The notes beneath the pieces were generated by a model. It was not told the origin of the DNA. It ran no database searches and worked only from the letters and a program-made list of their open reading frames with translations. Source: Chthoniobacteraceae bacterium (GTDB lineage: Bacteria; Verrucomicrobiota; Verrucomicrobiia; Chthoniobacterales; Chthoniobacteraceae). From it: a DNA stretch of 44,826 bases. Every line of letters starts with the position of its first letter. The stretch's first letter is position 1. Positions 1 through 44,826 of this stretch are shown here, in pieces. The stretch lies in assembly GCA_031409335.1 (NCBI GenBank), contig JANNWY010000310.1, forward strand, positions 1-44,826, written 5' to 3'. The translations under genes and the position numbers were made by a program.

Positions 1-265
1 CCAAGTGCCCGCGGCCCCCCCCCCGGCGCAGGGTTGGGGGGGGCCCCCCCCCCCCCCCCCGGGGGGCCCTGGGTGGGGGGGGGGGGGCCCCCCCCACGAA
101 CTGCTGGCCGACGGGGCGCCTGCCCTACTTCACGGCGGCAACCGCAGGCTCGCCATGCTGCCGCGTTTCGAGAAGAGTGGCAGCGGCTCATTCAATCCAC
201 ATGCCAGCCATCGAGTCAGAGCGTGTAATCCTCGGAGGCGTTTCCTTCTTTCAAAAAACAGTCAC

Positions 266-3200
266 ATGGCCGCTGAACGAACCTGTCCGCAGTGCGGGAC
301 GAACCTAACCTCCGACGCGCTGGAAGGGCTCTGCCCGACGTGCGTGGGCCGCGCGGTCTTTGCCAACGCAGACGCGGCGGAAATCACCCCGGAGATCGAA
401 GCCGAATTCGCGCGCCTGAAGCCCGAGGAAATCGGCGACCAGATCGGCACGTATAAATTGATGGAGCAAATCGGCCAGGGTGGTTTCGGGACGGTCTGGG
501 TCGCGGATCAGGAGAAGCCCGTGCGGCGCCGCGTCGCGCTGAAGATCATCAAGCTGGGGATGGACACGAAGGAAGTCATCGCGCGTTTCGAGCAGGAGCG
601 GCAGGCGCTGGCGATGATGGATCATCCGCACATTGCGAAAGTCCTGGACGCCGGCGCGACGCAGTGGGGCCGGCCGTTCTTCGTCATGGAATTGGTGCGC
701 GGAATCAAGATCACCGACTACTGCGATCAGGCGAATCTCCCGACCGCGGACCGGCTCGCGCTTTTCATCCAGGTCTGCCAGGCGGTGCAGCACGCGCATC
801 AGAAAGGCATCATCCACCGCGACCTCAAGCCCTCGAACATCCTTGTCACCCTGCACGACGGCGTGCCCGTGCCGAAGGTCATCGACTTCGGCGTGGCCAA
901 GGCGACGCAGAAGCAGCGGCTCACGGACCTCACGATCTACACGCAGTTCCAGCAGATGATCGGTACGCCGCTCTACATGTCGCCGGAGCAGGCGGAGATG
1001 AGCGGTCTCGACATCGACACGCGCAGCGACATCTACAGCCTCGGCGTGCTGCTTTACGAATTGCTCACGGGCCGCACGCCGTTCGATCCCGAGGAACTGA
1101 TGAAGCAGGGCTTGGATGAAATCCGCCGCACCATCCGCGAGCAGGAGCCGCAGACGCCTTCGATGTTCCTCAAGACGATGGCTGGTGAGATGCGGATGCG
1201 TGTCGCGCAGCATCGACAGACCGATTCGGCGAAGCTTACCAGCCAAATCCGCGGCGATCTCGACTGGATCGTGATGAAGGCGCTCGAAAAGGACCGCGTG
1301 CGCCGCTATGACACCGCCAATGGACTGGCCAAGGATATCGAGCGGTATCTCGCCGATCAGCCGGTGCTCGCGCGACCGCCGAGTCAGGCATATCGGCTCA
1401 CGAAACTTGTCCGCCGCAATAAACTAGCCTTCGTCGCCGCGGGAATGGTGTCCTTGGCTGTTTTGCTGGCTTTCATCGTCCTCGTCGGAAGCGTGGCAAG
1501 AATCACCAAAGAAAAAGACCAAAAAGATCGAGCCCTCACGGAAAAAGGAATTGCACTTTGGGAAAAGGGCGCGGCCTTGGTGGAGTCGCAGACCAGCGCG
1601 CGGGAGGCGAAGGATCAGCTTTTCAACGCGCTCCTAAGTTCCGCCCGCGCAGGCCGCTTCAGTCGGCAGCCGGGGCAGCGGCTCGACAGCCTTGATGCTT
1701 TGGCGAAAGCCGCCGCCATCCATCCCGACGAGCGACTGCGCGACGAAGCCATCGCCGCGATGGCGCTGCCGGATGTGCGCCCCGGTCCGAGTTGGAAAAA
1801 TGATCAACCGGAGGATGTCGATGGCGCGTACCGGCTCTCGGTCACCGTGGATAAAAAGGATGAAAAGACACTCATCCTGCACTCGATCCCAGACGGGCGC
1901 GAGGTGCGCCGCATCGAAACCGGGCGGCTGAGGCGCGACATGACCCTCAGCCGCGATGGACGCTTTGTGGCGCAGCAAGATACCGATTTCAAACTGCGCA
2001 TCTGGCGCTTGAGCGATGGCCAGGCCGTGTTTGGCGATGAGCCGGGACGATGCGAGTGCTGGGCTTTCAGCGCGGATAACCGGCAGCTCGTGGCGGGGAA
2101 TGAGGATGAGATCGTGCGCTACGATTTGGAAATGGGACGCGAGATCAACCGCTGGCGCACGAGTGGAACGATCCACGCGCTCGCTTTTCATCCGGACGAT
2201 CGCCAGCTCGCCGTTGGCTACAAGAGTGCGAACGTCGTTTCCATTTACGCCGTCGATGGCACTCACGCCGCCGATTTGCCCGTGGGCGCGATGAACGTAT
2301 TTTGCCTCGCATGGCACCCTAACGGAAGACATCTCGCGGTCGGCGGTTCGGACCCGCGCATCCAAATCTGGGACGTGCCGGCAAAGCGCAAAGTCGCGAG
2401 CCTGGAGGGGCACGTGCAGGAGGTGACCTATCTCTATTTTCATCCGGACGGCAGCCTGCTCGTCTCGACTGGATGGGATGCAGTCCACCGCATGTGGGAA
2501 CCGTCGTCGGGGCGGCAGGTGTTGCAGTTTTCCCACCGGCTCAGCTCAATGGGGTTCAGCACCGATGGCCTGTGGATCGGCGCATTTGCAAATGGCGATG
2601 GCGGGCAGCTTCTCGAGGTCGCGGCTTGCCCGGAGTATCGCACGATCGTCAGCAGTCTCGGCGCGGGGCAGGGCGCGTATCTCGACGGTGGCATCAGCCC
2701 GGACGGACGGCTGGTGGCGATGGCGATGGATGACGGCGTGCGCGTTTGGGAAATCGCCAGCGGTCGTGAAGCGGCCTTCCTCCCGATCCTCCGCACGCGA
2801 TCGGTTTTCTTTCAGCCGGACGGGCGGGAGTTGATGACGTGCGGCGACACCGGCGTGCATCGCTGGCCGATCCCCGAACGCACGGATTCCGCCCAGCCGT
2901 TCCAAGTGGGTCCACCGCAAAGAATGACGCTGCCTTTTCCCATCCCGGAGAGCGCGCGCCGCAGCCGGGATGGCCGGCTCATCGCCGTCGCGAGCCAGCG
3001 GGCGGGCGTCGCGGTCGTCCTCGACGCGGCGACCGGCGCGATGCGGACGCCGCTCCTCGAGCATCCCAGCGTCGGATACGTCGCGCTGAGCCCGGATGGG
3101 AAGTGGCTTGCCACCGCAGGCTGGCACTCGTGGTTGGTCCGCTTGTGGAATGTGCAAACGGGGCAAATGGCGCACGAGTGGACACCGGGTACGCTCAACA

Positions 3201-3601
3201 TCGGCTTCACGCCCGACAGCCGCGCAGTGGTCAATATGCTCATGGAAGAGTGCGGCTTCTGGAGCGTCGAAACTTTTCAGCGCGTGCGCCGGGTGCCGCG
3301 CAACGCCTCCGCCTATCCCACCCCGGCCGCCTTTTCCCCCGATGAAGAACTCGTCGCCGTGGAAGTGACGCCGGGCGTGATCCAACTCACCGAACTGGCG
3401 ACAGGCCGTCTCGTGGCCACACTCACCGACCCCTTCGGCGATCGCGCGACGTGGATGAGCTTCACGCCGGATGGCACGCAGCTCGTCACCGCCGCAGCCT
3501 ATTCGAGGGCCATGCACATCTGGGATCTGCGCCGCATCCGCGCGCGGCTGAAAACGATGGGACTGGATTGGGCGTGGCCGGAGTTCCCGGAGAAGAGGTA
3601 G
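266..3601 (+). CDS. Ser/Thr protein kinase with N-terminal Zn-finger, TM segment and C-terminal WD40 repeats
   Basis: ATG at 266 gives CPQC..CPTC, then Hanks kinase motifs [41 protein letters not shown]; hydrophobic segment; repeated WD/WE-ending units. Confidence 0.93.
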
Positions 3602-3689
3602 GAAGCCGCGCTGCGGTTCCCTGATCTATTGTGAATTTCTCCTTTCCAGTCCTTTGCTCGCTCAAATGGAGCATGTATGAACTCCGACG

Positions 3690-3887
3690 ATGAATCCGCT
3701 CAAAGTCGTCGGACGCAGAAAACCGCCGGGGACGCCGCAGGAGTGTCACGCGCTCGCGGCGAAACAATACCACGCGGCGATCGCCATGTCGCCCTATCCG
3801 CGGCCGCGGGGGTTCGTCTTCAAAGCGCGGACTTGGGAGGAATGGGAACGCTGGCGGCGCGAACACCCGAACCCCTGGCTTTGGTGA
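3690..3887 (+). CDS. small hypothetical protein, probable partner (antitoxin-like) of the downstream nucleotidyltransferase
   Basis: 65-aa ORF ending 13 nt before the NTase start; Trp/Arg-rich C-terminus RGFVFKARTWEEWERW. Confidence 0.6.
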   Translation: MNPLKVVGRRKPPGTPQECHALAAKQYHAAIAMSPYPRPRGFVFKARTWEEWERWRREHPNPWLW

Positions 3888-3900
3888 ACCATCGCGCGCC

Positions 3901-4365
3901 ATGCCCGAGTTGAGTCCCGTTCCGAAGGTTTGCGCGCTGCTCAATCGCCACGGCGCGCAGTATCTGATCGTCGGCGCGCAGGCGGCCATCCTCCACGGCT
4001 ATGTGCGCGACACGCATGACGTGGACATTCTCATCCCCGAAGACCTCTCGAATCACGCCCGCATCATCGCCGCGCTCTCCGAACTCGAAGACCACGCCGC
4101 CGCGGAGCTCACGCCGCAGGATTTGATCGAGAATGTCGTCGTCAAGATCGCGGATGAGGTCGAGGTGGACGTGAGCACGCGCGCCTGGAAAGTCACCTTC
4201 GCCGAGGCGGTGCCGACCGCGCTGCGGGTCACGATCGAAGGAGTCGAGATCCCCTTCCTCGCCTTGCCCACCTTGATCGCATCGAAAGAAACCTACCGCG
4301 ATCAAGACCGGGTGGACGTGCAACGCTTGCGCGCACTGCTCGAGCGGCAGCGGGGCGCTGGTTGA
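3901..4365 (+). CDS. nucleotidyltransferase family protein (DUF6036/AbiEii-like)
   Basis: YLIVGAQAAILHGYVRDTHDVDILI (G-[GA]...T-x-D-x-D) and C-terminal LIASK..RDQDRVD. Confidence 0.82.
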   Translation: MPELSPVPKVCALLNRHGAQYLIVGAQAAILHGYVRDTHDVDILIPEDLSNHARIIAALSELEDHAAAELTPQDLIENVVVKIADEVEVDVSTRAWKVTFAEAVPTALRVTIEGVEIPFLALPTLIASKETYRDQDRVDVQRLRALLERQRGAG

Positions 4366-4548
4366 GCGGCGCGCCGCGGGTGAAAAGGCGGCGTTTGGGA
4401 AGAAAGTTCACTTTTCCTGAAATCCTGCGCGGCGGTTCCTTCTTTAGAGGGTGAAGACGAAGGCTGGGTCGGGGCGGTCGCGAACTCCGGTTCGCGCCCG
4501 CTGCGGCTGGCCTCGAAAAGTCATCACCTCAACAAGAAAGAACTAAAC

Positions 4549-5412
4549 GTGAACACATCATTCAGAAAATCAGACGGGGCGGGCGCGACGAAAACGACGG
4601 GCTTGATCCTGGCATCCATCATCTTAACGGCGGGGCTGCACTCCGCATCGGCGCAAGTCCTCTACTCGACCGGCTTTGAAAATCCACCATTCGCCAATGG
4701 CTCGATCCTGCTCGGCCAGGACGGCTGGTCCACCGCCATCCCGCCTTTCCTGAATCCCAACGCGGCCACGATCACCAATTCCGTCGCGCAGAGCGGAACG
4801 CAGTCGGTGCGGGTGCGCGGTGTCGATCTGGTCGCCGCGCCCGAGGTTTCCCCGTATGGGGCGGTCGGCTCGTATCGCCGCCCGATCGGTTACGATGCGG
4901 GAGCAGGAGGGCCGTCCAGCGTCCAAATTCTGGCCGGCGTGCGGCTGGATGGACCGACGCTGGGGACCGGGGATTTCTTTTCCGCAAACATCGCTGCGCG
5001 GATCGGCGATGGGTTTGCCGGGGAGCTATCGCTGTCCTCGGATGGCTTCGTCTATGGCTACGTCGGCACCGGGGTGGACATCCCTATTTTCACCACGCCC
5101 ACGCCGATCGCGCTCAACGCCTGGCACACGCTCGGCATCCTGGTGGATTTCGCGGCGAATACTTACACGTTTTCCGTCGATGGCACTTCGTCGAGTGCGT
5201 TCGCGTTCGAGCCGGGCGTTGTCTCCGATGTGCTCGTGCGCGAATCGCTCGTGGTCTATTCGCGGCCCGATGCAGGCACGAATTTGAAGAGCAATTACAC
5301 TGCTTATTACGACAACGTCTCGGCGACCGCCGTACCGGAGCCGGGGAGCGCGGGGTTGCTGGCTGCTGGATTTGCGACCGTGCTGGGCCTTCGTCGCCGC
5401 GCGCGCCGCTAG
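4549..5412 (+). CDS. PEP-CTERM sorting domain-containing secreted protein
   Basis: signal peptide (LILASIILTAGLHSASAQ); C-terminal VPEPGSAGLLAAGFATVLGLRRRARR. Confidence 0.92.
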   Translation: MNTSFRKSDGAGATKTTGLILASIILTAGLHSASAQVLYSTGFENPPFANGSILLGQDGWSTAIPPFLNPNAATITNSVAQSGTQSVRVRGVDLVAAPEVSPYGAVGSYRRPIGYDAGAGGPSSVQILAGVRLDGPTLGTGDFFSANIAARIGDGFAGELSLSSDGFVYGYVGTGVDIPIFTTPTPIALNAWHTLGILVDFAANTYTFSVDGTSSSAFAFEPGVVSDVLVRESLVVYSRPDAGTNLKSNYTAYYDNVSATAVPEPGSAGLLAAGFATVLGLRRRARR

Positions 5413-5455
5413 CCGACTGCTCGGAAAAATCTCCCTACCATGAAAACCGGACGCC

Positions 5456-5494
5456 GGGGTGGCGGACGCCTGCCGCGATAGGCGTCGCCACCCC
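5456..5494. repeat. GC-rich hairpin (REP-like or terminator) downstream of the PEP-CTERM gene
   Basis: ggggtggc(g)gacgcct-gccgcgat-aggcgtcgccacccc, 15-bp stem with one bulge. Confidence 0.6.
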
Positions 5495-5497
5495 TGA

Positions 5498-5758
5498 CGG
5501 CGAGAAGGCGAACGGCTGCGCGTTTTCATCCAGCGCGAGCCGGCACACAATGATGTGACCATCGAAGTCCAGGCCGCCGACAGTCCCGCGGGTGCGTGGT
5601 CGATGCTGGCCATCAGCACGCTCGGCGCGCCGTTCTCCGGTCCCGGTTACGTCTCCGGCGACGATTCCACGCCGACTCCGAAAACCGTGGAAGTGCGTGA
5701 CACTGTGAATGTCAGCGAAAGCGCGGCGCGATTCATTCGGGTGCAGGTGACGCATTGA
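5498..5758 (+). pseudogene. orphan C-terminal remnant of a secreted surface protein
   Basis: RLRVFIQREPAHNDVTIEVQAADSPAGAWS...VEVRDT..ARFIRVQVTH* resembles the terminal beta domain of verrucomicrobial secreted proteins; no signal peptide or N-terminal part. Confidence 0.55.
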
Positions 5759-5932
5759 ACAGAACCGGCGCTGGCCGGTGATGGGCGGGTGATTAGAACT
5801 GCGGGGCGCTTCTGCCGCCACTCCCTGCCTGCCACAGTCAACTCCGTGCATGCGAGGCACCCGTGCGCCGGGCCGGAATTTGCAACGACCCCTCGCCATC
5901 GCGAGCCGGCTCCGCTACATGCCGGGGGATTC

Positions 5933-7109
5933 ATGCGGACCCTGCCCCTCAAGCCCAATCACAAGCGAGTTGCCGCCTACCATGCCTCGCTCGCCGACTT
6001 TGCCAAGCTCGGCGTGAAGCACGAGACCGCCGTCTGCGCCGCGTTTCAGGCGTTGCTGGAAGACTGCACCTCGCTCGTCAACAAAGGCCGGGCCGACAAG
6101 TGGAAGCTCGTCCCCGAGTATTCGCTGAAGACCAAAGCGGGCGCGAAAATCACGCCCGACGGCGCGCTGCTCGACAGCTTCCGCCTCATGCACGGCCTGT
6201 GGGAGGCGAAAGACACCGCCGACGACCTCGACAAGGAGATCACGAAGAAATTCAAGCTCGGCTACCCGCGCGACAACATTCTCTTCCAGTCGCCCACCCG
6301 CGCTGTGCTCGTGCAGGATGGCGCGCGCGCTCGATCTCGACATCACCAAGCCGGACAACCTCGTCACCGTTCTCAAAGGCTTCTTCGAGTATCAGGCCCC
6401 GGCCTTCGACGAGTGGGAGAAGGCCGTCGCCGACTTCAAGGACCGGCTCCCGGAGATCGGCAAGCAGATGACCGACATCGTCCGCGCCGAGAAGAAGGTG
6501 AACAAAAAGTTCGCCGAGGCTTTCGACGGTTTCGTCGCTCTCTGCCAGCAAGCGCTCAATCCGCACCTGCGGGTGGAAGCCGTCGAGGAAATGCTCATCC
6601 AGCACATCCTCACCGAGCGCATCTTCCGCAAGATTTTCGACGTGGGCGAGTTCATGCAGCGCAACAACATCGCCGCCGAGATCGAGAAGGTTGTCATCGC
6701 CTTGACCAGCCGCTCCTTTTCACGCGATAAGTTCCTCAAGGAACTCGACCGCTTCTACGTCGCCATCGAAGACGTCGCCGACACCATCCCGGACTTTTCC
6801 GAGAAGCAGAAGTTCCTCAACACGGTCTATGAGCAGTTCTTCCAGGGCTTCGCGGTCGAGCGCGCGGATACCCTCGGCATCGTCTATACCCCGCAAGAGA
6901 TTGTCGATTTCATGCTCGCGAGCGTGGAGGAGGTTTTGAAGTCGGAGTTTGGCCGCGCGCTCGGCGATCCCGGCGTCCACGTCATCGATCCCTTCGTCGG
7001 CACCGGCAACTTCATGGTCAATCTCATCCGCCGTCTGCCGAAGACGCGGCTGGAGCACAAATACCGGCACGAGCTGCGCTCTGGCGTAGAGCTTGCATTG
7101 AGTAGCTGA
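5933..7109 (+). pseudogene. type ISP/IIG-like restriction-modification enzyme, N-terminal part (frameshifted and truncated)
   Basis: PD..EAK nuclease (ITPDGALLD..WEAKD) in one frame; GIVYTPQEIVDF and SAM-binding IDPFVGTGNF in another; frameshift at (GC)5 6321-6330; resemblance ends after KYRHEL (~7076); no NPPY motif. Confidence 0.85.
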
Positions 7110-7133
7110 ACCCTCGAACAGTAGCGAAAACCG

Positions 7134-7790
7134 ATGATTGAAGCCGTCGTCCAACTATTCTCGATCACGCTGGAAGCCTTTTTTCCGCGGCCAAAGCCCT
7201 TTGCGAAGGACAAGATCGATCAAATCGCGGAGTGGCTCACAGATTCTACCGACGGCTTTGCACTGCGGCCCGACCAAGTGCGCGTTCGGCACACCGACAT
7301 CATCTTCGACTACGTGTTGAGCGCGAGTTTCTATGGCGGTAACGCGACGTTTCTCCGCGATGCAGAAAAGGCGGTGCTCTTCGCACGAGGAGCGAGGACA
7401 CGGCAGGATGCCGATTTGCTTCGCGGAGCAGCAATGCGGTTTGCTCGATTCGCCGCATCGGAGGAGAAACTTCCGCTGATGTTTTCTGCAAACGCCCACG
7501 CATCATTACCAACAACTGACCATCGAGAGCAGTTCCTCAAAGGGCTCCGGCCTGATCCACGGGTGACTAGCCCGGGAGCCTTGGGTTACGTCCAGCTTGA
7601 TGGATGGCCAGACGCGGTTCGTGTCGCCATTGAGCCGTCGTTCAATGCGCCTCAGAGTCTGTTTTTTTCGTGGCAAACCAACTTGGGCGCGTCGGAAGAC
7701 TGGCAGAGCACTTTTGAAACGCTCGTTGGCGTTATCGAAGAAGCTACGACAGTGTATGGCGTCCAGTTCTCACCCCTCGCAGAATCATGA
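7134..7790 (+). CDS. uncharacterised 218-aa protein, homologue of 19099-19758
   Basis: clean ORF; ATGA overlap with the next gene; aligns without gaps to the protein at 19099-19758. Confidence 0.8.
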   Translation: MIEAVVQLFSITLEAFFPRPKPFAKDKIDQIAEWLTDSTDGFALRPDQVRVRHTDIIFDYVLSASFYGGNATFLRDAEKAVLFARGARTRQDADLLRGAAMRFARFAASEEKLPLMFSANAHASLPTTDHREQFLKGLRPDPRVTSPGALGYVQLDGWPDAVRVAIEPSFNAPQSLFFSWQTNLGASEDWQSTFETLVGVIEEATTVYGVQFSPLAES

Positions 7791-8086
7791 ATACTGTATT
7801 TCGCCAACCATCGATCCGAGAACAGCGCACTCTTGGTGGATCAGTTTATTCGCTTCACCAAGCTGGAAGCGGAGATCGTAGCATCAATATTGGCATTCGT
7901 TTGTGGACTGCTCCGATACCATTCAACTCGCAGGGACATTTTGCTCCGGTGGCGAGTGAAGAGCTGTTGAAGAATCGGCAACCTGCGATCCTACAAGTCC
8001 AGACTCGTAGGCGGAAACTTCCCGTGGTTAAGGCGACAGGGAGACCCATCGTGCAAGCTGAGATAGACGATGCCTTCGACGACTGA
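7787..8086 (+). CDS. putative antitoxin with atypical N-terminal extension
   Basis: overlaps both neighbours; C-terminus KLPVVKATGRPIVQAEIDDAFDD resembles VapB toxin-binding tails. Confidence 0.6.
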   Translation: MNTVFRQPSIREQRTLGGSVYSLHQAGSGDRSINIGIRLWTAPIPFNSQGHFAPVASEELLKNRQPAILQVQTRRRKLPVVKATGRPIVQAEIDDAFDD

Positions 8087-8513
8087 AGCGTTACTCGATG
8101 TGAACGTCCTCATCGCGTCGGTTTTCGAGGACCACATGCATCACGCACGCGCCCGGACCTTCGTCGAAGGGCTCGAACATTTCTACACATGTCCCACCAC
8201 GCAGGGTGGCTTCCTTCGGTTTGCAACTCGACCTTGGAAGGACGCCGAGAAAGTCCCGCAACCGCCTCGGCTGAGCATGTCAGCCGCGCATGCAAGACTG
8301 AAAGAGTTGGTTGAGGCAGATGGGCACGTTTTCCTTCCCGACGATCTGTCATTCGTTGATTTGTCGCTGCGTTCAATGCAGGGACATCTCCAGTGGACGG
8401 ATGCTTACCTCTTGAAACTCGCGAGCCGTCACAGTTTGCGCTTTGCATCGATCGAGAGTCGGATGGCGAACCTCGATGATCCAACTTCTCCCGCTCTCGT
8501 TGTCGTTCCATAG
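8070..8513 (+). CDS. vapC: PIN-domain VapC family ribonuclease toxin
   Basis: LLDVNVLIA, HMHHARAR, CPTTQGGFLR, WTDAYLLKLA. Confidence 0.88.
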   Translation: MPSTTEALLDVNVLIASVFEDHMHHARARTFVEGLEHFYTCPTTQGGFLRFATRPWKDAEKVPQPPRLSMSAAHARLKELVEADGHVFLPDDLSFVDLSLRSMQGHLQWTDAYLLKLASRHSLRFASIESRMANLDDPTSPALVVVP

Positions 8514-8520
8514 GCGCGCC

Positions 8521-8682
8521 ATCCCGCTCTCGACGCTGGTGCGGTTCCAGAATCACTACGGCGACGAGGCGATCACCAAGTGGGACATCTTCCACTACGT
8601 CTATGCGGTGCTGCATCACCCGGAGTATCGCACCCGCTACGTTGCCAACCTCCGCCGCGAACTCCCGCGCATTCCGATGGTC
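8521..8682 (+). pseudogene. C-terminal specificity-domain remnant of the type ISP-like RM enzyme
   Basis: HYGDEAITKWDIFHYVYAVLHHPEYRTRYVANLRRELPRIP is the characteristic type ISP C-terminal motif; no start codon. Confidence 0.82.
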
Positions 8683-8698
8683 GCTCCCGGCCCATCCT

Positions 8699-8788
8699 CG
8701 GTCCCAAACTCCGTTTGGGACCGCAAGAAGGGGCGAAACTCTGTTTCGCAGCGGCTGGGCTCCGCGCCACAGGCAACGGAGTTGACCC
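8699..8788. repeat. REP-like multi-hairpin element
   Basis: cggtcccaaac-tcc-gtttgggaccg (8699-8723), gcgaaac-tct-gtttcgc (8733-8749), degenerate ggcaac-gga-gttg (~8772-8787). Confidence 0.7.
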
Positions 8789-8816
8789 ACGATTCCCTTC
8801 GCCTATTGAACTACCA

Positions 8817-9743
8817 ATGCCAATCCCTCCCTATAACGAAATCAAAGCGCCCGCACTCGCCTTCTTTGCCGATGGCAATCCTCATCGCATTAAAGAGGTG
8901 TTCGAGGTTTTAGCACCAATCTTTCATTTAACCGAGGATGACTTGAACGAATTGGTCCCCAGCGGCGTTCAGCTTCGCTGGAATGCCCGAGCGAGTTGGG
9001 CCTGTTCTGACCTCTATCGTGCGGGATTGCTGACGCAGTTGAAAAAGGGTCTTTACCAGATCACGGACCAAGGGAAGGCAGTCGCGGCGCAGAAGCCTGC
9101 CGTGATCGATCGCGCTTTTCTAATGCAGTTTGAACCGTTCAGAAAGTTCGTGTCCGATAGGAAATCGAGTGGCAGTGATCCCGCCAATGCGAAAGAAACT
9201 CGGCTGCAAGCGCCTGAAGAAGAAGGCACCCCCGAAGAACGAATCGAGGCTGCATACATGGAGCTGAGCGGAACACTGGTGGCGGATCTGCTGGCGAGAC
9301 TGGGGACGGTGAATCCCTTTCGCTTTGAACAAGTCGTTCTCGATCTGCTCGTAGCCATGGGATACGGCGGATCGCGGAAAGAAGCAGCCGCCGTAACACA
9401 GAAGACCGGCGACGAAGGAATCGACGGGGTGATCAACGAGGACCGGTTGGGCCTCGATGTGATTTATGTCCAGGCGAAGCGATGGAAGTCGAACGTCGGA
9501 CGTCCCGAGATTCAGAACTTCGTCGGCGCGCTGGCAGGGAAGAAGGCAGCCAAAGGCGTCTTCATCACGACGAGTGCATTTCACGACAACGCGCGTGAAT
9601 ACGCAGCAGGACTCCACCAGAAAGTCATCCTGATCGACGGTCAACGGCTCGCAGAGCTGATGATCGAACATGGGATCGGCGTCGCCGAGGAACACGCCTA
9701 CCACGTCAAAAAGATCGACAGCGACTATTTCGAGGAGAGCTGA
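8817..9743 (+). CDS. mrr: Mrr modification-dependent restriction endonuclease
   Basis: Mrr N-terminal domain (MPIPPYNEI..LVPSG..RWNARASWA), TPEERIE, FEQVVLDLLVAMGYG, DEGIDG, YVQAKRW. Confidence 0.92.
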   Translation: MPIPPYNEIKAPALAFFADGNPHRIKEVFEVLAPIFHLTEDDLNELVPSGVQLRWNARASWACSDLYRAGLLTQLKKGLYQITDQGKAVAAQKPAVIDRAFLMQFEPFRKFVSDRKSSGSDPANAKETRLQAPEEEGTPEERIEAAYMELSGTLVADLLARLGTVNPFRFEQVVLDLLVAMGYGGSRKEAAAVTQKTGDEGIDGVINEDRLGLDVIYVQAKRWKSNVGRPEIQNFVGALAGKKAAKGVFITTSAFHDNAREYAAGLHQKVILIDGQRLAELMIEHGIGVAEEHAYHVKKIDSDYFEES

Positions 9744-9833
9744 CGTAACGCCGCGTTGCCAAACATCCATTGCTCTTTCAATGATCGCGTAGCGGATTGT
9801 TGCCGACACTGCAGGAATCAATACAAAGACTCC

Positions 9834-12422
9834 ATGCGTTTTCTTCTCTCGGCCCTTCTCCTCAGCAGCGCAGCGGTCTTTGCGCAAGTGCCGGACAATC
9901 TCGTTGCCGACGGCCTGCCGCCGATCCCGCCGGAATTGCGCGCGGATGCGGGGCGGTATCTGGAATTCCGCGCGGCGGCGATGCAGGGGTGGCATCCGCT
10001 GCGGCGGGAGATGCTGATCAGCACACGGTTTGCGGACACGGCACAGCTTCATCTCGTGAAGATGCCGGGAGGGGATCGCAAGCAGCTCACGTTCGGCGCG
10101 GAGCCGATTGCGGGTGCTTCGTTTCGGCCGAAAAGCGGAGATGCGATCGTCTTCGCGCAGGACACGGGCGGCGGGGAGTTTTACCAGCTTTACCGCTTCG
10201 ATCCCGCCGACGGGCGCGCGACGCTGCTGACGGATGGCAAGTCGCGAAACAGCGGGCCGCGCTGGACGCGGAGCGGGAAGCAATTTGCCTACACCTCCAC
10301 GCGACGCACGGGAAAGGACACGGACATTTTCACGATGAATCCGGGTGAGCCGAAGACCGACAAGCTCGTGCTGGAGCGGAGCGGCGGCGGGTGGAGCGTG
10401 AGCGATTGGAGCGAGGATGAGACGAAAATGCTGATCTCGGAATATGTGTCGGCGAATCTGAGTCATGTGCATTTGCTGGAGATCGGATCGGGGAAACTCA
10501 CGCCGCTCACGCCGGAGAAGGCGGTTCATGCGGGCGCGAAGTTTGCGCGCGATGGGAAGAGCATTTTTGTCGTGAGCGATGCGGGCTCGGAGTTCACGCA
10601 GCTCGTGCGGATCGAACTCGCGGGCGGCGCGCGGAAAGTTTTGAGCGCGGGGTTGAATTGGGATGTGGAGCAGTTCGATCTTTCGCCGGACGGCAAGACG
10701 ATCGCGTTTGTGACGAGCGAGGATGGCGCGAGCGTGATGCATCTGTTCAATGCGGGATGGAACTTCGAGCGGCCGCAGCCTAAAATTCCAGTGGGCGTGA
10801 TCGGTGGCATTGAGTGGCACGAGAACGGGCGCGATCTCGGCTTCACGCTCAGCTCGGCGCGGGCTTCGCGCGATGCGTATTCGCTGGATGTGACGACCGG
10901 CGCGGTGACGCGCTGGACGGAGAGTGAAACGGGCGGGCTCGATCCGGCGGCGTTTGCGGAGCCGGAGCTGGTGCGGTTCGCGAGCTTTGATGGGCAGAAC
11001 GTTTCCGCGTTTCTCTACCGACCCGATGCGAAGAAATTTCCGGGGCCGCGTCCGGTGATCGTGAACATCCACGGCGGGCCAGAAGGGCAGTCGCGACCCG
11101 ACTTTCTCGGGCGCAGCAATTACTACGCGAACGAACTTGGCTGCGCATTCATTTCCCCAAACGTGCGCGGCTCCGAGGGCTATGGAAAAACTTTCCTCGC
11201 GCTCGATAACGGATTTAAGCGCGAGGATTCCGTGCGCGACATCGGCGCGCTGCTCGACTGGATCGCGACGCAACCGGCGCTGGATGCAAAGAGCGTGTGC
11301 GTGATGGGCGGGAGCTACGGCGGCTACATGGTGCTCGCGAGCCTTGTCCATTTCAGCGACCGCCTGCGCTGCGGGATCGACATCGTCGGCATCTCGAATT
11401 TCGTGACCTTCCTGAAAAACACGCAGGACTACCGCCGCGATTTGCGCCGCGTGGAATACGGCGACGAGCGTGAACCGGCAATGGCCGAGCATCTCGCGAA
11501 AATTTCGCCGCTGAACAACGTCGCGAAAATCACGCGCCCGCTGTTCGTCGTGCAGGGGCAGAACGATCCTCGCGTGCCAGTGACGGAGGCGGATCAGATG
11601 GTGAAGGCGATCCGCGCGCGAGGCGGTGCGTGCTGGTATCTGCTCGCGAAGGATGAAGGCCACGGCTTTGCCAAAAAGAAGAACGCGGATTTTCAATTCC
11701 TCGCGCACATCCTTTTCCTCCGCGAGCACCTGCTGAAACCCGCGCCGCCAAAAGCCGCGGCGTTTGATTTCGACGACTTGCTGATCGTCCCACTGCGCAT
11801 CCATCTGCTCGCGTCGCAGGATACGCCCGCGCTGCACACGACGCTCACCGAGCAGGATCTCGCGCGCATTTTACCGAAGATGAATCGGGTGTGGGCGCAG
11901 GCGGGAATTCAGTTCCGCGTCGAATCGATCGTGCGCGAATCCGCGCTGCCGCTCGCCAACGCGGACGCCGAACTCCCCGCGCGCGTCCCGCCGGAAAGCC
12001 GGTCCAGCACAGCGTTTAACGTCTATTACGTGAAGCAACTCGATGTGAATGGCTTCTACATGCCGCGCGGGATTTTTGTGAAAGACACCGCCGCGCTGCG
12101 TCCGGTCGAGGGCGGAATCGACGAGCCGATCCCGCGCGTCACCTCGCACGAACTCGGCCACGCCCTCAGCCTGCCGCATCGCCAGGACACCACGAATCTG
12201 ATGGCGAGCGGCACGACCGGCACGCTGCTGAACGACGCCGAAATCCTGCGCACTCGCGAAGCCGCGCGGAAATTTCCGTGGATCGAATCCGCCGCCGCCG
12301 CGCTGAAACGCGCGGACGAATCGTTCGCCGCGGGTCGTGCGGAAGAGGCGCGCGCGATCTACGGCGCGCTGGCCAATTCGTCGGACGCGCCGGCCCGCGC
12401 AATCGAGCGGGCACGGGAGTAG
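9834..12422 (+). CDS. secreted S9 (prolyl oligopeptidase family) peptidase fused to a C-terminal zinc metallopeptidase domain
   Basis: signal peptide; beta-propeller; IHGGPE, GGSYGG, NDPRVP, DEGHGF; then HELGHALSLPH..NLM. Confidence 0.88.
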   Translation: MRFLLSALLLSSAAVFAQVPDNLVADGLPPIPPELRADAGRYLEFRAAAMQGWHPLRREMLISTRFADTAQLHLVKMPGGDRKQLTFGAEPIAGASFRPKSGDAIVFAQDTGGGEFYQLYRFDPADGRATLLTDGKSRNSGPRWTRSGKQFAYTSTRRTGKDTDIFTMNPGEPKTDKLVLERSGGGWSVSDWSEDETKMLISEYVSANLSHVHLLEIGSGKLTPLTPEKAVHAGAKFARDGKSIFVVSDAGSEFTQLVRIELAGGARKVLSAGLNWDVEQFDLSPDGKTIAFVTSEDGASVMHLFNAGWNFERPQPKIPVGVIGGIEWHENGRDLGFTLSSARASRDAYSLDVTTGAVTRWTESETGGLDPAAFAEPELVRFASFDGQNVSAFLYRPDAKKFPGPRPVIVNIHGGPEGQSRPDFLGRSNYYANELGCAFISPNVRGSEGYGKTFLALDNGFKREDSVRDIGALLDWIATQPALDAKSVCVMGGSYGGYMVLASLVHFSDRLRCGIDIVGISNFVTFLKNTQDYRRDLRRVEYGDEREPAMAEHLAKISPLNNVAKITRPLFVVQGQNDPRVPVTEADQMVKAIRARGGACWYLLAKDEGHGFAKKKNADFQFLAHILFLREHLLKPAPPKAAAFDFDDLLIVPLRIHLLASQDTPALHTTLTEQDLARILPKMNRVWAQAGIQFRVESIVRESALPLANADAELPARVPPESRSSTAFNVYYVKQLDVNGFYMPRGIFVKDTAALRPVEGGIDEPIPRVTSHELGHALSLPHRQDTTNLMASGTTGTLLNDAEILRTREAARKFPWIESAAAALKRADESFAAGRAEEARAIYGALANSSDAPARAIERARE

Positions 12423-12426
12423 CGCG

Positions 12427-13917
12427 ATGTTTGCCAAGCCGATTTCCAATATCACCGTGCTCGGCGGCGGCAGCGCGGGGCTGCTCGCGGCGCTCACGCT
12501 GCGGCGGCGGCTGCCCGCGCTCGAGGTGCGGGTGGTGCGCAGCGCGGAGATCGGCACGATCGGCGTGGGCGAGGGCACGACGCTGGTTTTCCCCGAGCAT
12601 CTGTTTCAATATCTCGGACTCAACCAGGCGGATTTTTTTACCATCGCGCAGCCGACCTGGAAGCTCGGCCTGCGGTTTTTCTGGGGGCCGCGCGAGCAGT
12701 TCTTCTACACCTTCACGAATCAGTTCGACGCGCGCCTCACGGATCTGCCACTCGGCCACGGATTCTATTGCGACGAATCGTGCGACGACAGCGAACCGGT
12801 CTGCGCGCTTGCCGCGCGCGACCGTTGCTTTCCCAACAATGGCGCGGGCTTTCCGCGCATTGCTCCTGGCTCATTCGGTTTTCACATCGAGAATCGGAAA
12901 CTCATCACGTTTCTCGAAGCCGCGTGTCGCGCGGTCGGCGTTCAGATTACCGATGCGACGATCGCGCGCGTCGAGACGGGCGAGGAAGGGGTGATCGCGC
13001 TGGTCGCGGAAAGTGGTGAGCGGATCGCGGCGGATTTGTTCGTGGATGCGAGCGGTTTCCGCGCGGAGCTGATCGGCGGCGCGCTGGGTGAGCCGTGGGT
13101 GGATTTCAGCCGCGCGCTGTTCACCGACCGTGCGGTGATCGGTGGCTGGGAGCGGACCACGGAGCCGATCCTGCCTTACACCACGGCGGAGACGATGGAC
13201 GCGGGCTGGGCGTGGCAGATCGAGCACGAGCACTTCATCAATCGCGGCTACGTCCACGCGTCGTCGGAGATTTCCGACGATGCCGCGCGCGATGAGCTGG
13301 TGCGCAAGAATCCGAAAATCGGCGGGACGCGCGTGGTGAAATTTCGCAGCGGGCGGTTTGCGCGGCACTTCGTGAAGAACGTCGTGGCGGTCGGCAATTC
13401 GAGCGGTTTCGTGGAGCCGCTCGAGGCGACCGCGCTCGCGCAGCTCGTGCTCGAACTTCGCAATCTCGTCGATGTGCTGGTCGATACGCGGCTGCAACCG
13501 ACCGCGTCGATGGTGGCGCTGTACAATCGCGGCATCGCCCAAGCGTGGGATGCGATCCGCGATTTTCTGGCGATGCACTACCGCTACAACACGCGCCTCG
13601 ACACGCCATTCTGGCAGCGGTGTCGCGCGGAGACGGACATCGGAAATCTCGGGGAGTTCCTCGCGTTTTTTGAGGAGAACGGCCCGAGCGGCATGGCGCG
13701 GCGCACGCTCCCGCCAGGCGCGGAACTTTTCGACCTGCAGGGCTACCTCGCACTGCTGATCGGGATGCGCGTGCCGTATCGCGGCAGCGATCGCGCGAGC
13801 GCGAATGAGCGGCGCATCTGGGCGGAATTCACCGCGCGAAATGGTGCCGCCGCCGCCCGCGGGCTGACCGTCGCGCAATGCCTCGCGGCGATCCGGAATC
13901 CGGCTTGGCAGTGGTAG
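12427..13917 (+). CDS. tryptophan halogenase family flavin-dependent halogenase
   Basis: GGGSAG, IGVGEGT, TWKLG, DASGFR, GWAWQIE, FVEPLEAT. Confidence 0.88.
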   Translation: MFAKPISNITVLGGGSAGLLAALTLRRRLPALEVRVVRSAEIGTIGVGEGTTLVFPEHLFQYLGLNQADFFTIAQPTWKLGLRFFWGPREQFFYTFTNQFDARLTDLPLGHGFYCDESCDDSEPVCALAARDRCFPNNGAGFPRIAPGSFGFHIENRKLITFLEAACRAVGVQITDATIARVETGEEGVIALVAESGERIAADLFVDASGFRAELIGGALGEPWVDFSRALFTDRAVIGGWERTTEPILPYTTAETMDAGWAWQIEHEHFINRGYVHASSEISDDAARDELVRKNPKIGGTRVVKFRSGRFARHFVKNVVAVGNSSGFVEPLEATALAQLVLELRNLVDVLVDTRLQPTASMVALYNRGIAQAWDAIRDFLAMHYRYNTRLDTPFWQRCRAETDIGNLGEFLAFFEENGPSGMARRTLPPGAELFDLQGYLALLIGMRVPYRGSDRASANERRIWAEFTARNGAAAARGLTVAQCLAAIRNPAWQW

Positions 13918-13966
13918 CGGAAAAATCCGCCGCCGCCGCGATGGGATTTTCAGATGCACCAGCCTC

Positions 13967-16510
13967 TCAAGGCTGCGGCGCGGTGGCTGTGCCGAGGGTC
14001 ACGGAGAGCGTGACGGTGTTCGTTTCCTCGTGCGCGGGCGTGGCGCTGTCTTCGGCGCGGACGCGGAAATAGTGCGTGCCGTCCGCGAGTCCGGTGATCG
14101 TGATTTTGTTTGCGAAGGCGGTCGTCGGATCGGTCGCCCAGCCGTCGCCAATTTGGAATGCGACGGCGCTGTATTTTTGCGGATTCGCAAAACCCGGATT
14201 GGTGCTGCGGTACACGTTGTATTTCACCGGCGGCGTCTGATCGCGCGCAACGTCCCAGTGAATGACGGCGGTGCCAGGCTCGGTGCCGGGGATGGCGCTT
14301 TGGATGCCGATGCGATCCGGCACGTCGTTCGGTGAAAAGGGCGGCGAGCCGGTGCTGTCCCAGACGGGCGCGGCGGTGTCCGGCGGTGGCGGATTGTCGC
14401 GCACGTAGGTGCCGAGCGTCTGGAGCAGCGCGTCCGGTGAGAGATAGCTGGCCCAGCCGTTTTGCACGGCGGATTCGTTCACGGCCTGCGCGTAGAGCGC
14501 CGGGTTGCGATTCATTTGGTAATCGAGCGAAAGCACGGTGAAGCCGTCCGGGCGGTTGGCTTCCGCGATTAGTTTCTGCGCGAAATTATGTTTGTTGTCG
14601 CCGAAGGACGGCTGCGCGCCGGGGTTCCCGGCATTCGTGTCGAGAAAGTAGCTTTCAAAAAGCAGCGCGTGGATGAACGGGCGGATCGTGTAGTCGTACG
14701 GGCGGATGTTGTAAGTCGGATTGACGAGGCCGGGATTGAAGAAAAACACGCCGCGATTCGCGTAGATGATTTTTGCCGGATAACGCTCGCGCGCGAACTG
14801 GACGGTGTCGCGCATCGCGGGTGCGGTCCATGCGTAGTAGCCCGCGACATTTGCGTACGGAGCGGCGGTGTCGAGGGTGTCGAGAAAGAAGCCGTCGAAG
14901 CCGAAATTGTGCGAGCGATCGGTGTCGGTATCGCTCGATCGGCGACCCGCGAGTTGCGCGAAACCGGCGACGCTGCGGGTCGCGCCATTGATGCGCTGCG
15001 CGTCGAGTTGCGCGCGCCATTCGGCGTTCGGATTTACATAACGACTGCCGAAGACGCCGTTCACATCCGGCAGTCCGTCGCTGACGTAAGCCGTGCCATT
15101 CCACGCCTGGTCCAAGTAGTAGGAAGCGACGCCCTGATTTCCCGAAACGATCGCGCCGCCCGCGTAGCGCACCGGCCCGGAACCATCTCCCACGCTGATC
15201 GCAACGTAGTCCGGATCCTCGCCGATGCTGACGTAGCCGATCACGTATTTCACCCCGCGCCGCTGCAGCTCCGCGACGACGGCGGGTGTGCATGTCCCGA
15301 CGTTTGGCTCGAGCACCACGACATCGAATTGCGCGAGCAGCGCGAGATTCGCCGGGCTGAAATCCCCGCCGTAATAAAAGCAGTGACGCGAGTTCGCGGT
15401 GATGTCGGGAAGGCGCGTCGCGGCTGGTGGCGGCCCGGGCGGCGTGGTTTCGAGCCGGGTTTCGGCGCGGAGGAAAAGTGCGGACGGGGAAAACGGCGCA
15501 TCGAGCGTGAATGCACCGCCGGAGGAAGCGACGACGCCGGTCGCGGGCCGCCAGCGGAGTTGCGTGCCGGGGAGCGCGGAGGACCATTCGTAGCGACGCG
15601 TGAGGCCCGCATAGCCGGTGCCCACGGCGGGGCGGTCGTTTGCGGAGGCGCGGAGTTGCGCGCCGTTGCGCGAGATCGTGGCGCGGAAATTTTCCACGGG
15701 ATTTACCGGCGAGGAACCGGCGAGATATTCCGAAAGATCGGATGAGCCGTCGCGGTCGAAATCCGTCGTCGCATTCGCGGTCGTCAGATTTCCAAAGCGC
15801 GCATTTTCCCAAACGTCCGGCAAGCCATCGCCATCGCTGTCCGCCGGGGCGGCGGTGTACGTGACGACGAGCGCGGGCCGGGAACCGGCGGTACCTTCCG
15901 CGCTGATGAAACGCTTCGCGGAAAGCGCGGTTTCGCTGTCTTTCAAAATCCAGCCGAAATTTGTCGCGGGAGCGTTCACCCAATTCTGCACGTCGGCGAT
16001 CATCTGAGCCGAAGTCCATTGGTAGGAACCGACCGCATCCACACTCGTCGTCGCGGACGCCGTGGCGGAGAAGGTGCCGCCGGGCGTACTCCACGCCGTG
16101 CCCGGAAAAATCGCGAGCGTCCACGTGACATCACCCGCCTGCGCGGTCGTGCCGCTGCCTCCAGGCGAACCAGCGTTCGACGCGCCCTCGCCCCAATCCG
16201 CGAGCAGACGATGGAGCGAAAAATCGGACGCGCCCGAAATGGAGCGATCCATCACCAGCGTCAGCGTGGCACCGGTGATCGTCGATCCGGCAGGGATCGC
16301 GGTGAAATCAAAACCCAGGAGCGCGCGCCGCAGATTGTCCTGCGCATTGCGACCCGCGAAAAGGAACGATCCCTGTCCGTTGCTGAGCTGGGTAAACGAA
16401 TCCGAGTAGATCGTGTTATCTTCCACTGCATCGAGAGTGACGGTGAGGGCGGGAGCGGTGAGGGCGGTGAAGCCGAGCAATGCGGCGACGACAAGGGCGG
16501 TTGTTTTCAT
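13967..16510 (-). CDS. secreted modular protein: DNRLRE-like domain, Ca-binding repeat, GH114/PelA-like hydrolase, FN3-like domain
   Basis: signal peptide MKTTALVVAALLG; EDNTIY..RRALLGFD..ITGATLTL; DSDGDGLPDVWE; FYYG..FDVVVLEP..GYVSIGED..GFDGFFLDTLD..NRG..FES; YFRVRAED. Confidence 0.75.
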   Translation of the reverse strand: MKTTALVVAALLGFTALTAPALTVTLDAVEDNTIYSDSFTQLSNGQGSFLFAGRNAQDNLRRALLGFDFTAIPAGSTITGATLTLVMDRSISGASDFSLHRLLADWGEGASNAGSPGGSGTTAQAGDVTWTLAIFPGTAWSTPGGTFSATASATTSVDAVGSYQWTSAQMIADVQNWVNAPATNFGWILKDSETALSAKRFISAEGTAGSRPALVVTYTAAPADSDGDGLPDVWENARFGNLTTANATTDFDRDGSSDLSEYLAGSSPVNPVENFRATISRNGAQLRASANDRPAVGTGYAGLTRRYEWSSALPGTQLRWRPATGVVASSGGAFTLDAPFSPSALFLRAETRLETTPPGPPPAATRLPDITANSRHCFYYGGDFSPANLALLAQFDVVVLEPNVGTCTPAVVAELQRRGVKYVIGYVSIGEDPDYVAISVGDGSGPVRYAGGAIVSGNQGVASYYLDQAWNGTAYVSDGLPDVNGVFGSRYVNPNAEWRAQLDAQRINGATRSVAGFAQLAGRRSSDTDTDRSHNFGFDGFFLDTLDTAAPYANVAGYYAWTAPAMRDTVQFARERYPAKIIYANRGVFFFNPGLVNPTYNIRPYDYTIRPFIHALLFESYFLDTNAGNPGAQPSFGDNKHNFAQKLIAEANRPDGFTVLSLDYQMNRNPALYAQAVNESAVQNGWASYLSPDALLQTLGTYVRDNPPPPDTAAPVWDSTGSPPFSPNDVPDRIGIQSAIPGTEPGTAVIHWDVARDQTPPVKYNVYRSTNPGFANPQKYSAVAFQIGDGWATDPTTAFANKITITGLADGTHYFRVRAEDSATPAHEETNTVTLSVTLGTATAPQP

Positions 16511-16632
16511 GGTGGGGCGCGTGAGCGGGAAATATCCGGCAGGATCTTTCAACGACAAGTAGAACGAAGTGAAGTCGCCGCGCCGGTGCCGTTGCGCGCG
16601 ATGTGGAAAAGCGCGGACGGTCGCGCCGCGCG

Positions 16633-18948
16633 TCAATCGGCGAACAGCGTGGATGAAGTCACCGCGAAACCATCCGGGAAAAAGCGGTCGCGCGGGCGCG
16701 GGGGCTTGAACCATTCGAGGGCGTTCGCGCCGGGAAGGGCGCGCGACGTTTCCACGGGAATCTGCAACGTGCCGCGCAGGCTGCCGCGACTGGCGTAGAG
16801 CGCGGCATAGAGCGGGAAGGATTGATCGGCGTGCAAAAATGTGGCGCTCGAAAATGCGGCGCCGTCGGCGAGTCTGCCGCGGACGATCACGCTGCCGCCA
16901 GGAGTGATCCTGACGCTGCCTGCGCCCGCTTCAGCCGGTGTGCCGGGGGTGCCGTCGGGCGCGATTTGGATCGCGTATTTTCCGGCGATCGTTCGATCCG
17001 CGGTGCATTTTGCGAGCGTCAGTTCCGAGCTGAATGGCGCGGTGCCATCGGTCGAGGTCGCGGTGCCGGTGATGGTCTGCGTTTCACCATCGACGTGCAG
17101 CGTGAGCGTGACTGGCTCGCGTCCGCGGCGCTGAAATTGGCGCACGAAATTTCCGCCGCTGTCCACGCGGCCCGCAAACGCGAAGCGACGCGCGCTGGCC
17201 TGGCGCGATGGAATCAGCCGGGCTCCGCCAAAGGTGAGCGCCCCGGTGAGCCCGCCCGTCTTTGACAGCGACACGCGCAAGTGGCCGCTCTCGCTGTGAC
17301 GCTGCGCGCCGGTGCCGGCTGGGTCGGCTGCGATGAGTCCGTCGTAGTGGCCGGCGAAGGCGGCGATGTTGTCGATCGTGACGGTGCCGCTGCCGCTGCC
17401 GCCCTGGCCGTCGTCGTAGCGGTAGGTGAAGGAGTCGCCCGCCAGTGGCAGCGCGCCGCGCGGGGTGTAGCGGACTTTTCCGCCGACGATGCGCACTTTG
17501 CCGTGACGCGGCAGCGTGTCGAAGCTGATGCCGGTGGTGGCGCGATTGATGCCGGGATCGTTCGCCAGCACGTCGATGTCGATCGGGGTATTTCGCGTGG
17601 TGAATCCGGCGTCGTCCTGGGGCGGCGGGGGGATCCCCGCGCCGGTGAGCGCGATGTCGAAAGTGCCTTCGTCCGCATCGTCGCTGAGGACGCGCAGCGT
17701 GGTCGTGCGCGCGCCTGCTTCGGCTGGGGTGAAGGCGATGGTGAAGGTGGTCGCGCCCGCGACCGGCACGTCGCCGATCATGCCGACGGTCGTGACTTTG
17801 AAGTCGTCCGCATTGCCACCGCTCACGCTCACCCCGGTGATGTGGAGCGGCGCGCCGCCGGAGTTTCTGATGGTGAAAGTCGTCGCCGCGCCAGTCGTGG
17901 CGATGGATTGAGGAATGAATGCGACCGTGGAATTGCGCAGCGCGACCGTGTAAAACTCTCCCGCTGCTACTCCCTCGATTCCGGTCAGCCCGGCGGGCAC
18001 GTTCGTCTGAGCTTCGAAGCTCCGGCCCCATGCGACGACGGAGCCATCGGTCTTCAGCGCTGCCGCGTGATAACCGCCGGCTGAAATCGCCTGCACTCCG
18101 GTTTGTGCCGCGGACGGGACATTTGACTGGCCGTCAAAGCTCCGTCCCCAAGTTACGATCGAGCCATCGGTCTTGAGCGCGACGGTGTGAAATCCGCCCG
18201 ACGCGATCGCTTTCACGCCACTCTGCGCCTCGGCGGGCACGTCCGTCTGACCGTGAATGTTCCAGCCCCAGGCGATCACGGAACCGTCGGTCTTCAGCGC
18301 CACCGTGTGCGCATCCCCCGTCGCGATCGCGCGCACCCCGCTTTGCGCTTCCGCCGGCACATTCGTCTGGCCGTGTTCATTGCCGCCCCACGCGACGACC
18401 GAGCCATCGCCTTTCAGCGCGACGGTGTGAGTGTAGCCAGCCGCGATCGCCTGCACTCCGCTCCGCGCCGCCAGCGGCACGGTCGCCTTGCCAAAGTCAT
18501 TGTTTCCCCACGCGACGATGGTGCCGTCGGTTTTGAGCGCCAGGGTGTGATTGAACCCGGCGGCAACGGCGCGCACGCCGCCCTGAGCCGAAAACGGCAC
18601 GGTCGCCTGGCCGCGATCGTTCCAGCCCCACGCCACGATGGAGCCGTCGCCCTTCAGCGCCACCGCATGCGCGTAGCCAGCCGCGATCGCCCGCACGTCG
18701 TTCAATCCCGGCGGCGCCTCGGTTTGCCCGTGCAAATCGGAGCCCCACGCGACCACGCCGCCCCGGGCGATGTCCCCCTGCGGCCCGGCGACCTCGATCT
18801 CCGGCCCTGCCGCGAAGGCGGACGATCTTGCCAGGAACGCGGCAAGCACCCCGACGCCAAAGCGCCGGAACCAGAACGAAACTGGGCCGTTCGCGGCAAG
18901 CGGGGGCTTTGCAGGAGGAAAAAGAGCTTCGACACAACGGGCCTTCAT
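16633..18948 (-). CDS. secreted RCC1-repeat protein with Ig-like (choice-of-anchor D/Big-type) domains
   Basis: about seven AIAAGxxHxVALKxDGSVVAWGxNxxGQ repeats; FTIRNSG..LRVLSDDADEGTFDIALTG; IDVLANDP..DSFTY; start codon uncertain. Confidence 0.85.
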   Translation of the reverse strand: MKARCVEALFPPAKPPLAANGPVSFWFRRFGVGVLAAFLARSSAFAAGPEIEVAGPQGDIARGGVVAWGSDLHGQTEAPPGLNDVRAIAAGYAHAVALKGDGSIVAWGWNDRGQATVPFSAQGGVRAVAAGFNHTLALKTDGTIVAWGNNDFGKATVPLAARSGVQAIAAGYTHTVALKGDGSVVAWGGNEHGQTNVPAEAQSGVRAIATGDAHTVALKTDGSVIAWGWNIHGQTDVPAEAQSGVKAIASGGFHTVALKTDGSIVTWGRSFDGQSNVPSAAQTGVQAISAGGYHAAALKTDGSVVAWGRSFEAQTNVPAGLTGIEGVAAGEFYTVALRNSTVAFIPQSIATTGAATTFTIRNSGGAPLHITGVSVSGGNADDFKVTTVGMIGDVPVAGATTFTIAFTPAEAGARTTTLRVLSDDADEGTFDIALTGAGIPPPPQDDAGFTTRNTPIDIDVLANDPGINRATTGISFDTLPRHGKVRIVGGKVRYTPRGALPLAGDSFTYRYDDGQGGSGSGTVTIDNIAAFAGHYDGLIAADPAGTGAQRHSESGHLRVSLSKTGGLTGALTFGGARLIPSRQASARRFAFAGRVDSGGNFVRQFQRRGREPVTLTLHVDGETQTITGTATSTDGTAPFSSELTLAKCTADRTIAGKYAIQIAPDGTPGTPAEAGAGSVRITPGGSVIVRGRLADGAAFSSATFLHADQSFPLYAALYASRGSLRGTLQIPVETSRALPGANALEWFKPPRPRDRFFPDGFAVTSSTLFAD

Positions 18949-19098
18949 GATGAGGCCCCGTAGCGAGCAGCCTCCATTCCGCGATTCTAGTAATTATGGA
19001 AATAGAAATTTCACACCTTCGCCTTCCGCGAGAATCACCCCCTCAATTCAGACCATCACCACGATTCAGGCCCGCGCGCCGCGCGGGCGGACCGACCG

Positions 19099-19758
19099 TC
19101 AGACCTTTTCCTTAAACGGCTCGAAGCCTAGCTCGAAAAGATTCGCCGCGTTTTCCATCATCGTCGGCAGCGACCCGAGAAACGAATCCCACTCCTGGCT
19201 GTTGTGAAACTGCGTGTCCCAGCCGCAGAAGACGGCGTCCGGCACCACGTTCGACGGCTCGATGAGAACGCGGATTTCCTTTTCCCAATCGAAGATCCGC
19301 ACGTAACCCAGCGCAGCCGCTTTCGTGACCAGCGCATTGTGCGAAAACTGGCTGATCCACTGATCGCGCTCCTCGACCGACGGAAAGCGCGCGTGGACGT
19401 GCGCGGCGAGCGTGGTCACGGTTTTCGGATTGAAATCCATGATCGTGTAAAAATGCGTGAGCGCCTGCAGGATGATGCTCCAATCGCCCGCGGTGCGCGC
19501 GTTGCGGATGCCGAGTTTCACGCGATCGGCGGTGCGCGTGAGCGTGCCATTGTCGCCGAAGAAACTGGCGTGCATTTCGTAGCCGAAAAGGTCATCCCAG
19601 CGTTTCATGCGAATCTGGTCCGGGCGCAGATTGATGCCGTGGACGCTGTCGCAAAGCTGCGCGCCAAACTCTTCCAGCCGCGCCTGGGAAAAGCCGAGCG
19701 GCGTGAGGAACGGCACATCGATATGCACGCCGAAGACTTCGATGGGGATGATTTCCAT
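19099..19758 (-). CDS. uncharacterised 219-aa protein, homologue of 7134-7790
   Basis: ATG at 19758 gives a protein colinear with 7134-7790 (shared LRPDQ, ASF.G.N, ART..D, ALGYV, RV.IEPS). Confidence 0.82.
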   Translation of the reverse strand: MEIIPIEVFGVHIDVPFLTPLGFSQARLEEFGAQLCDSVHGINLRPDQIRMKRWDDLFGYEMHASFFGDNGTLTRTADRVKLGIRNARTAGDWSIILQALTHFYTIMDFNPKTVTTLAAHVHARFPSVEERDQWISQFSHNALVTKAAALGYVRIFDWEKEIRVLIEPSNVVPDAVFCGWDTQFHNSQEWDSFLGSLPTMMENAANLFELGFEPFKEKV

Positions 19759-19858
19759 GAGCCGGGAAACTAGGCAGGCGGGAGCCGCGTTGGCACGCGG
19801 AATCTGCAAACCCTGCCGATGGCGCGTCCCGCTTGCCATGGCAACACAAGGCATCCGC

Positions 19859-20506
19859 TCACCACGCGATCTCATCGTTTCCATTCATCCGCTGCCAGTT
19901 ATTCCACGCCAGCATTCCGAAGAACATTCCATTGAAAGTCATCCGCTGGGATATCAGGATGACGCAGGCCGCGATCGCGCAGCACAGGCTGATCCAGAGC
20001 GCAGTCCGCTCCAGTCGCGGCCCGCACATTGCGTGAAAAATCCGGCCGCCGTCCAATGGCAGCACCGGTAGCAGGTTCACCAGCGCCCAGATCAGATTGA
20101 TCCACATCACCATCCAGATCGCGTCCCATGCGAATGGCCTTTTCTGGGTGAACTCCCAGAATATTCCCTGCTGATCCATCCACCATAACGGCGCGCCGAT
20201 GAGTAACTGGAACAACGGTCCGGCCAAGCTCACCACCACGTCCTGACCGCGCGTCAACTCATGCCGACTTAGCGGCGCCGCGTAACCGCCCATGGCATAA
20301 AGGACGATCTCCGACTCGATCCCAAACCTTCGAAAGGCAAAGGCATGTCCCAGTTCGTGCCATAGGATGGAAAGAAATAGGATACTTATCCACAGTGCCA
20401 GCCGCAACGGATCGCCGGACATGGAACCCCAACCCAGCACAAGGCTCACGATCCAAAATGATGGCTGCAACGTGACGCTAAAACGGAAAAGGGAGAACGA
20501 GAGCAT
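19859..20506 (-). CDS. site-2 protease (peptidase M50)
   Basis: LWHELGH, SLAGP, NLLPVLPLDGG; several TM segments. Confidence 0.9.
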   Translation of the reverse strand: MLSFSLFRFSVTLQPSFWIVSLVLGWGSMSGDPLRLALWISILFLSILWHELGHAFAFRRFGIESEIVLYAMGGYAAPLSRHELTRGQDVVVSLAGPLFQLLIGAPLWWMDQQGIFWEFTQKRPFAWDAIWMVMWINLIWALVNLLPVLPLDGGRIFHAMCGPRLERTALWISLCCAIAACVILISQRMTFNGMFFGMLAWNNWQRMNGNDEIAW

Positions 20507-20727
20507 GGATGGACCAACGGTGGGAAAGTGGACGGCAACAGTCGGCGAATGTCGCGCAGCTTTGAAACAATTCTGCGGGAGAAACGCAGGCCCTTTACAG
20601 CAATGGAGCCAAGGAAAAAGGTCGGGACACACAGACTGCCCAGTGGCGGGTCCCGACTGGTGGATGCGCGATTTTACACTGCGGCTGTGGCTTGACCGCT
20701 GCCATGCGCCGGTGCTGAATGCGGTCC

Positions 20728-21411
20728 ATGAAATACCCGCTCATCCTCACCATCGCCGCACTCGCCGTCGCCTCCGCTTATGCCGCGGATACAACCCGCA
20801 TCGAACTCACCGATGCGGAAATTACCGAAGGCTGGACGCCGCTGTTCGACGGGCGCAGCGCGGGTGCGTGGTGGCGCGGATATAAAAAGGAAACGCTTCC
20901 CGAGGGTTGGAAAGTCGAGGACGGCGCGCTCGTGCGGCATGGCGGAGGCGACATTGTCACCAAGGAGAAGTTCGAGAACTTCGAGTTTTCGATCGAATGG
21001 AAAATCAGCGAAGGCGGCAATAGCGGCATCATGTTCCGCGTACAGGAAACCGATGGACCGCCTTATGCCACCGGCCCCGAGGCGCAGATTCAGGACAACG
21101 TGAAAGGCAAGGACCCGCAGAAAGCCGGCTGGCTTTACCAATTTTACCAGACCGAAAAAGACACGACGAAACCCGTCGGCCAGTGGAATGTCTTCAAGCT
21201 CGTGGTCAACCGCAACAAGTGCGAGCACTGGATGAATGGCGTGAAGTATTTCGACTACGAGATCGGGTCTGCGGAGTGGAATGAGAAGCTGGCGAAATCG
21301 AAATTTGCGAAGATGCCGGGCTTCGCGACGACGGCAAAGGGACACATCTGCCTGCAGGATCACGGCAACGTGGTGGCCTTTCGGAATATCAAGATCCGCG
21401 TGCTGGACTGA
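20728..21411 (+). CDS. DUF1080 (3-keto-disaccharide hydrolase family) secreted protein
   Basis: signal peptide; GWTPLFDG, GGNSGIMF, GQWN, GHICLQDHG..FRNIKIR. Confidence 0.9.
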   Translation: MKYPLILTIAALAVASAYAADTTRIELTDAEITEGWTPLFDGRSAGAWWRGYKKETLPEGWKVEDGALVRHGGGDIVTKEKFENFEFSIEWKISEGGNSGIMFRVQETDGPPYATGPEAQIQDNVKGKDPQKAGWLYQFYQTEKDTTKPVGQWNVFKLVVNRNKCEHWMNGVKYFDYEIGSAEWNEKLAKSKFAKMPGFATTAKGHICLQDHGNVVAFRNIKIRVLD

Positions 21412-21486
21412 GCCGTTTGATCCGGCGAGCGAGCGAGCCCGGCAGCCCGCATTGCCAAGCTCCATCCAGCCCGCTAGATGGAGCGC

Positions 21487-22110
21487 ATGAAAGAAGAACA
21501 GATCCTCGTCGTCCGCCGCGCGCTCTTCGATCAACTCGGGGCGTTTCAAGGGCTGAACTTTGATGTGGAGCGATACCTTCCCGCGTTTCTCGCGCGCGAG
21601 AATAACTTCTTCACGCCGCGCGGGCCGGCGGAGACGAATCCTGATTTGAAGCAGATCATTCCCTATGTCGTGCTCGTCCACGGCGGGCGTGTGCTGCATT
21701 ACGTCCGCGGGAAAAAAGCGGGCGAGCAGCGGCTCGTGTCGAAAGGCTCGATCGGCATCGGCGGGCACATGAACGATCACGACGAAGGGCTCTTCACCTT
21801 CGACCGCGCCGCGTATGACGCCGCGGTGCAGCGCGAAGTTTCCGAAGAGCTGAAGCTCGGCGCGACATACACCAATCGCATCGCCGCGATCCTCAACGAT
21901 GACTCGACCGAAGTGGGCCGCGTGCATCTCGGCGTGGTCCACGTTCTCCAGCTCGAAAGCGACGACGTGCAAAAGGGCGAAGCGATGATCACGGAACTGC
22001 AATTTCTCGATCGCGCGCAGCTTCTCGCGCGGCGCGATTCATTGGAAACGTGGTCACAATTCTGCCTCGACCATCTCGACCAACTCCTCGTCCCGCCATC
22101 CTGCTCCTAA
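21487..22110 (+). CDS. NUDIX-like phosphoesterase
   Basis: KQIIPY, EQRL..SIGIGGHMN, REVSEEL, VGRVHLG, LETWS; alternative ATG at 21478. Confidence 0.8.
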   Translation: MKEEQILVVRRALFDQLGAFQGLNFDVERYLPAFLARENNFFTPRGPAETNPDLKQIIPYVVLVHGGRVLHYVRGKKAGEQRLVSKGSIGIGGHMNDHDEGLFTFDRAAYDAAVQREVSEELKLGATYTNRIAAILNDDSTEVGRVHLGVVHVLQLESDDVQKGEAMITELQFLDRAQLLARRDSLETWSQFCLDHLDQLLVPPSCS

Positions 22111-22190
22111 TTCCTGATCTTGATCCCTGATCTTGCTCTTGATCCTTCCGCCGGAGATCAAGATCAGGAGCAGGAGCAAAAGCAAGAGTA
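22099..22190. repeat. inverted element built from hexamer-like units (tcttga/tcctga vs tcaaga/gcagga)
   Basis: tcctgatcttgatc (22112-22125) pairs with gatcaagatcagga (22156-22169); degenerate 6-mer repeats on both sides. Confidence 0.7.
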
Positions 22191-22205
22191 ACTGCCCTAA
22201 ATCTC

Positions 22206-23306
22206 ATGGACCCCGTATTCCAAAACATCCTCCGCAGCGCCAGCGACGCCGGTGCTTCCGACATTCATCTGAAGGCGGGCGCGCCGATCGTTTTCCGCAT
22301 CGAACGAAAGCTCCGTCCGGTCGAAAGCGAAGCCCCGAGCAACGCCTGGCTGCTAGCCGTCGTGAATGAAATCGCGCCCGCGCCGCTGCGCGAAGTTTTC
22401 GCGTCGGGCCAGGAGATCGACTTTGCGTTTGCCGTGGAGGGCCTCGGCCGCTTCCGCACAAACGCCTTTCGCCAGTGCGGCGAAGTCGCCATCGCGCTGC
22501 GCCTGGTGAAGGGCGACATCCGCAATTTTGCGCAACTCAATCTTCCCGACACCATCCGTCGCGTCGCGGAAGCGCCGCGCGGAATCGTGATCGTCGCAGG
22601 CGCCATCGGCAGCGGAAAATCGACGACGCTCGCGGCGATGATCGACCATATCAATCGCACGGCGCGCAAGCACATCATCACACTCGAAGACCCGATCGAG
22701 TATCTCTTCGACGACGGCCAGTCGCTCATCGAGCAGCGCGAGATCGGGCTCGATACGGCGAGCTTTGCGCAAGGGCTGCGCCACGTGCTGCGGCAGGACC
22801 CGGATGTGATCGTGATCGGCGAAATGCGTGATGCCCAAAGCGCTATGGCGGCGATGAGCGCGGCGAACATCGGCCACCTTGTCATCACCACGCTGCACAC
22901 CGCGAACGCCATGCAGAGCGTCCAGCGCGTCATCGAGTTTTTCCCAAACGAACAGCGCGATTACGCCCGCCAGCTTTTCGCCTCCACCCTGCGCGCCGTG
23001 GTCTGCCAGCGTCTCGTCAGTTCGACCGTCTCCGGGGTGATTCCCGCGATGGAGATTCTCATCAACAACGTCGGCGTCACAAAGGCGATCGAATCCAGCC
23101 AGACCGACATGCTGCCCGGACTCATGGAACTCGGCAGCAACGAAGGCATGCAATCGTTCGACCAATCGCTCCGCGCGCTCGTGTCCGCGAATCGGATCAC
23201 GCGCGATGAAGCGATGGCGCACGCGGCAAATCCCGAGACGCTGCGCATGTCGTTCCAGGGCGTCAATCTGAACGAAACCAATCGCATCCTCGGCTCCCGG
23301 CGCTGA
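22206..23306 (+). CDS. pilT: PilT/PilU family type IV pilus ATPase
   Basis: ASDIHL, GRFRTNAF, GAIGSGKSTT, TLEDPIE, LRQDPDVIVIGEMRD, GHLVITTLH, GMQSFDQ. Confidence 0.85.
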   Translation: MDPVFQNILRSASDAGASDIHLKAGAPIVFRIERKLRPVESEAPSNAWLLAVVNEIAPAPLREVFASGQEIDFAFAVEGLGRFRTNAFRQCGEVAIALRLVKGDIRNFAQLNLPDTIRRVAEAPRGIVIVAGAIGSGKSTTLAAMIDHINRTARKHIITLEDPIEYLFDDGQSLIEQREIGLDTASFAQGLRHVLRQDPDVIVIGEMRDAQSAMAAMSAANIGHLVITTLHTANAMQSVQRVIEFFPNEQRDYARQLFASTLRAVVCQRLVSSTVSGVIPAMEILINNVGVTKAIESSQTDMLPGLMELGSNEGMQSFDQSLRALVSANRITRDEAMAHAANPETLRMSFQGVNLNETNRILGSRR

Positions 23307-23387
23307 GAGATTTTCGGAGCACGGCAAAAAATCCCGCGCTTCATTTCGCGGTTTGTCATTTCATCCGCGAAGCGATAAATATCGAAA

Positions 23388-24158
23388 ATGCTTCGCGCCG
23401 TTTTACCGATTTGCTGTTTCGCCATCGTCGCCGCCCCGCTGCGCGCGGGATTGGTTTGGGAAAAATCCGCGCAGAGTTTCCATCGGACGCCAGGCGACGG
23501 ACATCTCGAAACGAAATTTGTCTTCCGCAACAACGGCAAAGCACCCGTCACGATCCGCAAAGTTCGCACGTCGTGCGGCTGCACTTCGGCGAAGCTGGTA
23601 AAGAACACGTTCGATCCCGGCGAGCGGGGCGAGATCACGGTGCGGTTCACTTTTGGCGATCGCAAAGGTCCGCATCGGAAAATCATCGCGGTGGACACCG
23701 ACGAAAAAACCGACGCGGCGCAGTTGAGCCTGCAAGTCTGGATTCACGAGCCGCTCACGATCGCGCCCGCGCTGGTCTTTTGGAAAACCGGCGATGCCAT
23801 CGCTGCGAAAACCGTGCAGCTCAACGCGGAGTCCGGCACGCCGGTGCGCGTGAAAGGGGTCGCCTCGTCGAACCCGCGCCTCGCCGCGAAGCTCGAAACC
23901 ATCAAGCCCGGCGGTCAATACGTCGTCTCGATCACGCCGTCGGACACTTCAAAAAAGGAATCCGCCGAGATCACCGTCGAAACCGATTTTCCCGCCGACC
24001 AGCCGCGCAGCTACACCATCCACGCGCGCATCAAGAGATCGCCCCGGCGCTGCGCCAGTTCGCCATCCTGCTCGCGCTCGCGCTCCTGCCCGCGCTCGTC
24101 TCCGGCGCGATCCAGCTCACCTGGCAAAAGCCCGCGCCGCTCGCCGAAAACGAAGTGA
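23388..24158 (+). CDS. DUF1573 domain secreted protein (probable true end ~24038; read-through in this sequence)
   Basis: signal peptide; FVFRNNG..VRTSCGCT; protein-like up to IHARIK, then a Ser/Arg/Pro-rich nonsense tail overlapping the next gene. Confidence 0.8.
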   Translation: MLRAVLPICCFAIVAAPLRAGLVWEKSAQSFHRTPGDGHLETKFVFRNNGKAPVTIRKVRTSCGCTSAKLVKNTFDPGERGEITVRFTFGDRKGPHRKIIAVDTDEKTDAAQLSLQVWIHEPLTIAPALVFWKTGDAIAAKTVQLNAESGTPVRVKGVASSNPRLAAKLETIKPGGQYVVSITPSDTSKKESAEITVETDFPADQPRSYTIHARIKRSPRRCASSPSCSRSRSCPRSSPARSSSPGKSPRRSPKTK

Positions 24159-24457
24159 CGCTCGCCACCGCGCAGTCGTGGGGTAGCCAGGTCTTGTGGG
24201 TCGATGCCAGGCCGCGTGCGAAGTTCGAGCGCGAGCACATCCCCGGCGCGGTGCTTTTGAATGAAGACGAATGGGTGCGCCTCGTTGGCCCGTTTCTCGA
24301 CGAGTGGGAGCCGGGAAAAAACATCGTCGTGTATTGCGACGGCGGGAGCTGCGATGCCAGCCAGGCGGTCGTGAAACGCATCAAGGAAGAACTCCAGGTC
24401 GATGGCCCGGTCTGGGTGCTTCAGGAAGGATGGGACGCATGGCTCCAGCGAAAATAA
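24035..24457 (+). CDS. rhodanese-like domain protein with N-terminal membrane anchor (start codon apparently altered)
   Basis: hydrophobic N-terminus; WVDARP..HIPGAV; VVYCDGGSCDAS; VLQEGWDAW. Confidence 0.8.
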   Translation, partial: EIAPALRQFAILLALALLPALVSGAIQLTWQKPAPLAENEVTLATAQSWGSQVLWVDARPRAKFEREHIPGAVLLNEDEWVRLVGPFLDEWEPGKNIVVYCDGGSCDASQAVVKRIKEELQVDGPVWVLQEGWDAWLQRK

Positions 24458-24882
24458 TCCTGCTCATCCTCCGCCTCGCGCTCGGCGGCGTCTTCATCTA
24501 CGCCGGCGCGCTGAAGATCGTGGACGCGCCGGAGTTCGCCCGCGCCATCCACAATTACCAACTTACCCCGCAAGTCATCTCCACCCTCGTCGCCGTCTAT
24601 CTCCCGTGGCTCGAAGTCCTCGCCGGCCTCGCGCTCATCGCGCGCCGCCTCCCGCTCGGCGCAACCCTCGCGCTCACCACGATGAGCGCCGTTTTCCTCA
24701 TCGCCCTCACCAGCGCCTGGCTGCGCGGACTCGATATTTCATGCGGCTGTTTCAGCAAGGAAGAGCACAAAATCCAGACGCACTTCCCGCAACTCTTCCT
24801 CCGCGATGCCGCGCTCCTCGCCGCCGCCGTGACCCTCTTCCTCGCGGAATTCCGGCGCCCGGCGCCAAGTCGGCAGCCATAG
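24439..24882 (+). CDS. MauE/DoxX family redox-associated membrane protein
   Basis: LRLALGGVFIYAG, LPWLE, RGLDISCGCF, RD. Confidence 0.87.
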   Translation: MAPAKIILLILRLALGGVFIYAGALKIVDAPEFARAIHNYQLTPQVISTLVAVYLPWLEVLAGLALIARRLPLGATLALTTMSAVFLIALTSAWLRGLDISCGCFSKEEHKIQTHFPQLFLRDAALLAAAVTLFLAEFRRPAPSRQP

Positions 24883-24920
24883 GCCGTCGCTGGACCTCAA
24901 CGCATCCCGTCCGCCAAACT

Positions 24921-26447
24921 TCAGCGAACTGCCGCGTGAACTGGCGCGGAGGCGAGGCGGAGCGTGGAAAGGATGGGACCGGGAAAAATTCCGACGACGA
25001 AAATGAGTAACGTGAGGCCGCCGATCGCGATGCGGGTGAGCGGACGCATGGTGATCGGGGTATCGTCATTTGGCTCCTGCCAATACATCGCGGCAACGAC
25101 TCGCAGATAGAAATAGAAACCGGCGGCGACGGTGACAACGCCGACTCCGATGAGGACGAATTGCTGCTCTTTGACGGCGGCGGCGAACACGAGAAATTTA
25201 CCGATGAATCCGGCGGTGAACGGAATGCCTGCGAGCGAGAGCATGGCGGTGAGCATTCCGAAGGCGAGGAACGGGCTGCGTTTGCCGAGGCCGTTGAAGT
25301 GCAGGATGTCGTCGCCGCGCGAGTGGTTGGCGACGACGATCATGACGAGGAAGCTGAGGAGCGTCATGAGCAGATAACCGGCGAGGTAAAAGGCGATGGC
25401 GGTGCCGGCGCTGCCGAAGGTGGAGGTGGCGGCGTTCACGCTGGCGACGGCGACGAGCAGGTAACCCGCGTGGCCGATGCTGGAGTAGGCGAGCATGCGC
25501 TTGAGGTTGTCCTGCGGCATGGCGGCGAGGTTTCCGTAGAGCAGCGTGGCGACGGCGAGGATGGCGAGGATGGCGAGGACTTTTTCACGCACGGTCGGGA
25601 CGGCGAGGAAGGGATCGAGGACGCGGATGAGGACGAGGAACCCGGCGGCTTTTGATCCGACGGAAAGGAACGCGGTGATCGGAGTGGGCGCCCCTTGATA
25701 CACATCGGGCACCCAAAGCTGGAACGGGGCGGCGGCGATTTTGAAGCCGAGCGCGATGAGCACGAGCATGATGCCGAACAGGAGCGCGCTTTCGGAGCCG
25801 TGCAGGCGTCCGCCTTCCGCGAAAAGTCCGGGTAGGACTGCGGTGATTTTCGCGAGGTTCGTCTCGCCGGTGATGCCGAATATCCAGGTGATGCCGTAAA
25901 CGAGGAAGCCAGTGCTAAGCGCGCCAAGGATGAGGTATTTCACGCCCGCTTCGAGCGAGGCGCTGCTGCGGCGCATGTAGGCGACGAGGATGTAGAAGCT
26001 GATGGTGACGAGTTCCAGCGCGACGAAGATGAGGAGGAAATCGACCGCGCTGGCCATGAACATGAGTCCGGCGCAGGTGAGCACGGGCAGGCAGAAAAAT
26101 TCGCCAATGCCAGAGTCGCCCGCGGAGCCGGGGATGTATTTCGCGAGCACTGGGCGGTATTCGATGCCCATGATGAGGACGATGATCGTCGTGAGCAGCG
26201 CGATGCGTTTGAAGAACATCGCGATGGCATCGGCGGAGTAGAAATTCCAAAAGCCGGGGCCGAGTTCGCCGGGAGGATTTCCGGTGGTGAAGAAGGTCCA
26301 CGCGAAGACGATGGCGAGGACGAAAATGCCGGTGCGTGCGAGCCAGGATTTGTCGCCATCTTTGGCAAACGACTCGGCGAGCAGCAGGAAAATACCGAGG
26401 ACGAGGACGATGATTTCGAGCGCGATCGGTGGAAGGATGCCGTTCAT
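24921..26447 (-). CDS. nuoN: NADH-quinone oxidoreductase subunit N
   Basis: EAGVKYLILGA, FKIAAAPFQLWVPDVYQGAP, KRMLAYSSIGH. Confidence 0.96.
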   Translation of the reverse strand: MNGILPPIALEIIVLVLGIFLLLAESFAKDGDKSWLARTGIFVLAIVFAWTFFTTGNPPGELGPGFWNFYSADAIAMFFKRIALLTTIIVLIMGIEYRPVLAKYIPGSAGDSGIGEFFCLPVLTCAGLMFMASAVDFLLIFVALELVTISFYILVAYMRRSSASLEAGVKYLILGALSTGFLVYGITWIFGITGETNLAKITAVLPGLFAEGGRLHGSESALLFGIMLVLIALGFKIAAAPFQLWVPDVYQGAPTPITAFLSVGSKAAGFLVLIRVLDPFLAVPTVREKVLAILAILAVATLLYGNLAAMPQDNLKRMLAYSSIGHAGYLLVAVASVNAATSTFGSAGTAIAFYLAGYLLMTLLSFLVMIVVANHSRGDDILHFNGLGKRSPFLAFGMLTAMLSLAGIPFTAGFIGKFLVFAAAVKEQQFVLIGVGVVTVAAGFYFYLRVVAAMYWQEPNDDTPITMRPLTRIAIGGLTLLIFVVGIFPGPILSTLRLASAPVHAAVR

Positions 26448-26450
26448 ACC

Positions 26451-27917
26451 TTATTTGGGGAGCAGTGCCTCGATGCTCGGCGTGATGAACGCGAGGAAGG
26501 TTTGCGGGAAGAAACCGGCGAGGAGCAGGGTCGCGAGGAGGAGCAGGATCGGGAGGCGGATGGCGAAGACGGGGTCAGCGGTGAGGGCGCGGTCTTTGTC
26601 CGGCTCGCCGAAGAAAATGGCGCGATAGGCGCGCAGCATATAGACGGCGGAGATCACGACGCCCCACAGTGCGAAGGTGGTGGCGAGTTTGAAATGGTCG
26701 GCGGAACCGGCGACGGCAGCGGGTTTGTAAGCACCGAAAAAGACCATGAGTTCGCTGGCGAAATTGGCGAAGCCGGGGAGGCCGATGGAGGCGAAAGCGG
26801 CGAGGCCGAAGGCGACGCTGAGGAAGGGGAGCGATTTGGCGAGGCCGCCGAGTTGGTCGAAGGCGAGGCTTTCGGAGCGTTCGCGAAGTTGTCCGGTGAG
26901 GGCGAAGAGCGCGGCGATGGACAGGCCGTGCGCGAACATGAGCAGCGCGGCTCCGCTGAGACCGACAACGTTCAGCGCAGCGATGCCGAGGAAGATGTAG
27001 CCCATGTGCATGACGCTCGAATAGCCGAGCATCAGGTCGAGTTTCTTCTGCGCGATGGTGACGAGGCCGATGTAGATGATGTTCCCGACGAGCAGCGTGA
27101 GGAGCAGCCAGGCCCAGTGCTGCGCGCCTGCCGGGAGGAGCGGGACGGCGATGCGGATGAGCCCGTATAGGCCGAATTTTTTCAACACGCCGGCGTGGAG
27201 CATCGAGACCGGCGTGGGTGCGGAGGCGTAGGCGGGCGGCGCCCAGGAGTGGAATGGAAAGAGTGAGATGAGGATGCCGAAGCCGATGAGCAACAGGAAG
27301 TAGGGTCGCGTCTGGGCATCCGCCGGGATGAGGTCTTTGGCGGCGGCGAGCTTTACCATGTCGAAGGTGCGGGAACCTTCCGGGATAGCTAGGTATAAGT
27401 CGGCGAGACCTATGAGTAGGATGAAGCTACCCAAGGCTAGATAGATGGTGATTTTCCACGCGACGCTGTGCCGCTCTCCGGTGCCATACATTCCGATGAG
27501 CAGGAACGTGGGGATGAGCGCGACTTCGTGAAAGGCGTAGAAGAAGAACAAATCCTGCGAGGCGAACGCACCCGCTGCGCCGGCGGCGATGAGCAGGACG
27601 CAGCCGTAGAAAAGACCTTCGCGTTTCTCGATCTTCGGCGTGACCCAGACGGCGGCGAGCGTGACGAGTGCGGTGAGGAAAAGCATGACGACGCTGAGGC
27701 CGTCGGCGGCGACGAAATATTTCAGATCCCACTCGGGGACGATCGGCGTGGAATATGCGAACTGGAATCCGCCGTGCGCGCGGTCGTAACCGAGCAGGAT
27801 GAACAGCGAGATGACGAAATTGGTCGCGGCGGCGGTGAGCGCGCTCTTGCGGGCCGGCGCGCCGAGCATGATGGCGACGGCGTTGAGGAGTGGGATGAAG
27901 ATGAGCAGGCTGAGCAT
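26451..27917 (-). CDS. nuoM: NADH-quinone oxidoreductase subunit M
   Basis: DGLS, FPFHSWAP, LKKFGLYG, YSSVMHMG, GLPGFANF.SE; start at MLSLLIFIP. Confidence 0.95.
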   Translation of the reverse strand: MLSLLIFIPLLNAVAIMLGAPARKSALTAAATNFVISLFILLGYDRAHGGFQFAYSTPIVPEWDLKYFVAADGLSVVMLFLTALVTLAAVWVTPKIEKREGLFYGCVLLIAAGAAGAFASQDLFFFYAFHEVALIPTFLLIGMYGTGERHSVAWKITIYLALGSFILLIGLADLYLAIPEGSRTFDMVKLAAAKDLIPADAQTRPYFLLLIGFGILISLFPFHSWAPPAYASAPTPVSMLHAGVLKKFGLYGLIRIAVPLLPAGAQHWAWLLLTLLVGNIIYIGLVTIAQKKLDLMLGYSSVMHMGYIFLGIAALNVVGLSGAALLMFAHGLSIAALFALTGQLRERSESLAFDQLGGLAKSLPFLSVAFGLAAFASIGLPGFANFASELMVFFGAYKPAAVAGSADHFKLATTFALWGVVISAVYMLRAYRAIFFGEPDKDRALTADPVFAIRLPILLLLATLLLAGFFPQTFLAFITPSIEALLPK

Positions 27918-27960
27918 CGCGTCAGGGCGTGTTATCCGTTGTTGGCGGGGGGTCTCCGAG

Positions 27961-28134
27961 AGCACCAAAGGTGCATAAACATTCCAGCCCAGGGCAACGC
28001 CCTGGGTTTGCGGCAGAAATGGAAAAGCCCTGAAAGGGCGACACAAGATGTCTCGCCCTTTCAGGGCTAGGTCCATTTTCAATGGCTACCCAGGGCGTTG
28101 CCCTGGGCTGGTATGTTTGCGGGCCTTTGGCCCT
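27961..28134. repeat. nested palindromic REP/MITE-like element between nuoL and nuoM
   Basis: ccagcccagggcaacgccctgggt / acccagggcgttgccctgggctgg and agccctgaaagggcga / tcgccctttcagggct arms. Confidence 0.88.
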
Positions 28135-28181
28135 CAACTGCGGCGGTTGCCGATGCGGTGATTGCTGAAAGCGCATACCCA

Positions 28182-30011
28182 TTAAACAAAAAGCATGTAG
28201 AAGATCAGCCCCACGACGCCGACGCCGAAGAGGAACGCGTAACCCTGGAGATTTCCAAACTGGAAAAAGCGGAGCACAAATCCACCCGCCCATGCCGCGC
28301 CGCTGAGGCCGCGCACGAACACGCCGTCGATGACCCATTTGTCAAAGTAACTCGACAGGCTCGCGAGCAAGTCCTGCGTGCCGGCGATGAGCGCGGCGTA
28401 GAGTTCGTCGAAGTAGAACTTGTTCTTGAAAATGGGGATGAGGATCGGGTCTTTCTGTCTCCCGGAATAAAGCACCCAGCCGCCAGCCGTGCCGGCGAGG
28501 AAGGCGAGCGTGGCGAGGATCGGGACGACCAGCGTGTGCGCGGGCCACTTGGCACCTGCGATGGCGTGCTCGAAGAAATGCTCGGTGCCGTAGGCGGAGC
28601 AGATCGAGAGCACCGCGAGGACGAGGAGCGGCGCGGTCATCATTAGCGGGCCATCGTGGCAGTGCCCGGCGGCGTGGGTGCGCGGCTTGCCGAGGAAGGT
28701 GACGACGAACAGGCGCGTCATGTAAAACGCGGTAAGGAACGCGGTGGCAAGCGCGAGCAGAAAGATGAGGATGTTATTCTGATACGCGGCCAGCAGGATC
28801 GCGTCCTTTGAGAAAAATCCGCTGAGGAATGGGAAGCCGATGAGCGCGAGATAGCCGGCGGTGAACGCGCGGAAGGTCCATTTCATCGACTTGCCGAGGC
28901 CGCCCATTTTCCAGATGTCCTGCTCGTGATGCAGCGCGTGGATGATCGCGCCTGCGCCGAGGAAGAGCAGCGCTTTGAAGAACGCGTGCGTGTAAAGATG
29001 GAACATCGCCGGGCCGGGCGCGGCGAGGCCGATGGCGGAGATCATGTAGCCGAGCTGCGAGAGCGTGGAGTAGGCGAGGATGCGCTTAATGTCGTCCTGC
29101 TGGGTGGCCATGAGCGCGGCGAGGACGGCGGTGAGGATGCCGATCCACGCGATGATGCCCTGTGCGGCGGGGCTGAGCTGGATGAGGAAAAACACGCGCG
29201 CGAGCATGTAAACGCCCGCGGCGACCATGGTCGCGGCGTGGATGAGCGCGGAGACGGGCGTCGGGCCTTCCATGGCGTCGGGCAGCCAGACGTGGAGGGG
29301 AAGTTGCGCACTTTTTCCCACTGCGCCGCAGAAGATCAGGAGCACGGCGGCGGTGAGGAAACCGGGCGTCGCGGTGAGCGTCGGGATCGCCTTCTCGATT
29401 TCCGTAAAGACGACCGAACCGGTCCACGCCCACACCATCAGGATGCCGAGCATGAAGCCGAAGTCGCCGATGCGATTGGCGAGGAAGGCTTTGTTTGCGG
29501 CCGCGGCGGCGCTGTCTTTTGTGAACCAGTGCCCAATCAATAGATAGCTACTAACTCCGACTAGCTCCCAGAAGATGAACATCATCGCGAAGTTGTTCGC
29601 GAGGACGATGCCGAGCATCGAGAACATGAAGAGCGACAAGTTGCCGAAGAAGCGCGCCTTGCCCGCGTCGTCCTTCATGTAAACGGTCGAGTAAATGTGG
29701 ACGAGCGCGCCGACGCCGGTGACGACGAGCAGCATCACGGCGCTGAGCGAATCGATGACGATGCCGATCGGCACGCGGAGCGCGGTGCCGAAATCGAGCC
29801 AGCGGATTTCATTGACGAATTTGAAATCTGGCTTCAGCCCGGCGGCAGTTGAGAAGGAGGAAAATGCGGCAATTGCGGCGATCAATCCGAGCACGGAAGA
29901 CAGCACCGAGACGGTCGCGCAGGTGCCCGGCGATTTGCGCAGGATGAAATGCACGAGCACCGCTGCGATGAGCGGGTTTAGGAGAATGAACCAGGCGAGA
30001 TTCGGGTCCAT
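28182..30011 (-). CDS. nuoL: NADH-quinone oxidoreductase subunit L
   Basis: WELVGVSSYLLIG, NRIGD, KSAQLPLHVWLPDAMEGPTPVSALIHAATMV, HAFFKALLFL. Confidence 0.97.
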   Translation of the reverse strand: MDPNLAWFILLNPLIAAVLVHFILRKSPGTCATVSVLSSVLGLIAAIAAFSSFSTAAGLKPDFKFVNEIRWLDFGTALRVPIGIVIDSLSAVMLLVVTGVGALVHIYSTVYMKDDAGKARFFGNLSLFMFSMLGIVLANNFAMMFIFWELVGVSSYLLIGHWFTKDSAAAAANKAFLANRIGDFGFMLGILMVWAWTGSVVFTEIEKAIPTLTATPGFLTAAVLLIFCGAVGKSAQLPLHVWLPDAMEGPTPVSALIHAATMVAAGVYMLARVFFLIQLSPAAQGIIAWIGILTAVLAALMATQQDDIKRILAYSTLSQLGYMISAIGLAAPGPAMFHLYTHAFFKALLFLGAGAIIHALHHEQDIWKMGGLGKSMKWTFRAFTAGYLALIGFPFLSGFFSKDAILLAAYQNNILIFLLALATAFLTAFYMTRLFVVTFLGKPRTHAAGHCHDGPLMMTAPLLVLAVLSICSAYGTEHFFEHAIAGAKWPAHTLVVPILATLAFLAGTAGGWVLYSGRQKDPILIPIFKNKFYFDELYAALIAGTQDLLASLSSYFDKWVIDGVFVRGLSGAAWAGGFVLRFFQFGNLQGYAFLFGVGVVGLIFYMLFV

Positions 30012-30027
30012 TTTCTAGGGAGAAAGG

Positions 30028-30190
<163 letters not shown>

Positions 30191-30194
30191 TGCC

Positions 30195-30518
30195 TTAAAA
30201 CTTCAAAGAGGCGATGTCCTCGACATGCGTGGTCGCCCGTGCGCGGAAAAGCGCGACGATGATGGCGAGGCCGACGGCGACCTCGGCGGCGGCGACGGTG
30301 ATGATGAAAAACACGAGGACTTGCGCGTTGTAATTCGGCAGGCCGTTGGCACCGACGTTGTAGCGGGAGAAGGCGACGAGCGAGAGATTCGCGGCGTTCA
30401 GCATCAGCTCCAAGCACATGAAGATCGCGATGATATTCCGTCGCAGGAGCACGCCGGCGAAGCCGATCGTAAAAAGCAGCCCGCTCACAGCGAGGAAGTG
30501 ATTGAGCGTGATTGTCAT
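30195..30518 (-). CDS. nuoK: NADH-quinone oxidoreductase subunit K
   Basis: [26 protein letters not shown]. Confidence 0.96.
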
Positions 30519-31021
30519 TTGAGTTCGCGCTTGGAAAGAATGACGACGCCGATGGTCGCGACGAGGATGAGCACGCCGATGACTTGGAAAGGGAGATTGT
30601 GCGTGGAGAAAAGCGTGGTGCCGATCTCGTGGACGTCATCGACTTTCACTCCCGCGGGCAATTCGGGGAATGGCTGATGGCCGGGTGCGAAGCGACTGAG
30701 GACGATGAGCATTTCCGCCGCGAATCCCAGCGCCACTGCACCGCCCGCGGCGTAGGTCAGCGGGTTGATCTTGCGCCGCGTCTCGGCCTTCAAATCGAGC
30801 AGCATGATGATGAAAAGAAAGAGCACCATGACCGCGCCGGCATAGACCAAGATTTGGATGACGCCGATGAAGAAGGCATCAAGTCCGACGAACAGCGCGG
30901 CAAGTCCAAGGAAGGACACGACAAGACTGAGCGCGCTCGCGATCGGGTTGCGGTTCGCGACGACGGCGACGCCGAAGACGAGCGTCATGATCGCGAAAAG
31001 ATAGAACAGGATGGGGGACAT
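30515..31021 (-). CDS. nuoJ: NADH-quinone oxidoreductase subunit J
   Basis: [29 protein letters not shown]. Confidence 0.95.
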
Positions 31022-31023
31022 CA

Positions 31024-31140
31024 GCGATTGCGGATTGCGGATTGCGGATTGCGGATTGCAGACTTTTTGCGACGCGCACAAGCCGACGGGAACGCTTGGG
31101 CGTTCTGCAATCCGCAATCCGCAATCGTCAATCCGCAATT
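31024..31140. repeat. heptamer-arm inverted element (gattgcg)n..(cgcaatc)n
   Basis: about 5 x gattgcg at 31026-31060 and reverse-complement units at 31106-31139. Confidence 0.88.
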
Positions 31141-31670
31141 CATTTCAGCGGATTCCACTTGTGAACGAGGCCGTCCATCACGCCTCCGAGTTCGTACAGC
31201 TTCTCTTTGTCGTGCACCATCTCGGCGCGGGTGATGCCGGTAATGGCGTAGTCTTTCCGCAGATAGATCGCCTGCTCGGGGCAAACCTCTTCGCAGAGGC
31301 CGCAGTAAATGCAGCGAATCATGTCGATGTTGAATTCCTTCGGGCGCTTCTCGACTTTCGCGAACTTCGAGTCGCCGGGGATTTCTTCGGGAACGATCGT
31401 GATGGCACGCGGCGGGCAGATGAATTCGCAGAGTTGGCAGGCGACGCAGCGCTCGCGGTCGTGATCGTCTTTCACCAGCGTCGGCGCGCCGCGATAGTGC
31501 TCGGGCAGATTCGCGTCCCACTTTTCCTCGGGATATTGCATCGCGACCTTGGTCTCTCCGGCGAGCATCTTGCGCAGATGTTTGAAGGTGATCGCGAGCC
31601 CGGCAACGATCGACGGGAGATACATCTTCTCGGCAAAGGTGAGCTTGGGGCGTGGGACGGTGTAAGCCAT
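31140..31670 (-). CDS. nuoI: NADH-quinone oxidoreductase subunit I
   Basis: CVACQLCEFICP and CIYCGLCEEVCP ferredoxin motifs; QYPEE. Confidence 0.96.
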   Translation of the reverse strand: MAYTVPRPKLTFAEKMYLPSIVAGLAITFKHLRKMLAGETKVAMQYPEEKWDANLPEHYRGAPTLVKDDHDRERCVACQLCEFICPPRAITIVPEEIPGDSKFAKVEKRPKEFNIDMIRCIYCGLCEEVCPEQAIYLRKDYAITGITRAEMVHDKEKLYELGGVMDGLVHKWNPLK

Positions 31671-31681
31671 GACTTAGGAAA

Positions 31682-31801
<120 letters not shown>

Positions 31802-31804
<3 letters not shown>

Positions 31805-32929
31805 TTTTACGAACGCCAGAATCCCGGCGGTGAGGAACATATTCACGAGCGCGATTTCAAAGAGATAGAGCCAGCCAATTTTCATCAGTTGGTCGAAGCG
31901 AAAGCGCGGCAGCGTCCAGCGCACCCAGATGAAAATGACGAGGAGCACGGCGACCTTTGCAAAGAAGGTGCCGATGCTGGCGAGGCCCCAGAACCAGCCC
32001 TGCGCGCCGCTCGGGAGAAATGGGACGTGCCAGCCGCCGAGGAAGAGCACGACGATGAGCGCGCTGCCAGCAATCATCGCGGTGTATTCGCCGAGGAAAA
32101 ACAGGGCGAATTTCATCGAGGAATATTCGGTGTGGTAGCCTGCCACTAACTCTGTTTCGGATTCAGGAAGATCGAATGGCAAGCGGTTCGTTTCCGCGAA
32201 CATCGAGATGGAGAAAGTGATGAAGGCGATGAGGATCGGCACCCAAAGCAGCAGTTCGCGCAGGCCAATGCTGCCATCGGTGATCGGTGCCAGCAGCCAG
32301 CCATTCGCGATTTGGTAATCGACGATCTTTGTAAGGCTGGTGGACGAGCAGATGAGCAGCACGGGAATCGCGCTCAGGCCCATGCAAAGCTCGTAGCTGA
32401 TCATCTGCGAGGTGCTGCGGATGCCACCGAGGAAGGGATACTTCGAGTTCGACGACCAGCCGGCGAGGACGATGCCGTAAACGCCGACGCTCGAAATCGC
32501 GAACATGAAGAGCAGCCCGACATTGATGTCCGCGACGACCAGCTTCGTGCCGAAGATTTCGCTGCCGAACGGGATCGCGGCGAGCGTGACGATGGCGGGC
32601 ATCATCGCGAGCGCGGGGGCGAGCCAGAAGTAGAGTTTGTTGACGTGGCCGGGCACGAAATCCTCTTTGAGTAGGAACTTCACGGCGTCCGCGACGGGCT
32701 GGCCTAGTCCGCCAAGGAAGGGCGAGAAGTCTTTCTTAAAACCCGGGATCAGCGAGAGCGGGAAGCCAGTGCGGTTCGGGCCGATGCGGTCTTGAATGAG
32801 CGCGCTGACGCGGCGCTCGGCATACACAGTGTAGCTCACCATCGGCAGCACGACGCCGAAAATCAGGAAGAGCGTTTTGCCGACGGACCACGCCAGCATT
32901 TCCCACGGGATCGAAGAGAGAAAATCCAT
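31802..32929 (-). CDS. nuoH: NADH-quinone oxidoreductase subunit H
   Basis: ERRVSALIQDRIGPNR, QMISYE, AETNRLPFDLPESETELVAGYHTEYS, RWTLPRFRFDQLM. Confidence 0.97.
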
Positions 32930-34590
32930 TACGCGACGGGCTGCTCCTCTGGTTTCGCCGCGGGCAGCGGCAGGCCAAGATCGCCGATTTTGCTGAGACT
33001 GAGTCCGGCGAATTCCTGCACGTCCGCAGCCATTGCCTTGAAGACATCTTCAATCATGTAGATGCCATTGGTGCCGCTGACAGATTGGATCAAGTCGCGC
33101 AGGATTTCCCAGTCATCACGCGCCTGGCCGGGTGCGGCGACGGCTTGATTCAGCCGTTGGAGACGGCCTTTCGCATTGACCATTGATCCGCGCTTTTCCA
33201 CCCACGCGCACGCGGGCAGCACGACTGCGGCGAGAGCGGTCGTGGCGTTTGGCAGGATGTCCATGGCGATGATCGTCACGCGCTTCGAGTCCGCCTCGAT
33301 GATGCCGGCTTTCACGAGATCTTCGCCGAGCGTGATGACGCATTTGATTTCACCGGCCTTCACCGCTTCGCCGATCTTCTTCAGCTTCGCGCCAGGCTTT
33401 GCACCCGTGACGCCGAGCAGCCGCGCGCCACTGGTGTTCGGATTGCGATCCGCGGAAATCAGGATGCCATCGGCCTCGCCCTTGCGCGGCACGATGTCGA
33501 AATGCTTCACGCCGAGCACGGTCGCGAGCCGCTTCGCGAGGTAGAGTTCCTCGTTCGTCATGCGCCCGCTCGCGATGAGCGCGATCGCTTCACCGGGCTG
33601 TGCCTTGATGAGTTGCCCGGCGATCGCGACTGCCGTCCGCCACTCAACGGTTTCGCCTTTCACCGTCGGGACTTTGAGCCGATCCGGGCGCGCGACGTAT
33701 TTGAAATTCAGCCGGTGCGAATCCGGCAGCCAGACGGAGTTCACGTCGTTGTTTTCGCGCGGGGTGATGCGGTAGATCACGTTGTCGCGCGAGCCGATAG
33801 TGATGTTGCAGCCGGTGCCGCAGTTCACGTCGATGGTCTTGGTTTCCTTGAGGAACCAGACGCGCATTTTGAAGCGGAAATCCGTCGAAGTCAGCGCGCC
33901 GACCGGGCAGATATCGACGGTGTTTAGGCTATAGTTAGAATCCAGAGTCTTATCTGGATGGCAGCCGATGGTGGTAAAGCTGCCGCGCTCCGTGAAGCCG
34001 AGCACGTCATCCTGCGCGACCTCATTCATAAAGCGAATGCAGCGTGAGCAAAGCACGCAGCGCTCGGCATCCAGCGTGACGCGCGGGCCAAGTTCCGTGT
34101 TCTTCGGCTTCTTGACTTTGTTCTCGAGGAAACGCGATTCACCGTTCCCGTATTCGACCGAAAATTCCTGCAACCGGCACTCGCCCGCCTGATCGCAAAT
34201 CGGGCAATCGAGCGGATGATTGATGAGCAGGAATTCCATCACACCCTTGCGGGAATCCTGCACCATCGCTGAGTCGGTGCGAATCCCCATGCCTTCGCTA
34301 ACATCCTGCGCGCAGCTAATCTGCGGGCGAGGAATCCAGTTGATCTCCGGCTTGCCATTCGCATCAAGGACTGGCTTGCGATCCGGCGTCATCTTCGGCG
34401 TACCGAGTTCCACCATGCACATGCGGCAGTTACCCGGCGAGGATAGCTTTGGATGGTAACAGTAACGCGGGATAAATTTCTGCGCTTGCCCGCACGCCTC
34501 GATGACACGGGTGCCTTTCGGGAACTGCATCCAGACTCCGTCGATCTGGACGTTGATCATTTGAACTACAGGCGGCGCTTCGGTGCTCAT
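32929..34590 (-). CDS. nuoG: NADH-quinone oxidoreductase subunit G
   Basis: CYHP..NCRMC, HPLDCPICDQAGEC, CVLCSRC, DICPVGALT. Confidence 0.95.
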   Translation of the reverse strand: MSTEAPPVVQMINVQIDGVWMQFPKGTRVIEACGQAQKFIPRYCYHPKLSSPGNCRMCMVELGTPKMTPDRKPVLDANGKPEINWIPRPQISCAQDVSEGMGIRTDSAMVQDSRKGVMEFLLINHPLDCPICDQAGECRLQEFSVEYGNGESRFLENKVKKPKNTELGPRVTLDAERCVLCSRCIRFMNEVAQDDVLGFTERGSFTTIGCHPDKTLDSNYSLNTVDICPVGALTSTDFRFKMRVWFLKETKTIDVNCGTGCNITIGSRDNVIYRITPRENNDVNSVWLPDSHRLNFKYVARPDRLKVPTVKGETVEWRTAVAIAGQLIKAQPGEAIALIASGRMTNEELYLAKRLATVLGVKHFDIVPRKGEADGILISADRNPNTSGARLLGVTGAKPGAKLKKIGEAVKAGEIKCVITLGEDLVKAGIIEADSKRVTIIAMDILPNATTALAAVVLPACAWVEKRGSMVNAKGRLQRLNQAVAAPGQARDDWEILRDLIQSVSGTNGIYMIEDVFKAMAADVQEFAGLSLSKIGDLGLPLPAAKPEEQPVA

Positions 34591-36546
34591 TTACTTGGTC
34601 GCAGCCGGAGCGAGCGGCGAGTTTGTCCGCGCGTCGCGAATGGTTTCTATGGTTTCGTGCTCGATCAATTCGTCGGAATTGTATTCCGGCGGCATCGGCG
34701 GTGGGGTGGGTTTGCGGGATTTGCCGGTGAATTCTTCGCGGAACTTGGCGACGAAACTTTGCGTCGGCCACGAGCAGGCTTCGCCGAAGGCACAGATGGT
34801 TTTTCCGGCGATGTTGTCGCCGATCTGTTTGAGCATGTCGGGATCGCGCTCGGTGCCACCTCCGGCGAGGATGCGATCCGTGATCTTCTTCATCCACAGC
34901 AAACCCTCGCGGCACGGCGTGCATTGGCCGCACGATTCGTGGGCGTAGAATTCGTTGATGTTATTCAGCGTCTCGACCATGTCGCGGGAGTCATCCATGA
35001 CGATGACGCCGCCCGAGCCAGCCATCGACCCGCACGCGGCGAGGCTGTCGAAATCCATCGGGATTTCCTCCAGCGTGATCTCGCGGTCCTTCAGCTTATA
35101 CTTCTCGCCTGCGCGCAACACCTTCGCGCTTGATCCGCCGGGGATCACCGCCTTCAAAGTCCGGCCCGGCTTCAAGCCGCCGCAAATGTCGTTGATGAGT
35201 TCACCCATCGTCACGCTACCTACCTCCAACTCATAATAACCCGGCTTCCGCACATCGCCGCTGACGCAGAGGATGCGCGTTCCAGTATTGTTAGGCTTGC
35301 CGATCTTGGCGTATTCCGCCCCGCCACCCATCGCGATGATATGCTTCACATCGCAGAGCGTTTCGACGTTGTTCACGATCGTTGGGCACTGATACAGCCC
35401 GAGCACGGCAGGGAAATACGGAGGCTTGATCCGTGGGTAAGCACGCTTGCCTTCCAGCGACTCGATCAAGCCTGTTTCTTCCCCGCAGATATAGGCTCCT
35501 GCGCCGCGATGCACATAGATTTCCAGATCGAAACCACTCTTGAGAATGTTCTTTCCGAGAAAGCCTTTCTCCCGCGCTTCGGCGAGCGCGTTTTCCAAAA
35601 TCCGCGCCCCTTCCGGGAACTCTCCACGAATATAAAGATAGGCAAGGTTCGCACCCACCGCGTAGGACGAAACGATCATCCCTTCGATCAACTGATGCGG
35701 ATCCTGATGAATGATATAGCGATCCTTGAAAGTCCCCGGCTCCGACTCATCAGCGTTGCAAATCAAATAGGTTGGCTTAGGCCCGCCGCGCTTGATGAAA
35801 CCCCACTTCACACCGCACGGAAACCCCGCGCCGCCACGTCCGCGAAGGCCGGACTTCTTAACCTCGTCCACGATCTCCTCCGGCTTCATCTTCAGCGCCT
35901 TCTTGAGGTCCTTGTAGCCACCATCCTTCACGTAGCAATCGATGTCCGGCGTCCATCCTTCGCGGTCGATGTTTTTGAAAACGATCCGCCTTTCCTTGGG
36001 GTGCGGCGCAAGCACTTTCGGTTTCGTAGCATCGCTCGTCTTTGCCTTAAGCAGCTTCCCCGCATCTTTCAGCGCGACATTCTCCTTGAATAGATCGTCC
36101 ACCAGCGCCACCGGCGCGCTGCCGCACGAGGCGAGGCATTCCACGAACTCGATCGAATACGCACCATCCGGCGACACCGCGACCGGATTCCCATGACCGC
36201 CATGCTGCTCGTGCGCCCATTTTTTCAGATCGATCCCCGCCGCCTTCGCGATCTCCTCCTTCAACTCATAACTCCCTGCCAGCGCGCACGACAGCGTGCG
36301 GCACACGCGCACATGGCGCTTCCCGGGGGGCACGCGGCGGAACATCGGATAGAAAGTCACCAACTCCAGCACGTTGATCGGCGCGAGCTCCAGCTTCGCC
36401 GCGATCCACGCGATCGCCTCGTCGGAAATGAAGCCGAAATGTTCCTGCCAAAGATGCAGCAGCGGCAGCGACGCCGAGCGTTTCGACACCGGATAATGGC
36501 TGATCGCCTCTTCGATTTGCGCTGAAAGTTCGGCAGGGATTTTCAT
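34591..36546 (-). CDS. nuoF: fused NADH-quinone oxidoreductase subunits E and F
   Basis: N-terminal NuoE (TFYPMF, CRTLSC, ECLASC) in frame with NuoF (GLRGRGGAGF, NADESEPGTFKD, GAGAYICGEET, ESCGQCTPCR). Confidence 0.94.
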   Translation of the reverse strand: MKIPAELSAQIEEAISHYPVSKRSASLPLLHLWQEHFGFISDEAIAWIAAKLELAPINVLELVTFYPMFRRVPPGKRHVRVCRTLSCALAGSYELKEEIAKAAGIDLKKWAHEQHGGHGNPVAVSPDGAYSIEFVECLASCGSAPVALVDDLFKENVALKDAGKLLKAKTSDATKPKVLAPHPKERRIVFKNIDREGWTPDIDCYVKDGGYKDLKKALKMKPEEIVDEVKKSGLRGRGGAGFPCGVKWGFIKRGGPKPTYLICNADESEPGTFKDRYIIHQDPHQLIEGMIVSSYAVGANLAYLYIRGEFPEGARILENALAEAREKGFLGKNILKSGFDLEIYVHRGAGAYICGEETGLIESLEGKRAYPRIKPPYFPAVLGLYQCPTIVNNVETLCDVKHIIAMGGGAEYAKIGKPNNTGTRILCVSGDVRKPGYYELEVGSVTMGELINDICGGLKPGRTLKAVIPGGSSAKVLRAGEKYKLKDREITLEEIPMDFDSLAACGSMAGSGGVIVMDDSRDMVETLNNINEFYAHESCGQCTPCREGLLWMKKITDRILAGGGTERDPDMLKQIGDNIAGKTICAFGEACSWPTQSFVAKFREEFTGKSRKPTPPPMPPEYNSDELIEHETIETIRDARTNSPLAPAATK

Positions 36547-36547
36547 C

Positions 36548-36889
36548 TCATTGTTGTGCCGGGGTGGTTTTCTCCGAGTCCGTGAACTTTGGGACTTCGG
36601 AGATCAGTTTGTTATCCACGAAATGAAGCTCGAGCGTCTCGTTCCCCTGCTGGTAGAAGTAACGAACGCCATCGAGAATCGGACGGCGTGTCTCCAGTGG
36701 AATGCTGAACGTTTCGATCCGGGTCGGCTGTCCGAGGATCGACTCGACCTCTTTTGGAGACAGGCCCTTGCCCGCCTTCTCGAGCGCTGCTTTCTGCCGG
36801 TTCACCACGGCGACATTCTGATTTGTGATGCGCGGACCACACGCGCCGGACGCGAAAACGATGAAAGAAAGAGCGGCGATGGATGCCAT
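36548..36889 (-). CDS. small lipoprotein with SmpA/OmlA-like motif
   Basis: hydrophobic stretch + lipobox-like SGA-C; GLSPKEVESILGQP; start uncertain. Confidence 0.65.
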   Translation of the reverse strand: MASIAALSFIVFASGACGPRITNQNVAVVNRQKAALEKAGKGLSPKEVESILGQPTRIETFSIPLETRRPILDGVRYFYQQGNETLELHFVDNKLISEVPKFTDSEKTTPAQQ

Positions 36890-36999
36890 TTGGCGCACAA
36901 TTTCGTGAGAATGCGAATGGTCACGGAGGCTCGCAAGGCAATTTGTGAAAAATTTCACAAGCGCCGTTTTTGCGACCGAAATCAATCGCCACGCGCGAG

Positions 37000-37848
37000 T
37001 CAGTTCGGGGCCAGCACGCGCCATCCCTCGCCAGCGCACATCACCCGATGCGGCTGCGCGAGCCGTTCGCACTCGGCCACGAATTCATCCGGCGACGCAG
37101 TGTTGAACTCGAACATTTCGTAATGGCACGGAACGACCCAGCGCGCGCCGCTGTCGTGGGCGAGTTGCGCGGCCTCGCGTCCGTTCAGATTTCCCGCCAC
37201 GCGCCGCTCGGGTTTGTTGCCGTTGATGGGCAGGAAGGCGACATCGATCGCGAAAGGCCGCAGTTTCTCCAAGAGCCCGGGATGGAGCAGCGTGTCGCCG
37301 CTGTGATAGAGCGCCCACCCGCCGATGCGCACGACGTAGCCGAGGTAATGGCAGCGCCCAGTCGCGTCGCGATCGATCGCATTGTGCGCCGCGGCGATGC
37401 CGTGGAACTCGAATCCGCCCACTGAGGCGGTCACGCCATCATCCAGCCCGACCGGCCCGGAAATGCTGATCCCAAGCCGGTTCGCGATGAATACACGATT
37501 CGCCTCGGGGATGACGAAAGCCAGCTCCGGATTCACGCGCATCAGCGGCGCGAGCGTCTCCGCGTCGAGATGGTCCGTGTGATTGTGGCTCGAAGTCACC
37601 ACATTGATCCCGGTCAGCTTTTCGGGCGCGATCACCCGCTCGGTCATGCGCACGTGCGGCTTGTCGGTGCCCGCGTATTTTGTCGTCAGCGAATCGGAAA
37701 GATACGGATCAAACAGCAGAGTTTTTCCCGCGCACTTCACCAAAAATCCGCTCTGCCCCAGCCACCAGACGCGCAACTCCTGCGGCGACGACGCAGGCTT
37801 TGCGATGTCCGCCAGAAGCTCGTCGTCCTTGCGAAATGCCGCGATCAC
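37000..37848 (-). CDS. MBL-fold metallo-hydrolase (UlaG-like)
   Basis: WWLGQSGF, DPYLSD, SHNHTDHLD, HSGDT, PCHYEMF; GTG start overlaps the upstream stop. Confidence 0.88.
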   Translation of the reverse strand: MIAAFRKDDELLADIAKPASSPQELRVWWLGQSGFLVKCAGKTLLFDPYLSDSLTTKYAGTDKPHVRMTERVIAPEKLTGINVVTSSHNHTDHLDAETLAPLMRVNPELAFVIPEANRVFIANRLGISISGPVGLDDGVTASVGGFEFHGIAAAHNAIDRDATGRCHYLGYVVRIGGWALYHSGDTLLHPGLLEKLRPFAIDVAFLPINGNKPERRVAGNLNGREAAQLAHDSGARWVVPCHYEMFEFNTASPDEFVAECERLAQPHRVMCAGEGWRVLAPN

Positions 37849-38879
37849 AGACCCAACTCCGCGCGCACGATCTTCACGCCAGCGACCATGTTCGCGAGCT
37901 TCTGCCGGGCTGCCCAGCGCGCCGTCTGGCTCAGGCCGCAATCGGGCGCGAACGACAATCTTTCAGCCGCCGCGTGTTGAAGACAAAGCCGCACGCGCGC
38001 GGCGACTTCCTCGGGCGGCTCGATGTAGTAGCTCTTCACGTCGATGATGCCGACCGCGACATCGAGATGCGGCGCGATCTTTTCCAGAATCGCGATTTCC
38101 GAAAACTCGCGGCTCGCCATTTCGAGGTGCAGTTCATCGACGGTGAGATCGTTGAACGCGGGGAACATCGGCGCGTAGCGGCGCAGGCCCACGGCGCGGC
38201 CCTTGAAATTGCCGAAGCAGAGATGCGTCGAGAGCCGGCATTTCCCGACGATCGGCGCGACCGTACGATTGAAAATTTCCACGAAACGCCGCGCGTCTTC
38301 CCGATGCGCGTAGCAACTCATCGACGGCTCATCCACCGTGATCTCGCGACAGCCTGCCGCGACCAGCGCCTCCAGCTCCGCGCGCACGATCGGCAGCAGC
38401 GCCTCCGTCAGCGCGTAGCGATCGCGATATTGCGCATTCGGCACCAGCCGTCCGCTCAGCGTGTAAGGCCCCGGCACGCTTGCCTTCAAAGTCGGCCCCG
38501 CGGGCGCGAGCTGTTGCAGCCGGCGAAATTCCTCCACCGCGCCGAGCCCGCGCGGCGCGCGCAATTCACCCACGACCGTGTGCTTCCCGCGCTGATCGTG
38601 CGCGGGCGGTCCGAACCTCCGCGGCGACGCGCCCTCCAGCTCCAGGCCTTCGAGAAATCCGTAAAACGACAAATTGAAATCCAGCCGCGTCTGCTCGCCA
38701 TCGGTCACCACATCGAGCCCCGCCGCGAGCTGATCTTGCAGCGCCGCGATCACGGCGTCATTTTGCATTTCCGCGAGATCATCTTTGCCAAACTGATCGA
38801 GATGCTGACACGCAAACTCAAGCCAGGAGGGAAATGGATAGCTGCCAATGACGGTGGTGCGAAGCGGACGGGGCTGCAT
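37845..38879 (-). CDS. cobalamin-independent methionine synthase, catalytic-domain-only (core) form
   Basis: TTVIGSYP, DGEQTR, VDEP, HLCFGN, APDCGL zinc ligands; 344 aa, no MetE N-terminal half. Confidence 0.87.
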   Translation of the reverse strand: MQPRPLRTTVIGSYPFPSWLEFACQHLDQFGKDDLAEMQNDAVIAALQDQLAAGLDVVTDGEQTRLDFNLSFYGFLEGLELEGASPRRFGPPAHDQRGKHTVVGELRAPRGLGAVEEFRRLQQLAPAGPTLKASVPGPYTLSGRLVPNAQYRDRYALTEALLPIVRAELEALVAAGCREITVDEPSMSCYAHREDARRFVEIFNRTVAPIVGKCRLSTHLCFGNFKGRAVGLRRYAPMFPAFNDLTVDELHLEMASREFSEIAILEKIAPHLDVAVGIIDVKSYYIEPPEEVAARVRLCLQHAAAERLSFAPDCGLSQTARWAARQKLANMVAGVKIVRAELGL

Positions 38880-38971
38880 AGCACGAGGATTTCAATCCGT
38901 GGCACCGAACACAATCCCAAGCTGCCAAAACCGCGGGATTTGCCAGCCGCAGGCAGACGCGCGCGATCTCG

Positions 38972-39829
38972 CTAGGGCGTCGAAAAGGCCGTGTGCTTGT
39001 GGCGTGGATGGCCGAGCAGGCGGGTCACGTAATCGTCCTGCGAAAGCTTCAGCGGCACGGGGCCGTCGGGTTCGCCGTTGATGAATTGCTGCACTTCCGC
39101 GTTATCGCTCGCGCGCATTTCTTCCGGTGTGCCGATGGCGAGGACTTTCCCCTGATTCGGGCCGGTGCCGAGCATGAGCATCCGCGAGCCGATGCGGAAG
39201 GCGCTCGTCATATCGTGCGTCACGACGACGGCGGTGATGCCGATGCCACGCGTGACTTGCTGGGTGAGAATATCGACGACGGAAACCATGATCGGATCGA
39301 GCCCGGCAGTCGGCTCATCGCTGAAGAGCAGCTCGGGATCGAGCGCCAAAGCCCGCGCGAGGCCGACGCGCTTTTTCATGCCGCCGCTGATCTCAGCGGG
39401 CTTGTAGTTTTCAAAACCGGAGAGGCCGACCATTTCGAGTTTCATCTTCACCATCAGGTCGATGATGTCCGGCGCGAGCTTGGTGTGCTCCTCGATCGGC
39501 AGCGCCACGTTTTCCCCTACAGTCAGCGATTGCAGGAGCGCACCACTTTGAAAAAGCAGGCCGAACCGGCGGCGGATGGCGGCGAGTTCGCGCTCGTTCA
39601 TCGTGGTAATTTCCTCGCCGAAAAGTTTCACCGAGCCCGAGGTCGGTTTCATCGAACCGACGACATGGCGAAGCAGCGTGCTTTTCCCGCAGCCCGACGC
39701 GCCCATCACGATCATCGTGTCGCCTTTGAAAACCTGGAACGAAATGCCATTGAGCACGCGCCGCCCGTTGAATTCGCGGACGAGATCGGTGACTTCGATG
39801 ACTGGCTGGGCGGACGGCGCGGCGTTCAT
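38972..39829 (-). CDS. mlaF: MlaF/Mkl family ABC transporter ATP-binding protein
   Basis: GASGCGKS, FQSGALL, ISGGMKKRVGLARALALDP, DEPTAGLDP, VQQFING. Confidence 0.88.
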   Translation of the reverse strand: MNAAPSAQPVIEVTDLVREFNGRRVLNGISFQVFKGDTMIVMGASGCGKSTLLRHVVGSMKPTSGSVKLFGEEITTMNERELAAIRRRFGLLFQSGALLQSLTVGENVALPIEEHTKLAPDIIDLMVKMKLEMVGLSGFENYKPAEISGGMKKRVGLARALALDPELLFSDEPTAGLDPIMVSVVDILTQQVTRGIGITAVVVTHDMTSAFRIGSRMLMLGTGPNQGKVLAIGTPEEMRASDNAEVQQFINGEPDGPVPLKLSQDDYVTRLLGHPRHKHTAFSTP

Positions 39830-39919
39830 GCGGCGGGAAGGAAAAGCGTTTCGGGAGACATCTGCAAATGGCAAGTGCGCACGGTTGCGGACTGTCGGCG
39901 GGATGGGCACAGTGCGGCC

Positions 39920-40531
39920 ATGGAAATTGCCGAGCAGATCCGCGAAATCGAAGCCGAGCGCGACCTCGCGCGGAAGGCTCTGCGCGTGGCGATGCTGGTG
40001 GCGGGTTCGTTCCGCGCGATTGGTTTGGAGACGGTGGTGGTGGGCGGTTCGGCGATCGAGTTTTTCACCGACGGCGACTACATGAGCGGCGATGTGGACC
40101 TTTGTTTTCGCGATCGGGCGCGACCGGAATTGCGGGTGATCGCCACGGTGATGGAGCGGCTCGGCGCGAAATCCAGCAGCGTGCGCACGTTTCAAGTCGC
40201 GGGACTTTTCGTGGACATCCTCGGGCAGGTCGAGTCGCTGGCGCGCACGGAATTTCGCAAGGTCGTGAGTGCCGACGGGCGCGATTTTCTTTTCATCGCG
40301 AAACCCGAGGATTTGCTGCCGGAGCGGGTGTTGCTCGCGGTGTATCCCTCGCCAAACGAGGAGGCGCTGGCCTGCGCGAAAAAGCTGGCGGCCGCGGCGG
40401 TGAGCGGACGCGTGGCGATGGATTGGGCGGAGGCGGCGCGCGTGGCGGCGCTGCCGGAATATCGGGTGGAGAAAGAACTGACCGAACTGGTGGAAAACAT
40501 CCGGCGCGAAACCGCGCCACCCCAGCCATGA
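39920..40531 (+). CDS. nucleotidyltransferase family protein (DUF6036-like)
   Basis: VVVGGSAIEFFTDGDYMSGDVDL; PEDLL..R. Confidence 0.8.
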   Translation: MEIAEQIREIEAERDLARKALRVAMLVAGSFRAIGLETVVVGGSAIEFFTDGDYMSGDVDLCFRDRARPELRVIATVMERLGAKSSSVRTFQVAGLFVDILGQVESLARTEFRKVVSADGRDFLFIAKPEDLLPERVLLAVYPSPNEEALACAKKLAAAAVSGRVAMDWAEAARVAALPEYRVEKELTELVENIRRETAPPQP

Positions 40532-40710
40532 ACGAGCCGATCATCCCGATGGATCGCGCGATCACGCTGGAGGATTGGGAGCGCGGGCGGGCCGCGCGGA
40601 AACGGATCGGCGAACTCGTGGCTCCGGGATCGTGCCGCCGAAAACAAAGCGCGGACGACCGGCGATTGCGCGCGGCCTTCGGAGGCGAGCGCGCGCCGGG
40701 GAGGAAATGA
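40528..40710 (+). CDS. small basic hypothetical protein coupled to the NTase
   Basis: ATGA overlap with the upstream stop; 60 aa, Arg-rich. Confidence 0.55.
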   Translation: MNEPIIPMDRAITLEDWERGRAARKRIGELVAPGSCRRKQSADDRRLRAAFGGERAPGRK

Positions 40711-40800
40711 CCGGGGGGGGGAAATGGCCCTCGTTCTCGAGTTTGTGAGTCTGGCCCGATTTGGTGGACGTGATCGGGCGAGGACGCCATGTTTCCGGCC

Positions 40801-41322
40801 ATGCGTCACGAAACGAACCGCGAGCGGGTTGAAAAACTCATGGTGGAACTCGGGCGCGCGGCGCGGGAGCCGGGGCGGATTTATTTCACGGGTGGCGTGT
40901 CAGCGGTGCTCATCGGCTGGCGCGAGATGACGATGGATGTGGACCTCAAACCCGACCCGGAGCCCGTGGGAATTTTTGATGCGCTGGCGCGGCTGAAGGA
41001 GGAGATCGAAATTAACATCGAACTCGCCTCACCCGACGATTTCATCCCGGCGCTCGACGGGTGGCAGGGCCGCAGCGTGTTCATTGCGCGGCACGGGCGG
41101 ATTGATTTTTTTCACTACGATTTTTACGCGCAGGCGCTGGCAAAGATCGAGCGGGATCACGACCGCGATCGGCGCGATGTCGGGCAAATGATCGAGCGCG
41201 GGCTGGTGGAGAAAGCGCGCCTGCTGGATTGCTTTCGAGAGATCGAATCGAAGCTCCTGCGTTTCCCCGCGATCGAGCCGCGCGCTTTTGCGCTGCGGGT
41301 GAACGCCGTCTGCCAGCCATGA
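40801..41322 (+). CDS. nucleotidyltransferase family protein (DUF6036-like)
   Basis: IYFTGGVSAVLIGWREMTMDVDLK; ALAKIERDHDRDRRD. Confidence 0.85.
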   Translation: MRHETNRERVEKLMVELGRAAREPGRIYFTGGVSAVLIGWREMTMDVDLKPDPEPVGIFDALARLKEEIEINIELASPDDFIPALDGWQGRSVFIARHGRIDFFHYDFYAQALAKIERDHDRDRRDVGQMIERGLVEKARLLDCFREIESKLLRFPAIEPRAFALRVNAVCQP

Positions 41323-41630
41323 GCGCGATGGAAAATTTGCCGGGCAGCGATTTGATTCGCGCGGGGTTGCGCGATGTCACGGCGGGTGTCGAAAGCGTCG
41401 AGGCGCTGCTCGTGGAAATCGCGGCGGGACGCTTGCGCGAGAGCGGGCTGCCGGTTCCGGCGATGCAGCCCGCGACGCTCGACGCGGAGATTCGCCTCCA
41501 CCGTCTGCTGGCAAAAACGCATGGCGATGATGCGTTCGGTCGATACAACGCGCTGTTGCGGCGGCTCGTCAGTTTTACCCGCGCGCTGGATGTCACCGCA
41601 GCTAGCCAGCAAAAAAGAACAGCCCCGTGA
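41319..41630 (+). CDS. small helical protein, probable NTase partner
   Basis: ATGA overlap; LPGSDLIRAGL..EALLVEI..RYNALLRRLVSF. Confidence 0.75.
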   Translation: MSAMENLPGSDLIRAGLRDVTAGVESVEALLVEIAAGRLRESGLPVPAMQPATLDAEIRLHRLLAKTHGDDAFGRYNALLRRLVSFTRALDVTAASQQKRTAP

Positions 41631-42342
41631 GGGTGGCGTTGGCGATCAGCATCATGAGCAACGACCACACGACGGAACTCGTGGTGGCGTGGCCCACGCC
41701 TTCCGCGCCGCCTTCCACCGAGAGGCCCATGTGACACGCGATGGTGATGATGAGCCAGGCGAAGACGAAGCTCTTGATGATGCCGGAGTGGAGATCGAAG
41801 GCGTCGGCGAATTCCAGCGAGCGCAGGATGTAGGCAGCGGTGGGGAAATCGAGCGCGTAGTGGCAGACCGACCAGCCGCCGACCATGCCCACGCAATTCC
41901 CGAAGACGGTGAGCGTGGGCAGCATGATGAGCATGGCCAGGAAGCGCGGGACGATGAGGAAACGGATGGGATTGATGGCCATGACTTCGAGGGCCTCGAT
42001 TTCCTCGGAAACTTTCATGGTGCCAAGCTCGGCGGTGACTGCGGAGCCGCTGCGCCCGATGACGATGACGCCGATGAGGAGCGGGCCGAGTTCGCGTAAC
42101 AGCGAGACGGAGACGAGGCCGGGGACGTAGCTGAGGCCGCCGAGTTTTTTCAGCTCACCGGCGGATTGCATCGCGAGGGTGAGGCCGATGCTGAAGGAGG
42201 TGAGGCAGGCCATCGGCAGCGCCTGCACACCGATAAGCACCATCTGCCGGAAGACCTGCGCGACGCTCCACCGCTGGCCCCGGAACGGCGCGAGCAGCGT
42301 CCAGTAAAGGATGCGCGCGTTCAGCGCGAGGTAGGCTTTCAA
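41602..42342 (-). CDS. mlaE: MlaE family ABC transporter permease
   Basis: RELGPLL..GRSGSAVTAELGTMKVSEEIEALEVMAINP..PR; GAEGVG.ATT; TTG start overlapping the STAS stop. Confidence 0.9.
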   Translation of the reverse strand: MKAYLALNARILYWTLLAPFRGQRWSVAQVFRQMVLIGVQALPMACLTSFSIGLTLAMQSAGELKKLGGLSYVPGLVSVSLLRELGPLLIGVIVIGRSGSAVTAELGTMKVSEEIEALEVMAINPIRFLIVPRFLAMLIMLPTLTVFGNCVGMVGGWSVCHYALDFPTAAYILRSLEFADAFDLHSGIIKSFVFAWLIITIACHMGLSVEGGAEGVGHATTSSVVWSLLMMLIANATLTGLFFFAG

Positions 42343-42686
42343 GCGGGCGGGGAAAGCAGCCGCGCGCGGGCGTCGTCGCGCGATTCCACGATCGGGAGGA
42401 TTTCGCCGAGGCGGACGAGATCGAAGATTGTTTTCACGCGCGCGCTCAGGCCAAGCAGGGCGATCTTCCCGCCAAACTCCTGCGCGCTGCGGACGTACTC
42501 GACGATGGTCGCGAGGCCAGAGGAGTCGATGTAGGGAACGTCGGTGAGATCCAGCGCCAGCGCGGGCGCCTTCGCTTTCACCCACACGTGCAGCGCCGCG
42601 CGCAGGTCGGGCGATTGGTAAAGATCGACTTCTCCCTCCAGCAAAAGCACCGGCAAACCGGCGTGGTCGATCTGGCGTATTTGCAT
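42339..42686 (-). CDS. STAS domain protein (MlaB-like / anti-sigma factor antagonist)
   Basis: GEVDLY..LDLTDVPYIDSSGLATI. Confidence 0.9.
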   Translation of the reverse strand: MQIRQIDHAGLPVLLLEGEVDLYQSPDLRAALHVWVKAKAPALALDLTDVPYIDSSGLATIVEYVRSAQEFGGKIALLGLSARVKTIFDLVRLGEILPIVESRDDARARLLSPPA

Positions 42687-42786
42687 GGCGGAGAGCGTTA
42701 CCAGCGGGCATCGCGGCGCGGAAGGCGAAAGTGCTGGACGCGCGCGGGATTGGCATTTCGCGGAAGCTGGCTAAGGTCGCGAGACT

Positions 42787-43494
42787 ATGAACTCCCGTTT
42801 GCTCGCCACCCTGGCCGTCGTCGTTCTGGCGGTTTGTCTCGGGGCCGTTTGGTTTTTGAACAGTCAGCCTGCCGTAACGACCGGGGTGGTGGCCACGCCG
42901 GTGCCCGAAAAAGCTGCCATCGCGACCGCACCGCCGCCGAAGACGATCACTGTCGTCAAGCGAACCACGCCGCCGTCCGTGGCGACGACGAATACCTCCG
43001 AGCCGCTGGAGCCTGTGAAGGAACCCGCTCCCGCGCTTGCGGCTTGGGAAATCAAGATCGACCAGGCGCTGCGTGCGAACGTGGACGAGTCGCAGACCGC
43101 GCAAATTCTCATCAGCATGCTGCCGACGCTGCCCAAGGAAGGACAGGCGGAGGCGGCGCAACACATCACGAACCTTGTGCTGGACAAGGATTACGGGCGC
43201 ATCCTGCCGCTCGTGAAAAATCCCGCGCTGTCGCAGGATGTGCTCGATGTTTTCGTGACCGATCTGATGAATCGGGAGGACGAGGTGAAACTCCCGGCGA
43301 TGCTCGCCATCGCGAAGATTCCGAATCATCCGCATCACGAAGAGGCACTCGCCGACTTGCAGATTTTTTTGGATGAAGATCACGGTGCCGATTGGGGGAA
43401 GTGGGACGCGGCGATGAAATCGTATCTCAAGCGGCAGGCAGCGGAAAACGCGGCGGCGGACGCGCTCGTTCCGGGCGCGCCTCCGGGGCAATGA
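42787..43494 (+). CDS. membrane-anchored hypothetical protein
   Basis: N-terminal TM, Pro/Thr-rich linker, helical C-domain; ATGA overlap with ubiX. Confidence 0.75.
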   Translation: MNSRLLATLAVVVLAVCLGAVWFLNSQPAVTTGVVATPVPEKAAIATAPPPKTITVVKRTTPPSVATTNTSEPLEPVKEPAPALAAWEIKIDQALRANVDESQTAQILISMLPTLPKEGQAEAAQHITNLVLDKDYGRILPLVKNPALSQDVLDVFVTDLMNREDEVKLPAMLAIAKIPNHPHHEEALADLQIFLDEDHGADWGKWDAAMKSYLKRQAAENAAADALVPGAPPGQ

Positions 43495-44042
43495 GGCTCG
43501 TCATCGCCGCCACGGGCGCGAGCGGGGCGATTTATTTGCAGCGGTTGATCGAGAAAATCGACGTGGTCGCGAACGAAGTGCATCTCATCAGCAGCGCGTT
43601 TGCGAAGCAGGTGATCGCGGAGGAGATCGGCGAGTTGATCGTGCCGCCGGGCGTGCATCAGCACGGCGACAGGTCGATGAACGTGCCGTTCGCCAGTGGC
43701 TCCGCGCGGTTCGACGCGATGGTGGTCGTCCCGTGTTCGATGGGCACGCTCGGGCGCATCGCGGCGGGCACGAGCGACACGGCGCTGCTCCGTGCGGCGG
43801 ATGTCTTTTTGAAAGAACGCCGCCAGCTCATCCTCGTGCCACGCGAGACGCCGTGGAATTTGATCCACGCGCGAAACGTCGTGGCGGTGATGGAAGCTGG
43901 CGCAACGGTGCTGCCGGCGTCGCCCGGATTTTATTCGCGACCGCAGTCGATCGCGGACGTCGCGGATACAGTCGTCGCGCGGATTCTCGATCAACTCGGG
44001 CTGCCGAATCCGGGGGCGTTTCGCTGGAAGCAGGAGGAATGA
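43491..44042 (+). CDS. ubiX: flavin prenyltransferase
   Basis: ATGASGAIY, ASGS, PCSMGTL, RAADVFLKERRQLILVPRETP, PASPGFY. Confidence 0.95.
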   Translation: MRLVIAATGASGAIYLQRLIEKIDVVANEVHLISSAFAKQVIAEEIGELIVPPGVHQHGDRSMNVPFASGSARFDAMVVVPCSMGTLGRIAAGTSDTALLRAADVFLKERRQLILVPRETPWNLIHARNVVAVMEAGATVLPASPGFYSRPQSIADVADTVVARILDQLGLPNPGAFRWKQEE

Positions 44043-44665
44043 CTCACGAGACGAAGGCGCGCGTCCTTGCGGCGCTTGGTTCGTGGGTGATGCGCGCGCT
44101 GCTCGTCACGCTGCGGTTCCGCTTCAAGGACCGCGCGCGGATCATGGCGACGCCGCCCGAAAAGCCGCTGCTCTGGGCCTTCTGGCACAACCGGCTTTTC
44201 GTCATGCCGTACGTGTTCGAGCATTTTTTCCCAGGGCGCCCCGGTGCCGCGCTCACGAGCGCGAGCAAGGACGGGGAAATCCTCGCCGCGTTTCTGAATC
44301 GGTTTGGCGTGCGCGCGATTCGCGGATCGAGTTCCCGCGGCGGCGCGCGTGCGCTCGTGGAAATGAAACGCGCGATCAAGGACGGATTCATCATGGGAAT
44401 CACACCCGACGGCCCGCGCGGCCCGCTTTACCATCTGAATCCCGGCGTGGTGAAACTCGCGCAAGTCAGCGGCGGCTTTGTCCTCCCCGTGCGCATTCGC
44501 TATTCGCGTTTCTGGCAGTTGAAAAGCTGGGACGGCTTTATGATTCCGAAGCCGTTCGCCAGGGTGGAAATCACGTTCGACACGCTTCACGCCGTCCCGC
44601 CGACTTCCGATGATGCGGCGTTTGAGGCCGAGCGCGTGCGAATGCAGGAAACGCTCGCGCAGTGA
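44039..44665 (+). CDS. DUF374 / lysophospholipid acyltransferase family protein
   Basis: FWHNR, SASKDGE, RGSSSRGG, TPDGPRGP, SWDGFMIPKPF. Confidence 0.9.
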   Translation: MTHETKARVLAALGSWVMRALLVTLRFRFKDRARIMATPPEKPLLWAFWHNRLFVMPYVFEHFFPGRPGAALTSASKDGEILAAFLNRFGVRAIRGSSSRGGARALVEMKRAIKDGFIMGITPDGPRGPLYHLNPGVVKLAQVSGGFVLPVRIRYSRFWQLKSWDGFMIPKPFARVEITFDTLHAVPPTSDDAAFEAERVRMQETLAQ

Positions 44666-44773
44666 TTTCGCACTGTGGCTGGCCGCTCCAGCGGCGAGCG
44701 GGATAGGTGGCGGGGCCGAAGCAAACCCCCCCATTTACCGCAAGCCGCTGGGGGGGCCAGCCACAGTGCGAAA
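44666..44773. repeat. long inverted repeat directly after the DUF374 stop (REP/MITE-like or terminator)
   Basis: tttcgcactgtggctggcc..agcggc / gccgct..ggccagccacagtgcgaaa, about 30-bp arms with 19 perfect outer bp. Confidence 0.75.
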
Positions 44774-44826
44774 ACACCAAGAGCATATCACGCTAAAAAC
44801 CCCAACGTATTACACCAATCAGCTCA

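Follow-up and report, generated by a model that had tools for sequence, protein, structure and literature searches.

The gene at 19099..19758 (minus strand) of the window, that is, of the whole analyzed stretch of 44,826 nucleotides, is a real, selection-maintained, single-copy resident gene of its host lineage. Its product is an acidic protein of 219 amino acids (pI 5.2), assigned from its open reading frame, its homologs, Ka/Ks values and an AlphaFold2 model. A paralog of 218 amino acids with 31% identity is encoded at 7134..7790 (plus strand), where it is the first of three genes in a mobile unit that also codes for an antitoxin-like protein and a VapC-type toxin. This cassette protein is likely a new third component of VapBC modules. 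Our preferred reading of the pair, held tentatively, is that the paralog of the resident single-copy gene heads the mobile unit as the protein partner of the antitoxin.

The solo gene lies in a minus-strand open reading frame at 19099-19884. The Met codon at 19758, which gives the 219-aa product, is the start common to the listed solo orthologs, mostly of 219-220 aa. A preliminary description of this DNA had aligned the product by hand to that of 7134-7790, without gaps and with about 68/218 identities (31%). BLASTP bears this out with a significant alignment (67/213 identities, 31%; 110/213 positives, 52%; 0 gaps; 128 bits; E 2e-41), in which the previously noted motifs LRPDQ.R, ART..D, ALGYV, IEPS and W.T are present. 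These are the only two family copies in the whole 7.9-Mb assembly. The solo gene had also been described as host-like in codon usage and free of toxin neighbors, and both statements hold. The GC3 of the frame 19099-19884 is 0.77, against a median of 0.76 over 39 window ORFs (crudely called, with a few spurious frames included), and the neighboring genes code for an M50 peptidase, an RCC1-repeat protein, a 3-keto-disaccharide hydrolase and a T2SSE ATPase. A G+C-rich hairpin with an 8-bp stem, a 3-nt loop and no T run, read from the sequence at 19070..19088 (minus strand), lies 11 nt past the solo stop codon. It was not reported by a consensus terminator scan around the gene, a promoter scan around the gene gave no sigma-70-type site, and no RNA holder was listed among 12 runs.

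When the solo protein was used as a query, 262 homologs were found; among the 120 listed, identities are 63-98% and most proteins have 219-220 aa. In the Chthoniobacterales family to which the window belongs, the protein family occurs in 99/151 genomes, usually in one copy, and in 46 of the 73 high-quality genomes and 15 of the 29 genera. Genera that have the gene carry it almost universally (27/29 genomes in g218, 26/30 in g222 and 4/4 in g220). Of 401 genomes sampled evenly across the phylum, only the window's own (G000) was matched (0/400 others), and in an earlier sample none of 16 genomes from the 15 other families of the order carries a family member. Comparison with three same-genus orthologs gave Ka/Ks values of 0.08, 0.14 and 0.23. 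Thus, the resident status of the solo copy follows from its single copy, clade-wide presence, purifying selection, host-like composition and placement in one clade of the family tree.

Some relatives have two solo-type copies. One genome (G002) holds copies that are 87% and 65% identical to that of the window (L015 and L018). Another (G484) gave three matches: one has the coordinates of the cassette-type locus L054 (534-1187) and is apparently that locus, and at least one other (L061) is of the solo type. Duplication therefore occurs within the resident clade. In two other loci, L064 (G483:C44) and L065 (G499:C30), the solo-type gene is frameshifted into two tblastn pieces, and these split genes are either pseudogenes or assembly errors.

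The window neighbors of the solo gene are not kept beside its orthologs. Across 38 orthologous solo loci (the solo gene itself was called in 37), the only recurrent neighbors are a gene for a 110-aa DUF4404 protein and a Pyr_redox_2 gene. The former is located directly upstream on the same strand in 10/38 loci (L014, L015, L028, L029, L032, L034, L035, L042, L047 and L050) and in one more with an intervening ORF; the latter is upstream in 8/38 loci and downstream in one. The DUF4404 gene is often itself preceded by Pyr_redox_2, and its product appears helical by eye. In the window's own genome, DUF4404 is encoded on another contig, and neither gene is found beside the solo gene. The uncharacterized DUF4404 protein, on which we found no literature, may be a functional partner of the resident copy. 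Within the genus, the solo locus is a rearrangement-prone spot; in one same-genus relative, a reverse-transcriptase gene (RVT_1; L015 1258-2691, G002:C463) lies directly downstream of the solo ortholog. Toxin partners were absent from this type of locus: none of 43 solo-type loci (256 kb in total) holds a relative of any antitoxin-like or PIN partner.

The three cassette genes (7134-7790, 7787-8086 and 8070-8513) are co-oriented and overlap at both junctions, the stop codon of the 218-aa gene overlapping the start of the 99-aa gene (ATGA). The gene at 8070..8513 (plus strand) codes for a 147-aa VapC-type PIN toxin, which matches Pfam PIN with E 1.2e-7 and scores 81.8 bits with NCBIfam TIGR00028, 'TA system VapC family ribonuclease toxin' (cut-off 73.6 bits). 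The family protein of the cassette has 29 homologs. GC3 values are 0.60 for the 218-aa gene, 0.47 for the 99-aa gene and 0.61 for the PIN gene, and these three and an adjacent Mrr gene have the four lowest GC3 values of the window (0.47-0.61). Ka/Ks values against the closely similar locus L054 are 0.10, 0.23 and 0.02, respectively, and indicate purifying selection on all three genes.

The middle gene, at 7787..8086 (plus strand), codes for a basic protein (pI 10.4) of 99 aa that is predicted to be disordered; it is considered antitoxin-like from its position, its disorder and a shared C-terminal motif. The AlphaFold2 model of the protein alone has a pLDDT of 62 and is ordered only in a C-terminal helix (residues 90-98). 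No match was found in Pfam, NCBIfam, PADLOC or PHROGs, and no recognized antitoxin domain (RHH, AbrB or Phd); a search of the ESM Atlas gave nothing useful. Its 16 homologs, of 76-103 aa, are about as rare as cassette-type family members, and six of them equal cassette-type matches in the size of their longest contig, which suggests that the two share contigs. Three linear motifs are conserved in the protein (residues 1-21, 50-66 and 78-99). Part of it, and only part, recurs in nine smaller proteins, of which seven have 62 aa, one has 91 aa and one has 110 aa; in the six that were read at the sequence level, this part is the last motif. It has the form LPxVxATGRxI(T/V)QxEIDDAxD in the 99-aa protein and in the small proteins of 62 and 91 aa. 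The first two motifs are absent from the 62-aa proteins that have the C-terminal motif.

In the small proteins (P0348-P0355, 62 aa; P0347, 91 aa; P0350, 110 aa), which come from other metagenomes, the C-terminal motif is joined to differing N-terminal parts, either short and, judged by eye, helical or weakly RHH-like; the 91-aa relative (P0347) has weak VapB/RHH-like matches. Judged by their sequences, these proteins would exemplify modular antitoxins. We infer an antitoxin role for the 99-aa protein, in which the C-terminal motif would be the toxin-neutralizing and presumably PIN-binding part, and the first two motifs would have been added only in the three-gene form.

The gene order of the cassette recurs. 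In the window and in L054, L055, L026 and L056, the family member is followed by the 99-aa gene and then directly by the PIN gene, and in L062 by a 103-aa homolog of the 99-aa protein and then a PIN gene. Retrieval by alignment gave three loci of the cassette clade and two of a more distant type represented by P0153. In one of the latter (L069), an overlapping 112-aa gene comes after the family member, and then a PIN-like gene of 154 aa, whose PIN match is below threshold (Pfam PIN_3 E 0.067; hhalign E 0.0027, probability 11%) and is otherwise called from acidic motifs read by eye; in the other (L068), the sequence ends inside the 112-aa gene. The order is therefore seen in 7/7 loci of the clade with enough downstream DNA, one PIN assignment (L069) being sub-threshold. 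Gene boundaries overlap in the window and in the four other loci in which ORFs were read (L054, L062, L068 and L069). No conserved operator-like sequence was found upstream of six cassette loci. A distant member of the P0181 type (L063 4965-6726; G532:C582) is followed by overlapping genes of 222 aa and 139 aa that have no Pfam or NCBIfam match and include no recognizable toxin, and this set suggests that the family may accompany more than one kind of module. In the same locus, 0.6 kb further and on the other strand, are a gene of 158 aa that is PIN-like by eye and a 66-aa partner, with no family match.

Comparison with L054 points to horizontal movement of the cassette. Positions 6602-8537 of the window are 91% identical to L054 at the nucleotide level, whereas the flanking housekeeping genes of L054 are only 78% and 71% identical to those of the window's genome. 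Divergence inside the block is uneven. Between window 7134-8513 and L054 534-1913, the 218-aa and 99-aa genes both have a Ks of 0.45, as compared with 0.13 for the PIN gene, whose proteins are 99% identical; this suggests either that recombination took place within the cassette or that the toxin gene is very strongly constrained.

The cassette is located inside a broken restriction-modification gene of the Type IIL/ISP-like kind. The 5' remnant, identified by Pfam and PDB matches at 5936..7109 (plus strand) in two reading frames, contains ISP_coupler and the start of N6_Mtase at 6318-7106, and its segment 5936-6727 matches residues 12-121 of an adenine-specific DNA methyltransferase (PDB 7lo5_A, E 1.5e-19). 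The 3' remnant is at 8533..8682 (plus strand), where residues 31-80 of the frame 8443-8910 match residues 830-879 of 7lo5_A (E 1.7e-15) and also LlaGI (E 1.5e-5). The former abuts the three-gene unit and the latter lies just past it. Since the remnants correspond to residues 12-121 and 830-879 of 7lo5_A, the cassette has taken the place of several hundred residues, the rest of the methyltransferase. In L026 and L054, too, an ISP-like fragment lies in front of the cassette, but not in L055, L056 or L062. In L026 it is in frame with the family member and gives a protein of 346 aa (P0128), whose N-terminal extension is thus a restriction-modification remnant. The window frame 8443-8910 and the Type_ISP_C piece of L026 have no similarity; they cover different parts of the domain. 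Directly after the cassette, at 8580-9743, is a gene for an Mrr-type restriction endonuclease (Mrr_N and Mrr_cat; GC3 0.60), which probably belongs to the same acquired island; homology to L054 stops at 8537, short of this gene.

Neither paralog has a match above threshold in Pfam, NCBIfam, PADLOC or PHROGs. For the solo protein, an hmmscan search of Pfam at E up to 0.1 gave only a sub-threshold YbjQ_2 match; for the cassette protein, it gave none. We built a family profile from both subfamilies and searched it against 1.84 billion representative proteins, which yielded 199 clusters at E 1e-3 or better (a small family) and 40 at 1e-30 or better. Near-full-length matches are mostly of 210-225 aa, and no Pfam domain was seen anywhere in ten family proteins that match only partly or are extended at the N terminus. 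Searches of PDB sequences with the profile gave chance-level matches only (best E 0.46), the ESM Atlas returned only unnamed clusters for the solo protein, and a search of viral contigs gave no relative of the cassette protein. We found no literature on the family, which has no name to search by. Gene context covers about 50 loci, and most of the 199 clusters are outside that sample.

An IQ-TREE analysis of 54 family sequences separates the two kinds of loci; the tree is unrooted and fits recruitment from resident to cassette as well as in the opposite direction. The seven toxin-linked loci are found in one clade (SH-aLRT 100, 11 rows) and 16 solo loci in another (SH-aLRT 96, 18 rows), and one change of state is thus enough for each. 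The earlier suggestion of an uncharacterized family with resident and toxin-linked members is therefore supported by the lack of profile matches, by the two clades and by toxin linkage in 7/7 as compared with 0/43 loci.

The positions best kept among 101 family sequences are F9, F17, P20, D55, F58, Y60, F67, D92, H122, G148, R163, E167, S169, F177 and W180. In each of seven polar positions among them (D55, Y60, D92, H122, R163, E167 and S169), the commonest residue accounts for 71-92% of the sequences. Only Y60 and E167 are invariant among 18 deep family representatives, and H122 and S169 are substituted in some members. The family is acidic: the solo protein has a net charge of -10, the pI of the cassette copy is 5.0 and the family median is 5.4.

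The AlphaFold2 model of the solo protein (pLDDT 93.8, pTM 0.87; 35-sequence alignment) is composed of two successive beta-alpha-beta(3-4)-alpha units, whose sequences are not detectably repeats of each other (hhalign E 0.036, probability 1.4%). In a Foldseek search of the PDB, the top matches were TATA-binding proteins (TBP), with E 2e-4 to 1e-3, probability 0.9-1.0 and TM 0.31-0.35. When the top 1000 Foldseek chains were re-scored, the catalytic domains of arginine, creatine and glycocyamine kinases came first (Z 8.0-8.5, rmsd 4.3-5.1), with 168-180 of the 219 solo residues aligned (about 80% of the model) and 22 chains at Z 8 or more; a Z of about 8 is the level that the tool calls possibly a common arrangement. 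The same re-scoring placed McsB at Z 7.6-8.1. A wide search independent of Foldseek gave the McsB kinase domain (Z 7.7), AdoMetDC (7.6) and TBP (7.5; 7.3-7.5 over the two analyses), as well as arginine/taurocyamine kinases (Z 6.4-7.1) and the glutamine-synthetase-like enzymes GS, gamma-GCS, PafA and GatB (Z 4.2-4.8). SecB was not listed as a structural match. A BFVD model of an unnamed 202-aa viral protein, A0A515MGR4 (TM 0.55-0.59, E 1.2e-6), matches the solo model best, ahead of any PDB chain.

The model resembles guanidino kinases and McsB in its predicted antiparallel sheet, with helices on one side and two repeats, but no sequence similarity to them was detected, and the protein is shorter and without their N-terminal helical domain. 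It resembles TBP, its best Foldseek match, in the beta-alpha-beta(3-4)-alpha order of each half, but the TM-scores are only 0.31-0.35, the protein is acidic and its halves have no detectable sequence repeat. We regard the predicted family fold as a sandwich of sheet and helices with two repeats, of the guanidino-kinase/TBP/AdoMetDC kind, neither the kinase nor the TBP match being decisive, and we transfer no function from these matches to the family protein.

To our knowledge, few toxin-antitoxin systems are tripartite, and those known to depend on a chaperone all rely on relatives of SecB. On tripartite VapC systems, we found general reviews only. The cassette is similar in several respects to the toxin-antitoxin-chaperone (TAC) systems with SecB-like chaperones (PMC5105189, PMC6377645). 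Both are three-gene units in which a third protein, acidic in both cases, accompanies a type II toxin-antitoxin pair and has a stand-alone housekeeping relative in the same genome, and in both the antitoxin (a putative one in the cassette) has extra conserved segments that are missing from shorter relatives. There are also differences. The third protein of the cassette is not SecB, as it has no Pfam or NCBIfam match above threshold and is modeled as a double beta-alpha-beta repeat; it is encoded first rather than last, and the toxin is a VapC PIN domain. The TAC antitoxin extension is described as C-terminal (PMC5105189, PMC6377645), whereas the extra segments of the 99-aa protein are N-terminal and central. 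The cassette also resembles ordinary VapBC modules: its PIN toxin is above the TIGR00028 cut-off, the small gene overlaps the toxin start, and the acidic C-terminal motif of the middle gene product is common to antitoxin-sized small proteins. It differs from them in that the middle protein is without a recognized antitoxin domain and the 218-aa gene is translationally coupled in front in all loci seen.

In the preferred reading, the acidic family protein (pI about 5) would bind the N-terminal and central motifs of the basic, disordered antitoxin, and this binding would stabilize or gate the antitoxin, by analogy with SecB-like chaperones in TAC systems. The resident copy would apply this fold, together with the patch of seven conserved polar residues, to a housekeeping client or ligand. 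A partner role is favored by charge complementarity, the fixed gene order, the single toxin-linked clade and the presence of extra motifs in a disordered middle protein. On the other hand, the 99-aa protein matches no antitoxin family, L063 has a different three-gene set, and the PIN match in L069 is sub-threshold. In addition, the protein is without a recognized chaperone fold, its best fold matches are enzyme domains and TBP, and conserved polar residues such as Y60 and E167 would be expected in a catalytic or ligand site more than on a chaperone surface. These last points lead to the main rival, which we judge somewhat unlikely: that the family consists of enzymes or small-ligand sensors with a guanidino-kinase/glutamine-synthetase-like sheet. 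The patch would be the binding site of a nucleotide or other phosphorylated ligand, VapBC would be controlled by the cassette copy enzymatically or by metabolite sensing, and the solo copy would apply the same chemistry to a housekeeping substrate. Enzymatic control has precedents in the modification of antitoxin or toxin in type VII systems and in McsB, which marks proteins for degradation. The ranking of phosphagen-kinase domains first (Z 8.0-8.5), with McsB at 7.6-8.1 and GS, gamma-GCS, PafA and GatB at 4.2-4.8, is consistent with this explanation, as are the 71-92% conservation of the seven patch residues in 101 sequences and the invariance of Y60 and E167 in 18. However, a Z of about 8 may reflect a common arrangement, sequence identity to the kinases is 5-13%, neither paralog matches a Pfam kinase family at E up to 0.1, kinase domains are longer than the protein by 30-40 residues, and H122 and S169 are replaced in some members.

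The TBP matches (Foldseek E 2e-4 to 1e-3; Z about 7.3-7.5) would instead fit a DNA-binding regulator with a TBP-like saddle, an explanation that we regard as quite improbable. Here the product of the first gene would repress the operon, replacing the DNA-binding domain that the antitoxin is missing, and the solo protein would be a transcription factor. Regulator-first operons are known (omega in omega-epsilon-zeta, PaaR in paaR-paaA-parE); the family gene is indeed first, the 99-aa protein is without an RHH/AbrB-type domain, and one relative that has the C-terminal motif has a weak RHH-like N-terminus. Nevertheless, the acidic charge (solo pI 5.2, charge -10; family median 5.4) is the opposite of that of a DNA-binding saddle and disfavors such a role, the TM-scores reach only 0.31-0.35, and six cassette loci have no conserved operator-like sequence upstream. 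It is most improbable, and already largely refuted, that the solo copy is a functionless orphan of a former toxin-antitoxin cassette. Membership in the same family as a mobile cassette gene, neighbors that differ between genera and two relatives with frameshifted copies could be viewed in this way, but selection and clade-wide retention disfavor it: Ka/Ks is 0.08-0.23, the single copy is near-universal in g218 (27/29), g222 (26/30) and g220 (4/4), GC3 is host-like, and most of the 120 listed homologs still have 219-220 aa. Cross-talk between the solo and cassette copies, which had been raised as a possibility, may occur but, at 31% identity, appears unlikely.

In the cassette, the third gene of a VapBC-type module comes from an unannotated family that also has a conserved stand-alone paralog in the same genome. 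A further-reaching proposal, which we consider unlikely as it stands, is that this unnamed guanidino-kinase/TBP-like family provides a second, SecB-independent form of 'antitoxin addiction', in which a Chthoniobacterales housekeeping gene was duplicated and captured by a mobile VapBC module, and its product holds or enzymatically marks a disordered antitoxin via linear motifs. If so, the two-gene module would have become a three-gene switch that could sense stress or phage. The solo/cassette pair is a natural test of how accessory proteins are recruited into toxin-antitoxin or defense modules, and it offers a first functional handle on a family that has no name, solved structure or annotation.
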